From positions 1 to 64,000 of IMG/VR virus record IMGVR_UViG_3300049043_000244: DNA of 64,000 nucleotides; one strand, written 5' to 3'. A model generated the notes under the pieces. That model made no database searches. It saw nothing but the letters and a program-made list of their open reading frames with translations, and was not told the DNA's origin. Of the stretch, positions 1 to 64,000 are shown piece after piece; the first letter of the stretch is position 1; each line of letters begins with the position of its first letter. A program made the translations under genes and the position numbers. The DNA is from a virus.

Positions 1-538
1 TTTTTGATGTACTTCGTTCAGTTACATCTTGCTAAAAAAATCTTCATAGGCAGCATCTATGATTGCACTTGTGTACCTGGTCAGTCATTGTGGTTCTCCA
101 AAAAGTCCAGTGTATCCAGTGGAATAGGATGTTTCGTAGCAACCATCATCATAACCCATTTGATAGATTTTCTTGGCAAACTTCACAAAGGCCTCAAAAG
201 TTTCCAGAATACTCCCGACCATCATTCTCGTCCCGAATCTTCTTCAAAATGTTCTTTTACGAGTTTTCGAGGACTTCTTCATCTAAAATCGTTGTTGAGT
301 TTCGTCCAATTCCATCACATAGTTCATAAATCAACCGAGCATCAACTACCATGTCTTCTACACCTGTTCTCTTCACAACACTGATAGTATTGATGATCAT
401 TTAGTAGAACGAAGAGTGGCAACCATAGATAGGAACCTCACATTACTTGGTCGTTAGGAGTGTTGTCTAAAGTCCACTGTACCGTTGCACTTCTTCTTCT
501 CTTAATTTTTCGTGCTTCTGGTAGTCATTTCAATTTCC

Positions 539-869
539 TCAAAATCGGTGTTTGATTTCTTCTTCTGTTGCTACCTCAACAATCGGATAACTCACATCTT
601 CATAATCACCAAAATCAAATTCGTGAACAAGTTTTGAGGCAACATTATCGCACAGATAATCAGCAAAAATTCCCTGCATCAAGTTCTCCATCATCTGTAA
701 GCATATCATCATCCTTATGCCTTTCTGGGTCAAACCTCACATAAAAAGTTACTTTATAACCTTTTAGATTTTCCAGAGCATCATTTACCTTCTGTTGTTC
801 CTTATGTTTTTGAATTTGAAGTTCAAGTTCGTTGAGTTGTTCTTCGGTCAGTCGTGAAAGGTCAATCAT
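539..869 (-). CDS. Hypothetical early protein (one frameshift)
   Basis: ORFs 660..869 and 539..733 join at ...ELDAG/IFADYL...; lies directly downstream of the repeated promoter element. Confidence 0.6.
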
Positions 870-884
870 CAGGTTTCTGGGTGT

Positions 885-950
885 ATGAGAGTATTATAAG
901 GCATCCAAAGGGCACCTGTGGAGTGTCCCTGTGACAGTTCTTCAAGTGGT
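885..950 (-). promoter_or_regulatory. Repeated early promoter element, copy 1
   Basis: Minus strand reads ACCACTTGAAGAACTGTCACA...GGATGCCTTATAATACTCTCATA; closely similar to 1354..1418. Confidence 0.7.
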
Positions 951-1353
951 TTCACCTATCACCACCAAGATACAAAAGACGATATTTCAAATCACTTCTC
1001 CTATCAAGGTTTTTTTGAGTTCCAGATTTTTCCCTACCTTTTCTTACCCAAGCAATATCACTATCACTATTATCAGTCATAGCAATATCTCTTTCTTCAT
1101 CACTTTGAAATCCACCTTCGGTAGGAAACCCAGCATTATATCTTGGAGTTTCAAACATATGATAGACAACTACTCTATCGGTTTTACTAAACAAATAATT
1201 CTGTGCAAGGGCTTATAGCACCTCTCGCATCACCAACTACAAAAGAGTGATTATGCGAAAGTGCGTCATCAATTGAGATTTATAATGAGTATCAAACTCA
1301 TCTTGTGTAAGTGATAAATGCCCACTAATAAAGTAAATCATTTGCCTATTCTA

Positions 1354-1418
1354 TATGAGAGTATTATAAGGCATCCAGAGGGCTGTGTGAGTTCTCCTGT
1401 GCCAGTTCTTCAAGTGTC
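1354..1418 (-). promoter_or_regulatory. Repeated early promoter element, copy 2
   Basis: GACACTTGAAGAACTGGCACA...GGATGCCTTATAATACTCTCATA. Confidence 0.7.
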
Positions 1419-1985
1419 ATTCAAGGTTCTCAATCTCTTCACATAGTTTCAATAAATCATAACACATAATCACACCAGGAGACACTTGAAGAACATTAAT
1501 CACCTCACGAGAGAGTAGCAGCAAGATGTAAGTTCAGGGTCGTGCTCTGGGTCATAATAATAATGAGAAAATACTTTTCTTAGCTTTTTCTTTCATATCA
1601 GTCATAATACATCTCCTGTTCGTAAGCAACATAATCACTTTGGAGATACTGCAAAGAAATCTCCGTCTTCAGTTCCTCATACATATAGCACCATTCCTCA
1701 AAGATTTGCCCAATCCACCACCAACCTGAATGAAGTTTCTCAAAGAAGTTCATAGGACGATTGTAGAGTTTAGTCATTCTACATAATGATAAATTGGTTC
1801 TTGGTATCTCCTCAACCAATCTAACTGCTCTTTCCTGCCTATGCAAGTCCGTAGAAACCTTTTAGGTGAGATAAGAACATATTCTTCTTGAGCAACATTA
1901 TATTTTTGAACAACATAATAACGTACATCATCTCATCAAAATCATATCGTTCTTCAATTCGGTAATCATAAACTCTCATAGAACC

Positions 1986-2207
1986 TCACATAAAGGGAAA
2001 ACTCTTACACTTGAAATGAAATCCTGGTTTTGTGTATTTTTCTTTGTAATCTGCTGCGAACTCTTTTGCTTGTTGTTTGGTTTCAAAAGTTCCAAAGTAT
2101 CGGTGAAATGCTTCTACTCCTTCATATTTGTTATAAAGTCCCACTATCCACTTATGAGAGTGTTCTGGGTATGTGTCCTGACTTTCAATCCAAGTAGTAG
2201 TATGCAT
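1986..2207 (-). CDS. Hypothetical phage protein
   Basis: 73 aa ORF in the early gene run. Confidence 0.55.
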   Translation of the reverse strand: MHTTTWIESQDTYPEHSHKWIVGLYNKYEGVEAFHRYFGTFETKQQAKEFAADYKEKYTKPGFHFKCKSFPFM

Positions 2208-2217
2208 CCTTATTCAT

Positions 2218-2469
2218 TCAGTTCCTCTTCCTGTTTCTCAATATCAAAGATCTGGCATTTAGAAATCCCAGAGCATACTTACCAACAATCCACGCATCTT
2301 TATCCTCAAAGAACCTATCCCCAATGGTTCTCATATCATAACCCTCTTTGTCTTTATCAAAGAAAGCAACTACACAACAGTGCTCACCGTGAGTTTGTGG
2401 ATACCACTTGACGAGTTCATATTTGTTGTTGCATTTGCTCCATCTAAATTCTATGTTTCTAAATCTCAT
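2218..2469 (-). CDS. Hypothetical phage protein
   Basis: 83 aa ORF immediately downstream of promoter copy 3. Confidence 0.6.
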   Translation of the reverse strand: MRFRNIEFRWSKCNNKYELVKWYPQTHGEHCCVVAFFDKDKEGYDMRTIGDRFFEDKDAWIVGKYALGFLNARSLILRNRKRN

Positions 2470-2495
2470 AGTGTAAATTTGTTGTATATAAAGTC

Positions 2496-2552
2496 ATTAT
2501 ACGACAAAAAGCACTAGGTTTCAAGTGCCATTGTGCCAGTTTGGAAAGTGTC
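2496..2552 (-). promoter_or_regulatory. Repeated early promoter element, copy 3 (with TTGAAA-17-TATAAT)
   Basis: GACACTTTCCAAACTGGCACA followed by TTGAAA-N17-TATAAT. Confidence 0.7.
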
Positions 2553-2553
2553 T

Positions 2554-3219
2554 TTATGATACTCTAACTCTTTGAGAAGTATCAATACCTCTTGCTTTTT
2601 GATATCTACTTAGAGCACCTGGACTTGTAATAAATCCAGTTTCAAGACACATCCACTTTTGAGAGTTGGTTTTATTTGCGTTTTCTTTTCTCTTTTCAAT
2701 ACTTATTCCATATAATCCAATACCAAGATTTTTTTGAGTTTTATGACCTTTTTAATATTTTCAATTCTTTTTTCTAATGGTATATTATGAAATCCTGTTC
2801 CATTTTCCTTATGTATTTTTGCTGTCTTTTTACCTATTAAAATTCTCTCTTCTTTACTGATTGAAAATATACCAATTTTATTTTTATAACAAATTTCTCC
2901 CATTTTCTTTCCAACTTCTCTTTTCACTTTTAAAGATACTAACCCATTACATCTTTCATTAAGACACCATTTATCGTCATTATAAAATGGTTTTATTAAT
3001 CTATTTTCAATTTCAAGTGCATCTAACCAACCTCCATCATTATACTCAAATACTTGAAGTATTTGTTTCTTTGGAGTATAAAGTTCCCAACACCATTTGT
3101 TTGTCTTTGAAAAACCCCAATATTCTTCACCATATTTTTTTTCCTTATGAACCCCATAATAGTAATAAGAAACCTCTTCAAACAGTAATCTTATAGGAGT
3201 ATATTCTTGGAGAATACAT
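2554..3219 (-). CDS. Putative free-standing homing endonuclease (GIY-YIG/Seg-like, frameshifted)
   Basis: Stitched N-terminus MYSPRIYSYKIT.EEVSYYYYGVHKEKKYGEEYWG resembles a GIY-YIG module; Lys-rich repeats; C-terminus KWMCLETGFITSPGALSRYQKARGID. Confidence 0.6.
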
Positions 3220-3227
3220 AACTACTC

Positions 3228-3300
3228 TTAAACTGACTGCATTAGTATTTACATCATAAAGGAGATTTCTCCTCTCCACCTTAAAGATCAGTCAGTTAAG
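3228..3300 (-). promoter_or_regulatory. Leader hairpin enclosing a late-promoter-like motif upstream of the endonuclease
   Basis: AACTGACTG (3231-3239) and CAGTCAGTT (3289-3297) form an inverted repeat; GTAAATA lies on the minus strand at 3246-3252 between the arms. Confidence 0.6.
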
Positions 3301-3334
3301 GTATAATTATTATCTTTCTCCAATTCAGCATCGA

Positions 3335-3545
3335 ATTTCAGCAACTAAATCGTTTACTTTACCCTCAGCGTAATCAGTCAGATGAAGTGTGCGAGGATCA
3401 AGTATCGATCTATCAGCACGATCGAGGATAAACTCCACGAATGCACCAAGAATGAGCAGCTTTGGCGTTTATCACTTACGGTGATGGTAGTATGTGGCAG
3501 AGCAACATAATGAAGGATGTCTCATAGTAGTTCGTCGTAAGTCAT
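3335..3545 (-). CDS. Small hypothetical protein, MTYDEL- paralogue A (very noisy sequence)
   Basis: ATGACTTACGACGAACT start; colinear similarity to 3735..3959. Confidence 0.45.
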
Positions 3546-3734
3546 TCTTCTTCCTCGATCATAAGGGAACATTTCATCATACTCTCCATCAGTCAGAGTA
3601 GGATACTGAACATCAGCATCACGGTGTTCTTCGGCATACATTGACTGATAGTGAGTAAAGTGACTTTCAGAAGTGCTTCATGTATTCTAAAAGTCCATCA
3701 ACAAGGGATAGGTAGCTCATTCGACTTCCTCGAG

Positions 3735-3959
3735 CTGAGGGACTAGATCATTCGCTTTACCTCTCAGGCATAACCAGTCAAATCAAGTGTGCGATGGTCG
3801 AGAATATCATTACTGCAAGGACAGTCAAGGATAAACTCAACAAATGCACCAAGAAGTGAGACATAAGTCTCGCCGTTTGATCGCACTCACGGTGATAGTC
3901 AGTATGCGGCAAATCGCAACATAGTTTACGATGTGGTCGTAGAGTTCGTCGTAGGTCAT
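3735..3959 (-). CDS. Small hypothetical protein, MTYDEL- paralogue B (very noisy sequence)
   Basis: ATGACCTACGACGAACT start; shares TTCTTGGTGCATT..GAGTTTATCCT and TCGCACACTT with paralogue A. Confidence 0.45.
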
Positions 3960-4531
3960 GAGTAACAGTCTCCCTCATCAAATGTAAAGTATTCGTGAAT
4001 TGCGGACATCACTGCATCCTCAATGGCATCCTTGATACTATCCTCAGTAGGGATTCTCTACATGTTTGTGAGCACGATACCAGTCCTCGTTTGATACCTT
4101 CTTCCACTGCAATGTCAAGTATGTGATAAAGTTTGGGTTTCATGGGTTTCCTCTTTTGAAGCCATAATACACGAACAGAACTAGGAGTGACGAGAGATGA
4201 ACAGCCTATCAAGTGTCCTCGTCTTCCTCTCCCCATTCTTTTAATTCATCTCTTAATCTTTCCATCACTTCTTCCATCAGGATATGACCTTCTCTTTACC
4301 AGTATCAATATCTTCTACGAGTTGATGCAGGTAATCAAAAACTCCTTAGGATAAGTTTCATCCATGTTAATACGACAGTCCAAAACCAATTCATAACATT
4401 CTTGATATGGATCATCATCTACTGAGTAGAGCATAGTTCTCATAGTTTCCACTGATGAAGATCTCTCCACATCTTGAAGTTGTTCCAGATTTCTCTCCAA
4501 CCAGTCTGGAAAGCAATGTCCAAAATAATAC

Positions 4532-4846
4532 TCAAACCAGTTCAGTTTCTTCGCCATCTCTACCTCTGTCTAGTTCATCATCACTCAAATGATCCCAACT
4601 CCAAGTTCTAGAAAAGAGATCAAAGTCAGCACCAAACTTGTACACCCAGAACAAAACACCTAGGGCAGTTCCACTACCTGAAGTGATCTGAATATAGGGC
4701 CAAGATTTATAATCATTCCAGCTCACAGAGAATTGGAAAACAGATTTATTTTTCAAGAATTTTGGAAAGTGTTTGCCAGTGTTTAGAATCTGGACATAGT
4801 ACTCATGTCCAAAGTCGTATCTGTGTCTGAAGTTAATGAGATTCAT
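4532..4846 (-). CDS. Hypothetical phage protein
   Basis: Intact 104 aa ORF, overlapped by the next gene start. Confidence 0.6.
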   Translation of the reverse strand: MNLINFRHRYDFGHEYYVQILNTGKHFPKFLKNKSVFQFSVSWNDYKSWPYIQITSGSGTALGVLFWVYKFGADFDLFSRTWSWDHLSDDELDRGRDGEETELV

Positions 4847-4848
4847 GA

Positions 4849-5281
4849 TTAGTACCGATTACAACCGAACAATGCACCCCCGATTGCTGCACCCACAGGA
4901 ACAGACCAATAATATCCGTTTCCTTGACTCATGCCCGTGACGCCACCACCCAACAAGGCACCTAAAGTAGGACGAGTAGGATTACAATAACCTCCGCCAT
5001 TATAGTACCCAGTGTAATATGATCTTGGCAACATAAGGTTGTTGATATTGCGTCTGTTGATAAGATACAGGACTTGCAGGGTCCGGCAACACCCGTTTGG
5101 AATTAGCCTATATTCTTGGGTCACCACACTCCCCTGAATATATCTACCATAGTTATCATAGAATCCTGGAGTATATGTTTCTTTGTATTTTTTACAAGTC
5201 AAATACTCATTAACTTGTTGGTGCTGAACTGGCATTGAAAACAGAGATGCAATCAATGGAATGCAGAAGAAATTTCTTCAT
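4849..5281 (-). CDS. Exported protein with C-terminal glycine zipper (frameshifted)
   Basis: MKKFLL signal-like start; LGALLGGG...PVGAAIGGALFGC. Confidence 0.55.
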
Positions 5282-5302
5282 GGATTTGATGTATTTGACT
5301 CT

Positions 5303-5331
5303 ACCATAACATGTATTTAGGTTCTTGTCAA
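5303..5331 (-). promoter_or_regulatory. sigma70-type promoter with a late motif (CTAAATA) in its spacer
   Basis: TTGACA-N17-TATGGT; CTAAATA at 5314-5320. Confidence 0.55.
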
Positions 5332-5334
5332 GGG

Positions 5335-5611
5335 CTACCACATGTTTATAGGGCACTGACGCTGCTTTAAATTTCCATTTAACTTTCATATAACAACCAC
5401 ACAAGTAACATCTTTTACTATCTCTATTAAATTGAGCACAAGTGTTACAAATTTTTTCTCGATCAGTGACTTTTTGTTCTGAAACGAAAATTCCATTTCC
5501 TCCAACAGAATCCTGCCCCACAGATTTTGCAAATTCTTTAAAATTATTCATCTGTTCCCAAAAATCTGGATATTGTCTGGGATCTATAAAATCTGGAGTT
5601 TGATCAGACAT
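5335..5611 (-). CDS. Small Cys-rich protein
   Basis: REKICNTCAQF...RCYLCGCYM..KWKFKAAS(CP) pattern. Confidence 0.55.
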
Positions 5612-5644
5612 AATTAAAACCAAATAATAATTTATCTATACATT

Positions 5645-5688
5645 AAAAAAGGGGAATTGTCAAGATTGACAAAGCCCCTTTATTTTTT
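5645..5688. terminator. Intrinsic terminator hairpin
   Basis: AAAAGGGGaaTTGTCAA-ga-TTGACAAagCCCCTTT with A/T tails on both sides. Confidence 0.6.
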
Positions 5689-5911
5689 TATAATAACTCT
5701 GTGGAGTTTCAATCCTCTAGCTTCAGTGATGCTGGATTTCGCTTCTATAGCTTGCCTTGCACTTTAAAAAATTCTTCTTTTTTAATATTGAACTGTCTTT
5801 CAAGTTCAATTAATTCGTCTCTGAGTGAATTTGCTTTCTCAGTAAGTTGTTCAGCCATTCTGTTGCGATTTTTCAGTCATAAATTTCAAGTGTTAATTAA
5901 CTCTGACAGGA

Positions 5912-8900
5912 TTATTTAGTACCCTTCAATTCATTTAATTCTGAACGAAGTTCAGAAACTTCACCTTTCAGTTCTTTAATGGATTCAATTAGAACTGCAA
6001 CCAAATTTCCATAAGCAACAGATTTCATTCCTCGTTCATCAGTAAGAACAAGATCTGGTAAAACTTTTTCTACCTCTTGTGCGATGACACCAATTTGATG
6101 TTTTTGAATGTCAATTCGATCATATTCAACACCACGAAGTTGAAGAATTTTATTCAATCCGTTTTCAATGGTTTTAATGTTAGTTTTGATTCTTTCATCA
6201 GAACTTGCAGTAATTTCTCCTGCAGCAGTGACAGATCCACTATTGTCGATTGAGAAAATAATTGTATTTGTGAACTTGATCTGATATTCATAACCATTTC
6301 GGGATCCAAGAATTGTTTTACCATTATTCGTAAAGTAGAATCTATTTTCGGGATCATCAGTTTGTTGCCAAACATCAACCGAACCGTTGAAAACCCAGTG
6401 CTATTTCTTCCATCCAATAGATCCGCATTTAAATTAGTGACAACAGTTGTTGAACTTACAGACTAATGAAGCTGTCCAGTAGCAACGGTTGAAGTGTATC
6501 TTCTTGCGGAAACATCTCCAGAAGTTCCACAATTAATGTTCATACTACCAGCATGAATGGAGTAGAGTTACCGGACCAAAAGGCACTAATAATACCAATA
6601 TTTGCATAAATGCCTTCACCCGTTCCAGTACCATTGACTAATAGTCTCGCTGGTTACTTGACGTTTGCGTATGCAGCTCCCGTTACCTGTGATGGAAGTA
6701 ACAACACCAACGTTAATGAATGCAGTAAGTGGATCAGCAGCAGAAGTTCCACGAAGAGTTACTTGCGGTAATGTTAGTAATAATTCCAGTATTTACATAA
6801 GCTACTGGAGAAGCAGCCGAACCATCTACCAAGATACCTTCATATCCATTTCTTGGAATAATAAGAGTTGTTATAATTCCAGTATTTGCATACGCACTTA
6901 CAATACCTGCATTTTCACTTCTAAAATTAGTAATAATACCAGTGTTAACTGCAGCAAGAGGAGTAGAGAAGCAGTGTTCACTTGGAGTCCTGTAATGAAA
7001 GCATTGGTTCCATTAATTGTCGTAATAGTACAAGCTGTACCTGTTAGAGATGTAATAATACCAACGTTGAGCATTATTTGACCAATGGTTTGTCCCACTC
7101 CTGCGTTACCTCAGACCCCCAATATATCTGGTACGAATTGCAGTAATAATACCTGAAGTAATATATAGCTTCAGTTCCTATTGAGAGATTGCCTGCATTT
7201 AAATTATTGACGATTAAATTTGCAAATGTTCCTACTCCAGTATTGGAAATTAAGTTGTTAACGACTAAAGTTCCAGCAACTGTAGAAACTCCAGAAAATA
7301 CAGAATTAAAAGAATTTTCAAATCTTACAGCAGCATTTGTAAATGTTGCAGCAGTTCCAGTAACTTCTAAATTTTGGAATTGTGCAATAGTATTTGCATT
7401 TGTGGTTCTAATTGTATAGTTTGTTCCTACTCCAAGGAATCGAATCGTATTATTCAGATCAATCGTATCAAAAGCCGCATTACCAATTGCCATGAGCACC
7501 AGCAAAAGTAACAGCACCACCGACATAAAGATTTCTAACTTTTATTGTACCATTAACTTCTACCGCATCAGTAAAGTTATAAATTCCTACACTGTCGCCA
7601 ATTCCAATTTGATCTAATTTTAAGAAATCTCTATTTTTATCTTGAGAGATCATGCCCCAACAGCCAATCACCATCAGCATAAACGTGCCCGATATAACCA
7701 GCTGGATCTGGGTTCGCTAATAGGATACATCACCGGTTTTCTTAGCTTCTGTTGGTGTTGAAATTCCAACTGTTAGAAGTTTTGGTTGAGATGCAAGACC
7801 TTTGATATATAAATCTCGCGTTTCCAATCCATCGTCTGCAGAGCTTGTTACTTTTTGTGAGAAGTTGACCGAACCATAGAATTGTGATGTTTGATTATTA
7901 TTTTCTCCACCCTCAACAGTAATTCTTTCCTTGACAACTAAATCATCAAAAACGCCACTATTTCTCTTTTCAATTCCAGTTAAAACATCGTCTCCGAAGA
8001 ATGAAACGACAGGAGCTTCGATTGTTTCTTCTTCTCCTGTCCCTCCATTAATTTTTGTAGCACCAGAGTAAAATTCACCACGGTCATTCATACCAGTGTA
8101 AACAACAGTACCACCATCTTGTTCTCTTGCTTGAGAAACTAGAATTTCATCATTACTTAAAATTCTATCTTGTTTTTGTGGTAGGCCCGTTGAGTAGTTA
8201 CCCGGACCGTAATCCCATGTATTCAAAAGTGTGACCGGAAGCACGGAGAATAGACGGTCTACGAATCTCTACAGGAAGAACACGAATTTTTCTTACTACC
8301 GAGTTAGAATCATTTGCACTCGCAACAGTAGAGAATTGTCCCCTCAATACAGTAAATACATTTCCTGCAGGATCACTTGCTAAGTCGAAGAATCTCTGAA
8401 TTTATAGAGATAAAATCTCCCTTTCTAAATCCAGATGAACTTGTTAAAGTTATTGATGTGTCTGTAGAAGTAACTCCAGAAGAAAGTGTGGTTGTAATTC
8501 CAGCATATATGAAATTGCCTCTTCCACCAAGATTTTCTTCTCCAGATCCTAATGCTCTCCCGTTTGCAGAAATTGTAGACTTTTGTATTGTTACTTGACT
8601 TAAGTTCCAAGTTTGATTGACAGTTGTAATTCCAGAGAAAAAGGTGAATGAAGTAATTCCTAAAGACTCATTGACAATGAATGTTTTTGAAAAATACGTA
8701 TTTCCAATTCCACTTAATCTGAAAGAATTTCCTGGCAAAAGTCCATGACCATCAACGCAAACTACCGTTGCAATTCCTACTTGTGCATTCAAACGAATAG
8801 TACTTACACCAACTCCTTTTGCAGATAGGTAAGCAATCGGAAGTTTTTCATCATTTCTACTTGCGTAAACTGATGAAGGAAGACCATCCTCTCATCACTA

Positions 8901-11900
8901 CAGCTATAGATTTAGATGAGGGAACATCTACAATTCTAAATGTCCCATTCATAAGAGGTTCTGGAAATCCACTTAATTGCAATGGATCACCGACGTTATT
9001 ATTGATTGAGTTAACTTGGACAACAGCATAAGTTGATGGAGCTGCCTGCAGGATCTGAGGAAATAGTCATTGTATTTCCTACTCCATATGCCTGAGCCAA
9101 AATCAACAATTTCTACAGAAGAAATAGTATTTCCAACCGAAATGGTTACTTTTGCAGAAGCATTTTTCCACTTATAGAATTATTAATTAATTCCGAAGCA
9201 TAAATTGTACTTGTTACTCCAGCACTGTTATTATATCCAGTCTGCAGGATTTGTTAATGTTATTGACTTGACAGAATTTAGATTATGATCAATCTGAGTG
9301 AATAATGTAATAGTCGTATTTCCACTTCCAGTAATTACTGCGCCAGTAATTGCATATCCAACTCTATTATTATCAAAGAAATAATTTAAAGCTTCTTTGT
9401 CAAAGAATTTCTTTTATCATTTGTTTTGACAATTCCTGTTGGATATAACTCGGCATAACTTAACGACGGAATGGATCTGAGACGTAATTATCTCTATCAA
9501 TTTGTGGATATAAGTTTCTGACATCTTGATTAAAATTAGTATTCGCTTAATCCAAATCCAACACTGGAATCTGGTTTTATGCTTCCAGATAGTACAATAA
9601 TGTTATAGATTCCATCTTGCCCACCAGCGCCAGGAATTAGTGGTTTGATTTCTTGACTTCTATAGATGTAGATACTATCTCTTGATTTTTCTTTTTGTAC
9701 CGTTGGTAAAGATTCCACTTGTTGTTGAGTGGATCTTTGATTGGTCTGATTTAAAAATGTTCCTGGAGTCTGATGAAAATCCAGTTACAGAAAATTCTTT
9801 TGGATTTACTACTGAAACGACTTCAAATGATCCATTGTAAGTTTCTGCAGGTTGATTTGAACTTACTACATTTGATATTTTTACCGTGTCACCAACGACA
9901 AAATGGTGTGGAAGTTCTGTTTTAACGAAAGCACTTCCACTTGAATATGCAATTGTTTTAATTATTTTTGGATTTCTTAATTGAATTGCTTCGGTTAGTG
10001 GAGATGATAGATAAGATGCACTCGTAATTCCAACTGTTTTCGATTCTTGAAGAACAAATCCATCTGTTGGTGGTCTTGCATTGATAAATTCTTTTGGAAT
10101 AACATAACGCAGTTTATAAATTCTATCGTCCAATCCTCTGTTATCAATTCTTCTGGTAATAAAAGTTGATCCAGTTTGACTTCCCAATACAGTTGAACCA
10201 ATTCCCACAATACCTGTATAAATTGTATTGAAAAGAGTAACTGGTGTGCTTTGAATGTACCACTGATTTACTGCGGTGTCATACTGTATTGGATGTCCAA
10301 CTTCTCCCGGAAGTTTATCGGAGACATAACTAATTATTTCTACTTTTCCGCCACCATTTGAAATTCCAGTAATAGTGTTTCCAGTCTGTAGCATCATTTA
10401 AAGTTGAGGATAATCTAATTTGATTAACAACTAATCCTGCAGTAGATACGTAATAAACTTTATCTGATACTAAATTTTCTGGGAGATTTCCATTATCACT
10501 TACGACTCTTACTTTCTCTCCATTAAAAAATTGGTGATTTGACTGTAAAGTTAGAATGTTTGAAGCAATGCTGTTAATTCCCGCATTTCTACCAACAGTG
10601 TAAACTTTTTTTGATGAAGTTCCAATTCCACTCGGAACTTGCATTAAAATTGAAGCTTTAAAATTATTTTGTTGAGAACCAATGATTACAGATAGATAAA
10701 GTTCTTCATTTTCTTTAGCACCTACTCTGTAGGAATCAATTTGTGTGGGTGGTTGAACGTCTTGGCTTTCATAACCAGAGATATATAATCTTGAAGTATT
10801 GCCCGCAGAAATTATTTTATTTACGTCTAAAGGTAGCCAAGTTACGTTGGTTTCTCTAAATACCAACTCTCTTGGAGGGATGACATGAGTAATATATCCA
10901 ACATCGTCTCTATCAAAAGATTCTGGTCTAAATCCAACTGCTTCTAATGAAATAGCACCAAAGTTGGAATTGGAGTTCGTAATGGACTGGTCTCCGCCAG
11001 ACTCAGGCAACGAAGTGTTTAGCAAAACCAATCGCAAAAATAGAAACACACTGAATAATAGAATTATTACTACACTTCATGTGTATGTTTTCCCAACCAG
11101 GCTGTAAATTGCCCTTGAATTGGTGTGCAAAGGTTTCTCTGAATCATCAACAGTTAAGTTTTCATTATATACTCCCGTCTCAGTATCATACAGAATGAAA
11201 GCATTGTCGTCTTTTTGCAACGAAATTCCAGTAAATTGTGCAGTCAACATGGACTTAAATCCTGTTGCTTTGGATCCATCTGCATGTAATCCATTCATAC
11301 CATAAACGGATCTCAAAGTACAAGAGAATACATATGGAGAAGCTGATGATACGCTATCAGATTCTACAATGATTCTAGCATTAAGAATTTGTACAGAAGT
11401 CGGTAAAGCTTGCAACTGGAGTTGCTGGAGCAATATACTTAAATTCTGTGTCACTTGTTACGTCACTCACCAAGAATGATCCATTATATTCATCAATACT
11501 TGTTGTGATTCCACTAACAAGAACTGGTGTGTCTTTAAATAAACCATGTGGAGTTAGTGTATTTACTGTAATTGTAGTTGTTGGTACAACACCATTGCCA
11601 GTACTGTACACTCGTAACGCCAATAGGATCTGCACGAAGATCTCCGACGATTCGATATTCGTCTACAGATGGTTCAAAGTCTGAAACATTGTTTACAGGA
11701 TAATTTGGAATTCCTCTTCCAGAAGTATCTCCATAAGCATATGTAACTTTATAATAAAACATCTCCAGGTCTGTGAGCTCCTGTTTCTTCAGATCCTAAC
11801 TTAACTTCATTAACAGTCAGCATATTCAAATACAGTTAGTTTGTGGTGAGAGAAATTGGGAACAACTTTTCTTCCAGTAGAATCTTTATAACAGGCTTTT

Positions 11901-12489
11901 TTGTAAATCTGCGTCAAAAATTGTAAATGAAGTAAAATAACAAGTACCGGTTACCTTAAAAATAGCTGTGCGTCCAACAGAATCATTTAAAGGGTCTGGT
12001 ACATACATTGGGCGAATCTTAGTCTTTCTAAGATCCAATCCAACAATTGAAGTGCCTCTAGGTAAAATTACTCCACCAGAAACAGAATTATATTTGTGTA
12101 AATCATTGTCTTCATCAAAAATATCAAAATTAGAATTTAACGTGAATTCTGACAAAGTTGCACCCGATGTCGTCCAAGATCCATTTAAAAATCTTTTAAA
12201 TTGTGCGTTTCCACCTTGGTTTGTAATCGAGTGTCCTGGTCTATTATCAATATAGTGAACTCCCGGATAGACCAGAATTGTTGTCGTATCAATTTTATCG
12301 TTATTTCTTCCAACTAAGTATGAAAATCTTGATGCCTTCAAGAACTGCTCTTTGAATAGTTTTAAATGGTCTCGTTAATGAGTTACCTCTATTCTCAATA
12401 CTGTCAGTAGCGTCAAAGTCAGAAGGGTTTACATAAAGAATATTACCCTCGGCATTCTTAAGAAAATTTTCTAATCTACTTAAAGGCAT
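5912..12489 (-). CDS. Giant virion structural/fibre protein (about 2190 aa) with C-terminal intramolecular chaperone (peptidase S74); many frameshifts
   Basis: N-terminus MPLSRLENFLKNAEGNILYVNPSDFDATDS...RPFKTIQRA typical of cyanophage fibres; C-terminus SSDERIKTNI...QIGVIAQEVEKV...SVAYGNLVAVLIESIKEL; about 15 colinear ORF fragments. Confidence 0.8.
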
Positions 12490-12524
12490 CGTGTTATCCT
12501 ACAGTGACAAATCTATTCTTTTTA

Positions 12525-12531
12525 TATTTAG
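12525..12531 (-). promoter_or_regulatory. T4-like late promoter (CTAAATA)
   Basis: About 36 nt upstream of the fibre gene start. Confidence 0.6.
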
Positions 12532-12587
12532 ACACTAAGAAAACATCATCTAATTTATAAGACTTCCTTTTTTTGGAAGAGTGCATA

Positions 12588-12660
12588 CAACAAAACCCTC
12601 CCTAGGGAGGGTTTTGAGCACACGGAAGGGCGTTGTCGCTGGTGTCTTAGTATCACCAGT
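12588..12660 (-). ncRNA. Candidate sRNA of about 70 nt
   Basis: TTGCCT-N17-TAATAT (12665-12693), 5' hairpin CTGGTG/CACCAG, unpaired CCCTTCCGTGTG, then a terminator; no ORF. Confidence 0.4.
12591..12616. terminator. Intrinsic terminator
   Basis: Perfect 11 bp stem CAAAACCCTCC-CTAG-GGAGGGTTTTG. Confidence 0.75.
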
Positions 12661-12667
12661 TATTATA

Positions 12668-13277
12668 TTACCATTTAATTTCTTTCCAGGCAAGTTTTTC
12701 TTTTAATTCCTTTTGAAATACCATAAGATACCGATGTTTACGAAGCAATTCCGCCACTCACCATCAATACCTCTAATGCCTCCTCTAGAATGTTTAGATC
12801 CATCGGAATAATAAAAATCTTTTTTGGGATCGGTTAGCCCATAATATTTGAAATTGCAGCTTTGTATATAGTTCCGGTGTGACGATCAGAATCAGCGTAA
12901 CTGAGAATAGCAGAAACTTTGGTGTCTTTTCTAAACCTTTTAATGCATTTGCTCACAAACCATGAAGTAATATTGTATTCTTCTTTTTGAACTTCTGGGT
13001 CTATACACAAGCGAGAAAGTTCAAATAAACCTTCTTGTTCATTTCTTTGAAGACCAAATGCACCTACAGCTGTTTCTGGAACTGGGAGACCAGTAAAAAT
13101 GCAAACACCAAGACACCCGCCAATTCTAAGGGGACATTCCCAGTCAGGATATCGGAAAAGTCCATAGTTGTACCCAGATTTGAAATCTTTGGATTCGTCT
13201 TTTAAGTAATGATAAGTATAAAGAAGATCTTTAATTTCATCCTTACCAACTTTATCTATGTAAAAATCACTTTTCAT
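12668..13277 (-). CDS. Mom-like (GNAT-fold) DNA modification enzyme, frameshifted near the C-terminus
   Basis: Motifs YHYL, FELSRLC, SWFVS, ILSYAD..RHTGTIYKA.NF.Y.G and C-terminal KHRY match the Mu Mom family. Confidence 0.75.
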
Positions 13278-13301
13278 TTAGTATGATTACTTATTAATAT
13301 T

Positions 13302-13835
13302 TTAATTTTCTAACAAATTATTTTGTTGGCACCAATTAAAAACGTCGTTATATGTTAATCTCCCATCATGAAATCTAAGTGAAAACATATACCTAGGACT
13401 ATCAAAATTTATTACAGAATGTTCTATTGAAGTATTGTACAAATAAAAACTTTTTTCTTCAAATATTAATTCTTTGAATTTATATTGATATTTGCTCGAT
13501 TTTTCATCCGTTTTAAACATACTATGACTTACTCCAGAAGAAATTAACATATTAATTGCAACATCTCTTGGAGCATCAATGTGAAATTCATATCCAGTAT
13601 TTTTTTCTAAGATTATAAGTCCAGCAATAGATATTTTAAATTGTTGGTGTATTGTTTTAATAATAGGTTCTTTTAAAAAGTCATTTTCATCTATTACAAT
13701 AGATTGAAAATTATAGTAATACTCTAAATTTTCTCTTTCGTTATCTGAAAGATTATCAATTATTGAGTTACAATAATCATATAAAAATACCGACTTATTC
13801 TCTAATTTTTTATAATATAAATCCGTGTTGTTCAT
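13302..13835 (-). CDS. 2OG-Fe(II)/cupin-fold oxygenase-like protein
   Basis: HxD (FHID) ... YNTSIEHSVIN...RYMFSL. Confidence 0.6.
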   Translation of the reverse strand: MNNTDLYYKKLENKSVFLYDYCNSIIDNLSDNERENLEYYYNFQSIVIDENDFLKEPIIKTIHQQFKISIAGLIILEKNTGYEFHIDAPRDVAINMLISSGVSHSMFKTDEKSSKYQYKFKELIFEEKSFYLYNTSIEHSVINFDSPRYMFSLRFHDGRLTYNDVFNWCQQNNLLEN

Positions 13836-13853
13836 TGACCTTTCAATTACTTA

Positions 13854-13925
13854 AGCCCCGACTGGATTTGAACCAGCGACCAACGGTTTACAAAACCGTT
13901 GCTCTACCACTGAGCTAGCAAGGGC
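13854..13925 (-). tRNA. tRNA-Thr(TGT)
   Basis: D-arm GCTCAGTGGTAGAGC; anticodon arm ACGGT-TTTGTAA-ACCGT; T-loop GGTTCAAATCC. Confidence 0.92.
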
Positions 13926-13949
13926 AAATTTGTATAATATGTATACGAG

Positions 13950-14032
13950 TAGGAGCGGGGGGACTTGAACCCCACGGGCATACGCCCAACAGATTTTAAG
14001 TCTGGTGTGTCTACCGATTCCACCACGCTCCC
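13950..14032 (-). tRNA. tRNA-Leu(TAA)
   Basis: GGGAGCGTGGTGGAATCGGTAGACAC; anticodon arm CCAGA-CTTAAAA-TCTG; long variable arm GGGCGTATGCCC; GGTTCAAGTCC. Confidence 0.92.
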
Positions 14033-14041
14033 AAGAAAATC

Positions 14042-14252
14042 CTACTCTTGTTGATAGGTCATAGGATGATATTTCAAATACTCAAAGAATGTCAACTTCA
14101 TTTCTTTTTGAGTCATACCGCAATGTTTTGCGAGCTGCAGGTAAAGTCATTGTGCAGTTAAATAATCCTTCGTTAGCTTCACGAACATTTTCTGGAGTTG
14201 TTTTGATTTTATACTCGTAAAGATTTTTGTAACTAATTTTGAAAGGATTCAT
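14042..14252 (-). CDS. Hypothetical cyanophage protein
   Basis: MNPFKISYK...TTPENVREANEGLFNCTMTLPAAAKHCGMT after one indel correction. Confidence 0.6.
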
Positions 14253-14392
14253 ACTACATTGGTACGATTTCTAGATCTTGAACATTGAGTTTGGTCTTAA
14301 CATAAGACTCCCACCTCATTGCGTCTTCTATATTGTAGAACACCAGCTTCGTGCTTTGGCAACACCTTTTCTTGGGTTTCAGGTACTGAACC

Positions 14393-14569
14393 TTATACTT
14401 CATCTGCAATAACATCTCCACGAAGTTCTGCAAGTTTTGCAGTTGCAAGACATTCTACCGCAGTCCAGTAAACTTCACCACTCATGGGGAAAAAAGTATC
14501 TACAAAATGTTCTGCACAGTCTTCTTGAAATTCACGAAGTTCTTGCAAAGTTTCACGATCGATTTGCAT
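14393..14569 (-). CDS. Hypothetical protein, 58 aa (not in the ORF track)
   Basis: MQIDRETLQELREFQEDCAEHFVDTFFPMSGEVYWTAVECLATAKLAELRGDVIADEV*; follows a promoter. Confidence 0.65.
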   Translation of the reverse strand: MQIDRETLQELREFQEDCAEHFVDTFFPMSGEVYWTAVECLATAKLAELRGDVIADEV

Positions 14570-14595
14570 GTAAAAGTGGTAAAGACAACAACCTC

Positions 14596-14624
14596 ATCAT
14601 ACCAAGAAGTTTGGGAAATGTCAA
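14596..14624 (-). promoter_or_regulatory. sigma70-type early promoter for the small-gene/tRNA run
   Basis: TTGACA-N17-TATGAT. Confidence 0.7.
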
Positions 14625-14643
14625 TGAGATCCGTGACGGGTTT

Positions 14644-16306
14644 TCAAATGGTTGCAATTCCAACCGTGCTACTTGTAAATTTATTTTTTGTTATGTTTGT
14701 GGTCGGTTCAAATTCAGAAAAATCAAAAGCTGTAGTTTTGCAAGTTCATTGGTTAATCGAACAATTTCTGCATCTGCGGCGACTCTTCCTTGTAAAAATA
14801 CAAAAGCTTGTCCTTCTAGTTTATCTCTAAGATTTCTAAGACTTGAAGCCGCATTAAGAGTTTTGTCAATAATTGGTTGATTTCTTGCAAAAATTGCATC
14901 TCTAGAAATTTCTGCATTCGTTATAGTTGAATCTCTAGTTGAACAACCAGTAAAAGTAGGATTATTTGAACTCACAGAATAATATCCAATTCCATAATGG
15001 GACGGAATTGAAGATCCGGAGGATACCGTCACAGAATCTCCTAATGCAGCATATGCATCAGATTGTGACAGTAATACTCCTTCTGCATCGTAGTCATAGG
15101 TTATGACTTTAGGCCATTGAAAATTCCCAACATACCAATCTACAAATCCATTTCCACAAGCTGGCTCCGGATCATATGGACCAAGCACCTCTCTCCATTG
15201 AAATGGTCCGGATAGAGAAACATTTGGATGACTAACTCTGACTGCAGTATGTCCATACCCTATTGAACTATTGTTCATAATCGTTACAGTGACTGGATCT
15301 ATAGGATTATTTGTAGCATCAAATTGATCCAAAACCGTCTGTGTTTGTCTAATCACAGTAAAATTAGTATTTTCTGCAGAAAGATCGAACCTCAGTACTA
15401 AGAAAAAACGCTTGATATGTACTTGTAATTCCTATTGCAAAGTTAGCACTGGTTGTTGCAAAGCTGGTCGGCTTATCACTAAAGCCGGAACTGAAATTGA
15501 AGTGGTAATAAAATCACCGACATCAAAATCAAATATTTCAATCAAAGTATTTGCAGTATTAATTCCTACTATCGTAGTATTATCAGATAAAACACTGGTG
15601 CCTATAATTCGACTTCCTATAGCAATGTTGTTGGTTGAACCAATTCCTGTTTGTGCGATAATTGTTGATCCTATGGTGACATTTCCACCAAACATTTGAG
15701 TATCAATAGTTAAGGTACTTTGTCCAAAACCAACAATTGTCGGAAGATCATCCACTCCGAATGTAGTTGGGTTTTCAAGATCATCGGTAAGAATATCTCC
15801 AAGCAATATTCCAGCGGTTCCTGCAATTCCAGTTTGAACAATTGATATGATTGTACTTCCCACACTAATGGTTCCAAAAAATTCCGAAACAATGTTGGAA
15901 CCATAATCTTGATTTTTTGGCCTTCTATAGTACTTTATTCCTGTTCTACCATATTTTTGATACAAAGCTGAATTTTTTTGAACCTGATAAATGGTTCTAG
16001 TTTCTTCAGTATCTCCATATTCTCCAGGAAGAATAATCACATATTGTCCGGTTTGAACCCAAACCAAATCACTTCTACATCCTGCGGTGATTCTATCCTC
16101 ATATGCGGTTTCAACTGTAGAAATAGCAACATTAATTTCATTTATCAGTGGAAAGAGGGATTTGTCCATGTTTTCAATGAGTGCATCATAACGATCTATT
16201 CTCACATCATATAATGCAAGTTGCTCCATTAATTGAGTCTCTCTTTCTTTTTGAATTCTATTTCTTCTTTTAACTCTGTAATAAAAATAGTAGATACACC
16301 AGCCAT
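14644..16306 (-). CDS. Virion structural protein (frameshifted)
   Basis: G/S/T-rich beta segments (GIGST) between coiled coils; ORFs 15432..16328 and 14691..15356. Confidence 0.55.
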
Positions 16307-16324
16307 AACTAATTAATACTACGA

Positions 16325-17254
16325 TCAAAGGTACTGTTTAATTTTATTTATGAGAATATTTTCAGGGCTAAACCAAAATCTGTATTCATCATTATTTCCT
16401 GGATAATCTTTGTACGTTGTGCCCATATACTCTATAATATTTCTGGGAGTATCTTTTCTTTCCGCAAATACCTTATAATAACAATGAATGTCGTTATCCG
16501 AATCATTTGAAACCATAATTTCTTTCCCACATTTGGAGATATTATAATATAATTTTTGATGATTTCCAATTGGAGTTAATGTAACCTGAATTGTTTCTTT
16601 ATTTACTAGTCCCTCCCAATAATCAGGCAGTCTTATTGTATGTTCATTTTTAATAATTCCTTTAACAAAAACATCAGTTGTTGAGCCTTCTGTGCAAACA
16701 TAACGAAGTCTCCATCCTTTTTTTGTGGGGTGTGAAATATCAAAGTTTGGAGAACCGATGGGTTTTAATGAGTCCCAGGCATGCAATAAAATTTGCATTC
16801 ATTCCTGTAGTTGGACTCATATTTCCGACCCATACAGATGCGTTAAATAATGGAGTTTCTTTGAATGCCTTGAGAATAGTCTGGGACCTTGTGTAGTTTG
16901 TACCGCTGCTTTTGCACTATATGCAGTTGTTGCAGAAAATGCCATTTTTATGTCAGCACCAGTTTTATTTGAAAATCCAAATATATTAACTAAACCAGAC
17001 CTATTAAAAATACCAATTTGATTGTTAATCGCTGGTATGTTAGCGATTCCAATAACTTGTAAAGAAATTGGTCCTCCAATTTCGGGACCAATCATACAAT
17101 TGGCAACAGGAATTGGTGGACCGCCGGCACCAATCCATACGGGCCCATTCAAAACACTAGTTCCTGGTATAGCAGGAACAGCAGGCGAAAAAGAATAATC
17201 TATCGAACCTACCGAAAGTTTATCGCCAATATATTTTACGGGTTCTGCAGGCAT
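16325..17254 (-). CDS. Baseplate spike-associated protein, paralogue B
   Basis: MPAEPVKYIGDKL...; C-terminal FDISHPTKKGWRLRYVCTEG...LPDYWEGLV domain. Confidence 0.6.
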
Positions 17255-17259
17255 AATAA

Positions 17260-18134
17260 TTACAAAGTGAACAACCCATATTGAGCATTATCTCCAGGAT
17301 AATCTTTCACAGAAGACCCTTCATATTCGGCAATATTTTTATCAACATCTTTTCTTTCCCAAAAATAAGATAACTATATTTTTTAACTTCTCCCAAATTA
17401 TTAGAAACTTTTACTTTTGTCCAGCGTTCTAATACTTCCGCAGAGAGTTCTTGATATTTTCCAATTGGAGTCAAACTTACTGTAATTGTTTCGGAATGAA
17501 CCAATCCAGACCAATATTCCTGGCAATTCAATGATATTTGTATTTTCCAATACACCCCTTACATAAACATCTGCAGTTGGGCCTTCAACACAAACATGTC
17601 TCAATCTCCAACCCTCTTTTGTTGGATGTTTAATGTCAAATGGTTTTTTTGTAGCTAATGCTGCACGCTTGTGTTGGATTAATTCCAGTGGTTGCCGAAA
17701 CATTTCCCGTAATGATTGCAGCTTTCCTAAAGGAGTTTCTGCAAATGCTTGAGAATAATTTGGGTACCGCTGTGGTTTGTACAGACAGCTTTTCCGCTAT
17801 TCCCGTTGTCGCAGAAAAAGCAGCTTTGTACTTGCACCAAACTTAGAAGTAAATCCAGTTATATTTGCAAGGCCGCTTCTATTATTCACTCCAATTTGAT
17901 TTGTAATTGAAATAAAATTAGCAATTCCAATAACTTGTAAAGAAATTGGTCCTCCAATTCCAGGACCAATCATGCAATTTGCTGTAGGAATTGGTGGCCG
18001 ACCGGCACCAATCCATGCGGTCCCATTTAATACTGTTGTACCAGGTACTGGCAGGAACGGCGGGAAGAAAGGAATAATCTATTGGACCTACTGCCAGTTT
18101 ATCGCCAGATATATTTTACGGGTTCTGCAGGCAT
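17260..18134 (-). CDS. Baseplate spike-associated protein, paralogue A
   Basis: Same N-terminus; C-terminal FDIKHPTKEGWRLRHVCVEG...YWSGLV. Confidence 0.6.
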
Positions 18135-18147
18135 ATTTCACCTCTCA

Positions 18148-18700
18148 TTATGAATCTAACCATTTCTGGAATTTTTTAGCGATACTTAAAAGCCTAGTCA
18201 AGAGAGATCCCTCGCTATCTTCTGCACCAGATGTTTGGCTGTTTTGTATATTACCAGTGGTATCTGTTGCTCGAGCTCCAACAGACACACTATTTGACAT
18301 AACTGCATTTAAATTGCTACCTTTCAATGATTGGACGGGGGCATTCACTGAAAAATGCTTTCCAGAAACAACCGTCACTTCTCCAGCACCATCCAAAGCA
18401 ACAATTCCTGATATTTTTTCCCTTAAGAATTATATCGCCGTCTAGTGCTTCAATATGAATGTTACCTCGTACTGCCTCTTATGACTTTGGCAGCTTCCCC
18501 TCTACGCCATCTACACCGGAAATTTCGTAGGAAGTTCCATTGCATACTTGTGTATGTTCTCCATCAGTTGTAAACTGAAATCCCTGGCAGTGATCAGTAA
18601 ACATTGCATAATCGGTTTCTCTTCCGTATGCATCTGGTGTTCCAGATTTAATTATAAATCCTGGTTTTTTATCGTAATACTCTTTTGGTTGTTCTGCCAT
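18148..18700 (-). CDS. gp5 C-terminal-like (beta-helix) protein
   Basis: GNIHIEALDGDIILKGKNI-type repeats; directly downstream of gp5. Confidence 0.5.
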
Positions 18701-18703
18701 GTT

Positions 18704-20977
18704 TTACACACAATCTACTACATTTACGATAAGAGCTGATGCCGATGTTTTGTGCATTTAGATCTGGATTGTCAACAATAAATTGTGGTACAAATTGAAG
18801 AACTGGATAGAGAGCGGCACCTTCTCCTGTTGTTGTATTTATAGTCACTGTTGGAACAAACTTAAAAGTTTCTCCGCCTTGACCCGTTATTGGTGTTTGT
18901 CCAGCTCTGATTTTCACTTCCTTGTAAAATAAACGGCGGAAATTCTACACCAATAATAGATCCATTTTCAGTTAAAACTGGTTCATAAAAAGTATCACCA
19001 ACCTGTATGGTGTCTCCAGAAGTGTATCCAAGACCAGGAGTTCCTATCACCAAATTGGTATTGATTCCTACAACAACAGGAGATAAATTTCTATCACCAA
19101 TATCTAAACATGGAGGCAATCCTGGAGTTCCGAGCTCCACCTCCGCCTAGTTTCTTCTGTTAAATTGGTCTGACAATATCCACTTCCAGGATTCAGGACA
19201 TAAATTGATTCTATACTACCATTAGAAATAGTGGCTTTGCTTAACTCCTTTACCATAATTAGTATTATCTACGATCCTTATTTCTGGTGGATATGTGTAT
19301 CCACTTCCGGGATCACACAGTAAAAATGTTACAACGGAGACCATCTACTTCGGAAATAACAGCTTCAGCTGTCGCACCAATACCGTCACCATTAATTTTT
19401 ACTTCCGGTGGAATGCAATTATAAAATTTAACTCCTAGTGGCATCGGAACAAGGTCATCTTGATTTTGAGGATTTACAATTTGTTTCCTACAATTTTGAA
19501 ATGGAGTATCTGATGATCCAAAAGACGATAGATAACCCAAAGCTGATTAGCATTACCCAATCCACTTAAAATATCCATATTTGCAAGAACATTGTTCCAA
19601 CTATCTAAAGCAGGAAAACTTAATCCATTGTAAGGATGCCATGAACTGGTTGTTCTACATTGCAAAGAGTCGCAACTTAAGAAACTTAAAATTTGACTAA
19701 TTAAATCCAATCCAGATGTTAATGCGGAATGCAATTGAACTAATTCCATTTGCTAACCAATCTAGTCCAGACAAAAGACTGCCAAAGCGTTATCTACCAT
19801 GTCGGCTGAATTTGTTTACCAAGACCGCGGTAATTTCCTCTACTGCACATAATGGTATATTTGGTCCCTTACCTATAAGTCCATTCAAAAGACCCATGAG
19901 AAAATCCATAAGAGGTCCAAATAGTTTTTCAAATAAGCAAAAAATTAAATTTAAAATATTTTTAGCAGCTTCAGAAAATGGGAAGTTTAATTGAAGATGG
20001 TAACGTTATTGAAAGAAGTTTAAATAATTTTCCAATTAATTTAAACATACCATCTCGCATTCCATTAATCACAAATTTCATAATGGATGCGACAAGTCTG
20101 GCAGTTGATCTGACATTTTGTTGAACATCAACAATTACGTTTCTAACAGGATCTATAAATCCGAGAGCAGTTTTTTCAAGTCCATTAATTGTTTTTACAA
20201 AACTCTGTAAAGATGCTGTTATTTGACTGAGTACATCATTCCCACAACCATTCTCATTTTTTACTGGAGGTTGTTTATCAACCACTGACATAAATGCAGT
20301 TTCTCCCATTTCATCATAATATAATTGATCCGGAGTGATTATTGGTTTTCCAAAGTTTGCTCCGGCTTTATTGTTGGTGTTTGGGGAAAGTGGGACAAAT
20401 CCTGGACTTAAATCTAAACTTTTTAAATTTGTTCCAAATTGTGCGTTAGCAAACATTTCAAATTGTGGGTCATTTCCAAATTTTTCTTCTATCTCTTTTG
20501 TCGTACCATCTTGTTGTCTTTTATTTCTGGTTCTTTGATTTTTTCCAGTTAAATTTCCTTGTGCTCCCGGAAAAGGATCAAATGGATTTGGATTGGGTAC
20601 ATTTTCAACTATCGGACTTCGATGAAAACAACCCATTACAACAGGTTGTTGTGCTTCTTCTCCATCTAAGAAAAACCCGACTACAGATTCTCCACCAACC
20701 AAAAGAGGTAATTTTCCAAATCCTCCTTGAGTCAGAGCTCCATCCGATGCACTCGTCAACACATCAGTCCAAGGCAAATCATCATCTTTTAATTCATTTC
20801 TATCAAAACTGTGATATCCAATAATTCTTACTTTACACCTATATGACCATGCGGATTTCCCTTCATCAATCCGAGTTTTTTCATTACGCCAAACTTTTGG
20901 ATCAGCAACTTGTCCAATCCACCAAATGAATCCGTCTCTGCCTAAAAAATTTGATTTTACGAAAGCTCGTCTATCAT
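18704..20977 (-). CDS. gp5: Baseplate hub/spike gp5-like protein (OB-fold, no lysozyme domain seen)
   Basis: FLGRDGFIWWIGQV...RCKVRIIGYH...LPW...GESVVGFFLDGEEAQQPVVMG. Confidence 0.8.
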
Positions 20978-21189
20978 CAGTCTTCGTAAATTTTACATTC
21001 TGCAGCGTCTGGATGCGAATCACAATAAAGTTCCAAAGAAGTTGGATCGTGATCATCATCTGGATGATTTAATTTATATGCTCGTAATGCCTCAAGTTCT
21101 TCTTGAGTATGTCTTCTCGCTTGAGGAGAAGTCACAGGATTGTCAAGAATTTCTTGATCTCTTGCAATGTGTGCGTCGATGTTATTCAT
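20977..21189 (-). CDS. cp12: CP12, Calvin cycle inhibitor (phage type, C-terminal Cys pair only)
   Basis: 70 aa ending LELYCDSHPDAAECKIYED. Confidence 0.9.
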   Translation of the reverse strand: MNNIDAHIARDQEILDNPVTSPQARRHTQEELEALRAYKLNHPDDDHDPTSLELYCDSHPDAAECKIYED

Positions 21190-22483
21190 TGGTTTGCTCC
21201 ATATAATCCGTAGGAGTCTCTAACGAGTTTAAGTGATGATACCATTTGTCCGCTCTCAAAATGATGTCTGATTTCTTTAATTAAATAATTTCCACTTTGT
21301 TCAGGATCAACCTCGACTGATTGAGATGCATCAACTCTTTGAAATTGTGCATAAACAATACTTCCAGCTTGTTAAGTTAACGTTCATAGGTACTACCATA
21401 TTTAGTGCCTGAGTGAACAACAAGTTATAACGAGAAAAGCTTTGCCATGTCAGTATTGTCTCTTCCAGAATCTTCTGTTTTACCCGTTTTATCTAGTATA
21501 CCAACATCGGTGTGATCTAAAAAGAATTCTAGATGGTCTATTACCAAACTGTGTGGGGTATTGAAGTCCACGAAGCCACCAAGTTTAGATTTTATTTCTG
21601 AGTTTAAACTATAAGTAATACCATCAATTCTATTTTCATATAGGTCATAAAAATATGTAATATTTGCATACATTCCAACTCTCAAAGATTTCATCAAATC
21701 AATATTTTTTTCAAAGTTATAATTTAAAATACTAAAATTTGATTCTATGTTTTCTGATTCAATAACTCCAGGATTGTAATTATATTTGGGTATTGATTCT
21801 TTTGCTGTACTAGAAATTTGAGTTTTTGTTGCAGAAACCAATGTGTCAATACTTCTAAAATGAAATCCATCTTTGTTTTCGTAGAATAAAAATCCTGCAA
21901 CACCCCTTGCAGTCCTTCCATTATTTCCTGACGATGATGTTGATGGAATTCCTTTTGGGCCCAACCAAGTTAAAATGTGAAAAGGCTTTTTAAGAGTTCC
22001 AATAAAACTGTATGAGTTAGATGTTTTTTCAATATTATCACTTTTAAATTTTTTTGTTTTTAGAACATCTCGGAGTATTGCAGTAACATGATCATTGATA
22101 GGCTTTTTTCATATTTTCTTTGAACCCTTGCAGTTTCATTTGTAAGAGTCTCTAGAACACAAATGAAGAGTGAAAAACTCTTTGGCACCATCCGAAACAA
22201 TTCCACTGACTTTGTAAACATACATTGCATAGTCACCATCCAATTTAAAATTCCCACTCAAGGTTTCAATGTCGATGGCAACTTTCTCTCCTCCACGAAT
22301 TGGAAGACTATTAAATATTGAATAAGTTGATGCAACTTGAATCGTCATTGTCACACATGGAGACAAGATATCTTCAAAATAATCACAAAAAACAATAGAA
22401 TTTGTTAAATCAATCTTATTCTTTGTTTCCAAAGATTCAATTATTACCTCATTGTATTGTAATGTAGTTACCGCATTGGACAT
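21186..22483 (-). CDS. Baseplate hub protein (gp27-like), frameshifted
   Basis: DYFEDILSPCVT...LPIRGGEKV; GFLFYENKDGFHFRSID; ends LVRDSYG. Confidence 0.65.
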
Positions 22484-22484
22484 A

Positions 22485-24421
22485 TTACGTTCCCGATAAG
22501 TTCGTTAATAATATGGTTTTAAATAAACTATTTAACACCTGACCTTCAGGAATTGGTGGCATGATTGTTGTTCCTCCACCGCCACCTCTCCAGCAATAAC
22601 TATGGGTCTCTGTTGGGATCCCCCACCACCCATAAGAATTGGCATTAAAGTTATACTTGATTGAGGCAAATCGTAATCGGGATATCGTTCAATTTGTTCT
22701 GGCACATGTTGTTGAATTGATGGAACCGGAACAACCGTTGAAATTGGTTGTTGTTGCAGTACTCATTGGTTTTTCTTTTAACTTCATTTCATTCCAATCA
22801 TATCCTTTTGACTGAGTCCATGTTTTTGCTGTTGTTGTTGTTCCGAACTCATCTGTTCCCAAGTAGATTCAATTCTTCCTCTCGCAAGAGGATTATTTCT
22901 ATACTGCCATGCCATCTCATATTTTTTGACCATATCATCACTCTGGCAGTTGAGTTGTGGGATGCGTTTTGGGTTTTTCTGGTTGAGTTTTTTGTTCCGA
23001 TGGAGCGGGTCTGACCCGCTATGTTTTGTTGTGGTTTGGCTTTAGGTTTAACCTTTACACTTCCACCAAATCTGAAAATTTTATCTTGATATGGAGTTGG
23101 GTCTGTTGTCTTATCTCCAACATCGACTTCAAAATGCAAATGTGGCCTGTGGAGTGCCAGTGCTTCCTACTTTTCCAATTACCGTGCCTGGTGCAATATC
23201 TTGTCCTGCATTAACATTAACTGAACTTAAATGTGCATAAAAACTACTTATTCCACCCGGATGATCAACTTTTACTTGATTTCCATATCCATTATTCACA
23301 AATCCAGCATTTGCAACTTTTCCCGGTTGAATTACACTAACATCTGTTCCCAATTGGCATCGGGTAATCATTTCCTCTGTGCATTCTATTGACTTTATAA
23401 ATTGGGTGAAATCTCATTCCATACTTAGAACCCAACTTTGAACTGGAAAGATCCACCAGAAGATTCAAACTCTTGCACAGTGCCGCTAAGATTACTTGAG
23501 GTTGTATCACGAGTCTCCATAATTACTATCATCTTCCATTATTTCTTCACTTACCTGTTCATAACTAGTATCAGATACGGATCCAAAAACTCCAAGTGAC
23601 ACGGATTGTTCAAATTTAGTAACGACAGAATCAAATTTGTTTAATACTTCTGGTAATGTTGTTGTCGTTTTAGTTACAGTCAGGCCTTTTGTTTTTTCTC
23701 TTGTTCTTTAAGTTTTATTTTTGTTTTCTCTTGTACACTTCCTTCTCCAGTTGCTTTTTCGTATGCTCTATCAGTTAAATAACCACCAGCAAAACTCCCT
23801 AAAGTACCAACCAGCTGCTCCTAATACAAAACCAAGTCCAGGTATAGGAACTAATGCTTGCCCAATTGCTCCAGCTCAACGCTGCTCCTGCAAGTCCACC
23901 TGCTGCTGCACCAGCAGCTGCACCTCCTGCACCTGCAGCTGCTTTACCTGTAGATTCTCCTTGTGAAATGCCCTCTGCAAAATCTAATCCAGTTAAACTG
24001 CAGATAGAATTGGCAATCCTCTGACTCCAGGAAGTCTAATTCTTTTTCCTTTTGGAATTGGTTTTCCTGGTTTTGATTTGGGTTTGGGCCTTTCTCTTCT
24101 TCTTCCTCCGCCACCACCAAATAAATTACCAACCAAACCCGCGACATCTAATGCACCACTACAGCTAAACTGGAGAGTAAACTTCCAGCAGAACCAAAAG
24201 TTGAGCTGACATTAATATTGGCCAATCTTTTTATTTTCTTTTGATCTGGAACTTAATTGCTTCAAGATTTTTTACTTCAACAGTCATAAATCTTAAAAAC
24301 TCATTATATGATCTTTGTGTAGATCTCATTTGAGTTTTAGAACGAGTGATGTTGACAATATTATTGAAAGTGTAGATACTAAAGGTGATTTTAGTGGAGT
24401 ATCTTTCTTTGGAGCAGCCAT
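22485..24421 (-). CDS. Tail-associated protein with M23 peptidase domain
   Basis: GYGNQVKVDH...YAHLSSVNV...VIGKVGSTG..TGPHLHFEV. Confidence 0.7.
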
Positions 24422-24424
24422 ATA

Positions 24425-26204
24425 TTATCCGTCCACAATATTATAAACCATTTTAGAATATAATGTAAGGAAGTTATCATAGTTTGATGAAGGTAAGAAT
24501 GGGACTGATACCCCACCTTTACTCATTACTGGTGGGAGCTATGGGTTCACCACCAGATGTTGATTGCGCTTGTGGGTCCTGCCACATTTAATGGAGGAAT
24601 GTTTATTTGTGCAGACTGCGGTGTCGGAGTCTTGAAACGGTTTGTGCAATTTGTTGTTGAGTTGATGCAGGAGTTGGTGCAACTGCAACCTTGGGTTTTT
24701 GTGGAGGTGGCAGGAATAGTTCCCGTTGGTTGTGTGCCCAATTTGCCCACTGGGCCCGTAAAATTATAGAACCAATTTCCACCAGACCTAAATTGTATGT
24801 CTCCAGATTGTTGTTGAATGCCTCCATAAAAATTCAAGTGCACCTTTTACATTTTCTCGTGATGCAGCCAAATATTTTGGATCATTTAATACTGTAGCTG
24901 CGACACTTGCAGATCCTCCACCAAGAATTTGTTGAAGTTTATTTAAACCATCTGGTTCTGCAGTCATCTTGTCGTACATATTCAAATTTTTCTTGAGGAG
25001 TATTTCCTGGTAATTTTGCAATAAATAGGTCCCATATATTCTTTCAGCCTTTTTATCTTCACTTTTACCAAAAATTGCTGCAGAAATAGGAGAAAATTGA
25101 TCATATGCAGACAAAACACCCTGGAATCCTTTACCGTACTTACCAGATGCTGCCCGATTTAACATCACTTGCATCGAATCGGCAGTGTTTCTGGAGATGA
25201 GGCTTCCATAGTTGCAACAAATGCTGCAAGTTTCTCATCTCCTGGAAGGTAGAACTTAAGTGGCAGGCAGCTCTCACCACCCCCACCACCAGGAGGTTTC
25301 TTTCCGTCTTTTGGTGGTGGAGTAACTCCTCCAGCTTTTGGAGAGGCTGGTTGGAGGTTTTCTGGTGCTCAAAGAATTTATTGCTGCAGAAAATCTATCT
25401 AAAATTGCATTAAATCTATCCAACAATGCAGTTGGTATCGTCCCTCCTGCCATGGTGCAGCATTAACACCTCCTCCAGTGTCCAACATTCCACTTATAAC
25501 TTGAGAACCCAAACCGCCAGCTAATCAGCTCCCTAAGCATCACCTGAAGGTTTACCACGTCTCACCAATCTGGACAAAGTGCCCATTGGGCTCCTTCTGA
25601 GATTTCCTCCAGGAATGTCAATATCTAAGTTTAATCCACCCGCTCCACCAGTTGCGGTAGGTAAATTGGATAATTGTTTTACAATTCTTACGATTGTTTG
25701 TCGAATTATTTTTGCAACATTAAACGTTTCTGCGAATACATTTTGTAAGCTTTTAAATTATCGCCAAGAGTTTTTACATTTTTTCTATTACCTAAAAATT
25801 GAATGTATTCGACAAAAGCCGTTTGTATAAATTTAAGAAATTTTGTAAAATTGAATTTGGTTCGTAGGATCAATCTGATTCAAATCTTTGTCGATAGTCG
25901 GATTGAAATTCACCAAGACTCTTATTGACTATCTGAGTTACATTTTGATTTATTGATTGTACTCTATTTTCTACATTTGTTAAAATATTTGATGATAGAG
26001 TTTGAATGATTGAAATTAAATCTGGAGGTTTGGGTGCAACTGCTGTAGGACCTCTTTGAAATCCTACAATTTTATTTGCAGTACTAGCAACAACACCCTC
26101 TCCAAGAGGGAGAACCACCAGTAATAAAATTTTGACAGCTGCAGCTCGTTTGTCGGTCTCTCTCGGACAATAGTATCTGGTCTAAGTGCGGAACTAACTG
26201 CCAC
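24425..26204 (-). CDS. Tail-associated protein with putative SleB/Hydrolase_2-like cell wall hydrolase domain
   Basis: QVMLNRAASGKYG...VLSAYDQFSP...GALEF...GGNWFY; ends YSKMVYNIVDG. Confidence 0.5.
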
Positions 26205-26383
26205 GGTTTGCTGCCTGTTGTGCCTTTAAGTTTTCTTCTTCAATATGTTGTTTCAACAGGGTAAGATAGATATCTCTTTCCCAAGGGATCATGTTTTCAA
26301 TCTCAGTCAAAGAATATTTATGGAACTGCATGAGGGTTAAGTTCATGCGAAAATATGACTCAAGATCAATATGAGACCATCAT
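26194..26383 (-). CDS. gp51: Baseplate hub assembly protein gp51
   Basis: LMQFHKYSLTEIENMIPWERDIYLTLLKQHIEEEN. Confidence 0.85.
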
Positions 26384-27112
26384 CAGCCGAAAAAACTTGT
26401 CAGACCCTCCAGAGTTACAGTATTTTCAACTTTAGTGTTTGGATTGGTGACTGTAAAAGTATGCGATAGTTTAGGGTATAGTCTCAAAAAATCTTTCAAT
26501 TTTCTTAAACTGCTCTGCATTCATACTTTCAATAAACTCAATCAATTCTTTTTTGGTCACATCAGACACAGTCCAGTGCTATCTTCCGTAGTAAAATGGA
26601 TTCAATGCAGGAGGAAATAATATCAAAAGATTTTTCAATGGTTGACAATGATTCTTGAGTAGTGAAATCAAAATTATTTTTGATAAATTGTTCTAATGAT
26701 GGATACTTCATTTTAATGATGATTTGATCATCAATTTTTATTTCTGTTGAATGATCTTCGTCTTTTTGAACTTTAATCTCATCTACAAAAACTTTAACAG
26801 GAACCTCTGTTGTACCATCATCAGAACAAGTTACAATTAAATCTATAGATTCTCCAACGGACTTTCCACGAACATTCAAGAAAATATATTCAATATCAAA
26901 AGATGGTAGTTCTTCTACTTTGATTCCTTTGGTGAGAATACAATCTTTTAAAACCGATTTAAGGCTAAGAGTAATTTGTTTTACCTCTTGACTTTCGAAA
27001 TCCAAAATTAAAACTTTCTCTTCTTTAACTAAAAATGGTCTATATTTTATGAGTTTTCCTGTTGATGGTAATTCCAACTCATAGGTGGGTGTAGGATCTT
27101 GGGGTAATGGAT
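26383..27112 (-). CDS. gp26: Baseplate hub subunit gp26
   Basis: PTYELELPSTGKLIKYRPFLVKEEKVL...FDIEYIFLNVRGKSVGE; ends LEGLTSFFG; late motif CTAAATA upstream. Confidence 0.88.
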
Positions 27113-27138
27113 ATAATGATGTAATCAGATAGTTTTAT

Positions 27139-28102
27139 TTAGAGAGGTTGAAACGAGGGGGAAACATCAAGGAGAGTTAACTCCAAAAGTTGGATTGGTA
27201 AATGTTTCATCTAAACTACTTCCCCAGGCAATAGTAGGAGTGGAGAGACTTATGTCTGGCCAGTTTCGGTGACATTTGTATCTTGATAATTATTTTGACC
27301 GATACCAAAGTGATTTAATATCACATAACGATCATAATTAAAACTTACCGTTGTTTTCGTAATTGTGCTTCCTTCGTAAGTTACTGGAAGTGCAGTTAAA
27401 TTTGTTGGAAATGAATTGATAAATTTATAAGTTAACATGGAAGGAGTTTTTCTAACTTCTTTAGTGTTTGGATCTACGTATATATCTCTTTCAAATTTAG
27501 TTATCGCAAGATCTCTTCTATATGTGTTTGGATATCTAAATCTAAAAATTGATCATCACTAAATTGGCCCACACCCCTCTTGGATTTCCAGTGACCAATC
27601 TGCCTCTTGTACTATAAAGTGGATTAATAAAATTCATCCACTCTTCAAATAAACGAATAATTCCATACTCTGCATCCACATAGAATGTCATTGTAATTTC
27701 CGGAAATTCTTCTAATTGGAAATCTTTCTACAACTCCTTGTCTACTTCCAGTTTCTTCGACGAGACTAAGTGACACTCCGGGAAGAGTGGTTTCGTTGCA
27801 CATAAACTCATAACGAAGTGAATTTAAAGACGAAAATCCACCATTAAACAAGTTTGATCCCAAAACTCCACAAGTAACTAACCAAGCATTAATGTCAGAA
27901 TCTGATTTTGCAGTTGGAAAAGTATCTCCAAGAAAAAGAGTAACTTTAAATTGACTTGTAACTGATAGTTCACCAAAAAGATCACGAACTCCAGGAAAGA
28001 TCCCCGACCATCATTCGTATTCCTAGGCAGAGTCATCCTTGCATAGATTGGATCCACTCTGTACTGATTTGCGGGGAAGTCAGGTCTAAATGGTTCAGCC
28101 AT
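27139..28102 (-). CDS. Tail tube-fold baseplate protein (gp54/gp19-like)
   Basis: FMCNETTLPG...; YKFINSFPTNLTALPVTYEGSTITKTTVSFNYDRY. Confidence 0.65.
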
Positions 28103-28103
28103 C

Positions 28104-28111
28104 TATAAATA
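28104..28111 (+). promoter_or_regulatory. T4 late promoter TATAAATA
   Basis: Exact consensus about 26 nt before gp4. Confidence 0.7.
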
Positions 28112-28136
28112 TTACTTAAGGATCTATAGTATGTAT

Positions 28137-28571
28137 ATGAGTTATAAGGGAAAATACCGTCCAGAAAACCCACGGAAGTATAAAGGTGACCCCACAAATA
28201 TTATCTATCGTTCTTTGTGGGAACGCAAATTCATGAAATATTGTGATTTAAACGAAAATGTAAACCAGTGGAATCTGAAGAATTTTGGATTCCTTATAAA
28301 TGTCCTCTTGATGGTAAAGTTCATAGATATTTCCCAGATTTTTTTGTGAAATATAAAGATAAAAATGGAAATACACGAACAGTTGTCATAGAAATAAAAC
28401 CCAAGAAAGAAGTAGAAATGCCAGAACAAAATCCCAAAAGACGAACAAAGGCATGGGCATACAAAGTACAAACTTGGGTTAAGAATCAAGCAAAGTGGAA
28501 GTGCAAAAGAATATTGTGCAGATCGTAACTATGAATTCCGAATCATGACTGAGGAGGATTTAAGAATATGA
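28137..28571 (+). CDS. gp4: Head completion nuclease gp4
   Basis: YKGDPTNIIYRSLWERKFM...HRYFPDF...IEIKP...NQAKW. Confidence 0.9.
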
Positions 28572-29100
28572 CTTGGAGAGACGAACCTTATCTTGACAAT
28601 AAAGGTTTTGGATATGATTTACTGAAACAGCTAAAGGAAAAAACAAAAGTGGAGATTGGTTTTCTGGACAACTTCGTCAATATCTTGGAGAACTTGATCA
28701 GTCAGACATTAACTTACAAGATACTGGTGGTATCGAAGTTGGACGAATGTATTTCTTCATTTATGGTGCCAACACACAAGACCTTAAGTTTTTTGATAGA
28801 CAACCTCTTACATATATTACTGAAATTGATTATAACAAAAACTATTTTATTGGAATTAATTTACATTATCTCAACAGACAATATCGTGAAGGAATCGCAA
28901 AAGGCCTAATAAATAATCACAGTACCGTAGGTATACCTCGTAATACGATTCATCGTTACTTTTTTTCTGGAGTTGCTGGAGGATTTTTAAGAGTTCCAGA
29001 AAAAGATTGGCCCTCCGTTGCACTATTACCCACTGAAAAATTTGTTGATACAAGAGGTCAGCCTTTTCCCAATCATAAAGCCTGGACGAATCTTAAGCGC
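28568..29100 (+). CDS. gp2: DNA end protector gp2-like
   Basis: GRMYFFIYGA...FFDRQPL...GINLHYL; position after gp4. Confidence 0.7.
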
Positions 29101-30715
29101 GTATCAAAACCTCAGAACGGGATTAGTTACTAAAAATGGAGTTGCATATAATCTCCAATATGATTCTGCCACTGGCAATGTTCAGATTATTCAACAAAAT
29201 GCTCCTGCAGGAACAAATCCAATTTATCAAGATGGTAGTTGGAACGCATCATCAACTGAACTTGGATTTACAACCAACGAAAAAAATCAATTACACATAG
29301 AAACAATTATATCAGTTCAGGCAGCTTATAGAAACATTGGAGGAGTTGCTTCTGGGGCAAAACTACCTCGAATGGGCGAGCTGAAAATTTTTCAAACGGA
29401 ACTCCTGGACAATCATCAATCAATCCACAAAATTCCGTTTCGGGAACTGTTGGTGGAAATGGAGGTATCGGAACTAGGGGAGTACATCAACTGCGCTGGA
29501 GGAGGAACAACTGGTGCCCGGTGGAACTGGAGGAACAACAGGAGGATCAAGCTGGAACCACTGGAGAAGTGGAGGTGGAGGACTTGGGGCTTTGTTTGGA
29601 TTTTTGCAAGACCCCAATCAACTTTATGAAAATTTTGCAGTGAATGGAAACAATTTTGGAGTCGGAAACGAAAAAAACTTATTTGGAAAAGATATGAAAT
29701 ATCCTGAAGATTTGATGACTCAACAACAGGATCATTTTGTAATTTCCCAATATAGATATAAACCATCAAAATGGAAGTTCAATTTTTGGTGGAACTGCAG
29801 CTGCAGTAAGAACATTATCTGGAGGACTTCAAACTACATTCAAATTTAGCTGAACATTATTGGAACAGTTTTCTCCTATGCCAAACAGTGTTGCTGATAG
29901 TAATAATGTTAGTTGGGGAGAAGACTCGATGAGTAATATTGCAGCTGCAGTAACTGCACAAACACTAGGAAATATGAAAGGTAGTGCAGCGAACTGCATC
30001 CATAGGAGCTATTTTGGTTCTCTTCTGGGTGCTGGTGCTGGAAAAGGCGGCGGAACTGCTCTTCTAATCAAAAATTTAGACGCACTGGTCAGAGATGGTC
30101 GTGCAGGTGGACCAGTAACTAGGACGTTATTGGGAAGTGAACTTACATCAATGCTTTTAAAAATCGAAGGACTAGGAGTAGAATCCGAGTCAATTCTTGC
30201 AAGAGGTGCAGGAATTGTTCCAAACTCAAACTTAGAATTATTGTTTAATGCACCAACACTCAGAAGTTTTACTTTCAATTACCGAATGTCTCCAAGAAGT
30301 GCAAGAGAAGCTGAAATGGTTAGAAGAATCATAAGATTTTTTAAACAAGGAATGTCAGTTAAAAAGATGCGAGGAAAATCTGGACAATCATCTTACTTCT
30401 TAGGAACTCCAAATGTTTTCAAATTACAGTTTAGAAATGGAAGAACTAATGAAATTGCTGGCGTAAATAAATTTAAAAGTTGTGCATTAACAAGCTTCAG
30501 TTGTAACTACACTCCAGACGGTTTATGGGACTGCATACGAAAAAGGTCAACCAGTTTCGACAATTATGCAAATGACATTTAATGAACTTGAACCAATTTA
30601 TGATACAGATTATCAACAGGGCAATATTTTTGGTGTTGATAGTCGAACTGGTAAAGTAGATGATATTAATAGGAACGATTTGTCTTCCGTAAGTTCAAAC
30701 TCGGTAGGATACTAA
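29085..30715 (+). CDS. gp48: Baseplate tail tube cap gp48
   Basis: PNSNLELLFNAPTLRSFTFNYRMSPRSAREA...IIRFFKQGM...LGTPNVF. Confidence 0.85.
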
Positions 30716-30716
30716 G

Positions 30717-33062
30717 ATGGCATACTTTAGCGAATTACCAGATCTTCAAGTTCTCAATAGAACTAAAAATCAAGTATCAAATGATGAAAAACTTATTGTA
30801 AAAAATATCTTTAAAGAGACCGAAACTGAGAGAAGATATCGCTTCAGCGGTTTCTGCTTTTGAATATTATTTAATTGCTGAAGATGAAAGACCTGACCAA
30901 ATTGCAGAAAAAATATATGGAGATCCGGAAGTTAGATTGGGTAATATTAACAACCAATAATATTATTAACCTTCAAGATCAATGGCTCATTAAATCTTGA
31001 TAATTTTAATAATTATATGTTAGATAAGTATGGATCTGAAAGTGCATTTACTCAAATTCATCATTACGAATCAATTTCTACCAGAGATTCCTTTGGAAGA
31101 GAAGTTTTTCCTAGTGGACTACTTCTTGATGAGACTTTTTACAATACTCCAGAGTATAGAGACTTAGAAGAACAACCTCCGGGAATTACTTTTCCTGACA
31201 TTTATGTTCCAGGAACTCAAGCAGTACTAACTCCCACAATAGGATTTGGTAATAGTATATCATCCATTCAAATTACAAATCCTGGATTTGGTTATCAACA
31301 ATTTCCTACGGTTACAATTTCCAACCCTCCAGTTACTAGTAATGCTTCCGCAAGTTGTCTAGTATCTAACTTCAGAGTATCTTCAATAGTAAGTTTAGTC
31401 GGAGGTCAAGGATATAACATTCCTCCACAAGTCACTTTTTCAAGTCCAATTGAATCAGTTCAGGCAACAGCTGTATGTGATTTGGGAACAGGAATTTTTG
31501 CTGATCAAGTTACGTCTATTAATAATTTAGTTGGAGGAATAGGATATGGACTTACCGCTCCATCAGTAACATTTTCTCCTTCTCCCAGAGTTGTAGTAGG
31601 ATCATATGTCAATCAATCTACTAATACTGTTGGAAATAGTGTAGAAGGATTTTATCTTAGTTCTAATGGTATTTACTTATATACTGCAAGTTTTACTGGA
31701 GTAAATCAAATTAAACAATATACGTTTAGTAATGGTTGGGAAGTTTCTACAATATCACTAACATATCAACTTGACGTAAGTGCAGATTTTAATTATACAA
31801 CAGGAGTTGAGTTTAAACCAGATGGAACTTTAATGTATGTAAGTGGTGGAGTTGGATTATCTTACAAAATTGTTACATATCAGTTAAGTTCTGCGTGGGA
31901 TCTTTCAACTGCAACAAAGATAAATCAAATAACTATAGCTTCTCCTGGTGGATTAAGGTTTAAATCAGATGGAACCTCAGTTTTTATTCTAGACTTTTCC
32001 AATCCCGACATAATTAGAGAATATTCCATTGGAACTCCATGGGACATCACTACAAGAAGTGGTTCATCCGTAAGTAGTTTAAATATCACTACACCTACGG
32101 GAGACAATAATATTCTAGGATTTACTTTTAATTCCGATGGAACTAAATTATTCGCTACAGCTGGAAGTGCACTTCTAGGATTTATGAATTTAGATTGCAG
32201 TCACCTGGCAAATTAAAGATAGGAACGTATGAATATGCTTTTTTCGTTGGAGATAGAATTGCATCTCCGAGTGATATTTTCATTAAGTCAGACAGAGAAA
32301 AATTTGTAACCGCAGGCGGGACTATTGATAAAATTTTTGAGTATGATTTAACTTCAACTGGCAAAAGGAGTTGCCCAACTGACAAATGGATCAGTAAGTG
32401 GTATTATTATTACAAATCCTGGAATTGCATACACAATAACTCCCACCATTACGATTGGAAATCCATATCCGGCGGTCAGAGGAACAGGAACAGGCAAATC
32501 TAACGAGCTGGTGGTGTTATTACTAATATTACCGTGAATAATGCTGGATTTGGTTATACTGTTGCACCAACGGTGTCTATTCAAAGTGCTCCAATATCAA
32601 GAAACGCAACAATAACATATGAACTATCAAATACCTGGCATAGGAACGGTAAGAGTTATTGATGGCGGTCAAAACTATGTGACAACTCCGACTATTACTG
32701 TAAGTTTACCGAAGAAGTTCTAAATGTAGAAATTGACGAACTATATCAACAAAATCAAAAAACTTGGAAATGGAATGGAACTGAACTGGCAGGAAAAAGT
32801 TACGGAAGAATTTCAATATTTTGATCCAACTACAAATTCCATAATAAAACTTCCAGGATCTACACTTTGCAAACCAGTGACAAATTATGAGTATGAGTCA
32901 AAATTAAATGAAGAAAAAAGATTGTTATTAATTTTAAAACCAGAATACTTGTCGGTAATTGTTACTGATTTTAGAAATATGATGATTTATAATGAAGAGG
33001 ATCCAAATTTTATTAATGAAAAACTTAAGAATACTTATAATGAAAAAGTTATGAGAATATAA
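30717..33062 (+). CDS. gp53: Baseplate wedge gp53 with a large internal insertion (Gly-rich repeats and beta-propeller)
   Basis: MAYFSELP...ERPDQIAEKIYGD..LDWVIL..NNII; IHHYE; C-terminal PVTNYEYESKLNEEKR..ILKPEYL. Confidence 0.8.
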
Positions 33063-33087
33063 AAAGGAGGGGATTTGCCCCTCCTCT
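33061..33087. terminator. Terminator between convergent gp53 and gp32
   Basis: AAAAGGAGGGG-atttg-CCCCTCCT. Confidence 0.7.
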
Positions 33088-33093
33088 GAACTA

Positions 33094-34027
33094 TCAGGAC
33101 TCTGCAAGTTTCTGGAAGTAACTCAGAGCATCATCTGAATCTTCATCATCATCTTCTTCTTGAACTGCAGGACGAGAAATCTCAAAGGAAGGTGAGGAAC
33201 GCTTTGGTGCATATCCACCCAATCCTTTGTTATCATCTACAAGTTCGTCTTCTTCCGAAACAGTTTCGGAATCTTGTCGTGCAGGGAGTTTTCCTCCCAA
33301 CACATAGTCCAGACGCTCTTCAGTTCATCATAAGTCTTGAAGTTTGATGCAGCACTGAACTCGTTAAGATCATTCAGATTCTTATAGATCTTCTCCAGTT
33401 TGTCATCATCATCCAGAAGAGCAGAAGGTTTCTCAAACTCAGACTTATCGTAGTTCCAGTAACCTTCAACCTTACGAATCTTCAGTTTGAAGTTCGCACC
33501 AGTCCAGAAGTCAAAAGGATTGAGCAGCTTCTTCATCTGCAAACTGGGGTTGCATCGCTTCGGTAATCTTGTCATAGATCTTCTTACCGAACTTGTAGAG
33601 GAACACCCGACCCTCATTCTCGGGGTGTGCGGGATCATTCACCACATAAATGTTTGCGTAGTAGGAGAGTTTGCGTTTTTGTTTCCGAGCAATCTCCTTA
33701 TCACGATCAGATCCAGAGTTCCATAGAACACGATTGTGTTCGGACACAGGATCTTTCTGTCCCAGAGTCGTCAGAGAGTTTTCGATGTACCAACCACCAG
33801 GGCCTTGGAACGCATGGCTCCAAACTTGTGCCCAAGGAAGTTCACATCCTTCGGGTGCAGGGAGGAATCGGATGACCGCATAACCATTTCCGGCTTTGTC
33901 TACTTCGGGTTTCCAGAAACGATCATCAGCATCCACCTTCTCCACTATTCAGTTTTTCGACTTGTTTGATCAACTTTTCAGTTAGTGAACCAGCACGGGA
34001 CTGTTTCTTAAGATCAGCAAAAGACAT
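33094..34027 (-). CDS. gp32: Single-stranded DNA-binding protein gp32
   Basis: DDRFWKPEVDKAGNGYAVIRFLPAP...HAFQGPGGWYIENSLTT...NYDKSEF; acidic tail ending LSYFQKLAES. Confidence 0.95.
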
Positions 34028-34071
34028 TTGTATTCTCCGTATTGAGTGTATTTGGCTTTTGGGACGACTTT

Positions 34072-34100
34072 ATCTTACACGACGTAAGAATGGTTGTCAG
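34072..34100 (-). promoter_or_regulatory. gp32 promoter
   Basis: CTGACA-N17-TAAGAT; SD GGAG before the ATG. Confidence 0.6.
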
Positions 34101-34814
34101 TCCTGGTTTGAGATTATTTTTCTTTGTTGGTTTTGCAACTGCAGTAGGTTGTGGTGCATTACGAACATAAACTTTTTGTTTACCAAATTGTTGAGAAGAA
34201 ATATTTGGTTTTCCTGCAACATCTCTTGCAGTTATAAAGAGACAAATCATAACTTGTTTGTTTATTATAATTTCCAGCAGGTCCAAAATTTCCTGTATCT
34301 TGGACGGATGTTGATGCAACGGGGGTGTTCGTTCCAGTGGTTTTGCAGTTATATTGTAATTTTGTTCCAAATGGAGTTGATGGTTTGGAACTTGTCTTTA
34401 GACGCATAAGGAACTGCAACTAGTCTTTGTTTATTATCAAACTTATGTCCACTTGCAGTCAATGTACCAGGAGTATCTGCTTTACTATAAGAACTTACAT
34501 TTACTGGTTTCCAACCATATCTTTTTTGTTCCGAACCAGTATGAGATCTTTGAGTAAATTGTCCTGTTGATTTATTCTAATTCTCCAGGTTGATAGTTCT
34601 TATATGCAAGAACTTTTGTATCTGGTTTTGGTTGTGGTTTTGGTTCCATAAACCCAAAGAGTTCTTGGATTTTTTCATCTTTCCACCCCTTTGACTTTGT
34701 TGTTTTGACTACCTTTTTATTCGCACCAACATCTTCTACTTTCCACCCAATTGGTTTATCCGTATAAATTTTTACTTTCTTTGCTTCATCTAAGAATTGT
34801 TTAAAAGTTTTCAT
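34097..34814 (-). CDS. Protein with MKTFKQFLDEA leader and RlpA-like double-psi beta-barrel domain (frameshifted)
   Basis: SSYSKADTPGTLTASGHKFD...VAVP...PFGTKL...VQDTGNFGP...YDLS. Confidence 0.55.
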
Positions 34815-35083
34815 TAGTCTTTGGGAAGTTCTTCTGGATTTTCTATTTGTAAATCAAATAACAATGGGTGGCATTCTTCATCAATCAAATAATTAGACCA
34901 CCTATACATATCCTCAGTAGTATATTCGTAATTATTTTCTGCCTCTACCTGTATATATGGATCTTCCTGCATAATCAGAGGAAGATCATCAAATGTAAAG
35001 GGAATTCCATTTATGAAATACATATCTACAATCTCACCATTATGGTAACAATAAGAGGAGGTGATCTTGTGGTAGTAAGACAT
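34814..35083 (-). CDS. Hypothetical cyanophage protein
   Basis: Intact 89 aa ORF. Confidence 0.6.
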   Translation of the reverse strand: MSYYHKITSSYCYHNGEIVDMYFINGIPFTFDDLPLIMQEDPYIQVEAENNYEYTTEDMYRWSNYLIDEECHPLLFDLQIENPEELPKD

Positions 35084-35414
35084 TTACATATCTGCGATTT
35101 TGTCTAGACGAGTTAAAGTATTTTCCATCTCCGCAAACAATTCATTAACGTTATTTCCATCAAATCCCAGAAATTTAGCAGCATCTTGAATTCTTTCTTT
35201 CATTTCAAGTGCTTCTGGATCATCAGATAAGGAGAGACGAAAGTAAAGATTCTTTTGTTTCTCCAGAAAAGTTTTCATGAGTTCTACATGTTCCTTCTTT
35301 TGTTCTCTTACTCATAATAGGAGCTTTGAAGGTATCTTGAATAATTCGTTGTTGAAGTTCTTCCATCTCTTTGATGGCTTCCCTTACAATTTCGGATTGA
35401 AAAAATCCACTCAC
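35070..35414 (-). CDS. DUF1825-like protein
   Basis: MSGFFQSEIVRE...LEKQKNLYFRLSLSDDPEA. Confidence 0.7.
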
Positions 35415-36004
35415 AGTACGATCTCCTTTAATGTTTGTGTGTACTTCTCCCTATCAATATTTAGGAAAGACTTGTATTTTTTTATACGTAAACTGACAGA
35501 TTCCCACACTGGATCCAATAAGTTTTTTATCAAATTTTTTAGAAAAATTTAATATCATATCTAAAATTACAAAAGTTTCTATGGATAATGGCATTTTGTA
35601 AATACTTTTTAAGAATTTCTGGATGAGAAGATCCATTAACCTCAAACAATGAGTCAAAAGAATCTTTATGAAGAAACACTTTAGTCTCTGTTTTGAAGAG
35701 ATAAAAGAGACTTTGCGATCTTTTTAACCAGTTTGAATAATTCTTTTCACCTGACTCAATAATTTCACCGATCCACAGTTTTGCAGGATCATCACATTCT
35801 ACAAAGTTAGTCGAAGAAATATTGACGAATTTCATCGTCAGACTTCTGACGAGACATGCGTTCAAAAAAGTAACGATCTTTTCTCTTGTTGAACGATTCT
35901 TTGGAAGCTCGTGACTTCCCACAATATTGAAAGTAATCGTAGTTTGGTTTAGTGAAATGATTCTTGAATGCCAGGTATGTTTTGTATACCTCGATTGGTG
36001 TCAT
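35411..36004 (-). CDS. gp59: Helicase loader gp59
   Basis: YKTYLAFKNHFTKPNYDYFQYCGK...FNKRKDRYFF. Confidence 0.85.
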
Positions 36005-36270
36005 CAGAACATCAAATTTGAGCAACGACTTGTTTTTTTAAGAAAATTAAGTTGAGTTGCCTCACATCTAATTTTTTCTTTAAGTGGTTTTGAAATAAGT
36101 TTCGACACAGATTCAAATTCAATTCCATTTTCTTCACAATATGTGACAATAGCTTCAATATAATTGATTTTTGAAGTGGAGACTAGATATTCAATATCCT
36201 GTGCAAACTTAGACTGACAGAGAAATTTTTCTTTTATGAGTGAATTTACATCTTCAGTGTTATTCTGCAT
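36004..36270 (-). CDS. gp33: Late transcription coactivator gp33
   Basis: NYIEAIVTYCEENGIEFESVSKLISKPLKEKIRCEATQLNFL. Confidence 0.85.
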   Translation of the reverse strand: MQNNTEDVNSLIKEKFLCQSKFAQDIEYLVSTSKINYIEAIVTYCEENGIEFESVSKLISKPLKEKIRCEATQLNFLKKTSRCSNLMF

Positions 36271-36947
36271 GAGTTCTTGTTTCTGTTTTGTATGTGACAA
36301 ATTCTCTAATGTACTTGGTAAGAAGTTTAATATAGTGACCCTTGTTTCTTTTTTCATAGACGAAGCATTCTCCATTGTCAGCGACCATAATAGTAATCAA
36401 TTTTTGGACTGGAATACCAGTCATTTCATAATACATGCAAGCATATGCTGTTTCCTGGACAAAATAGTTTTCAATCCATTCTTCAGGTTTAATTTTCTTC
36501 GAAGTCTTGAAGTCAATAACTGCGAGCTCTCCCTCGTACTCTGCGATGCAATCAACTCTGCCCGCAAGTCCCAAGTAGTCACTATAAAGTGACTTTTCTA
36601 AAGCATGTATATTATTTATACGATCTAGATAGGGTTTAGCTGCAAGAAAGAGAAACTTTGTAACAGGAAGAGGATTGTATTTGTCAATGTCTTCATTTAA
36701 CAAATACTTCTCAACAATATCATGGAACTTGGTTCCACGATCTGTTGCAACCTTAGTGATCTTATTGGCTTCTTCCTCACCAACTTTCTTACGCCACTCA
36801 ACAAATTTCTGTCTGCCATAGAAACTGGTCACAGAAGTAATAGAAGGGTATAACTTACCAGAAGGAACTCGATAAAATCGAGTCCCCTCTATCATTTCTA
36901 ACCTCCAAATCAACTTCTTCTTTTAAATAATCTAAGTGAACAAACAT
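36260..36947 (-). CDS. PD-(D/E)XK exonuclease
   Basis: YPSITSV...RGTKFH...AGRVDCIAEYEGELAVIDFKTS...YFVQETAY. Confidence 0.85.
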
Positions 36948-37706
36948 TACATACCTAAACCTAATTTAGCAACAATATAGTTTTTGACAAGTCCAGAACG
37001 AACGATATCATCAACTCCAAATTCTACCATGGAAAAATCATATTCCATTGCACGAATAATTTTCATAAAATCAAGAATCCCATTTTTTTCATGGGTTTTA
37101 ACAAGATCGGATTGAGTAGCATCACCACAGAATACAATCTTACTATTTTCACCAATACGAGTAATTATACTATCTAATTCGTGAAAGTTCAAGTTTTGCA
37201 TTTCATCAACTAACACGATTGCATTATCGAGAGTTGTACCACGAATAAAACTTGTTGACCAGAATGAAATCGTCTCTTGAGCTTTCAGATTACTATAGAG
37301 CATCTCGAAGTCCGCATCTGAAGGCAACTCAAACATGTACTTACACATGTTCTTATATGGAATTTGGTAGAGTGAAGATTTATCTTCATGATCTCCAGGA
37401 AGAAAACCGATTTCTCTTGTAGACACAAGAGATCTTACAATATAAACCTTTTCATAGGGTGTTCTTTCATCTAGAACATCTTTAAGTGCAAGATAAAGCC
37501 CAACGAATGTTTTTCCTGTTCCTGCGGCACCATAGGCAAAAATATTTTTGCCTTTTTTATATTCATCAAAAAAGATTTTTTGATTATCAGTTAACGGAGA
37601 AATGTCCGTCATTGAATCAGAATTAATTGGTTTTTTACGGCGCATTTGTTTTGCGCTCATACCGATACCAATGTTGCCGTTTGGAGGACTTTCTTGATCT
37701 TGGCAT
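36947..37706 (-). CDS. phoH: PhoH family ATPase
   Basis: GAAGTGKT; IGFLPG; FIRGTTLDNAIVLVDEMQN; GDATQSD; DIVRSGLV. Confidence 0.95.
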
Positions 37707-37707
37707 A

Positions 37708-37957
37708 CTAGATCTTCTTTACTCGTGAACCAGGTGCTTTTCGAGCTTCAGTGAGAACATCATTCCAGCCTGGATTTCTGGAAATGAGTTTGTCTTTCCA
37801 CTCGCCGACTTCACCCGCATTAGGGCATGTAGATGGATCGCTCCAATCTCTGTCCCAATTCCGGATTATTCCTCTTCCACTGATCCCAGTCGTGAACACT
37901 CATCGACACTTCTTTCTGTTCGCCAGTGGATTTATTAATAACAGGATAAGTCGCCAT
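37708..37957 (-). CDS. Conserved small protein upstream of phoH
   Basis: MATYPVINKSTGEQKEV...GWNDVL...KAPGS. Confidence 0.6.
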
Positions 37958-37990
37958 GAAATTTAATGTAGTTCAAGTTATAATTATTTA

Positions 37991-38837
37991 TTACAAAACC
38001 TTATGAGCAATGTAACTCTGAGAGGAGATTTGTTCTATGTTCCACTTTATTATAGGCTTTACATAATAATCGTCATCCTTTTTTAATTTAAATTTTTTGT
38101 AGTTGATTCTATTGTGTTTTTCTAAAATTAATTTATGAACAACATTATCATCATCAACATTGTTGTACTTTTTGATGTGATCTCTAATTGCGACTTCTAA
38201 ATGTTTTTTCTCATTGTATGCTTGAAATTCTTCCACTCTTTTCTTGGTTAAATGTGGCAAAGAAAAGAGAGTTTTTTCATCAAATTTGATATTCACGTGT
38301 TTTAAACCTAAGAGTAAAATTCTCTCATAAATTTCAGTATCTTCCCAGGCAGCAATTTATTCATGTTTTCATTGTATCCACCAATTTTAAAGTAATTTTC
38401 TTTTGATATGTACAAAGTACCCCAAAGTGGTTTTAAATACTTATAATTTTGATAGACATGTTTTGGATCAGACTTTGCATTTGTAAAATGCCAAGACTCA
38501 TCTGTACCTGTTAAAAATGACTTATCATCAATAGTATGATGATCAAAAAAATTGAAGTATGGATTCATGACAGTATCTGAATCCAATTTTAAGATATAAT
38601 CACTCTCAACTAAAGATGCGGCTAAGTTTAATGGTTGAGGTTGATTGAAATATGGTTCTTTTGGAACAGTGATGATCTTAATTCGACTATCTAATCGAGT
38701 TAAATGATTGACTGGTTTATCAGAATTCCAATCTGTTACGATGATTTCATTAACCTCGTCAAACTGAATCCATGAACTTATAGAAATTGTTAAAGCTTCA
38801 CCCTGTTTTTACAGGCAGATATTATCGAAATACTCAT
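37991..38837 (-). CDS. GT-A fold glycosyltransferase (GT2/GT7-like), paralogue 2
   Basis: ACKNR...DWNSD...LKLDSD...FKIGGYNENM. Confidence 0.75.
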
Positions 38838-39678
38838 ATTTTGACAGTTCGTATAATTGATCACTTATTTGGATGACTTCCCATTTATAAATTGGTTCCG
38901 AATACCAATCTACGTTTATTTCTTCATCTGGATTTTCTTTTGGTTCTAAATTAAGAACTTGAGTCATTCTAGATGATATTGGATATACATTATGATTTTT
39001 ATCTTTAGATAATTTTGCAATATATTTGTAGAGATCGTCACCCACCAAATCTTTTCCAAATTCACTTAAAATTTTAGTTATACTATTAAAGGATTCAAAA
39101 TTTTTTACTCGATCTTGATCTGTATGAGGAATATGTAGGGCAGAACACTTTTGTATATCAATTAGAATTGGATCGAGGCCATAGGATATTAATCTTACAG
39201 CCAACTCATCATCTTCCACTGCATAATACTTCCCATTATTTTCATTATATCCACCAACTTTTCTAAAAGTTTCGGTTTTTACATACAACAACCCCCAAAG
39301 AGAGTGTAAAAAATGAAAATCCATTCCTTCTAACAAATTGTTAGATCCTGACACAAAAGATTTTTCTGTAATTTTATGAATATCAAAAAAATTAAAATAC
39401 GGATTTAGTATGTGATCACAATCCAATTTGAGAAGGTTTTCATTTTTAACTAAAGATGCAACTAAGTTTAATGGTTGAGGTTGATTAAAGTATGGTTCAT
39501 TTTTTACATTAATAATTTTTATTTTTTCACTTAAAATTGTTAGATGATCTATGGATTCATCCGAATTCCAATTTGTTACAATAATTTCATCAACCTCATC
39601 AAATTGCATCCATGAAGCCATGGACATGGCTAGGGGCTTATTTCTATTTTTACATGCGGATATTATTGAAACTGACAT
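38825..39678 (-). CDS. GT-A fold glycosyltransferase (GT2/GT7-like), paralogue 1
   Basis: SACKNR...LKLDCD...KVGGYNEN...EDDELAVRL...HIPH. Confidence 0.8.
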
Positions 39679-39886
39679 TTTATCGGCTGATTTCAAGTTC
39701 TGAATAATCTAATTTTTGAAGTTCTTCTGGTTTAATTTCTTGAGTTTTGAACTCTCCGTTTTCAGTATATTCAATGATATATTTGTCGGGCGTCAGCTAC
39801 GATCGTGCATGAAGTCCAAACTTTGTCTTTTGTTACTGCCTGTGTTTGGTAATACATGTTACCTCCTTAGGGGGCATTGGTATATA

Positions 39887-40523
39887 TCACCATTCAAGCC
39901 TCAGAAACTGAAGGAAATTGTTGTTTAAAAACTTCTTTACAATCAAGAGCAATATCCATATGTTCTTTCTGAGTTCCATGAGCAGAACGAAGGTTGATAT
40001 AATGAATCCAGTCTACCGACAAGATCCCGTCATATAGATGCGTGTGGGGGTCGCCAAGGGCAATACAAACCTCGCGCACTCCTTTGCTACCCCAGCTCCA
40101 ACATCCTCTTGTAGAGGTTATTAGAGTGCGTAAACAGTTCAGCAATTTCTGTCTGAAATTTGAGTTTTACATAATCACCAAGATCATCTGTAGAATTTTG
40201 ACGATTCTTGGTGTCCTGACGACGAAGATCGGGAATCGGGATGTTTTCCGTCAATAAGGTAGTAATCAGCGATATCGTTGAGAGAACTCTTGAAATGTGA
40301 AACTACGATGGCGTAGGATCTGTGCCTGCAATACCACGAGTCGTCTCAATCTCAAGGGTCATAGAAGACTGTCTCAAACACAGACCAATGATTATGCTTA
40401 ATACAATAAGCAATGCAACTTGGCATAGTTTTCGTTGTCTTGATTCGCAGGATTGCTAACTCGTGCAATAAACGCCATTGTTTTTTCTGCATCGGGAGTT
40501 ACCGAAATAAGTTTTACTGTCAT
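39887..40523 (-). CDS. thyX: Flavin-dependent thymidylate synthase (frameshifted)
   Basis: ARVSNP...HWSVFE...[17 protein letters not shown]...[17 protein letters not shown]. Confidence 0.9.
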
Positions 40524-40534
40524 TTAATTCCTCA

Positions 40535-40703
40535 ATCAGGGTAAGCCGTCATCATCTTCAAAGACCTCATCATAATCAGAGATGTGATCTTTATGTTGTT
40601 TTATTTGTTTATAAGAATCTAGATCAGAATAAATTTCTGATTTTAATGCATTTAGAAGCAATTCCATGTTTCTTACAATCAATTTAAGTCTTTCTTTATC
40701 CAT
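40535..40703 (-). CDS. Hypothetical protein
   Basis: MDKERLKLIVRNMELLLNALKSEIYSD...YDEVFEDDDGLP. Confidence 0.6.
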
Positions 40704-40734
40704 GATTATGCATAATCTCTAACTATTTTACTAC

Positions 40735-40760
40735 AAAAAAAGGAGGGTGTAAACCCTCCT
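40735..40760 (-). terminator. Terminator closing the riboswitch cassette
   Basis: AGGAGGGT-ttac-ACCCTCCT followed by a T run on the minus strand. Confidence 0.8.
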
Positions 40761-40765
40761 GAGTA

Positions 40766-40865
40766 TCATCTCGTTCCAACTAAATGTACGATTTTCAGCT
40801 TGGTGACGACGATCTTCTTTTTGTTTTTGTTCTTTAATAAGTTGAAGGAAGTTAAGTTTTTTCAT
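40766..40865 (-). CDS. Small basic peptide (about 33 aa) coupled to DUF4278
   Basis: MKKLNFLQLIKEQKQKEDRRHQAE...; ATGA overlap with the upstream stop. Confidence 0.55.
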
Positions 40866-41026
40866 TTTAAACCTCCCTTTGACTTTTCCATTGAAAACTT
40901 ATATCCGTTTTCATCTACCCAGAACATCGTTCCACGATAGATTTCCACATGAGGTTCTCTTTTAAAAGTTTGGTTTGGGCGATCGTTGGTGTCATATTCC
41001 ACACCACGATATACGACTTTAGACAT
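40862..41026 (-). CDS. DUF4278-like protein, 54 aa (not in the ORF track)
   Basis: MSKVVYRGVEYDTNDRPNQTFKREPHVEIYRGTMFWVDENGYKFSMEKSKGGLK*; two YRG motifs; SD AAGGAG. Confidence 0.8.
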   Translation of the reverse strand: MSKVVYRGVEYDTNDRPNQTFKREPHVEIYRGTMFWVDENGYKFSMEKSKGGLK

Positions 41027-41057
41027 TAGGTTTCTCCTTAATTTTGAGGCTGAAGAG

Positions 41058-41230
41058 CGTTCCTTCAGTCGGCTTTTTGCGTCTATGAAAAACTTACAAG
41101 TCTTTGGAGATCCTTCTTTAAAAATCTGAATGAGTTCAGATCTTTCAGCTCATCCATTTTTAGTTTTACATTACCAATAAGTCTTTGACTTGTACACAAG
41201 TCCAGAGAATTGTTTCCATAGATGAACGAT
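41058..41230 (-). ncRNA. glnA-type glutamine riboswitch aptamer 2 with about 120 nt inserted in the P2 loop
   Basis: AUCGUUCA-UCUAUGGAAA[insert]UUUUCAUAGA-CGCAAAAAGCCGACUGAAGGAACG; P1 CGUUC/GAACG and a 10 bp P2. Confidence 0.65.
41065..41219 (-). CDS. Putative small ORF nested inside aptamer 2
   Basis: Starts METILWTCVQ; as read it stops after 17 aa, while another frame reads ERSELIQIFKEGSPKTCKFFIDAK; a peptide of about 50 aa needs indel corrections. Confidence 0.45.
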
Positions 41231-41276
41231 CCGTTCCGAGTCGGCTTACTTCCGTCTGGTTTTCCAGATGAACGAT
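41231..41276 (-). ncRNA. glnA-type glutamine riboswitch aptamer 1
   Basis: AUCGUUCA-UCUGG-AAAA-CCAGA-CGGAAGUA-AGCCGACU-CGGAACG: P1, P2 and the GGAAGUA junction of the glnA motif. Confidence 0.75.
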
Positions 41277-41282
41277 AGGAAT

Positions 41283-41312
41283 ATTATACTTCCCGTGATC
41301 TTATATAGTCAA
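41283..41312 (-). promoter_or_regulatory. sigma70-type promoter of the riboswitch cassette
   Basis: TTGACT-N18-TATAAT; predicted +1 near 41276, the first base of aptamer 1. Confidence 0.75.
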
Positions 41313-41319
41313 GTACTTT

Positions 41320-41335
41320 TGTAACTTTTGTTACA
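41320..41335. promoter_or_regulatory. NtcA binding site
   Basis: TGTAACTTTTGTTACA = GTA-N8-TAC with extended palindromic flanks, 8 bp upstream of the -35. Confidence 0.75.
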
Positions 41336-41342
41336 ATTTTAT

Positions 41343-41541
41343 TTAACTTTGCTGGATAATTGTGACTCCAACTCATTGATACGACTGAACTCATAATCAA
41401 GCTGTTCCGATTTCTCGTGAAGAATATCCATGAGATCATCGTAAACCACTTCAATATCTACATAGTCATTGAAATAAGTTTCAAGGCTACCCGAAGATAT
41501 CTTTTACGATTCCATTCTGGGGAATAGGGTTTATATTCCAT
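41343..41541 (-). CDS. Hypothetical protein
   Basis: MEYKPYSPEWNRKRYL...YFNDYVDIEVVYDDLMDIL. Confidence 0.55.
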
Positions 41542-41587
41542 GATAAAAATATTGTATGCGATTATTATAGGTTATTTGGTGATTATT

Positions 41588-41909
41588 GTCAATCTCTTTG
41601 GCACAGTCGTCTGGTTTATCTTCAGTCCACCAGTCAACCATATCATCTACACTGTCAAATCCACGTTTACCAAAACGATCAAATCCAGTTCCACCAATAT
41701 CAAGTTGGTTCAAAAAATCATCCATATCTCCTTCTTGCATGTTGGGATTTTCGGATGTTCTTCTAGCCTGACGAAGCAGTGTTCCCGCAGTGCGATTTTA
41801 CCTTTCCAAGTTTCTCCACCAAATCATATCTTCCAAACTCACCTCTTCATGTTTAGCAATTTTATTGCAAATACCTTCTAAACGTAGGCGATATTGTGTA
41901 GAGAGCATA
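41588..41909 (-). CDS. Hypothetical cyanophage protein
   Basis: MLSTQYRLRLEGICNKI...DDFLNQLDIG...DKPDD. Confidence 0.65.
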
Positions 41910-41930
41910 ATTAATCTCCATATAAGGTTA

Positions 41931-42647
41931 TTTAGATTGTACTAAGTACATCAATGGTCGGAAACCATCCAATACTTTTCATGAGAGAAATGTCTACAAC
42001 GTTGTCTTCCCTCTCTCCTGGAGTTTCTTCTAGAACTGGAAGATGTCCTTGTCCAAATGCTTTTCCAAGATCTCTTACAGAAACAGATTTTCCAGTTCCA
42101 ATCGTAACTGGGCCCAGTGATCATCACTACTTGCAAGATGCCGAATTGCACGACAAACATCTTTTACGTGAATCCAATCGCGTTTATGATTGGTTACATA
42201 TTTTGCCTTTCCGTCCTTTAATAGATCATACATCATGTTTCCACGACCACCAGGGCCGTAAACAGTTGTAAACCTCATACCAACTGAATTGGAGGAGCCA
42301 TTTGTTCATTAATCCACTTAGTCATCGCATATGGATTAGTCCAGTATCTTTCTTCAACTGCGCTTGAAGAAGCATAAAGAAGTCTAGTATTAGTTTTTCT
42401 ACACCACTCAAACAAAGGTTTTGCAAATGCAACATTGTTTTCGTAATATTTTTGAGGATTTTCTTGACTTTCACGAATGTCCGCATATGCAGCTAAATGA
42501 ATCACAAGATCATAATCTCCCCCAGAAAAATCTCTAACATCGTCTGGACGATCCAATCCAGTTACCCATTGATTATGAGTTTCTCTCCAATCATTAAAAA
42601 CATGTTTACCAATAAATCCTTTATGTCCAGGTGATTAAAACTTTCAT
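41931..42647 (-). CDS. NAD-dependent epimerase/dehydratase (frameshifted)
   Basis: MKVLITGHKGFIG; IHLAA; YASSS; YAMTK (YxxxK); RFTTVYGP; RDWIHV. Confidence 0.85.
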
Positions 42648-42653
42648 AAAATA

Positions 42654-42982
42654 TTATCTTTCAATATAACTCAAAGTATGATTTGATAGCATTTAATTGT
42701 TCTATAATTATATCACAACCAATCTTTGGATCGCAATCACCACAGGTATAAACATCACATGCGGCTTTACCATCTTCTGGCCATGTATGGATACTTATGT
42801 GACTTTCGGATAATAAACAGAGAACCGTTACTCCTTGAGGATCAAACTTTTGAAATATCGTCTGAAGTACAGTTGCACCACTCAGCTGATGCTGCACTAC
42901 TCCAAAAGATCCATAAGAAATGCTCATCGTTCAGGTGACCGAATGAGCATCCAAATAGGTTAAGAAGATAGTGTTTGCCCAT
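42654..42982 (-). CDS. speD: S-adenosylmethionine decarboxylase proenzyme
   Basis: MGKHYLLNL...FDPQGVT...LLSESHISIHTWPE...DVYTCG. Confidence 0.9.
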
Positions 42983-43156
42983 CTATGTAGGATTATCCTC
43001 CTGATCCTTGAGTAAACGACTGACGATTTGTTCTCTCCCGTCCATCATAGACTGCTGTGTAAATAGAAGATCTCATATACCTTTTAATTTTTTTATACTG
43101 TTTTTTAACTTCTTTAAGAGCATCAAGATTCATCTCAATGTTCATATCACCAGAAA

Positions 43157-43414
43157 TCACCTCTTTCTCTTCTTGTCTGGGGGTTGATAATTCCAAGTTT
43201 TTGGATTGATTGTTCCTTCTGTCCATTTAATACCTCTTACATCCCTATATTTGTCCCAATAAAAATTAAAAATGTCATACTGAGATCCAGCCTGAACAAT
43301 ATCATATTGCGTTTCTTCATCTACACCATAAGATACTAAATACGAATTTCGTGGTAAATCACGATTTTTAGCAGCAGATGGATCACAATCCACATGAATA
43401 ATATTCACGGACAT
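43157..43414 (-). CDS. Hypothetical cyanophage protein
   Basis: IIHVDCDPS...IFNFYWDKY...INPKTW. Confidence 0.6.
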   Translation of the reverse strand: MSVNIIHVDCDPSAAKNRDLPRNSYLVSYGVDEETQYDIVQAGSQYDIFNFYWDKYRDVRGIKWTEGTINPKTWNYQPPDKKRKR

Positions 43415-43415
43415 A

Positions 43416-43900
43416 TCAAGAACGATTCCCCCACTGAATATCAGGATACGCCTCTGAAACAAGTTCTTTGGTGATATTGTATTTAGTTTGTAATTTTTTA
43501 TCCTTTACAAGACATAACACTTCAGCTTCTCCTGGATGAAAGGACTCTAGCATATTGATGAACATCGTTTCTTTGCGAAGTTTGTTCATTGCGTCATTAC
43601 CACCCTTTACAAAGTTATAGAACTTACTCCATTCTTTGCGAATGTTTGAGGATGGGGATTTTTCAGCGTTTTCACTTTCTTGAATTGGAACTTCACCTTC
43701 AGGAAGAACTGATATAATAGAATCATCAAAGTTCCAAATCAAGAGAGATTTAAGGAAATTTTCATTGTATTGCTGAAGGATTCCAATTTTTTTATCCTTT
43801 GTTCTTTCTCCAACTACAGCTCGCAAGAATCTCATGAACATATGATGTTGGGGTGAGTTGAATTTTTTCTACTCGATTTTAAAGCAGTAGAAGTAGTAAT
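43416..43900 (-). CDS. Conserved T4-like cyanophage protein
   Basis: LIWNFDDSI.S.LPEGEVP...FYNFVKGGND...RKETMFINMLE.FHP.EAE. Confidence 0.7.
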
Positions 43901-43940
43901 ATTTTTTGCAACGGGAGATCTCGCAGTTATTCTAGATCTT

Positions 43941-44172
43941 CTATTGGTTGTCGTCGTCTTCTTCGTAGTCGTCATGGCTGTTTTCAAATCGTACTGCAAT
44001 TACTTCGTCTGGAATAAGATTTCCATTACCATCAAACATTTCTGGATGAACAAATACTTGTTGTGGAGTAGAAAAAACCACATGTTCTTTCCATAACCAT
44101 CCAATTATACCACCAATCATTAGGAACATGAAAGATACCATGCAAAAGATGGCAACTACTGGTGCTGCTCAT
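43941..44172 (-). CDS. Small membrane protein
   Basis: Transmembrane segment then HPEMFDGNGNLIPDEVIAVRFEN. Confidence 0.6.
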
Positions 44173-44371
44173 GAATTTGCCTCCGAGAGATTTACTTGTT
44201 TTTTATATCGAATGAAAATTCAAAATAGATGTTTATCTCTCGTTTGAGGAGAGTAACCATCTTACCAAAACTAAATTGAAATGTTTTTGGTTCTTCAGGC
44301 GTACTCCTCCTTTTTCTTAACAACAACTCCACACCTTTATTTATGTGGAGCTCATTATCTCCACTCATAAT

Positions 44372-44608
44372 TTAAATTAATGAAAGAACTCTAAGATAGT
44401 CAATAGTATCTTTACACCCACCAATATGTTTATCATCCATCACAACCTGCGGAAATGTAGATCCATTACCAAATTCTGAATAAAATTCTTTTTTAGTAAA
44501 ATGTTCATCAAGAGTATAAACAACATAGTCCTTTCCACACAGTTCAAGGACTTTTTTTACTTTATAACAATATGGACAATCTTGTTTTGAATAAACAGTG
44601 AACTTCAT
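44372..44608 (-). CDS. nrdC: Glutaredoxin
   Basis: CPYC; TFPQV; HIGGC. Confidence 0.92.
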   Translation of the reverse strand: MKFTVYSKQDCPYCYKVKKVLELCGKDYVVYTLDEHFTKKEFYSEFGNGSTFPQVVMDDKHIGGCKDTIDYLRVLSLI

Positions 44609-44652
44609 TTCATTTGTGATATTTTGTAATATTTAGAACTGTGAGCTCAGAA

Positions 44653-44681
44653 ATAATACACCAAAATTAATATTATGTCAA
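44653..44681 (-). promoter_or_regulatory. sigma70-type promoter (with downstream CTAAATA) for glutaredoxin
   Basis: TTGACA-N17-TATTAT; CTAAATA at 44630-44636. Confidence 0.6.
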
Positions 44682-45363
44682 TATATACTATTCATCCAAT
44701 GGATACCAGTTCTCCAAGTTTTTGTATCGGGGGTGTCACATTTTAGATTCCAAGAACGAACTAAAAGTTCCGTGAACAATTCCATTTTTTCTGGGCAGAC
44801 AGACGCTGGATTATCATTGATTGCATTTTAAGAGCTGCCAATTCTTTCCATTCTAAATCCGTAAGTTGTTCAGTCTTTGGTTGTGAGTAACTCATTAGGT
44901 CTCCTGCGATTGTGTTCAAATTCTAACACAATCTTATGTCATTATCTATAAACTTAATAATCTCTTTGGGATTACGTTACATTACTTAATGAACTTATCT
45001 AATGCATCAAGATCATCTCGAAGTTCTTTTTCTTTTTTGATCATGGTAATAAGACCACAGAGCATTATGAACGTCCATAAGGTGATCTACCCAGAAACCA
45101 GAGGGATAAATTCCAGAGCATCTTGAAGACCACGATGGCTGGTTCCTTCTTCTTCTCCCTACACATAATGTAGCAGATTGCCTGAATCATATCAAGTTTA
45201 TCTTCTTCAGAAAGCATAAAATACTTTCCTACTGCTCTCTCCTTTGCCTCTTCATTTGACTTCTGAAGTTGTTTGTAAGCATCTGAATCCCACCACTCTT
45301 GTAGTGCATTTACCAAGATTATTTGGTTTTTGTAGTTCTTCTGGATTTATCACTGGTTGATTT

Positions 45364-45836
45364 TCATCCATAATGATACTGTCTCCATTCTTCAACATTG
45401 GTTCGTTTCGAGATCAAAAATTATTTTGTTTAGTGGGGCTTTTGGTTTTCGCATTAATTTCATTCCCGTATGTTCCAAAAGCGTATTCCTTTTTGGTGTT
45501 ACAAGAACTACATGCAACTACTAGATTTTCCCAAGAATCATCTCCACCCCGAGAGCGAGGAACTATATGATCTATAGTCAATTTAGATCTAGCTCCACAA
45601 TACTGGCAAGTATTATTATCTCGTTTGTAAATCATTGAACGAGATGGAGAAATGTCCATTATTTTAGATAATGGCAATTTCACATAGTCTAGGAGTCGTA
45701 TCACTCTACTTGAAAGCACTTAACTTTTCTTTGAGGAGAAGAACAATAACTCTTTCCAGTTTGTAAAATTGATTGGTTCATAACTAGAATTTAAAACCAA
45801 TACCGTTTTATGTGGTTCTATTGGTAACTCATGCAT
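45364..45836 (-). CDS. HNH endonuclease (McrA-like)
   Basis: [10 protein letters not shown]...[13 protein letters not shown]...[25 protein letters not shown]. Confidence 0.85.
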
Positions 45837-47511
45837 GACCTTTTATAGGACTATCATTAACTATCTAGTCAAGTTCCAAACGGACCCCAACGACCCCTTT
45901 TACCATCCTCATCACCATTCATTCTGCACTTCAAGTTTATCAAGAATAGAATCCGTTGTCATTACAGATTCAATACGATCTCGATAAGCATCTGCAATCA
46001 CGCTTACCAAACCATCGGGCGTTCTTGACGAGCAGCATACGCAAGTGCGTTGCGAAGAGCTTTGTTCTGACTTCTTTAAAGATTCTTCAACAGATTGTGA
46101 TAGTACAGTTAATTTAAGTAGTAATTTTTGATCGGATTTGTTGGAATTCTTCCACAATTTCCAGAATTCTTCTAGATGTTTTCTTTCCTCTTCTTCATTC
46201 CAACTGGGTTGAGAAACACTTAAAAGATAATGATAAATTTCATCTGAAATTGCATCTATAAGTTTATCGTAATTAGTCATTTTTTTGCATTGTATAAAAA
46301 ATTGTGGTAACGAAAGAACCTCTGTATTTTCTAGATCCTTACAACGAGGATAATAAAATCCAGTCACTATAACAAGCATCTTCTGGGTCTTGTTTATCAT
46401 ATTTTAACACATAGTTCTGGTAGTTGTCTAAAATTACAGAGTTCTCCTTGCATCTTGATGAAGTTATCAACGCATAGTCTACTTACAAACAGCAATCCCG
46501 CGAGAAACAGTAACCGAAGTCAGCATCAACACCCATACATTCCAAGTGGTTCAGTTACCTTCTGGGGGTAAGCAGAACCATCACCTTGATCCACCCATTA
46601 CATGTGACCTTCTATCAATTTACAGCTAATGATCAGGGATGATACACAATAACATTTCATCAGGTAATCTTTGACTTCAACGACAGATAAGAACCCACTT
46701 CTACCCTGTATCCACCCATTCAATCATATCACCTTCTTTCAGATTTGGCTACAGTCTTACCAATCATCGGGAGACTGATACGCACATATACATCTTCAGT
46801 CGAGTTGGATCATTTCATCTTGTGGAACCCATTCTACAGCGACAGAAGCCATTTTCGACTTTCCCCGTTTATATTCTTCTGGATAATAATTCTCTTCCCA
46901 GAAAGTCATTCCAAGATTTTTGACACTCTGAAGATGGATCATCTTTATCGCAAAGAGAAACTTCCAGTTGAAGTGTATTGATGTTCTGTATCACCATCCA
47001 CGCATACATCACCTACAGATCTCTACACTTCCAAGCATCCTTGAACTTTTCATCAAACTCTGCAAGGTAATACTGAAGGAATTCATCAACTGCATTAAGA
47101 AGATGTTCTACCTTTTCATGTTTGTGTTCTTGGTGTGCATCAATCGCACAATCCAAGATTTCACGGGCAGAACAAATCTTTGAAGTCACTGTTTCCAGTT
47201 CATTCATCGTGTTCCATACATTTTGATACTTAACAGGCATAATTAAAACCAAGAACCTTTCAATGATTTGTGTGATTGTTTCATTCCTTATAGAGTTTTT
47301 TAATCTCCGTATAGGCATCTTCAGGAACTCATCTTACCACCGATTCCATCTTCGTCAAGTAGGAGACGTGATGTGAGAAGTTATTGAGATTGTTGATTGT
47401 TGCAATATCCAGAAAACTCATATTTGCATCTGGATTGATTGGAGGCATTGGATACAAAAACTCTTCTTTTAGCTGTTTTTGGGTGTTGTCATTTATCCAA
47501 AGAGAATTGAC

Positions 47512-47717
47512 TCATAGTATAGGGTTCTGCAGGATGTCAATACGAGCAGTCCAGTGCCTACATTTTCCATCAGTTCATAGATGAGATTTGTGTTTTCTAT
47601 ATTTTCTTCTTCCAGTCTTTTAATATCTTCCAGAGCACCTTGATATTTCTCTTGAAGTTCTTCGATTAAATCAAGAAGATTTTGATCGCTTCCATATTTT
47701 TGATACTCAACTGGCAT
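47512..47717 (-). CDS. Coiled-coil protein, paralogue of 58052..58288
   Basis: LQEKYQGALEDIKRLEEENIENTN.IYEL. Confidence 0.55.
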
Positions 47718-47882
47718 CTTCACAATTTTCAAGTGACACTCAATTATACACTTAACTTCATCATCTGTCAAGCCATTCATCCATGACCACCTTTCGTCTT
47801 TTGGATCCCACTCAAAAGCAAAAGAACCATCTGGATTTTGAATAATGTTTAAGCCAGATTCATGTATTTTTGTTTTTTTCAT

Positions 47883-49422
47883 TTATTTACTAAGTAATTG
47901 ATGAGTTTTTTCAAACCAAAGATAATCTCAGATGTGAATTATTTAGAGTGTTAAGTGCATCCTACCGGAGTTTCCACTAGAGGTTGGTCTACTGACAAAT
48001 TAAAACTGGTGTTTAAAAGTATTCCATACCCAGACAATTTTTTAAACTTCAGACAAAGCTCATGTAAATAACCATCTATTTTCGATATCGTTTGAATTCT
48101 ACATGTATTGTCGATGTGAGTTATTCCAGGTAACATTTTAACATACTTTTCTGTTACTGGGAAACATATTGTCATATGTGGACTCGATTCAATTCTACCC
48201 ATATCAAAGTAAATATTAGCATCCTCTTCCAATACTACACAAGCAAAAGGTCTATACCATTCCCTTTTTTAATTTGATTTACAATTTCTTTTGCATCTTG
48301 GATTTAGTGCATTAAAAAGGATGGAACGATTTCCAAGTGCTTCTTTGACCAGCTTCTGCAAGACCACTATAAACTGCAACCGACTTATTTTGATTTAATA
48401 ACTTGGCAACATCTTGCACAGATAACATAATTCCTTTATACGAAGAAACGTCGTAATTGAATCCATGAAAGAAAGTTGTTTCAATCGAATTGGGAGATTT
48501 TCCAGTCAATTCAATATAAGAATTAATTGCAGCACCTATACTTACTCCATTATCATTACATAGTGGTTCAAAATAAAACTCTATATCAGGAAATCTTTGC
48601 AAGTAATAGTAATTTGCAACGATATTCATACCGTAACCACCAGAGATACATACTTTTTTAATTCCTGTTTTTTCTATCGAGTCTTGTATTAAATCGCCAA
48701 TTGATTTTTGTGTTTGTTGTTGGACTTCATAACAAAAGTCGGCATATAGTTGATAATTATCAACTTTTACCTTTTCAATGGGTTTTATATTTGGATTTTG
48801 TTTGTAAAAGTAAATTTTGAAACAATTCATTTGAAGATCCATAAGATGATAGTCCCATTGCTTTTCCACAATCATCTGGGGTGTTTCCAATTAATACTCA
48901 AAGCCATATCATACAATCCACCCACCCCAACTTTACCCAAGGAAAATCAAAAGATGAAAATGATTCTACAGCGTTTTTATAAATCAATGTATTTTTTTGA
49001 CGATTAAATACAAAAACACTCTCCACTTCCACCAAGTTATCTTTTATTTCCGATCCAGACCCATCAGCTACGATGACCAAACTCTCATCAAATTTACTAT
49101 TGCAAAAAGCGAGAGAAGCATGATTTAAATGATGATCTTGTTGTAATACTAACTTTACATTTGAATTATATTTTTTACATTCTTCAAAAATTGTCGTTAT
49201 AAACTTATCTCCCTGGGGAGGGTTAAAATTAGATACACAAATTATATCAAGAGATTCTTCTAACTCACTACAAATTTGTTTTATTAGATGTAAAATTGAA
49301 TTTTTGTCGTAATCATGCTTTTTTCTAGTAAATCTTTCAATTAAAAAATATTTTTTTACACTACCATTCTCCAGAACACATATCGAAGAATTATGCCCCA
49401 GATGAACACTTAATATTACCAT
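47883..49422 (-). CDS. Carbamoyltransferase (NodU/CmcH family), frameshifted
   Basis: GHNSS...ERFTRKKHD; HHLNHA; VADGSG; SGGYGMNIVAN; NDNGVSIGAA; EAGQRALGNRS; REWYRPFA; THIDNTCRIQT; LLNTSFN. Confidence 0.9.
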
Positions 49423-50277
49423 TTTTCCAAAAATTCTTTTATATCCTTGAGAGGCATTTTCATAATCATTTCTTTATCATTTGGTTTATCATAAGTGAAG
49501 AAATCTTCCAATAAAAATTTATAATGATGATTTTTCCACCACTCTTCTATTAGTCTACTACAAATTACATCCATAGGATACATTTTATTATTGTTGATAA
49601 GATTGTCTCCGTTTAGACTCGTATTAAGACTGAAAAGAGGTATTGAATACGTAATTCCAATATCAAATAAATTTGCATCATGCAGCTATTTCTACTTTAC
49701 TGTGTTTCATATGATATGAATTATCCCTAAAAGTTAATCTATATTTACCATCACGATACAATAAGTCTTTCAGTTTTTTGGCATATGAACGATTGATTAA
49801 GTATGCAGCTCCAGATCCAGACAATTTTCTTCGTTTATGTAAAAACATGGGAATAGATAATCCATCTTCAGAATATGCACTACAAAAATAAAGTTGAATA
49901 CATTCCCAATTTTCTGGTAAGTTATTCTCAAAATAAGTCCAATCAAAATTCCAATACTTTATATCTAACTAATGATAGATCATCTTCCATCATTAAACAT
50001 GTTTCAGATGGATGAGTATCGTACCAATTTATAATGGTTTCTATATTATTCAGTGCAACCGACATTACCGATAAGGATTCCAAAATTTCCTTTTCCACCA
50101 CTACATCTTTCCACTCATCGTACTTGGAAACATGATACTTAGAAGCATTAACTCTATGGTAATTTGTTATGCCCAATAATTAAATTGGGATTCCATCGAT
50201 CCTCTTCTATCAGTCCTATGTTCTAGATTGATATAATATATTGGAGGAAGACCTTTGAGTTTATTTTCTAAGTCCAT
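49416..50277 (-). CDS. GT25-like glycosyltransferase, paralogue 1
   Basis: KLKGLPPIYYINL..R.DRR; LMMEDD; WECIQL; AAYLINRSYAKKL. Confidence 0.7.
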
Positions 50278-51241
50278 TATTCTCTTTCAAGATCCAATGT
50301 AACACAGTGAAAACAACCACTTAAAGTTCTTGAATATCTCATAGGAAGCATTACACACTCTATTCCATGTTTTTCCAGTTCTTTTCGAGTAGGTTCTTGT
50401 CTTTCCTCTAAAGCAACTAAATTTGGATTCACACTAAAAAGATTCATGTTACACCATTCTGAGGCATGGTTGTAACCTGGAAAATAACCAATATCCACGG
50501 GTTCTGGACACCAAACCACATCCCAGTTCCTAAAAGGTTCTGGAAGAACATCAACAGACTTAATTCTTCCCGGATTTAACAACATTAAACCTTCACGAAG
50601 AAATGCAATCGTGGTATCAATGTGCATATAACTATAAACACCCTCAAGAAGATGTACTTTTGCACGATCTCCAAGCATTTCTTGCAGTAAATCGAACTCC
50701 TGCAATATTTCCACTATTCGATACAAGATACAAAATATCATCATTTGCACGAATGATATTGACTGCATCAAAAGCAGGAGTAATCTCAGGTCAATGCAAG
50801 AGTATCTTTGTCTCCTACACAATTCTCATTGTAAAGTTCTTCCTGATGTTTGCAAGGAACAATGATAGTAGTGTTTAAACGATCAATTAGAGGTTTCCAT
50901 GCATCTTTTCTGCACTCCAAAGGCATTGGAGTTGCAATAGTAAGATCCTTATGAGTAAAAATTACATCTCTGGGACAAAAATTGTAATAATCGGTAGGAG
51001 TTCTCTTTGGTCTTACAACTTCTACACCTTCACCCAACAGAAATTTAACAAAATTCTCTAAATCCTCGTTGGCTTCGTCTATAACCTGTTGGGGATACAA
51101 TCCTACGGGAACATCGGAAATATCACTTCTGTCTGCATAATTGATTGTACGAACACTCAGATCAACTTCAGGAACTCTTGCATAATCTGCAACACCTACG
51201 ATTACCTTTTTTAATTTATCCCACTCATTCTGACTTTTCAT
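50277..51241 (-). CDS. Amidinotransferase (glycine/inosamine-phosphate amidinotransferase family)
   Basis: NEWDKLKKVIVG; FCPRD; HIDTT; LSGCFHCVTLD (catalytic His and Cys). Confidence 0.9.
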
Positions 51242-51738
51242 TTCAAAACCCCAGTAACTTGAATCGCATATCGGTCTTTCATACTAAAGTTATAAAATGC
51301 ATGTATTTCGTCATACTTCCAATAAAAACAATCTCCACTCTCCAAGTACAGTGTGCAGTATCTTTAATTTGCAAAATTTGTCCCGGAGAACTATCCTCCA
51401 ACATAACCATACATCTCATCACTTTATCAGAATCTACATCATTTATTTCCACATACTTACCATATAAATCCGTGTGAAGAGGCAAATATTGACCAGGTTT
51501 AAAATAGTTTACTGCACACGCAACTTTATCCCAAAAATCAAAGTGAGGAATAATATGTTCATCCACACATTTGGGCATAGGGTTGGGTAACTGGTACTTA
51601 TAAATCGAGAGTTTTTCCTTATTATGACCTGAATTTAGATATTGATTCACCAACTCCTCATCTTTATGAGTTGCTAAAAATATAGTCAAGATCATAAAAA
51701 TCTACAATATTCCAATTAGGTTTGATATGACTAATCAT
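51238..51738 (-). CDS. 2OG-Fe(II) oxygenase-like protein
   Basis: PGQYLPLHTD...HAFYNFSMKDRYAIQVTG. Confidence 0.7.
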
Positions 51739-52322
51739 TTAAATACTGACATCTGTGTTAAATCGGGGTAATCCCTGTGGCTCCATTTTTACCAGGAGTT
51801 TTTTTCCGCTCATTTCAGTAATTCAATACCGGTTTTGGCCACCTCGGGAGTCATGTAATAATGATACCCCATAGTAGTTATGTCCTGTTCAGCCCATGGA
51901 CGACTGGGATCACGACCATCATATGACATTTTTTTAAGTGTATCATAATCCTCTTTATTTTGCAACAAGATCGCACCACCTCTTCCGAGATTCAAATGTT
52001 TCTTAAACTGAAAACTTAAACACATGAATGTTCCAGGAATATATGTGTTCTCACCCCAAAGAACGGCAGCATCAATGATATTTGTACCTCCCAAATAGTA
52101 GTAATCCGACCACTCTTCTTCTCTCCAACTCCATTCCAACTTAAGTTTCATACAAGTCATTGGAACTGAAACATAAGTCCTCTTAGGAATTGTAATATAA
52201 TCTTCGTGAGTGTATCTCAGACAAAGTTCAAGTGCATGAGTACACGAATCAGTAGCCATTGCATGTGGAGCTCCAAAAAACTCTGCAATTTGAGATTCAA
52301 ACTCAGTAACGTACTCAAACAT
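51735..52322 (-). CDS. Minimal DegT/DnrJ/EryC1/StrS PLP aminotransferase
   Basis: ATDSCTHALEL; IIDAA; CLSFQFKKHL..GRGGAIL; GYHYYMTPE. Confidence 0.85.
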
Positions 52323-53178
52323 CTTCAAATTCTCCTGGTAAAATTATTCTATCATTTGACTTGCCATAAGTAAAGAAGTCTTCCAAAGTATATTGGTCTC
52401 GGAGTTCTTTCCACCATTTTTTGCAGTTTATAAGAGAATGCTAGGTCTGTCCTCTCCTCTTTTCTACAAACATTTTGAGCCAACTACCAAGACTTGCATT
52501 TACAGAAAATAATGGTATACAATATGTTTTGCCATTATGTCCAAGAAAATAATCGGTGGTAAAATTTGGCATTCCCAACCCCTCATATTTACCAATTGCT
52601 TGACTAGACCATTTATAGTTACAAATTTTTTGAGAAAGGTCAAACTTACCATCTTTATAGTGAAGACTTATTATTTTTTCTGCATATCTTCTATTGATCA
52701 AAGAAGCACCAGTATCATGTCCATACATAATTGGATGCAAAAAACAGGGACAACATTCTTCATTCTCAAAAGTCATTTGAATACAGTCCCAATCGTATGG
52801 AATGTGATTCATTAGATATTCCCAATCAAAATGCCAATAATCAATAAAACTAAGATCGTAATCATCTTCCATGATGATAACATATGGATCATTGGTTGTT
52901 TCTAACCAATTTTTAATGTTAATTAGATGAGAAAGAGTGATAGAAATTTCAGCAATATGAAAGTTTCTTCTATGATAGTCTTCAAATGAATTTAAAATAA
53001 CCAGATCTTTCCACTCTTCATATGTTGAAAGTTGATACTTCGACCCCGATACTTTGGTGTAATTTTTAATTCCCCAATAATCGTATTGAATTTCAGTATA
53101 TTCTTGTTTATCAGGCCTCTCATCAATTGTTGCTAAAATGATAGGAGGAAGTCCCTTCAGTTTATCTCTCAAATTCAT
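52315..53178 (-). CDS. GT25-like glycosyltransferase, paralogue 2
   Basis: SHLINIKNW; IIMEDD; PYDWDCIQM; LINRRYAEKI. Confidence 0.75.
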
Positions 53179-53986
53179 GATGTACTTCTATAATTAATTC
53201 TTTTTGTTTTATTGAATTTAAATAAAAAATATCATCCAAAGTATAATTTTGACATTTATTTTTCCACCAATCAAAAACTAAAAGATCACAATTTTTAGCC
53301 ATGTGATTTATTTTTCCATTTCTAAATCCATCACTTATAAAATTATAATTAGTGGTAAAAATTGGAATTGAATATGTTATTCCTACTTGATATAAAACAA
53401 AATCTACAGACTGATAGTGATATTCTGGCCAATTTTCTGTATATCCATAATTAGAATACAATTTAAATTGATTATTTGTGTAATGAAGTTTGATTAATTT
53501 TTGTGCATAAGATCTGTTAATGAGTATACAACCCGTAGAATGGTTATTCCGAGTCCATTTAGACAAATTCATTTTAATAAATTGTTCTCCAATAATGTGG
53601 AGTTGTACGCACTCCCAATTACATGGCAAATGATCAATGAATGTTGGCCAATCAAAATTCCAATACTTAACAGTGTCTAAGGAAATATCATCTTCAACTA
53701 TTAGACAAGTTTCAGAGACATTAGAGTCATACCAATCAATTATACCATGAATTCTATCAACTAAGGTAGCGAGAAACCACACTTGAGTTCTAAGTTTGTC
53801 GATTAAAACTTCCGATTTCCAATCATCGTAGTTATCCACAGAATATCTAGAAGAATCAACTCTATGATAATTTGTTATACCATGATTCAAAAATTGTGTT
53901 TCAAGATATTCTCTACGATCTGTTCTATGATTTAGATTAAAATAATAGATTGGAGGAAGTCCATCTAATTTGGAATTAATTATCAT
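53162..53986 (-). CDS. GT25-like glycosyltransferase, paralogue 3
   Basis: YYFNLNHRTDRR; LIVEDD; WECVQL; LINRSYAQKLI. Confidence 0.75.
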   Translation of the reverse strand: MIINSKLDGLPPIYYFNLNHRTDRREYLETQFLNHGITNYHRVDSSRYSVDNYDDWKSEVLIDKLRTQVWFLATLVDRIHGIIDWYDSNVSETCLIVEDDISLDTVKYWNFDWPTFIDHLPCNWECVQLHIIGEQFIKMNLSKWTRNNHSTGCILINRSYAQKLIKLHYTNNQFKLYSNYGYTENWPEYHYQSVDFVLYQVGITYSIPIFTTNYNFISDGFRNGKINHMAKNCDLLVFDWWKNKCQNYTLDDIFYLNSIKQKELIIEVHHEFER

Positions 53987-54777
53987 TGGAAATTTACCCT
54001 TTCGACCATTTCATAATCATTTTTCTTTCCATAAGAAAAAAAGTCTTCTAAAGAAAAATTATCTCTTTTATTTTGCCACCAATCATAGTATATATCTCTA
54101 CAAATAAAATGATGTTCTTTTGGAACTTTGTCCAAATGTGGATTTTGAGTTATTAAAGGTAGTTGATATGTAACTCCCAAAAAACAAATAAAAGTGTCCA
54201 ATGAAACTACTCGATGTCCTTTGTTAAGTGGATATGCACCATACTTACGAACCAATAAGTATTTTTCTTTTATATAATGCAAATTAATTAACTTTTGAGC
54301 AAAATGTCTATTAATTAAAATTGGCCCATAAGCACTTGTTTTGTCTTTAGGATGAAGAAAAAACCGAATATATTTTGTAGATTCAAATCCCAATTGAATG
54401 CAATCCCAATCATAAGGAATGTTTTTGATTAAATATTCCCAATCAAAATGCCAATATTCGATTAGATCCAAATCGTAATCGTCTTCAAATAAAATTAAGT
54501 GTTTCTCATCAGTGGTTTCTAACCAATAACGAATCATTTCAAGAGTAGAGAGTGATCGAGCCGCAAGTCGATGACTCTCTTCAACAATTATTTGAGGGTA
54601 GTGCAATATTTCTTTCCAGTCGTCATAATTTTCTACCAAATAATTTGATCCAGAAAATCTTGTTACGTTGGTCAAATTCCATTTTTCAAATTGTTTCTCC
54701 ATGTATTTTCTTCTATCTACGTCAAAATCTAGATTCAGATAGTAGATACTTGGAATTCCTTTGAGTTTATTAGACAT
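53983..54777 (-). CDS. GT25-like glycosyltransferase, paralogue 4
   Basis: YYLNLDFDVDRR; ILFEDD; PYDWDCIQL; LINRHFAQKLI. Confidence 0.75.
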   Translation of the reverse strand: MSNKLKGIPSIYYLNLDFDVDRRKYMEKQFEKWNLTNVTRFSGSNYLVENYDDWKEILHYPQIIVEESHRLAARSLSTLEMIRYWLETTDEKHLILFEDDYDLDLIEYWHFDWEYLIKNIPYDWDCIQLGFESTKYIRFFLHPKDKTSAYGPILINRHFAQKLINLHYIKEKYLLVRKYGAYPLNKGHRVVSLDTFICFLGVTYQLPLITQNPHLDKVPKEHHFICRDIYYDWWQNKRDNFSLEDFFSYGKKNDYEMVERVNFQ

Positions 54778-55942
54778 ACCATGTAATAATTGAATATCGT
54801 GTCCCAGAGGTTACAGGCATGATTTCATGTGGATACATGAAGTTAGATGGAAACATGATAATAGATCCTTTCGATCCACTTATTATAATTTCTCGATCGA
54901 AAAATGCGAACTCACCGCCTTCGTAATCATCATTTAAAAGAAAAGAACAACTTACAGATCTTTGTTGATTTTTAAATGAATCGGTATGTTGTACATAAAA
55001 CTGGCCCTCTCTATATCTCAACAAACCATATCCAGTATCAATTTCTGAGCTGACATTGGGAAATAATTTTCGATATTCATTTATCGACTCTGAGGCACAA
55101 ACATAGAAATCTTCATCTATTTTTTTTCTAACATCAAAATTTTTTTCAAGAACCACACTTTCAGAGATGTTGATGGTATCACAATTTCTAATTTCATGGT
55201 TAAGATTTCCAGATCCTACCGTGGTTGGAGACCAAAAACTACAGTCTCGATACTCTTCAATAATTCTATTGCACAATTCCTCTGAAACAACATTATCTAA
55301 TGTAAAAATATAATCTTCTAAAGATTTTTTACTTCTTGGTGAAGTTGTTTTTGTTTCAGTAATGATCTGTTTAATATCAGTATTGTCAGTTATAGGTTTC
55401 TCCGTCTCATTTAGTTTATCAAAATATGTATAAGAACAATCTCCCCGACTTCTGACATAGTGTAAAAAGACCTGAGTATAATTTTTTCCCTGGTAGGGCC
55501 CTCTCCAATGAACTGCATTCCTACCCAAGTAAATCATGGCATCACCAGGATTCAATTTAACGCAACGTTTCTCTCCAGACGGAGTTTCTATCCATATAGG
55601 CCAACTAGAATCTCCATCTAGATGTAAAGTTACTGATATTTCACAAGCATCTCTATCGGTATGAGCCAATAGTTCACTTCCATTTTTATATACTCTGGAA
55701 TAAACATAAGTTGGTAAAACAGTTTCTTCGATTAAAGAAGAAATTTCTGGAGTTTTTTCACAAAGTAATTCCAAAAATGAAATATAATTATAAGTAGAAT
55801 AAGAATTTGGAGCCTGTGAATCTCCATCTACATTATTTTTTTCACAATGACTTAAAAACTCTGCGGAAAGATCTATGGATCTTTCTTTTGAAATAAAATT
55901 TGGCAGTATGATATAATTATTTTCAATTAATTGTTTGTTCAT
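54770..55942 (-). CDS. Two-domain 2OG-Fe(II) oxygenase (C-terminal prolyl 4-hydroxylase-like)
   Basis: Domain 1 HTDRDACEIS...HWR...QVFLHYV; domain 2 HTD...LNDDYEGGE...FPSNFMYPHEI.PVTSGTRYS. Confidence 0.9.
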   Translation of the reverse strand: MNKQLIENNYIILPNFISKERSIDLSAEFLSHCEKNNVDGDSQAPNSYSTYNYISFLELLCEKTPEISSLIEETVLPTYVYSRVYKNGSELLAHTDRDACEISVTLHLDGDSSWPIWIETPSGEKRCVKLNPGDAMIYLGRNAVHWRGPYQGKNYTQVFLHYVRSRGDCSYTYFDKLNETEKPITDNTDIKQIITETKTTSPRSKKSLEDYIFTLDNVVSEELCNRIIEEYRDCSFWSPTTVGSGNLNHEIRNCDTINISESVVLEKNFDVRKKIDEDFYVCASESINEYRKLFPNVSSEIDTGYGLLRYREGQFYVQHTDSFKNQQRSVSCSFLLNDDYEGGEFAFFDREIIISGSKGSIIMFPSNFMYPHEIMPVTSGTRYSIITWYV

Positions 55943-55966
55943 ATTATATAAATCAATAACTTATTA

Positions 55967-56489
55967 TTAAATTTCTCTTAAAAGTTCTTCAATATCATAG
56001 AATAAATCTTCATCTTCATCTTCTTCTTCCTTATTTTTGTTCTCTTCAGCATATGTTAAGGATTCGACTGGAGGAATATGTGTTGGCGTCGGAGGAATAT
56101 TAGGAGTTTCAATTTCTTCATTGAGCTGCAAGGTGATCAAGATATAATCCATAATCCTCTTCAATTTCATCAAAATAAACAAACTGGGATTTCAAACGTT
56201 CTTCCTCTTCTTTTTTGCGTTTTTTCTAGTTCTAGTTGTTGTTTCATAAAGCATCTTCCTCTTCTTTTTTTTCATTCCATAAATCGATAGCCTTTTCAAA
56301 GATGCCTAACTCACCAATTTTTAAATTTTCATAAGGGCCAACAAACTCTACTTCACCACTATCATCAATCCATTGAACTGCGTGAACTTTTTTTCCATCA
56401 ATATCAGGAACCCAATCGAGATCCATATGACTATAACCAACTCCCTCCATGTAAATGGTATTATCTGAGGGGATAATTGTCAACCTCAT
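55967..56489 (-). CDS. Tail-fibre-assembly-like protein
   Basis: MRLTIIPSD...VHAVQW...GEVEF; acidic tail. Confidence 0.5.
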
Positions 56490-56837
56490 GATTTATTCTC
56501 CCGAGTTTTCTGGTAATGTGTGCGTACTAGTTAAAGAAGTTACATTTACTGGTAAAAATGCCATTTTGTTGAATCATATCAATATATAGTTGTCTGTTTT
56601 CATTATTAGATTTTACCACTTCATTTCTAAAAGATTCAACAGCTGCACCAGTTTGTCTTTGTTGTTGAGAATTTTCAATCGTTAACATGGGCATCCAGGT
56701 CACAGCACATGACCAATGATCTACCTCTTGCCCAGTATTTGGATTCATTCCCCTCACATGCATGTACCAAGAACACTTATGTTCTACGCAATCTTTTCTA
56801 ATAAGGGGCAAAAATTACCAGATTCGTTTTTTTTCAT
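56490..56837 (-). CDS. Conserved Cys-containing phage protein
   Basis: FCPLIRKDCVEHKCSW...ENSQQQRQTGAAVESFRNE. Confidence 0.65.
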
Positions 56838-56870
56838 ATTAACAAAGTATTTTTCACATTATATCACAAA

Positions 56871-57388
56871 TTAATTAAAACTACAAACAATAACATCTAT
56901 GTATTGAACTCTTAAATCAACATTTGCAGAAAATGCGGACTGTTCCAGACCAAGGGTGACTATGCAGCTCACCGCCACCAGCAGGCTCCTGGTAGCCGGA
57001 AAACTTCTTGACGAACCTGGACCAGCCAACATCACCTCCGCCTGGAGACAGTCCGACAAATCCACCATTAGGATGACTATGACTGGTATTTGTGAAGTAG
57101 TTAGAGTAGTATTACCAACAGTTCCCGTCATTGGTACAGACGCTGCTGTTATTGTTCTAAATGAGTTTGGAAATACTGTAGTAAAAGAAGACGTGCCTCC
57201 AGATCCGCCGCCCGTTCCATTAACAACTCTAAGAGTCTTGTCATCATGCGTTGTAGATTTTGTCCATCCAGTAGGAGCAGCTTGCTTGAAAAAATATAGA
57301 CACCGAACTTTGTGGAACAATACCATACTTTGAATTTAAAACCGTTGAGTCACCAAAAGTCACTCCTGCTGATGTTAATTTCAGCCAT
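56871..57388 (-). CDS. Tail-collar/short fibre protein, paralogue 1
   Basis: FFQAAAPTGWTKSTTHDDKTLRVV.G.GG; TTLTTSQIP.H; VQYIDVIVCS. Confidence 0.75.
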
Positions 57389-57425
57389 TTTATATGATGT
57401 AAACTACAGATTTTATCTAAAGTAT

Positions 57426-57985
57426 TTATCCATCAAAAGTACAGACAATTACATCTACATATTGGACTGCAATATTGAGAGTTTGTGTTGGAACAGATCC
57501 AGAAACAGAAACCGGAATGTAAATGTGAACCATTAGATCCTTCAGATCCAGTTACGGGAGAATTTCTAGTCCACCCACCAGGTACGAACCACGTCTCCAC
57601 CATTCCATCCAGTAAATCCGCCATCAGGATTGAAATTGGCAGGAACTTCGTTCCATAAGCTACACCATTACTAGGATGAGTGTGACTAGGAAGTTGAGGA
57701 GTCGTTAATGTAGTTCCACCAGTAGCATCAGAAGAAGCTAATGTTCCATCAGCAACACTCAACGTGCTCATAGTAGTTGTAAAAGAATTTGTTCCAGGCA
57801 GATCCGCCACTGCTTCCTGATACCACTCTAAGTGCTTTATTATTTTGAGTTGTATTTTGAGTCCATCCAATGGGTGCTGAGGACTGATAAAAAATCCAAG
57901 CTGTACTTTGTGGAAAAATTCCTCTTCTTGAATTTAATTGAGTTAAATCACTAAACGTAATACCATTTGCAGTCAACTCAGCCAT
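57426..57985 (-). CDS. Tail-collar/short fibre protein, paralogue 2
   Basis: FYQSSAPIGWTQ...NKALRVVSG; TTLTTPQLPSHTH; VQYVDVIVC; TATAAATA late promoter at 58018-58025. Confidence 0.75.
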
Positions 57986-58051
57986 AGTTTATGGTGGGAT
58001 ATTACTTGCTTTTAGAATATTTATAAGTCAATATAATTAATCCTACAATGT

Positions 58052-58288
58052 TCAGCAAGAATATCTATACGAGCATTCCAGAGAGTTTTCAAGACGATAA
58101 AGTTCATTTGTAATAGAAATGTTTTCTTCTTCTAATCTTTTAATATCTAAAAGTGCCGCATAATATCTTTCTTGAAGATCTTTAACAACAATTTCTAATT
58201 GTGATAGACGATTATAAACATCATCCATCGGGATTTCTTCTTTAATTTTAATTCCCCATTTTTTATGGAACCAATACGGATCAATCAT
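58052..58288 (-). CDS. Coiled-coil protein, paralogue of 47512..47717
   Basis: LQERYYAALLDIKRLEEENISITNELYRL. Confidence 0.55.
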   Translation of the reverse strand: MIDPYWFHKKWGIKIKEEIPMDDVYNRLSQLEIVVKDLQERYYAALLDIKRLEEENISITNELYRLENSLECSYRYSC

Positions 58289-58294
58289 AATTTT

Positions 58295-59325
58295 TTAACT
58301 TAATATAAAATCCAATGATTATTTTTAAGAGACCACTCAACAACTTCTGCAATTCTCTCTCGTACAGATTTTGCAGGTTTCCAGTCCCATCTGTTTCATT
58401 TTATCACTATTCAAAGCATAACGCAAGTCATGCCCAGGCTCAGAGAATGAAAGTCAACCAATTCATATTTTAATTCTTTCTTTTGAACTTGAGCAATAAT
58501 TTGTGCAAGTTCAAGATTGTTTAATTCTTCTGCACCAATAATGTTAAATTTAGGGCACCTAATATCTCCATACGTTATTTTAAACTTGCCCGAGTAATTT
58601 AATAAAAATAAAACACTAGATGCAACATCTTCTGCATGAATGTAGTGTCTTGATCCAGGAATAGTTTTGGTTGCATCACTGTGAATCATAATAGATTCTC
58701 CATCCCGAATCTTCCGAATGCACATTGGGATATATTTTTCGGGATGTTGGCGTTCACCAAAGACATTCATCGTGTGAGTAATATAGATGGGAAGACCGTA
58801 GGTATTTTCGTAAGCAACCCGCAGTCTTCTCCACCAGCTTACTTGCACTATAAGGATTTGTTGAATTATATCGATCATTCTCTTTGTATTTGATTCCATG
58901 AGGAAGTGACAAACACTTCATCCGTACTGAAGTAAATAAATCTTTCTAAATTGTCTTTCTGGGTTCTTGCAAACTCAAGAATGTTACATGTTCCCACAAC
59001 ATTATCCATTACAAATTCCATAGGATACTTAATACTTCGATCCACATGAGAACCAGCCGCAAGATGAAGAATGTAATTAACTGTACCGATTTGACTACAA
59101 ACTAAAGAATTTAGTTCGGATTTAAGATCATGATAAACTATTTTTACACGTCTACGAACTTGTAAATCAAAAGACATCATTATCTCATCAAGACGATTTA
59201 AGTTACCACTATAATCAAGACGGTCAAGGGAAACGATGTCCCAATCAGTGTGAGTTAGGAGATAACTAATCAAATGATGTGCAATAAATCCTGCACCGCC
59301 AGGTAATAAGTACTTTTTTACTCAT
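58295..59325 (-). CDS. dTDP-glucose 4,6-dehydratase (RmlB-like), frameshifted
   Basis: KVLITGGAGFIAHH; LDRLDYSGN; HLAAGSHVDRSI; FSTDEVF; NVFGERQHPEK. Confidence 0.88.
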
Positions 59326-60240
59326 AACTCACAGAATGCCAACTTCTTTAAGAAATTTTCGATACGCCATAAATCTACGAAGTGAGGGTTGTCCTGGTAT
59401 AGGACCCTAGACTTTCACATATTTCACAGTAACATAACCAGTCATACCATGGAGTCGTTGGGTCAAGTGCTGGATGCGGCTTGTTTGCGTGTAATTCTTT
59501 AAGTTTAAGGAGTTCAACCAATTCTGAAATTTCATTAGATATTTTATATTAAAGTTCTGTCAATTGTGATTTATCTTTAATTTCAATATAAATTGATGGA
59601 GCAGGATCATTCCAATGTTTAATGACTCCAGCTACGATAAAACAATTCGTAATTAAATATGTGAAAAATATTAATGTTCTTATTTGAGCAACATGATCGG
59701 ACTCTCTATCATTTTGCGAGGCTTCTCTCCAAGTGATTTTGCCCACATCCTCCACAATGGATTCCCCCAGAGATTTTTCTTTTTCTTCATCATAAATTGA
59801 TGGTCTTGATTTTACATAGATGAGTTCTTTCCATTGACTATTATAACACAATACTAATAAACGTTCGTTAGCATGAATTGAACAATCCCTATAATTAACA
59901 TCATTTTTACGTCGAACAAACAGTTCAATCGTAATATATTCTTTATCCTTAAAATACACCCAACCTTCAATGTCGTTTTTCCAAATCACATAATCATTAA
60001 CTTGCGGTTCATACATTATCCTTAACTGTAAGAGTATAATCTTTTTTCTTAAGTTTATGTTTGTAAATAAACTTATCCACATGAGCTGACACTCAAACCA
60101 ACAAACTCGATTATCTTTTCCCTCTTTTAGGTCAAGACGAATGGGAAAGGAAGAATATGGAAACTTTTCCGTTGTAGGAGCGATCATAGAGTTAAGTGGA
60201 GTGTTTCGTACTTTGAGTATAGACCAAAAAGAAATAAATG

Positions 60241-60942
60241 TCAATAGAATTTAAGGTTGAACTCTCCTTCTTTTTCCAAAATTGCAGAACAAGTGTCTAC
60301 AAAATCTCCACAACACATGTATTCAATTTTATCAAATTTACGGATATTTGCATGATGAATGTGTCCACAAATTACCCCTCGGAAATTTCCTTTTTGGCGA
60401 CAATAACTTGCAAGATCAGTCTCGTATTGATTGATATATCTTTTTCCACGAATAGTATTTTTCAAAGCATAAACCAATGAAAAACGAAAAATCTTTTCCA
60501 AAAACAAACTTAATGGTGTAATTAACTCGTATCCTTTATTAAATACTAATTGTTTCCAAGATCCAGAAGAAAATTCGGAATGTTGATCTCCGTGAGTGCA
60601 AAGATACTTATCACCATTTTTTGTTTTATATACATATTCTTCAATCATCTTGAAGTTTTTATGTTCAAATAAACAGTATCTTCTTAACATTCCTTCATGA
60701 TTCCCTGGAATGTATATAATCTCAACACCTTTTTTAGCAAGGTTCATAATTTGATGTACACACTCGGTATGTTCTTTTTTCCAATGTGTGTTGTATTTTT
60801 CCATGCAGTAGATATCAATAATATCTCCGACAAAAATTAGTTTTTTAGTTTTTATTTGTTTCAGAAATTTATTAAATTTCTTTACATTACATCTGGTAGT
60901 TCCGAGATGGACATCTGAAACAAAAACAGCATCGTAGGTCAT
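60241..60942 (-). CDS. LpxH-like metallophosphoesterase (UDP-2,3-diacylglucosamine hydrolase family)
   Basis: SDVHLG; VGDIID; PGNHE; THGD; ICGHIH; CGDFV. Confidence 0.8.
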   Translation of the reverse strand: MTYDAVFVSDVHLGTTRCNVKKFNKFLKQIKTKKLIFVGDIIDIYCMEKYNTHWKKEHTECVHQIMNLAKKGVEIIYIPGNHEGMLRRYCLFEHKNFKMIEEYVYKTKNGDKYLCTHGDQHSEFSSGSWKQLVFNKGYELITPLSLFLEKIFRFSLVYALKNTIRGKRYINQYETDLASYCRQKGNFRGVICGHIHHANIRKFDKIEYMCCGDFVDTCSAILEKEGEFNLKFY

Positions 60943-61227
60943 TTTATTTTTTACTAAAATACGGCTGTAACAACCACCTTAGCGTTTGGATTTCGTGCAA
61001 GAGCAACTTCTCTCGCACTCTTTATAATCTCCAGCTATCTTCTTCATAGAAAACTTTACCAGCAACATAAAGTTGAACTTTACATTTCATAATAATATCT
61101 CGGTCGTAACGGTTATTCATTTATTTGATAAACATACACCACTCATTGTATGTATAATAGGACGTTCTTTTGAAGGAAAAAACTGTTTTACGTTCTGGAT
61201 ATTTCGAACATTTTATTTTTAGATTTT

Positions 61228-61480
61228 TCAAAAAGAGCCATTTCCTAGTCGTTCAAAACAAACACTATTAAATTTTCCTTCTACGCCACGAAGAATCAGT
61301 TTTGTGTGAGAGGATTTTACAATTATTTGTTGAACATAATAAACTCCACCAGGAACTAAAAGGTCTTCGGGATCCGTGTTGTTTCCCCAATTAACTTGTT
61401 CTCTAGTGCATCCGGTAAATTTTACATAATCTCCTTCACGGATTTCTCCATAAGACAATTCGAGTTTACGAAGGTTTTTC
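61228..61480 (-). CDS. Hypothetical protein
   Basis: GCTREQVNWGNNTDP...HTKLILRGVEGKFNSVCFE. Confidence 0.55.
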
Positions 61481-62102
61481 ATTTTTTTGAAATTCTTTTT
61501 CAAGGTCTTTTAGGTTTCAGAGATCTCCTCCATATCAAATATTTTACAATCGGATTTGAAGGATTGTTTAAAAGCCGCCACTTTTTAATTTCGTATTGAT
61601 TTTTTATTAAGTTGGTGACATAATAAAAAACTTTAGCAATACTGTCATCTGTAATTATAAAGTATGCAAGTATTGCAAATACAAAAAGTAAGAAATGTTG
61701 GTGATTCATTTTAGTTCCAACGAAGAGACTTCAGATATTCCAACACAGTCTCTCGTACATCCATGAGTTCATGGTAACATCTTTGATCATGTGTTTGTTG
61801 TCTGAGATCATGATCTGGTTTATGTACAGCTTTCAACGAAAAGATCTAATCCACGATTCCATTTATCTTGTTTAGACTCTGCATCGTAAATGATGTACGG
61901 TTCTGTCATGAAACTTGCTCCAATTCTTCGATAGATGATACTGGTACTTCATGTTCTGCGATTCTATAGTAATGTTCACCCTCTCGTACACCAAGATATT
62001 CTATATCATCACAACGGTGTTCTCTTAACCAAGATTGAAGTCGTAAGTGCATCAACTCAGAATTATTTGGAACTTTCATATTAAATCACTAAACACTTAA
62101 TC

Positions 62103-62131
62103 ATTATAAGTTATTTAGCCCATTTTGTCAA
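62103..62131 (-). promoter_or_regulatory. Consensus sigma70 promoter with nested late motif
   Basis: TTGACA-N17-TATAAT with CTAAATA in the spacer. Confidence 0.75.
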
Positions 62132-62781
62132 GAGTGGAGAATAAGAGAATCAAACTCCCAATAAGTACTGCAAAACACCCATTGTATCGTTTAACTAATT
62201 CACGATAAAAAGTCCTAAGACTTTGCAGGAACAAATTCAACTTCAGTCTTCCATTTGAATCCAGGAGTATCCCAAGTTTGATTGTTATTAAAAATTTTAT
62301 GATTATTTTCTTTCTCTTCTTCAGTAATATCAGATTTTGAAGAAGGAACCAAGTCAGAAAAAGTATTACCAGAATAAATCTCATCAATTCTGGAACGTTC
62401 TGGATAATGTTTTAGAAGACTGTGGCAGATAACCTAACTTTTTCGGGAACACTTGGAATTTTTTTGACGTTCATTAAATCAATAAGAAACTCTCTAGTAG
62501 CAATTAGAGAGTTATGTTCTTGTTGTGGCAAAGTCATAACTTAACGAGAATATTGTTCTATTATGAATAATACTTCATTTAAGTATTTTTCGGCAATTTG
62601 TTTTCCTGATAATCACACCCCTCATTATATAAATCATTTTTTAACTTTAAAACTTTAATTTGCATTTCTTGTTTTGTCAATGCATTTCTTGGCATAATAA
62701 TTCCGCGACAACATATTTATAAATCATCGTGCGAGGATTTTTTACCGGAGAAATTTTCAAGGACAAAAATTAACCGAAAAT

Positions 62782-63997
62782 TTAATTTTGTAAAACCAGA
62801 GATTTATTATTCCACAAGTTTCCTAACTCTGGAAAAATTTTAGAAGTGTTTTCATTTCTAATCGAATCTAACGCAGAGCAATATTTTATAAACATCGGAA
62901 TTAAATGAGATTCGTCTTCAAGGTTTATATAATTAATCATACTTTCATAATCATTAATTGAAATTAAAGATCCGGAAGGAACTAAAAAATTTTTAATATG
63001 ATCATTTATTTTTTTACACAATTTTTGTTTTGTTTGATTGTCTAAAATTTGTAGGGACAAAAAATTAGGTTCATTTAAAAATTGCAATCTAAAGTCATCG
63101 ACATTTTTTAGTAATCCAGAATCAAATAACTTTCTTTGCGTATTCATTATATGAAATCCATTTAATGACTTGGACTGTAGATCCAATTGTATATTTTGCT
63201 TGGGGGCATTTTCTTTAATAAGGGTTAGGTTTTTTAAAAAAGTATTCCATTTCATTCCATTTCTGATTACTTCACCCCTTTTAGCATGTCCATCAAGACT
63301 AACTCCTATGATTATATTATTAAAGTTTTTCCAAATATCAAAAATATTTTTTCCTTTGTATTTAAGTGTACTTAAATTTGCAGACTGTAAACTATAGGAA
63401 TATTAGTTTTTTTAAACTCAATCAATTTATCCAAAATATAATAATGTTCATCCATTATTAATGGTTCACCACCAGCAAAATATATCTCCTCTACACTTTC
63501 AAATAAAGGATCTAATTCTCTTAACACATCAATCTTTTCGACTTTTCCCCCATTATAATTGACTCCAAGTAAAGTTTGATAGTCTTCATACCAAGAAGTC
63601 TACTTCACAGGCCACACATTCTACACTTGAAGTTACAAAAATTACTAAATCTAAAATCCCAATAAACTACATTTAATTTATTGACCGTTCCGTCATTTTT
63701 TGTTGTTTTTACAATATCAAAATGATGACTATATTTTCTGTTGATAAGTTGTCTAGGAGATTCTTGACCAACATCCTCGACGGCATAACAATGCCTACAA
63801 TTTGAGGACTTGACATTATTCAACATGTTAAGTCTAAGATTTTTTATTTTTTGAGAATTCCAAACCTCATACAAAGAAGATCCACTAAGAGACAATCCCA
63901 AAGGAGAAGAGTTGCAACAAGGCAGAACTTCTCCGTCTGGTTGAACACTCAAGTGAACCCAAGGAAACATGCAAAAAGTTTTTGAATTTTCAATCAT
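62782..63997 (-). CDS. Radical SAM protein with N-terminal SPASM/twitch-like domain (frameshifted)
   Basis: FCMFPW...PDGEVLPCC...NCRHC; FSNFCNFKCRMC (CxxxCxxC); YFAGGEPL; GVSLDG. Confidence 0.85.
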
Positions 63998-64000
63998 TTA

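Follow-up and report, generated by a model that had tools for sequence, protein, structure and literature searches.

The window (the whole 64,000-nt stretch of lake-type cyanophage DNA analysed here) contains, entirely on its minus strand, a glutamine-riboswitch locus in which a small reading frame is nested (Table 1). Transcription is predicted to start at ~41276, where the riboswitch begins, and relatives also have a TATAAT about 10 nt ahead of CGUUCA. Some 50 nt before this start lies the NtcA-box-like palindrome, a motif that also precedes the promoters of loci L001 and L003.

The Rfam covariance model RF01739 matches positions 41276–41228(−) with 40.2 bits (gathering score, 35), and this match covers the first unit only, the P2 hairpin of which has a 4-nt loop, as described in the original prediction. 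The strand linking this hairpin to P3 provides the long-range ("linchpin") partner with its third base, G41252, and the 5′ half of the E-loop with AAGUA. Directly after the first aptamer, CGUUCA is followed by UCUAUGGAAA (41222–41213); about 121 nt further on come UUUUCAUAGA (41091–41082) and then CGC, A5, GCCGACU, GAAG, GAACG, and C (41081–41057). A second core is thus split by about 120 nt into halves at 41228–41213 and 41091–41057. The AUG of the nested frame lies in the 5′ strand of the second P2 (here P2′), and the GGAACG-G stretch of the upstream P1 3′ strand doubles as a purine-rich stretch before this AUG; both had been recognized at the outset. It had also been expected that standard covariance searches would miss a split aptamer of this kind, and cmscan indeed detects neither the split core nor RF01704, either in the window (even at E ≤ 10) or in L001–L004 (E ≤ 1).

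The gene behind the riboswitch encodes a protein that matches phrog_5049 (E = 2e-9); against the DUF4278 family PF14105, its residues 3–33 score 20.1 bits (E = 8.6e-4), which is below the curated cut-off of 25.3 bits. DUF4278 genes are known behind glutamine riboswitches (PMC6212724), which matches the context in the window. The non-coding stretch between the aptamer and this gene, assigned here to the expression platform, is conserved at the nucleotide level in relatives. The 44-aa basic open reading frame (ORF) that follows overlaps the stop codon of the DUF4278-like gene (ATGA) and enters the intrinsic terminator (stem, 40760–40741; U-run, 40740–40735, minus strand); its true end is possibly affected by indels.

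Table 1. Features of the locus in window coordinates. Core names follow the interlocked arrangement proposed in the text.
Feature	Position	Strand	Basis
NtcA-box-like palindrome, GTA-N8-TAC	41321..41334	-	Sequence; upstream of promoter
Sigma-70-like promoter: TTGACT 41312-41307, 18-nt spacer, TATAAT 41288-41283	41283..41312	-	Sequence
Outer P1 5′ strand, CGUUC (a0)	41270..41274	-	RF01739 alignment; invariant in 127 loci
Outer P2 hairpin, UCUGG-AAAA-CCAGA (H1), gene-free in window	41255..41268	-	RF01739 match; stem covaries in relatives
Outer-core linking strand, CGG AAGUA	41247..41254	-	RF01739 consensus
Shared P3 5′ strand, AGCCGACU	41239..41246	-	8 bp with 41074-41067, two A.C mismatches
GGAACG plus G: inner-core P1 3′-type strand (b1) and long-range G	41231..41237	-	Sequence
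CGUUCA, inner-core P1 5′-type strand (a1)	41223..41228	-	Sequence; RNAalifold
Inner P2 (P2′) 5′ strand, UCUAU(GGAAA), containing start codon 41219-41217	41213..41222	-	Sequence
Nested small-protein gene, frame-broken as assembled	41065..41219	-	Alignment with intact relatives; family dN/dS
Inner P2 (P2′) 3′ strand, (UUUUC)AUAGA, encoding F-I-D in the gene	41082..41091	-	Sequence; pairing across loci
CGC, inner-core linking strand, long-range C 41079	41079..41081	-	Pairs with G 41231
Shared P3 3′ strand, AGCCGACU, overlapping last codons of nested gene	41067..41074	-	End-pair covariation
GAAG (E-loop 3′ half), GAACG (outer P1 3′ strand, b2), long-range C 41057	41057..41066	-	RF01739 consensus
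Expression platform of downstream gene: CUCUUCAG 41057-41050 (putative anti-SD), SD AAGGAG 41039-41034	41034..41057	-	Inferred
DUF4278-like (IF17-like) gene, 54 aa, behind riboswitch	40862..41026	-	ORF; Pfam score below cut-off
44-aa basic ORF, then intrinsic terminator	40731..40865	-	ORF list, sequence

The nested gene and its protein family

The insert in the P2 hairpin is almost certainly a real small-protein gene. Whole-region alignment brings in the cultured Synechococcus phages DSL-LC03, S-SRM01, and DSL-LC02 (69–72% identity), each of which has an intact frame of 50–55 codons starting from the same AUG. A profile built from the nested proteins of these three phages leads to 341 IMG/VR loci and to 347 proteins at E ≤ 0.01, and an intact 50–60 aa frame is present at the same place in all 83 of the parsed loci selected in this way. 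In a second sample of 91 unique riboswitch loci, chosen solely by the junction motif CGGAACG-NNN-CGTTCAT, 61 loci have an insert of 137–194 nt, each with an intact frame of 49–66 aa, and the AUG in these loci is located 9–16 nt (nearly always 9–11 nt) past the start of CGUUCA. The repetition of this layout with an intact frame in both samples excludes chance. Among 42 unique members with 50 codons, dN/dS is 0.12 at a dS of 1.19, third codon positions vary while residues are fixed, and neither of the two remaining frames is open in any member. Frame conservation in homologous cyanophage loci and a dN/dS below 1, both of which follow from the original prediction, are thus found.

Two invariant Cys residues are common to the nested proteins, which match the profile of PHROG 504, a phage family of unknown function (E = 2.3e-24 for the L104 ORF, 3.3e-4 for L202, and 0.015 for P0007); these scores are those of relatives, the window copy being frame-broken and L202 being its closest intact relative. 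Marine nested ORFs match the same family at E = 2e-24. AlphaFold predicts a two-helix hairpin (pLDDT 82). A Pfam search with the nested protein gives no match, a Foldseek comparison of its model with the PDB gives none below E = 2.7, and an ESM Atlas search gives no usable match.

These features bear on the original proposal that the locus is a hybrid of leader-peptide attenuation and riboswitch, in which a short peptide matters only through being translated and thereby decides whether the aptamer folds. The AUG is in a stem strand, the frame overlaps a regulatory RNA, and translation must disrupt the fold; the part of the proposal which holds that translation and folding are mutually exclusive therefore stands, by geometry. 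The attenuation part does not, and is highly improbable: purifying selection acts on the product, a conserved protein with two invariant Cys residues and not a short regulatory peptide of free sequence; this protein belongs to PHROG 504; its codons include no run of the regulatory type; and the leader sequence contains neither a terminator between the nested gene and the downstream gene nor a terminator/antiterminator pair.

In the window itself the frame is broken. As read, the AUG frame gives 17 aa and then a stop codon, and another frame enters the ATG of the DUF4278-like gene, exactly as first reported. Compared with the intact loci L202:1886–2041 and L147:1697–1852 (both 52 aa), the window has one base missing near 41189|41188, a second base missing near 41148|41147, and a surplus A in A5 (41078–41074); it also shows a single in-frame 3-nt difference. 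Related metagenome contigs aligned to the window carry all three compensating indels. Correction of the three indels yields 51 codons that end at UGA 41067–41065, regain the family motif TC.QAQ together with both Cys residues, and terminate in ..IDAKAD. The earlier suggestions that A5 is really A4 and that the corrected peptide has about 50 aa and two Cys residues agree with both the intact relatives and the related contigs.

The frame break is very probably an assembly artefact, because the indels occur precisely where the intact relatives and related contigs differ and because neighbouring genes are chopped as well: the Thy1 profile matches thyX (39909–40523, minus strand) in three pieces and two frames, and an epimerase-like gene (41951–42556, minus strand) is likewise cut into short frames. 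A decaying pseudogene, in which only the RNA structure with its perfect 10-bp P2′ has been kept, would explain why the frame ends after 17 codons, why three frame changes are needed to restore it, and why the P2′ stem is longer in the window than in the family. This explanation is improbable in view of the compensating indels in related contigs, the intact state of the close relatives L202 and L147, the recovery of the TC.QAQ motif and both Cys residues by just three corrections, and the indel-rich assembly that thyX and the epimerase-like gene indicate. As the contig looks indel-rich, its other broken genes should not be taken as pseudogenes. Two neighbouring tRNA matches are present at 13861–14032(−), one of which covers model positions 8–63 only and may be truncated or indel-damaged.

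P2′ and the codons shared with the aptamer

Pairing of P2′ around the nested gene is highly probable. When the five bases after CGUUCA are set against the five before CG(C/G), the successive positions are paired in 112, 112, 112, 112, and 104 of the 112 unique ORF-bearing loci, and the helices differ in sequence (UCUAU/AUAGA, UCCCA/UGGGA, UCCUA/UAGGA, UCCCU/AGGGA, and wobble variants); the two P2 strands therefore covary, in keeping with the original prediction. Positions 6–9 are paired in just 25–58% of the loci. As only 5 bp are conserved and covary across relatives, the 10-bp P2 that was proposed to enclose about 120 nt, the complementarity of which is real in the window, represents a local extension of a 5-bp P2. 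An additional helix immediately interior to P2′, seen in the lake clade as GCACUC/GAGUGU, is not supported across loci, given the same pairing range at positions 6–9, and combinations of A/T with UGU/UGC do not covary.

The start codon of the nested gene lies in the 5′ strand of P2′, and its last codons and stop codon are the 3′ core of the aptamer itself. In nearly all of the 112 ORF-bearing loci, the frame extends into the aptamer core and the protein ends in ...DAND or ...DAKAD. The last six codons (AUA GAC GCA AAA GCC GAC) and UGA show near-zero synonymous change among 42 unique relatives, despite a dS above 1 elsewhere in the gene. The nucleotides of this 3′ core are identical in gene-free forms, e.g., that of S-CREM1, and in contigs in which a short hairpin replaces the insert, which indicates that the aptamer sequence is primary and that it dictates how the protein ends (..DAKAD or ..DAND).

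The nested gene could be a passenger that occupies a permissive P2 loop only for space or for the shared promoter, with folding and translation exerting no selected influence on each other. Phage genomes are tightly packed, the P2 loops of gene-free forms vary in length and sequence, and different ORF subfamilies are hosted, even in the other hairpin, all of which would be expected of a passenger. The AUG, however, is always within or next to the 5′ strand of P2′ and not free in the loop, 9–16 nt past the start of CGUUCA, and nearly every frame enters the aptamer core; so constant a register over 112 loci suggests that the overlap is under selection. Whatever its origin, the cores must unfold when a ribosome translates the gene. 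The passenger explanation is considered unlikely.

Interlocked and side-by-side cores

The original prediction placed two aptamers side by side, which is probably wrong, since covariation favours interlocked cores with a shared P3 and swapped long-range pairs. From the sequence comparisons, it is probable that the locus encodes one RNA with two glutamine-binding cores arranged in this interlocked manner. The outer core would be of the canonical type-1 form (CGUUCA, hairpin, CGG-AAGUA, P3, GAAG-GAACG-C), with its P3 enclosing the inner core, and the inner core would be circularly permuted (GGAACG-G, 3-nt loop, CGUUCA, gene-holding hairpin, CGC).

The long-range bases are central to this arrangement. 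In the window, unit 1 has G both after CG and after GAACG, and unit 2 has C at both places, which makes these bases mismatched within their own unit and complementary between units: G41252 is complementary to C41057 (C:G or G:C in relatives), but forms a G.G mismatch with G41231, which in turn is complementary to C41079. In 143 unique loci, the four long-range bases are C,G,C,G (69 loci), G,G,C,C (66 loci), C,C,G,G (two loci), or one of a few other combinations. All 143 loci have a first linking base complementary to the last base, and in 70 it is complementary to the base of its own unit; the bases equivalent to G41231 and C41079 are complementary in 137 (G:C in 135), counts that, like the other sequence counts, overstate the support because the covariation comes from few clades and perhaps from three or four independent changes.

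The E-loop is also divided between the units. A canonical core contains AAGUA as well as GAAG; here AAGUA (41251–41247) is confined to the first unit and GAAG (41066–41063) to the second. Only the interlocked reading brings the two E-loop strands (CGGAAGUA after P2 and GAAG before P1) into one core, and in the side-by-side reading each unit is left without one of them. The P3 strands that connect the units pair as AGUCG/CGACU, GGUCG/CGACU, AGUCA/UGACU, AGCCGACU/AGCCGACU (8 bp with two A.C), CGCCGACU/AGCCGACG, and GGACGACG/CGCCGCCC in different loci. Positions 3 and 6 of the 8-bp P3 remain mismatched (A.C or C.A) in the AGCCGACU/AGCCGACU and GGACGACG/CGCCGCCC backgrounds, and these mismatches may be functional non-canonical pairs.

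An alignment of 24 gene-free forms gives a similar picture. The interlocked long-range pair (alignment positions 25–101) is paired in 24/24 (CG in 13 and GC in 11), against 13/24 for either side-by-side pairing. The P3 end pairs are AU (14), GC (6), and GU (3) at one end and GC (9) and UA (4) at the other; the side-by-side alternatives are paired in 13/24 and 4/24. RNAalifold recovers from these forms the outer P1, the first hairpin, the inner GAACG-loop-CGUUC hairpin (b1 with a1), and the second hairpin; the outer P1 and the inner hairpin are obtained unguided by both RNAalifold and RNAfold. Both CGUUC/GAACG strand pairs for P1 are present, a 5-bp P2 follows CGUUCA, and H1 and the gene-bearing P2′ covary. 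Because all four P1 strands are invariant in 127 loci, assignment of P1 partners from the P1 sequence is impossible, and only the long-range pairs, P3, and the split E-loop indicate which strands are partners.

The inner P1 would be closed by a 3-nt loop, the first base of which would also be needed for the long-range pair. The spacer between the units is 3 nt in 133/148. In L019, L025, L026, L028, L035, and L057, an extra small hairpin (ACCUA-CUUA-UAGGU) is located between GGAACGG and CGUUCA, which indicates that the proposed loop of the inner P1 tolerates an inserted stem-loop. The glutamine-II RNA has been crystallised as a domain-swapped dimer in which strands are exchanged at the same long-range pair (PMC6698751), so the exchange proposed here is physically possible.

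The same comparisons allow evaluation of a simpler arrangement, in which the first aptamer alone regulates the small gene and no second core surrounds it; CGUUCA would then be part of the platform, and the 3′ "half" would consist of the C-terminus of the protein and the leader of the next gene. By itself, the first unit reaches 40.2 bits with RF01739, no covariance model detects the second, and short ORFs directly behind glutamine aptamers are known from the Downstream-peptide RNAs (PMC2864571). There is little probability that this arrangement applies: P2′ covaries across an insert of 137–194 nt, and the first unit taken alone would have G.G at the long-range pair in 66 loci, complementarity being restored only with the far 3′ base. 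In addition, P3 pairs connect the first unit with the far 3′ half, which is nucleotide-identical in gene-free forms, and synonymous sites are frozen in the last six codons.

Proposed regulation and relation to known systems

The combination of a nested gene in the P2 hairpin of a glutamine riboswitch, interlocked cores, and a glutamine-dependent mechanism is the preferred reading of the locus as a whole, with a probability of roughly 0.65. With glutamine bound, both cores would fold, and the folded inner core would bury the purine-rich stretch and the AUG, which would turn the nested gene off. As the ribosome-binding region of this gene (GGAACGG, spacer, CGUUCA, UCUAUG) lies wholly within the inner core, a folded inner core should block initiation. 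The outer core would capture C41057 and thereby free the SD of the DUF4278/IF17-like gene, turning the downstream gene on. This platform model is borrowed from gifB of Synechocystis, where the ribosome-binding site is paired with the base that follows P1 and with adjoining bases until glutamine binding releases it (PMC6212724); by analogy, C41057 is the first base of CUCUUCAG, which could pair with AAGGAG. Anti-SD and SD variants among the relatives yield no clear pairing rule for the downstream gene.

A ribosome on the nested gene would have to unfold P2′ and P3 and, on reaching the stop codon, the outer P1 as well. Translation and sensing would thus compete, and glutamine would be sensed only on untranslated leaders. 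Alternatively, the two genes could be coupled rather than opposed, because a ribosome terminating at UGA 41067–41065 would sit on the putative anti-SD. Reciprocal control of the nested and DUF4278-like genes by glutamine, which we infer, is plausible at slightly less than even odds. More tentative still is the full scheme of an interlocked two-core riboswitch, with one core circularly permuted, a single shared P3, and closing hairpins around genes, in which one ligand would flip translation from the nested proteins at low glutamine to the IF17-like protein at high glutamine.

The outer core has the elements of the type 1 glutamine riboswitch, i.e., the glnA RNA (RF01739), as in the Synechocystis gifB/IF17 leader (PMC6212724): CGUUCA, a 5-bp P2, CGG-AAGUA, P3, and GAAG-GAACG-C in common. 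In that leader, too, the gene behind the RNA is DUF4278/IF17-like, and the SD can be paired by the base following P1 together with neighbouring bases. In the present RNA, in contrast, two units are needed to complete the canonical set of features, a permuted core lies within P3, and the P2 hairpin holds a whole gene.

The inner core resembles the type 2 riboswitch (Downstream-peptide RNA, RF01704; PMC6698751) in its CGC linking strand, its C:G long-range pair, and the lack of an E-loop. In the glutamine-II core structure (6QN3), the hairpin is followed by C17, G18, and C19, and C19 forms the long-range pair with G41, the base after GAACG (PMC6698751); the type 1 equivalent of this pair is G:C (PMC6698751; RF01739 consensus). 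The inner core differs from type 2 in that it has no RF01704 match and no P2 helix around the GGAACG strand, and in that the helix equivalent to the pseudoknot would be closed by a 3-nt loop (a circular permutation). Moreover, the short ORF follows the Downstream-peptide RNAs, whereas here the ORF is inside the RNA.

Tandem riboswitches, such as the glycine riboswitches and tandem glnA RNAs (PMC2864571), likewise have two cores for one ligand in one leader. Here, covariation favours interlocked over adjacent cores, and genes lie within the hairpins. Interplay between an upstream ORF (uORF) and a riboswitch is illustrated by the Mycobacterium tuberculosis B12 riboswitch (PMC11260477), where upstream translation and RNA folding reportedly compete on one leader, as they would here. 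Compared with leader-peptide attenuators and such uORF systems, the nested frame encodes a conserved family, is located in an aptamer stem-loop, and has codons in common with the ligand-binding core. A literature search did not return the present layout (a gene inside a glutamine-riboswitch hairpin, with interlocked cores); an earlier comment on tandem forms may exist. The PHROG 504 entry is silent on riboswitch context.

Gene-bearing stems in cyanophages

Riboswitch aptamers are usually treated as compact non-coding units ahead of genes. At the present locus, a complete protein gene under selection stands inside an aptamer stem and its last codons are common to the ligand-binding core. This is the common form in cyanophage contigs, as indicated by its frequency among the unique junction-selected loci (61/91), and standard scans see part of it only. 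If the proposed arrangement and regulation are correct, the locus would provide a concrete case of a ribosome and a metabolite competing for one RNA fold, as well as a natural example of circular permutation in an aptamer and a natural counterpart to the domain swap in the glutamine-II crystal. Phages would then apparently express small proteins of unknown function (PHROG 504 and relatives) according to the nitrogen status of the host, an IF17-like candidate regulator of glutamine synthetase would be added, and annotation pipelines would be miscalling the RNA as well as the small genes.

When 185,579 species genomes are scanned for the motif, true cases appear only on phage-looking contigs of metagenome-assembled genomes (MAGs) or draft assemblies, for example on a 194-kb "Synechococcus" contig that looks phage-derived. 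Contigs binned as Synechococcus, Euryarchaeota TMED129, Nonlabens, and uncultured bacterium (L207, L208, L211, L212, and L213) carry the phage-type riboswitch with the nested gene, and are probably mis-binned or contaminating cyanophage DNA.

The outer P2 hairpin, which is a short hairpin in the window, holds an intact ORF of 59–75 codons in 38/116 unique relatives. These outer-hairpin ORFs (e.g., L016:1247–1450, L104:2394–2591(−), and L110:3509–3706) encode proteins with a hydrophobic N-terminus and two Cys residues, and their stop codon is often located in the 3′ stem strand.

Follow-up and report, generated by a model that had tools for sequence, protein, structure and literature searches.

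We tentatively propose that the window, the whole 64,000-nt stretch analysed here, carries a late operon in which fibre-like leading genes are followed by genes for P4H-type hydroxylation, for a GT25-like glycan and for amino, amidino and carbamoyl tailoring, and in which the frame breaks are assembly errors. As judged from sequence, the operon is real and common, and is conserved in lake and marine cyanobacterial viruses, many of them T4-like cyanophages. Its transcription is predicted to proceed from a late-type promoter. As to product and target, we infer that the operon probably decorates tail-fibre-like proteins, and its enzymes could add guanidino and carbamoyl substituents to a sugar.

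Members of all nine gene families occupy the minus strand from 47883 to 55942, co-oriented and in the order given in the preliminary description: a double 2OG/Fe(II) oxygenase, three GT25-like glycosyltransferases (GTa, GTb and GTc), a mini DegT-type aminotransferase, a small 2OG/Fe(II) oxygenase, an amidinotransferase, a fourth GT25-like enzyme (GTd) and a carbamoyltransferase. Coordinates and order were confirmed, as were the enzyme families by profile and structure searches, and the start-to-stop overlap or abutment of the nine genes is seen in an intact relative, locus L005; the description was silent on the fact that six of the nine genes are interrupted in the window. On the coding strand, no terminator-like site separates any of the genes as far as the carbamoyltransferase end. 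The cluster lies about 10 kb from phoH (36947-37747). IMG/VR contains 166 relatives of the amidinotransferase, from which 80 loci were fetched, and the protein collection holds 4655 amidinotransferase homologues. Among the fetched loci about 25 show the exact gene order of the window, with intact and start/stop-overlapping genes. Counted gene by gene across loci, the amidinotransferase was found 81 times, the mini-DegT and the small oxygenase 73 times each, the GT25-like genes 52-62 times, the double oxygenase 49 times and the carbamoyltransferase 31-33 times. The clustering is far beyond chance. Dozens of independent metagenomic contigs carry these genes together, with amino-acid identities of 55-90%. 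The preliminary description had named a failure of the genes to co-occur elsewhere as grounds for abandoning its reading, and the synteny survey found wide co-occurrence.

The double oxygenase (54770-55942, minus strand, 390 aa, intact; Pfam PF13640, 3.9e-18) carries HxD...H...R in both halves, with triads that are invariant in the alignment. Its C-terminal half is of the P4H type and its N-terminal half belongs to a cyanophage family mislabelled 'ferrochelatase'; the profile matched the Bacillus anthracis P4H in the PDB (8.5e-7) as well as PHD2 and LH3, and the protein was also examined in the ESM Atlas. The HxD...H...R residues are likewise invariant in the small oxygenase (51241-51738, minus strand, 166 aa in relatives, three frame segments in the window), whose AF2 model (pLDDT 95) aligned with PiuC, PHD2, P4H and SnoN at VIA-align Z-scores of 13-15. 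By sequence and model, the cluster contains three P4H-type 2OG domains.

All four glycosyltransferases are encoded on the minus strand. GTa (53983-54777, 264 aa, intact) is assigned by fold and by PHROG 2835 glucosyltransferase (4e-37) and has a DXD motif in which D100 is invariant and D101 nearly so (at least 90% of the alignment); the AF2 model of its L005 orthologue (pLDDT 94) gave Mimivirus R655, COLGALT1 and a bacterial beta-1,4-GalT as top Foldseek matches. GTb (53162-53986, 274 aa) is intact and GT25-like, GTc (52315-53178) has an in-frame stop at 52441-52443 with homology running on to about residue 290, and GTd (49419-50277, 286 aa in relatives) is split into four frame segments with one stop. 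The GT25-like assignment of the preliminary description missed the Pfam cut-off (E 0.03-0.11 for the paralogues of the window) and is upheld by fold, the nearest structures being Mimivirus R655 and human COLGALT1. A conserved extra C-terminal segment, WW...DFFTYGK, is shared by the four paralogues. LOS galactosyltransferases, too, belong to GT25, and LPS sugars and small molecules are further substrates of 2OG oxygenases. In this operon a GT25-like fold nearest to the collagen-type hydroxylysine galactosyltransferases stands beside P4H-type oxygenases.

The mini-DegT (51735-52322, minus strand, 195 aa in relatives; Pfam PF01041, 3.9e-16) has in-frame stops at 51810-51812 and 51789-51791 in the window, and its PLP residues D84 and K108 are kept in a 22-sequence alignment. 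Its profile found sugar aminotransferases in the PDB at 5e-10, with 2-deoxy-scyllo-inosose aminotransferases among the matches. Homologues lie within NDP-sugar operons of a Bdellovibrio genome and a Flavobacterium phage and, because the cellular contexts are NDP-sugar operons, a sugar rather than a cyclitol acceptor is suggested by analogy. The amidinotransferase (50277-51241, minus strand, 320 aa in relatives) is spread over three frames in the window, in pieces 89-93% identical to the L005 orthologue, with the Cys, His and Asp motifs present. It matches StrB1 at E 1.2e-60, with the motifs CPRD, MHIDTT and FHC conserved, and the family assignment stands in that the nearest relative is StrB1 (208 bits) and not glycine amidinotransferase (127 bits). 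The last gene (47883-49422, minus strand, 509 aa in relatives) encodes an O-carbamoyltransferase of the NodU/CmcH/TobZ type, recognized by Pfam Carbam_trans_N/C and by PDB 7xb6 (3e-39) and TobZ (3e-38), and consists of at least three frame segments with two stops in the window.

Reading frames are uninterrupted in the double oxygenase, GTa and GTb alone; the other six genes together show no fewer than 10 frameshifts and 6 in-frame stops. The amidinotransferase frame breaks near 50788 and 50693, and relatives are one base shorter exactly at 48804 and 48899 in the carbamoyltransferase and at 49683 and 49965 in GTd. These lesions most probably stem from a poor, chimeric assembly and not from decay, because genes outside the nine (a dehydratase, an HNH gene, a GT2 gene and the fibre genes) are broken as well, the contig is chimeric and intact relatives lack one base at break sites. 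The 84-kb contig carries GC-rich foreign sequence beyond 68 kb (GC 55-70%) and is poor in long ORFs throughout, with a long-ORF coverage of 0.24 against 0.44-0.57 in relatives. Genuine decay, in which two thirds of the operon would be pseudogenes and function would persist in the double oxygenase, GTa and GTb alone, is unlikely. It would agree with the distribution of breaks, which is uneven for random error (none across the 3.5 kb of the three intact genes, 52444-55942, and about 16 in the adjoining 4.5 kb), with the finding of no homopolymers at the break sites and with the match of at least 99% between the window and most contigs of the probable source run. Nevertheless, some contigs of that run align to the window only with gaps, breaks also fall in conserved genes beyond the operon and every gene is intact in more than 50 distinct relatives.

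Upstream of the nine genes, the T4-type late-promoter-like motif TATAAATA (58018-58025, minus strand) lies about 40 nt before the first of two fibre-like genes. With 5 matches against an expectation of 6.4, the window shows no enrichment of the motif; its position, however, is kept in about 27 related loci, and the late-promoter and fibre-gene context put forward earlier is conserved. This copy of TATAAATA is the only one within a 12-kb interval, and NATAAATA variants occupy the same place in other clades. Fibre-like gene 1 ('PTGW1', 57433-57985, minus strand, about 182 aa in relatives) is Gp10_C/collar-like and has several stops in the window, with an intact orthologue in L005; its paralogue, fibre-like gene 2 ('PTGW2', 56871-57390, minus strand, about 172 aa in relatives), is broken. 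Neither Pfam nor PHROG gave a match for the two genes, and the label 'tail-collar' used for them before is carried by an ESM Atlas lead from gene 1 to Gp10_C, Collar and tail-fibre clusters (0.96-0.98) and by homologues in isolates annotated as tail fibre or baseplate proteins, among them S-SCSM1 gp128, a homologue of gene 1 annotated 'tail fiber protein (virion protein)'. Two small genes follow on the minus strand, a Cys-rich homologue of S-SCSM2R ORF299 (56527-56837), which precedes the double oxygenase in almost all untruncated loci having that gene (L057 is the exception), and an acidic-tailed homologue of ORF300 (55967-56489), in two pieces in the window.

The block of two fibre-like genes, both small genes and the double oxygenase is retained without glycan genes in S-SCSM1. 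The fibre-like genes of S-SCSM2R stand ahead of its second glycan cluster, whose first gene is the carbamoyltransferase homologue; the fibre/oxygenase block adjoins glycan genes in three arrangements. Fibre-like genes were absent beside the cluster in the S-SCSM2R clade and in most divergent loci that keep the mini-DegT and the amidinotransferase, so the tailoring core is not bound to their presence. An NDP-hexose 4,6-dehydratase-like SDR (58303-59321, minus strand, at least three frame segments and 2 stops), the fragments of which match Pfam GDP_Man_Dehyd/Epimerase, is situated upstream of the promoter. Its intact L005 orthologue matches TIGR01181, dTDP-glucose 4,6-dehydratase, at E 8e-75, which is below the curated cut-off, and the gene is adjacent in only 3 loci, the closest relatives.

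In this clade the operon would thus run from the two fibre-like genes and the two small genes through the double oxygenase to the four GT25-like genes, interleaved with a core of mini-DegT, small oxygenase and amidinotransferase, and end with the carbamoyltransferase. The double oxygenase may hydroxylate Pro or Lys of a phage protein, the co-transcribed fibre-like proteins being the first candidates, and the four putative inverting GT-A enzymes would build a short O-glycan on the hydroxylated residues, after the model of LH3/COLGALT1 and Mimivirus L230/R655/R699 on collagen. One sugar could be converted to a keto form by the NDP-hexose 4,6-dehydratase or the small oxygenase, or in other clades by a radical-SAM enzyme. 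The mini-DegT would then transaminate the keto sugar, the amidinotransferase would turn the amine into a guanidino group with arginine as donor through a Cys-amidino intermediate, and the carbamoyltransferase would O-carbamoylate a free hydroxyl.

The same genes might instead remodel the host envelope, acting on LPS/LOS, S-layer or pilin glycans of the infected cyanobacterium and not on virion proteins, for example to block adsorption of progeny or competing phages. We regard this as possible but doubtful. GT25 takes its name from LOS galactosyltransferases, the fold matches include a bacterial beta-1,4-GalT, many loci have the tailoring core without fibre genes, and cellular relatives are located in NDP-sugar operons; moreover, cyanophage clusters have been read as LPS or cell-wall genes (PMC3037559, PMC12801897, PMC9602691), and 'LPS clusters' are reported from the vicinity of phoH, where this cluster also lies. 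On the other hand, a flippase, a polymerase, a lipid-carrier transferase and a Gtr-type gene are all missing from the nine, three domains resembling P4H-type protein hydroxylases would be awkward in an LPS pathway, the late-type promoter is shared with fibre-like virion genes, and the fibre/oxygenase block recurs beside glycan genes in three arrangements.

Synthesis of a free aminoglycoside-like pseudo-oligosaccharide or of a guanidino metabolite of the streptidine/bluensidine type appears improbable. Such a product would fit the published S-SCSM2R annotation as 'antibiotic synthesis' (PMC12801897) and the origin of the nearest solved relatives (StrB1, TobZ, 2-deoxy-scyllo-inosose aminotransferases and SnoN) in antibiotic pathways, but the nine genes lack a cyclitol synthase, an inositol dehydrogenase, a kinase, a phosphatase and an exporter, known aminoglycoside pathways contain neither GT25-type enzymes nor oxygenases of the P4H type, the other contexts of the mini-DegT are NDP-sugar glycan clusters and a lytic late operon is an odd location for an antibiotic. 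Phage TET/JBP-type 2OG oxygenases paired with glycosyltransferases are known to hypermodify DNA, which is a precedent for a pathway that hydroxylates, glycosylates and decorates bases to evade restriction. This would be very improbable here: the oxygenase domains match P4H, PHD and PKHD types with AlkB only at rank 28, Pfam gives PF13640 and not TET_JBP, the glycosyltransferases have a GT25 fold closest to protein- and LOS-modifying enzymes, and the neighbours are a late promoter and structural genes rather than genes for replication. Glucosylation of DNA was speculated on in the S-SCSM2R paper (PMC12801897), and the error-rich contig might, speculatively, reflect DNA that is hard to read, but in relatives this region assembles normally from short reads.

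Several known systems resemble the operon in part. Mycobacteriophages, and chlorovirus and Mimivirus in their capsid or fibril glycans, decorate their own structural proteins with virus-encoded glycosyltransferases and sugar-nucleotide enzymes; we know of no guanidino sugar in these glycans, nor of any cyanophage whose virion is glycosylated by its own glycosyltransferases. The streptidine/bluensidine branch (StsC, StrB1 and bluensomycin carbamoylation) also combines a DegT aminotransferase, a StrB1-type arginine-dependent amidinotransferase and an O-carbamoyltransferase, whereas our operon lacks inositol dehydrogenase, kinase and phosphatase among the nine genes, has an aminotransferase of half the size and pairs these enzymes with GT25-like enzymes and P4H-like oxygenases. 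Collagen hydroxylysine glycosylation (LH3 with COLGALT1/GLT25D1; Mimivirus L230, R655 and R699; PMC9546862) likewise joins P4H/LH-type oxygenases to GT25-fold transferases, both virus-encoded in Mimivirus; structurally, GTa comes closest to R655 and COLGALT1, and LH3 is among the oxygenase profile matches. The operon differs in four paralogous transferases with the WW...DFFTYGK segment, in the added amino/amidino/carbamoyl module, in a sequence identity of only 14-16% and in that no collagen-like Gly-X-Y gene is encoded in the 84-kb contig (39% of a genome).

Large cyanomyoviruses (P-SSM2, S-SM2 and S-SSM7) have been recognized since 2010 to carry glycan ('LPS') clusters (Sullivan et al. 2010, PMC3037559). 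These clusters too consist of role-unassigned glycan genes in a hyperplastic region near phoH of cyanophages above 200 kb, and NodU-like carbamoyltransferases and GT25-like genes are common in them (142 and 98 phage records). In contrast, S-SCSM2R alone among 50,697 phage records has a close match to the StrB1-like amidinotransferase, and 12 Campylobacter phages have matches of 22-25% identity; the mini-DegT occurs in 7 records, with S-SCSM2R as the sole cyanophage. The homologous genes of this isolate (PQ898602; BMC Biol 2025), overlooked in the preliminary description, are already published; the authors assigned them to 'antibiotic synthesis' and to modification of the cell wall and did not unite them in a single pathway (PMC12801897). 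S-SCSM2R ORF299-310 differ from the window in an extra radical-SAM gene, a terminal GT2 in place of GTd and the carbamoyltransferase, the lack of the two fibre-like genes and late-type motif upstream, and the location of the carbamoyltransferase and fibre-like homologues in a second cluster 40 kb away. The ORF299 and ORF300 genes, the double oxygenase, GT25-like genes, a 195-aa DegT protein ('AHBA synthase'), the small oxygenase and the 'inosamine amidinotransferase' are syntenic with the window at 45-78% amino-acid identity.

The gene order of the operon was established from stop-to-stop ORFs and by tblastn with intact orthologues, which confirmed the nine-gene list and order of the preliminary description. 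From 55942 down to 47883, the minus strand encodes a double 2OG oxygenase (54770-55942), three GT25-like glycosyltransferases (paralogues A, B and C; GTa, GTb and GTc), a short DegT aminotransferase (mini-DegT), a small 2OG oxygenase, an amidinotransferase, a fourth GT25-like paralogue (D; GTd) and a carbamoyltransferase; the associated genes are on this strand as well. When IMG/VR was scanned with the C-terminal piece of the amidinotransferase as the query, 166 relatives came up, and 80 loci were fetched. Across these loci the amidinotransferase co-occurs with the mini-DegT in 73 of 81 and with the small 2OG oxygenase also in 73, with the GT25-like genes in 52-62, the double oxygenase in 49 and the carbamoyltransferase in 31-33. 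The clustering of the genes is more than chance, and synteny in other viral loci was found: the exact order of the window recurs in about 25 loci at 65-90% amino-acid identity, each gene there being a single intact ORF. Translational coupling is evident in the relatives, with start-to-stop overlaps between neighbouring genes in the intact close relative L005. In a large protein collection, 4655 homologues of the amidinotransferase were detected (E <= 1e-10), some of them on contigs of 236-251 kb. Just one of 50,697 phage records, that of the cultured Synechococcus phage S-SCSM2R, holds a close homologue. The remaining isolates with a homologue are all Campylobacter myoviruses (CP220, CPt10, CP20 and others; 22-25% identity).

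The source of the window is an IMG/VR viral contig of 84,028 bp with a completeness rating of 39%, and the window covers its first 64 kb. It carries Gp5-like, PhoH and GT2 genes, and its protein-level matches are almost solely to Synechococcus and Prochlorococcus myoviruses; we therefore place it among the T4-like cyanomyoviruses. At the DNA level the best match for the stretch is a lake-water metagenome. Megablast of the region against the 50,697 phage records gave zero matches and protein-level searches alone succeeded. From 68 kb onward (68000-84028, past the end of the window) the GC content, about 35% before, reaches 55-70%, and each of the six frames is open. Because of this jump the contig is considered chimeric, a cyanophage joined to GC-rich foreign, virus-like sequence. 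Rfam searches of the window located a glutamine riboswitch aptamer (41228-41276, minus strand) and two tRNA genes (13861-13917 and 13950-14032, minus strand). Two tandem GT2/Glyco_transf_7C-type genes homologous to S-SCSM2R ORF310 (38006-39708, minus strand) adjoin phoH (36947-37747), the downstream copy being split over three frames.

Only the first three genes of the operon (double 2OG oxygenase, GTa and GTb) are intact in the window. GTc and the mini-DegT contain in-frame stops, and the small oxygenase, amidinotransferase, GTd and carbamoyltransferase are each divided into three or four frame segments, giving at least 10 frameshifts and 6 stops within 4.5 kb. The amidinotransferase, for instance, is spread over three frames (-1, -2 and -3), the breaks falling near positions 50788 and 50693, and is uninterrupted in 61 distinct relatives. 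Stop-codon recoding was rejected because the stops align to differing residues (G, K, D/L); they are also accompanied by frameshifts. True decay of the window copy would account for an uneven distribution of breaks at sites that are not homopolymers, features that speak against an assembly error. However, genes outside the cluster are broken alike: a dTDP-glucose-dehydratase-like gene, a GT2 gene, two fibre-like genes and, downstream of the operon, an HNH endonuclease gene (45367-45836, minus strand; three frames, one stop). The largest stop-to-stop ORF in the whole contig does not exceed 496 aa, and long-ORF coverage is 0.24 in the window versus 0.44-0.57 in related loci. Moreover, at four break points (48804, 48899, 49683 and 49965) the contigs of relatives from two runs have one base fewer exactly there; these small-share "subsurface metagenome" runs contain relatives at 90-95% identity, not the phage of the window. 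Since the outside genes are broken, the contig is chimeric, its ORFs are short and the relatives show one-base gaps, we favour assembly error, which is the probable cause of the breaks, and regard decay as unlikely. The operon itself is real, abundant and conserved among cyanophages; the copy in the window is of poor quality.

The family assignments made earlier for the amidinotransferase, the DegT aminotransferase, the 2OG oxygenases and the NodU/CmcH carbamoyltransferase were all upheld. Compared with PDB sequences, the S-SCSM2R orthologue of the amidinotransferase matched StrB1 best and over its full length (1bwd, 1.2e-60, residues 4-318), followed by HsvA (1.6e-38), AGAT (8e-36) and SxtG (2e-30). 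The fragments encoded in the window share 89-93% identity with the uninterrupted L005 orthologue, and CPRD, MHIDTT and GCFHCVTLD, which also occur in the window translation, align with StrB1 motifs that presumably contain the catalytic Cys-His-Asp triad. Judged by its sequence, the protein is a StrB1/AGAT-type member of the pentein fold family. The mini-DegT scores 59.7 bits against Pfam PF01041 (cut-off 19.8), its profile matches perosamine synthetase and other sugar aminotransferases, and the PLP-binding residues D84 (DAA) and K108 (SFQxKK) are invariant in a 22-sequence alignment. It is about half the canonical two-domain length of about 360-400 aa, measuring 195-222 aa in 53 of 53 distinct viral sequences and in Bdellovibrio, and these alignments mark it as a conserved miniature rather than a truncation. 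The miniature is also encoded by a Flavobacterium phage, within a glycan cluster, and by a phage of 642 kb. The closest cellular relatives of both proteins are in Bdellovibrionota (mini-DegT 44-51%, amidinotransferase 45-48%). In Bdellovibrio sp. HCB2-146 the operon that contains the mini-DegT gene also encodes a radical-SAM/SPASM enzyme, a UDP-sugar dehydrogenase and an epimerase/dehydratase, which suggests that the chemistry takes place on sugar nucleotides. The mini-DegT and the StrB1-like amidinotransferase co-occur in these predatory bacteria (Bdellovibrionota genomes L086, L087 and L096), so the putative guanidino-sugar chemistry may extend beyond phages. For the radical-SAM partner encoded in other clades, and not in the window, a BtrN-like identity was discarded, as its nearest matches are viperin-like proteins, HxsC and MoaA.

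Both halves of the double oxygenase carry HxD...H...R motifs, and the protein matches Pfam PF13640 (3.9e-18). Its C-terminal half matches the Bacillus anthracis collagen P4H, PHD2, P3H1 and LH3, and its N-terminal half belongs to a cyanophage family mislabelled "ferrochelatase". The small oxygenase has the same HxD...H...R motifs; it matched no family, and its profile matched none of the PDB sequences. Its model aligns to PiuC, PHD2, P4H and the sugar-acting SnoN with Z of 13-15 (VIA-align), and Foldseek returned a mixture of small cupins and oxygenases. A cupin sugar isomerase (FdtA/QdtA-like) was considered and is judged less likely, since 2OG oxygenases head the VIA-align matches, aligning along some 145 of 166 residues; FdtA and QdtA are not among the matches listed. 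The HxD...H facial triads with their basic 2OG-binding residue and, for the small enzyme, the model predict that the double and small enzymes are P4H-like 2OG/Fe(II) oxygenases with a DSBH fold. Carbamoyltransferase domains are recognizable in the frame-broken window fragments, and the L005 orthologue has both Carbam_trans_C (1.9e-54) and Carbam_trans_N (7.7e-17) and matches TobZ (2.8e-38). The GT25 assignment held for the fold and the DXD motif, but the window paralogues missed the Pfam PF01755 cut-off of 24 bits: GTa scored 12.8 and GTb 14.6 bits, and GTc and GTd did not match this family. S-SCSM2R ORF303 lies above the cut-off (31.9 bits). A GT25-like model (pLDDT 94) had as its nearest Foldseek matches Mimivirus R655 (4.7e-9), human COLGALT1 (1.8e-6) and a bacterial beta-1,4-galactosyltransferase (2.5e-6), with TM of about 0.5, and the modelled GT-A fold is nearest to solved GT25 members. 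Among 29 paralogues D100 of the DXD motif is invariant and D101 is kept in at least 90%. All four paralogue groups also share a WW.N.RD.F.L.DFFTYGK.ND segment in the C-terminal 40 residues (e.g. window 53983-54100). The segment falls outside the sole PDB sequence match of the profile (R655, profile positions 12-106) and may serve all four groups in docking or oligomerisation.

Upstream of the operon, the late promoter proposed earlier before the fibre-like genes gained support from its position. TATAAATA is located 39-47 nt upstream of the first small paralogous gene in L005 and about 27 relatives and is present in a single copy within the 12-kb unit; in other clades this position is taken by AATAAATA or GATAAATA. 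No terminator-like site was found between the genes on the coding strand up to the end of the carbamoyltransferase gene, after which there is a sigma-70-like promoter, and three weak plus-strand terminator matches all lie inside coding sequence. With NATAAATA at a conserved upstream distance and no internal terminator, the arrangement has the sequence features expected of a T4-type late transcription unit. The description of the two small genes next to the promoter (56871-57985, minus strand) as tail-collar genes stands in part: neither has a Pfam or PHROG match, but the ESM Atlas shows a resemblance to Gp10_C/Collar/tail-fibre clusters, and the labels given to homologues are "tail fiber protein (virion protein)" in the isolate S-SCSM1 and "baseplate protein" in S-SCSM2R. 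S-SCSM1 retains a block of two fibre genes, homologues of the small S-SCSM2R proteins ORF299 and ORF300 (the latter ORF300-like) and the double oxygenase, without the GT25, DegT and amidinotransferase genes. S-SCSM2R has its fibre-like genes ahead of a second glycan cluster, the first gene of which is a carbamoyltransferase homologue, and ORF299, ORF300 and the double oxygenase ahead of the GT25/DegT/amidinotransferase cluster. Fibre genes, P4H-like oxygenase and glycan genes therefore adjoin in three arrangements, and this modularity is the most informative feature of the context. Two isolate labels are probably misannotations, judging from alignment: S-SCSM2R ORF235 (L166:7828-9420) bears the label "2OG-Fe(II) oxygenase" but is homologous over its full length to the NodU-type carbamoyltransferase (47% over 508 aa), and S-SCSM1 gp124 (L167:10577-11938), named "ferrochelatase", corresponds at 45% over 400 aa to the double 2OG oxygenase. 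In S-SCSM2R a wcaG RNA motif (L166:7688-7785) is annotated in the gap that separates the carbamoyltransferase homologue from the fibre-like "baseplate protein" genes; the motif is absent from the window.

We propose a pathway in which the double oxygenase would hydroxylate a protein acceptor, on which four non-redundant GT25-like enzymes, each with its own conserved orthologue group, would assemble a short O-glycan. A keto sugar, formed by a 4,6-dehydratase or the small oxygenase (in other clades, by a radical-SAM enzyme), would be transaminated by the mini-DegT, converted by arginine-dependent amidination to a guanidino sugar and finally O-carbamoylated. The guanidino-glycan idea is plausible, and the whole chain with a virion protein as the target is possible, a tentative reading. 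Its most specific form, in which Pro/Lys-hydroxylated tail-fibre or baseplate proteins carry a short O-glycan with guanidino (mini-DegT plus StrB1-like enzyme) and carbamoyl sugars and the amino-to-guanidino module is shared with Bdellovibrionota, is rather improbable. Remodelling of the host envelope is somewhat doubtful; the many divergent loci that contain the tailoring core without fibre genes favour it, and the three arrangements in which fibre and glycan genes adjoin speak against it. A free aminoglycoside-like metabolite is improbable: the streptidine/bluensidine pathway has an inositol dehydrogenase, an inosamine kinase and a phosphatase, whereas all nine operon genes belong to other families, and neither a kinase nor a phosphatase domain was found in the operon. 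Hypermodification of DNA, with the sugars placed on bases, is very improbable beside oxygenase matches to collagen P4H and LH3.

To our knowledge, no function has been shown for the "LPS" clusters or for the up to two dozen 2OG oxygenases present in large cyanomyoviruses since the first genomes, and we know of no guanidino sugar in any glycoconjugate. The operon joins both puzzles, with P4H-type oxygenases, GT25-type transferases and fibre-like genes as recurring modules, and the simplest product of its tailoring core is a guanidino sugar. If the virion-glycan pathway is true, bacteriophages would gain their first collagen-style hydroxylation-glycosylation system and glycoconjugates their first guanidino sugar, and the miniature sugar aminotransferase and the sugar amidinotransferase would be new enzymes. 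The positive charge of the guanidino group could tune adsorption to the host surface. For marine and lake cyanophages the pathway, if true, would bear on host range, adsorption and recognition. Most of it is present in at least one phage in culture, S-SCSM2R, so the idea is directly testable.

Glycan ("LPS") clusters of unknown function near phoH of large cyanomyoviruses were described in 2010 (PMC3037559), and the S-SCSM2R paper lists the homologous genes, split into "antibiotic synthesis genes" and cell-wall glycosyltransferases (PMC12801897). In mechanism, the operon comes closest to collagen hydroxylysine glycosylation (LH3/COLGALT1; Mimivirus L230, R655 and R699; PMC9546862) and the streptidine/bluensidine branch of aminoglycoside synthesis. 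Gly-X-Y runs of at least 6 repeats do not occur in any frame of the 84-kb contig, which covers only about 39% of the genome. A collagen-like substrate was not found in this contig, and cyclitol, kinase and phosphatase genes are absent from the operon, which probably falls into neither system. It belongs with the known phage glycan clusters, from which it is distinguished by the core of mini-DegT, small 2OG oxygenase and StrB1-like amidinotransferase and by its linkage to P4H-like oxygenases and fibre-like genes.
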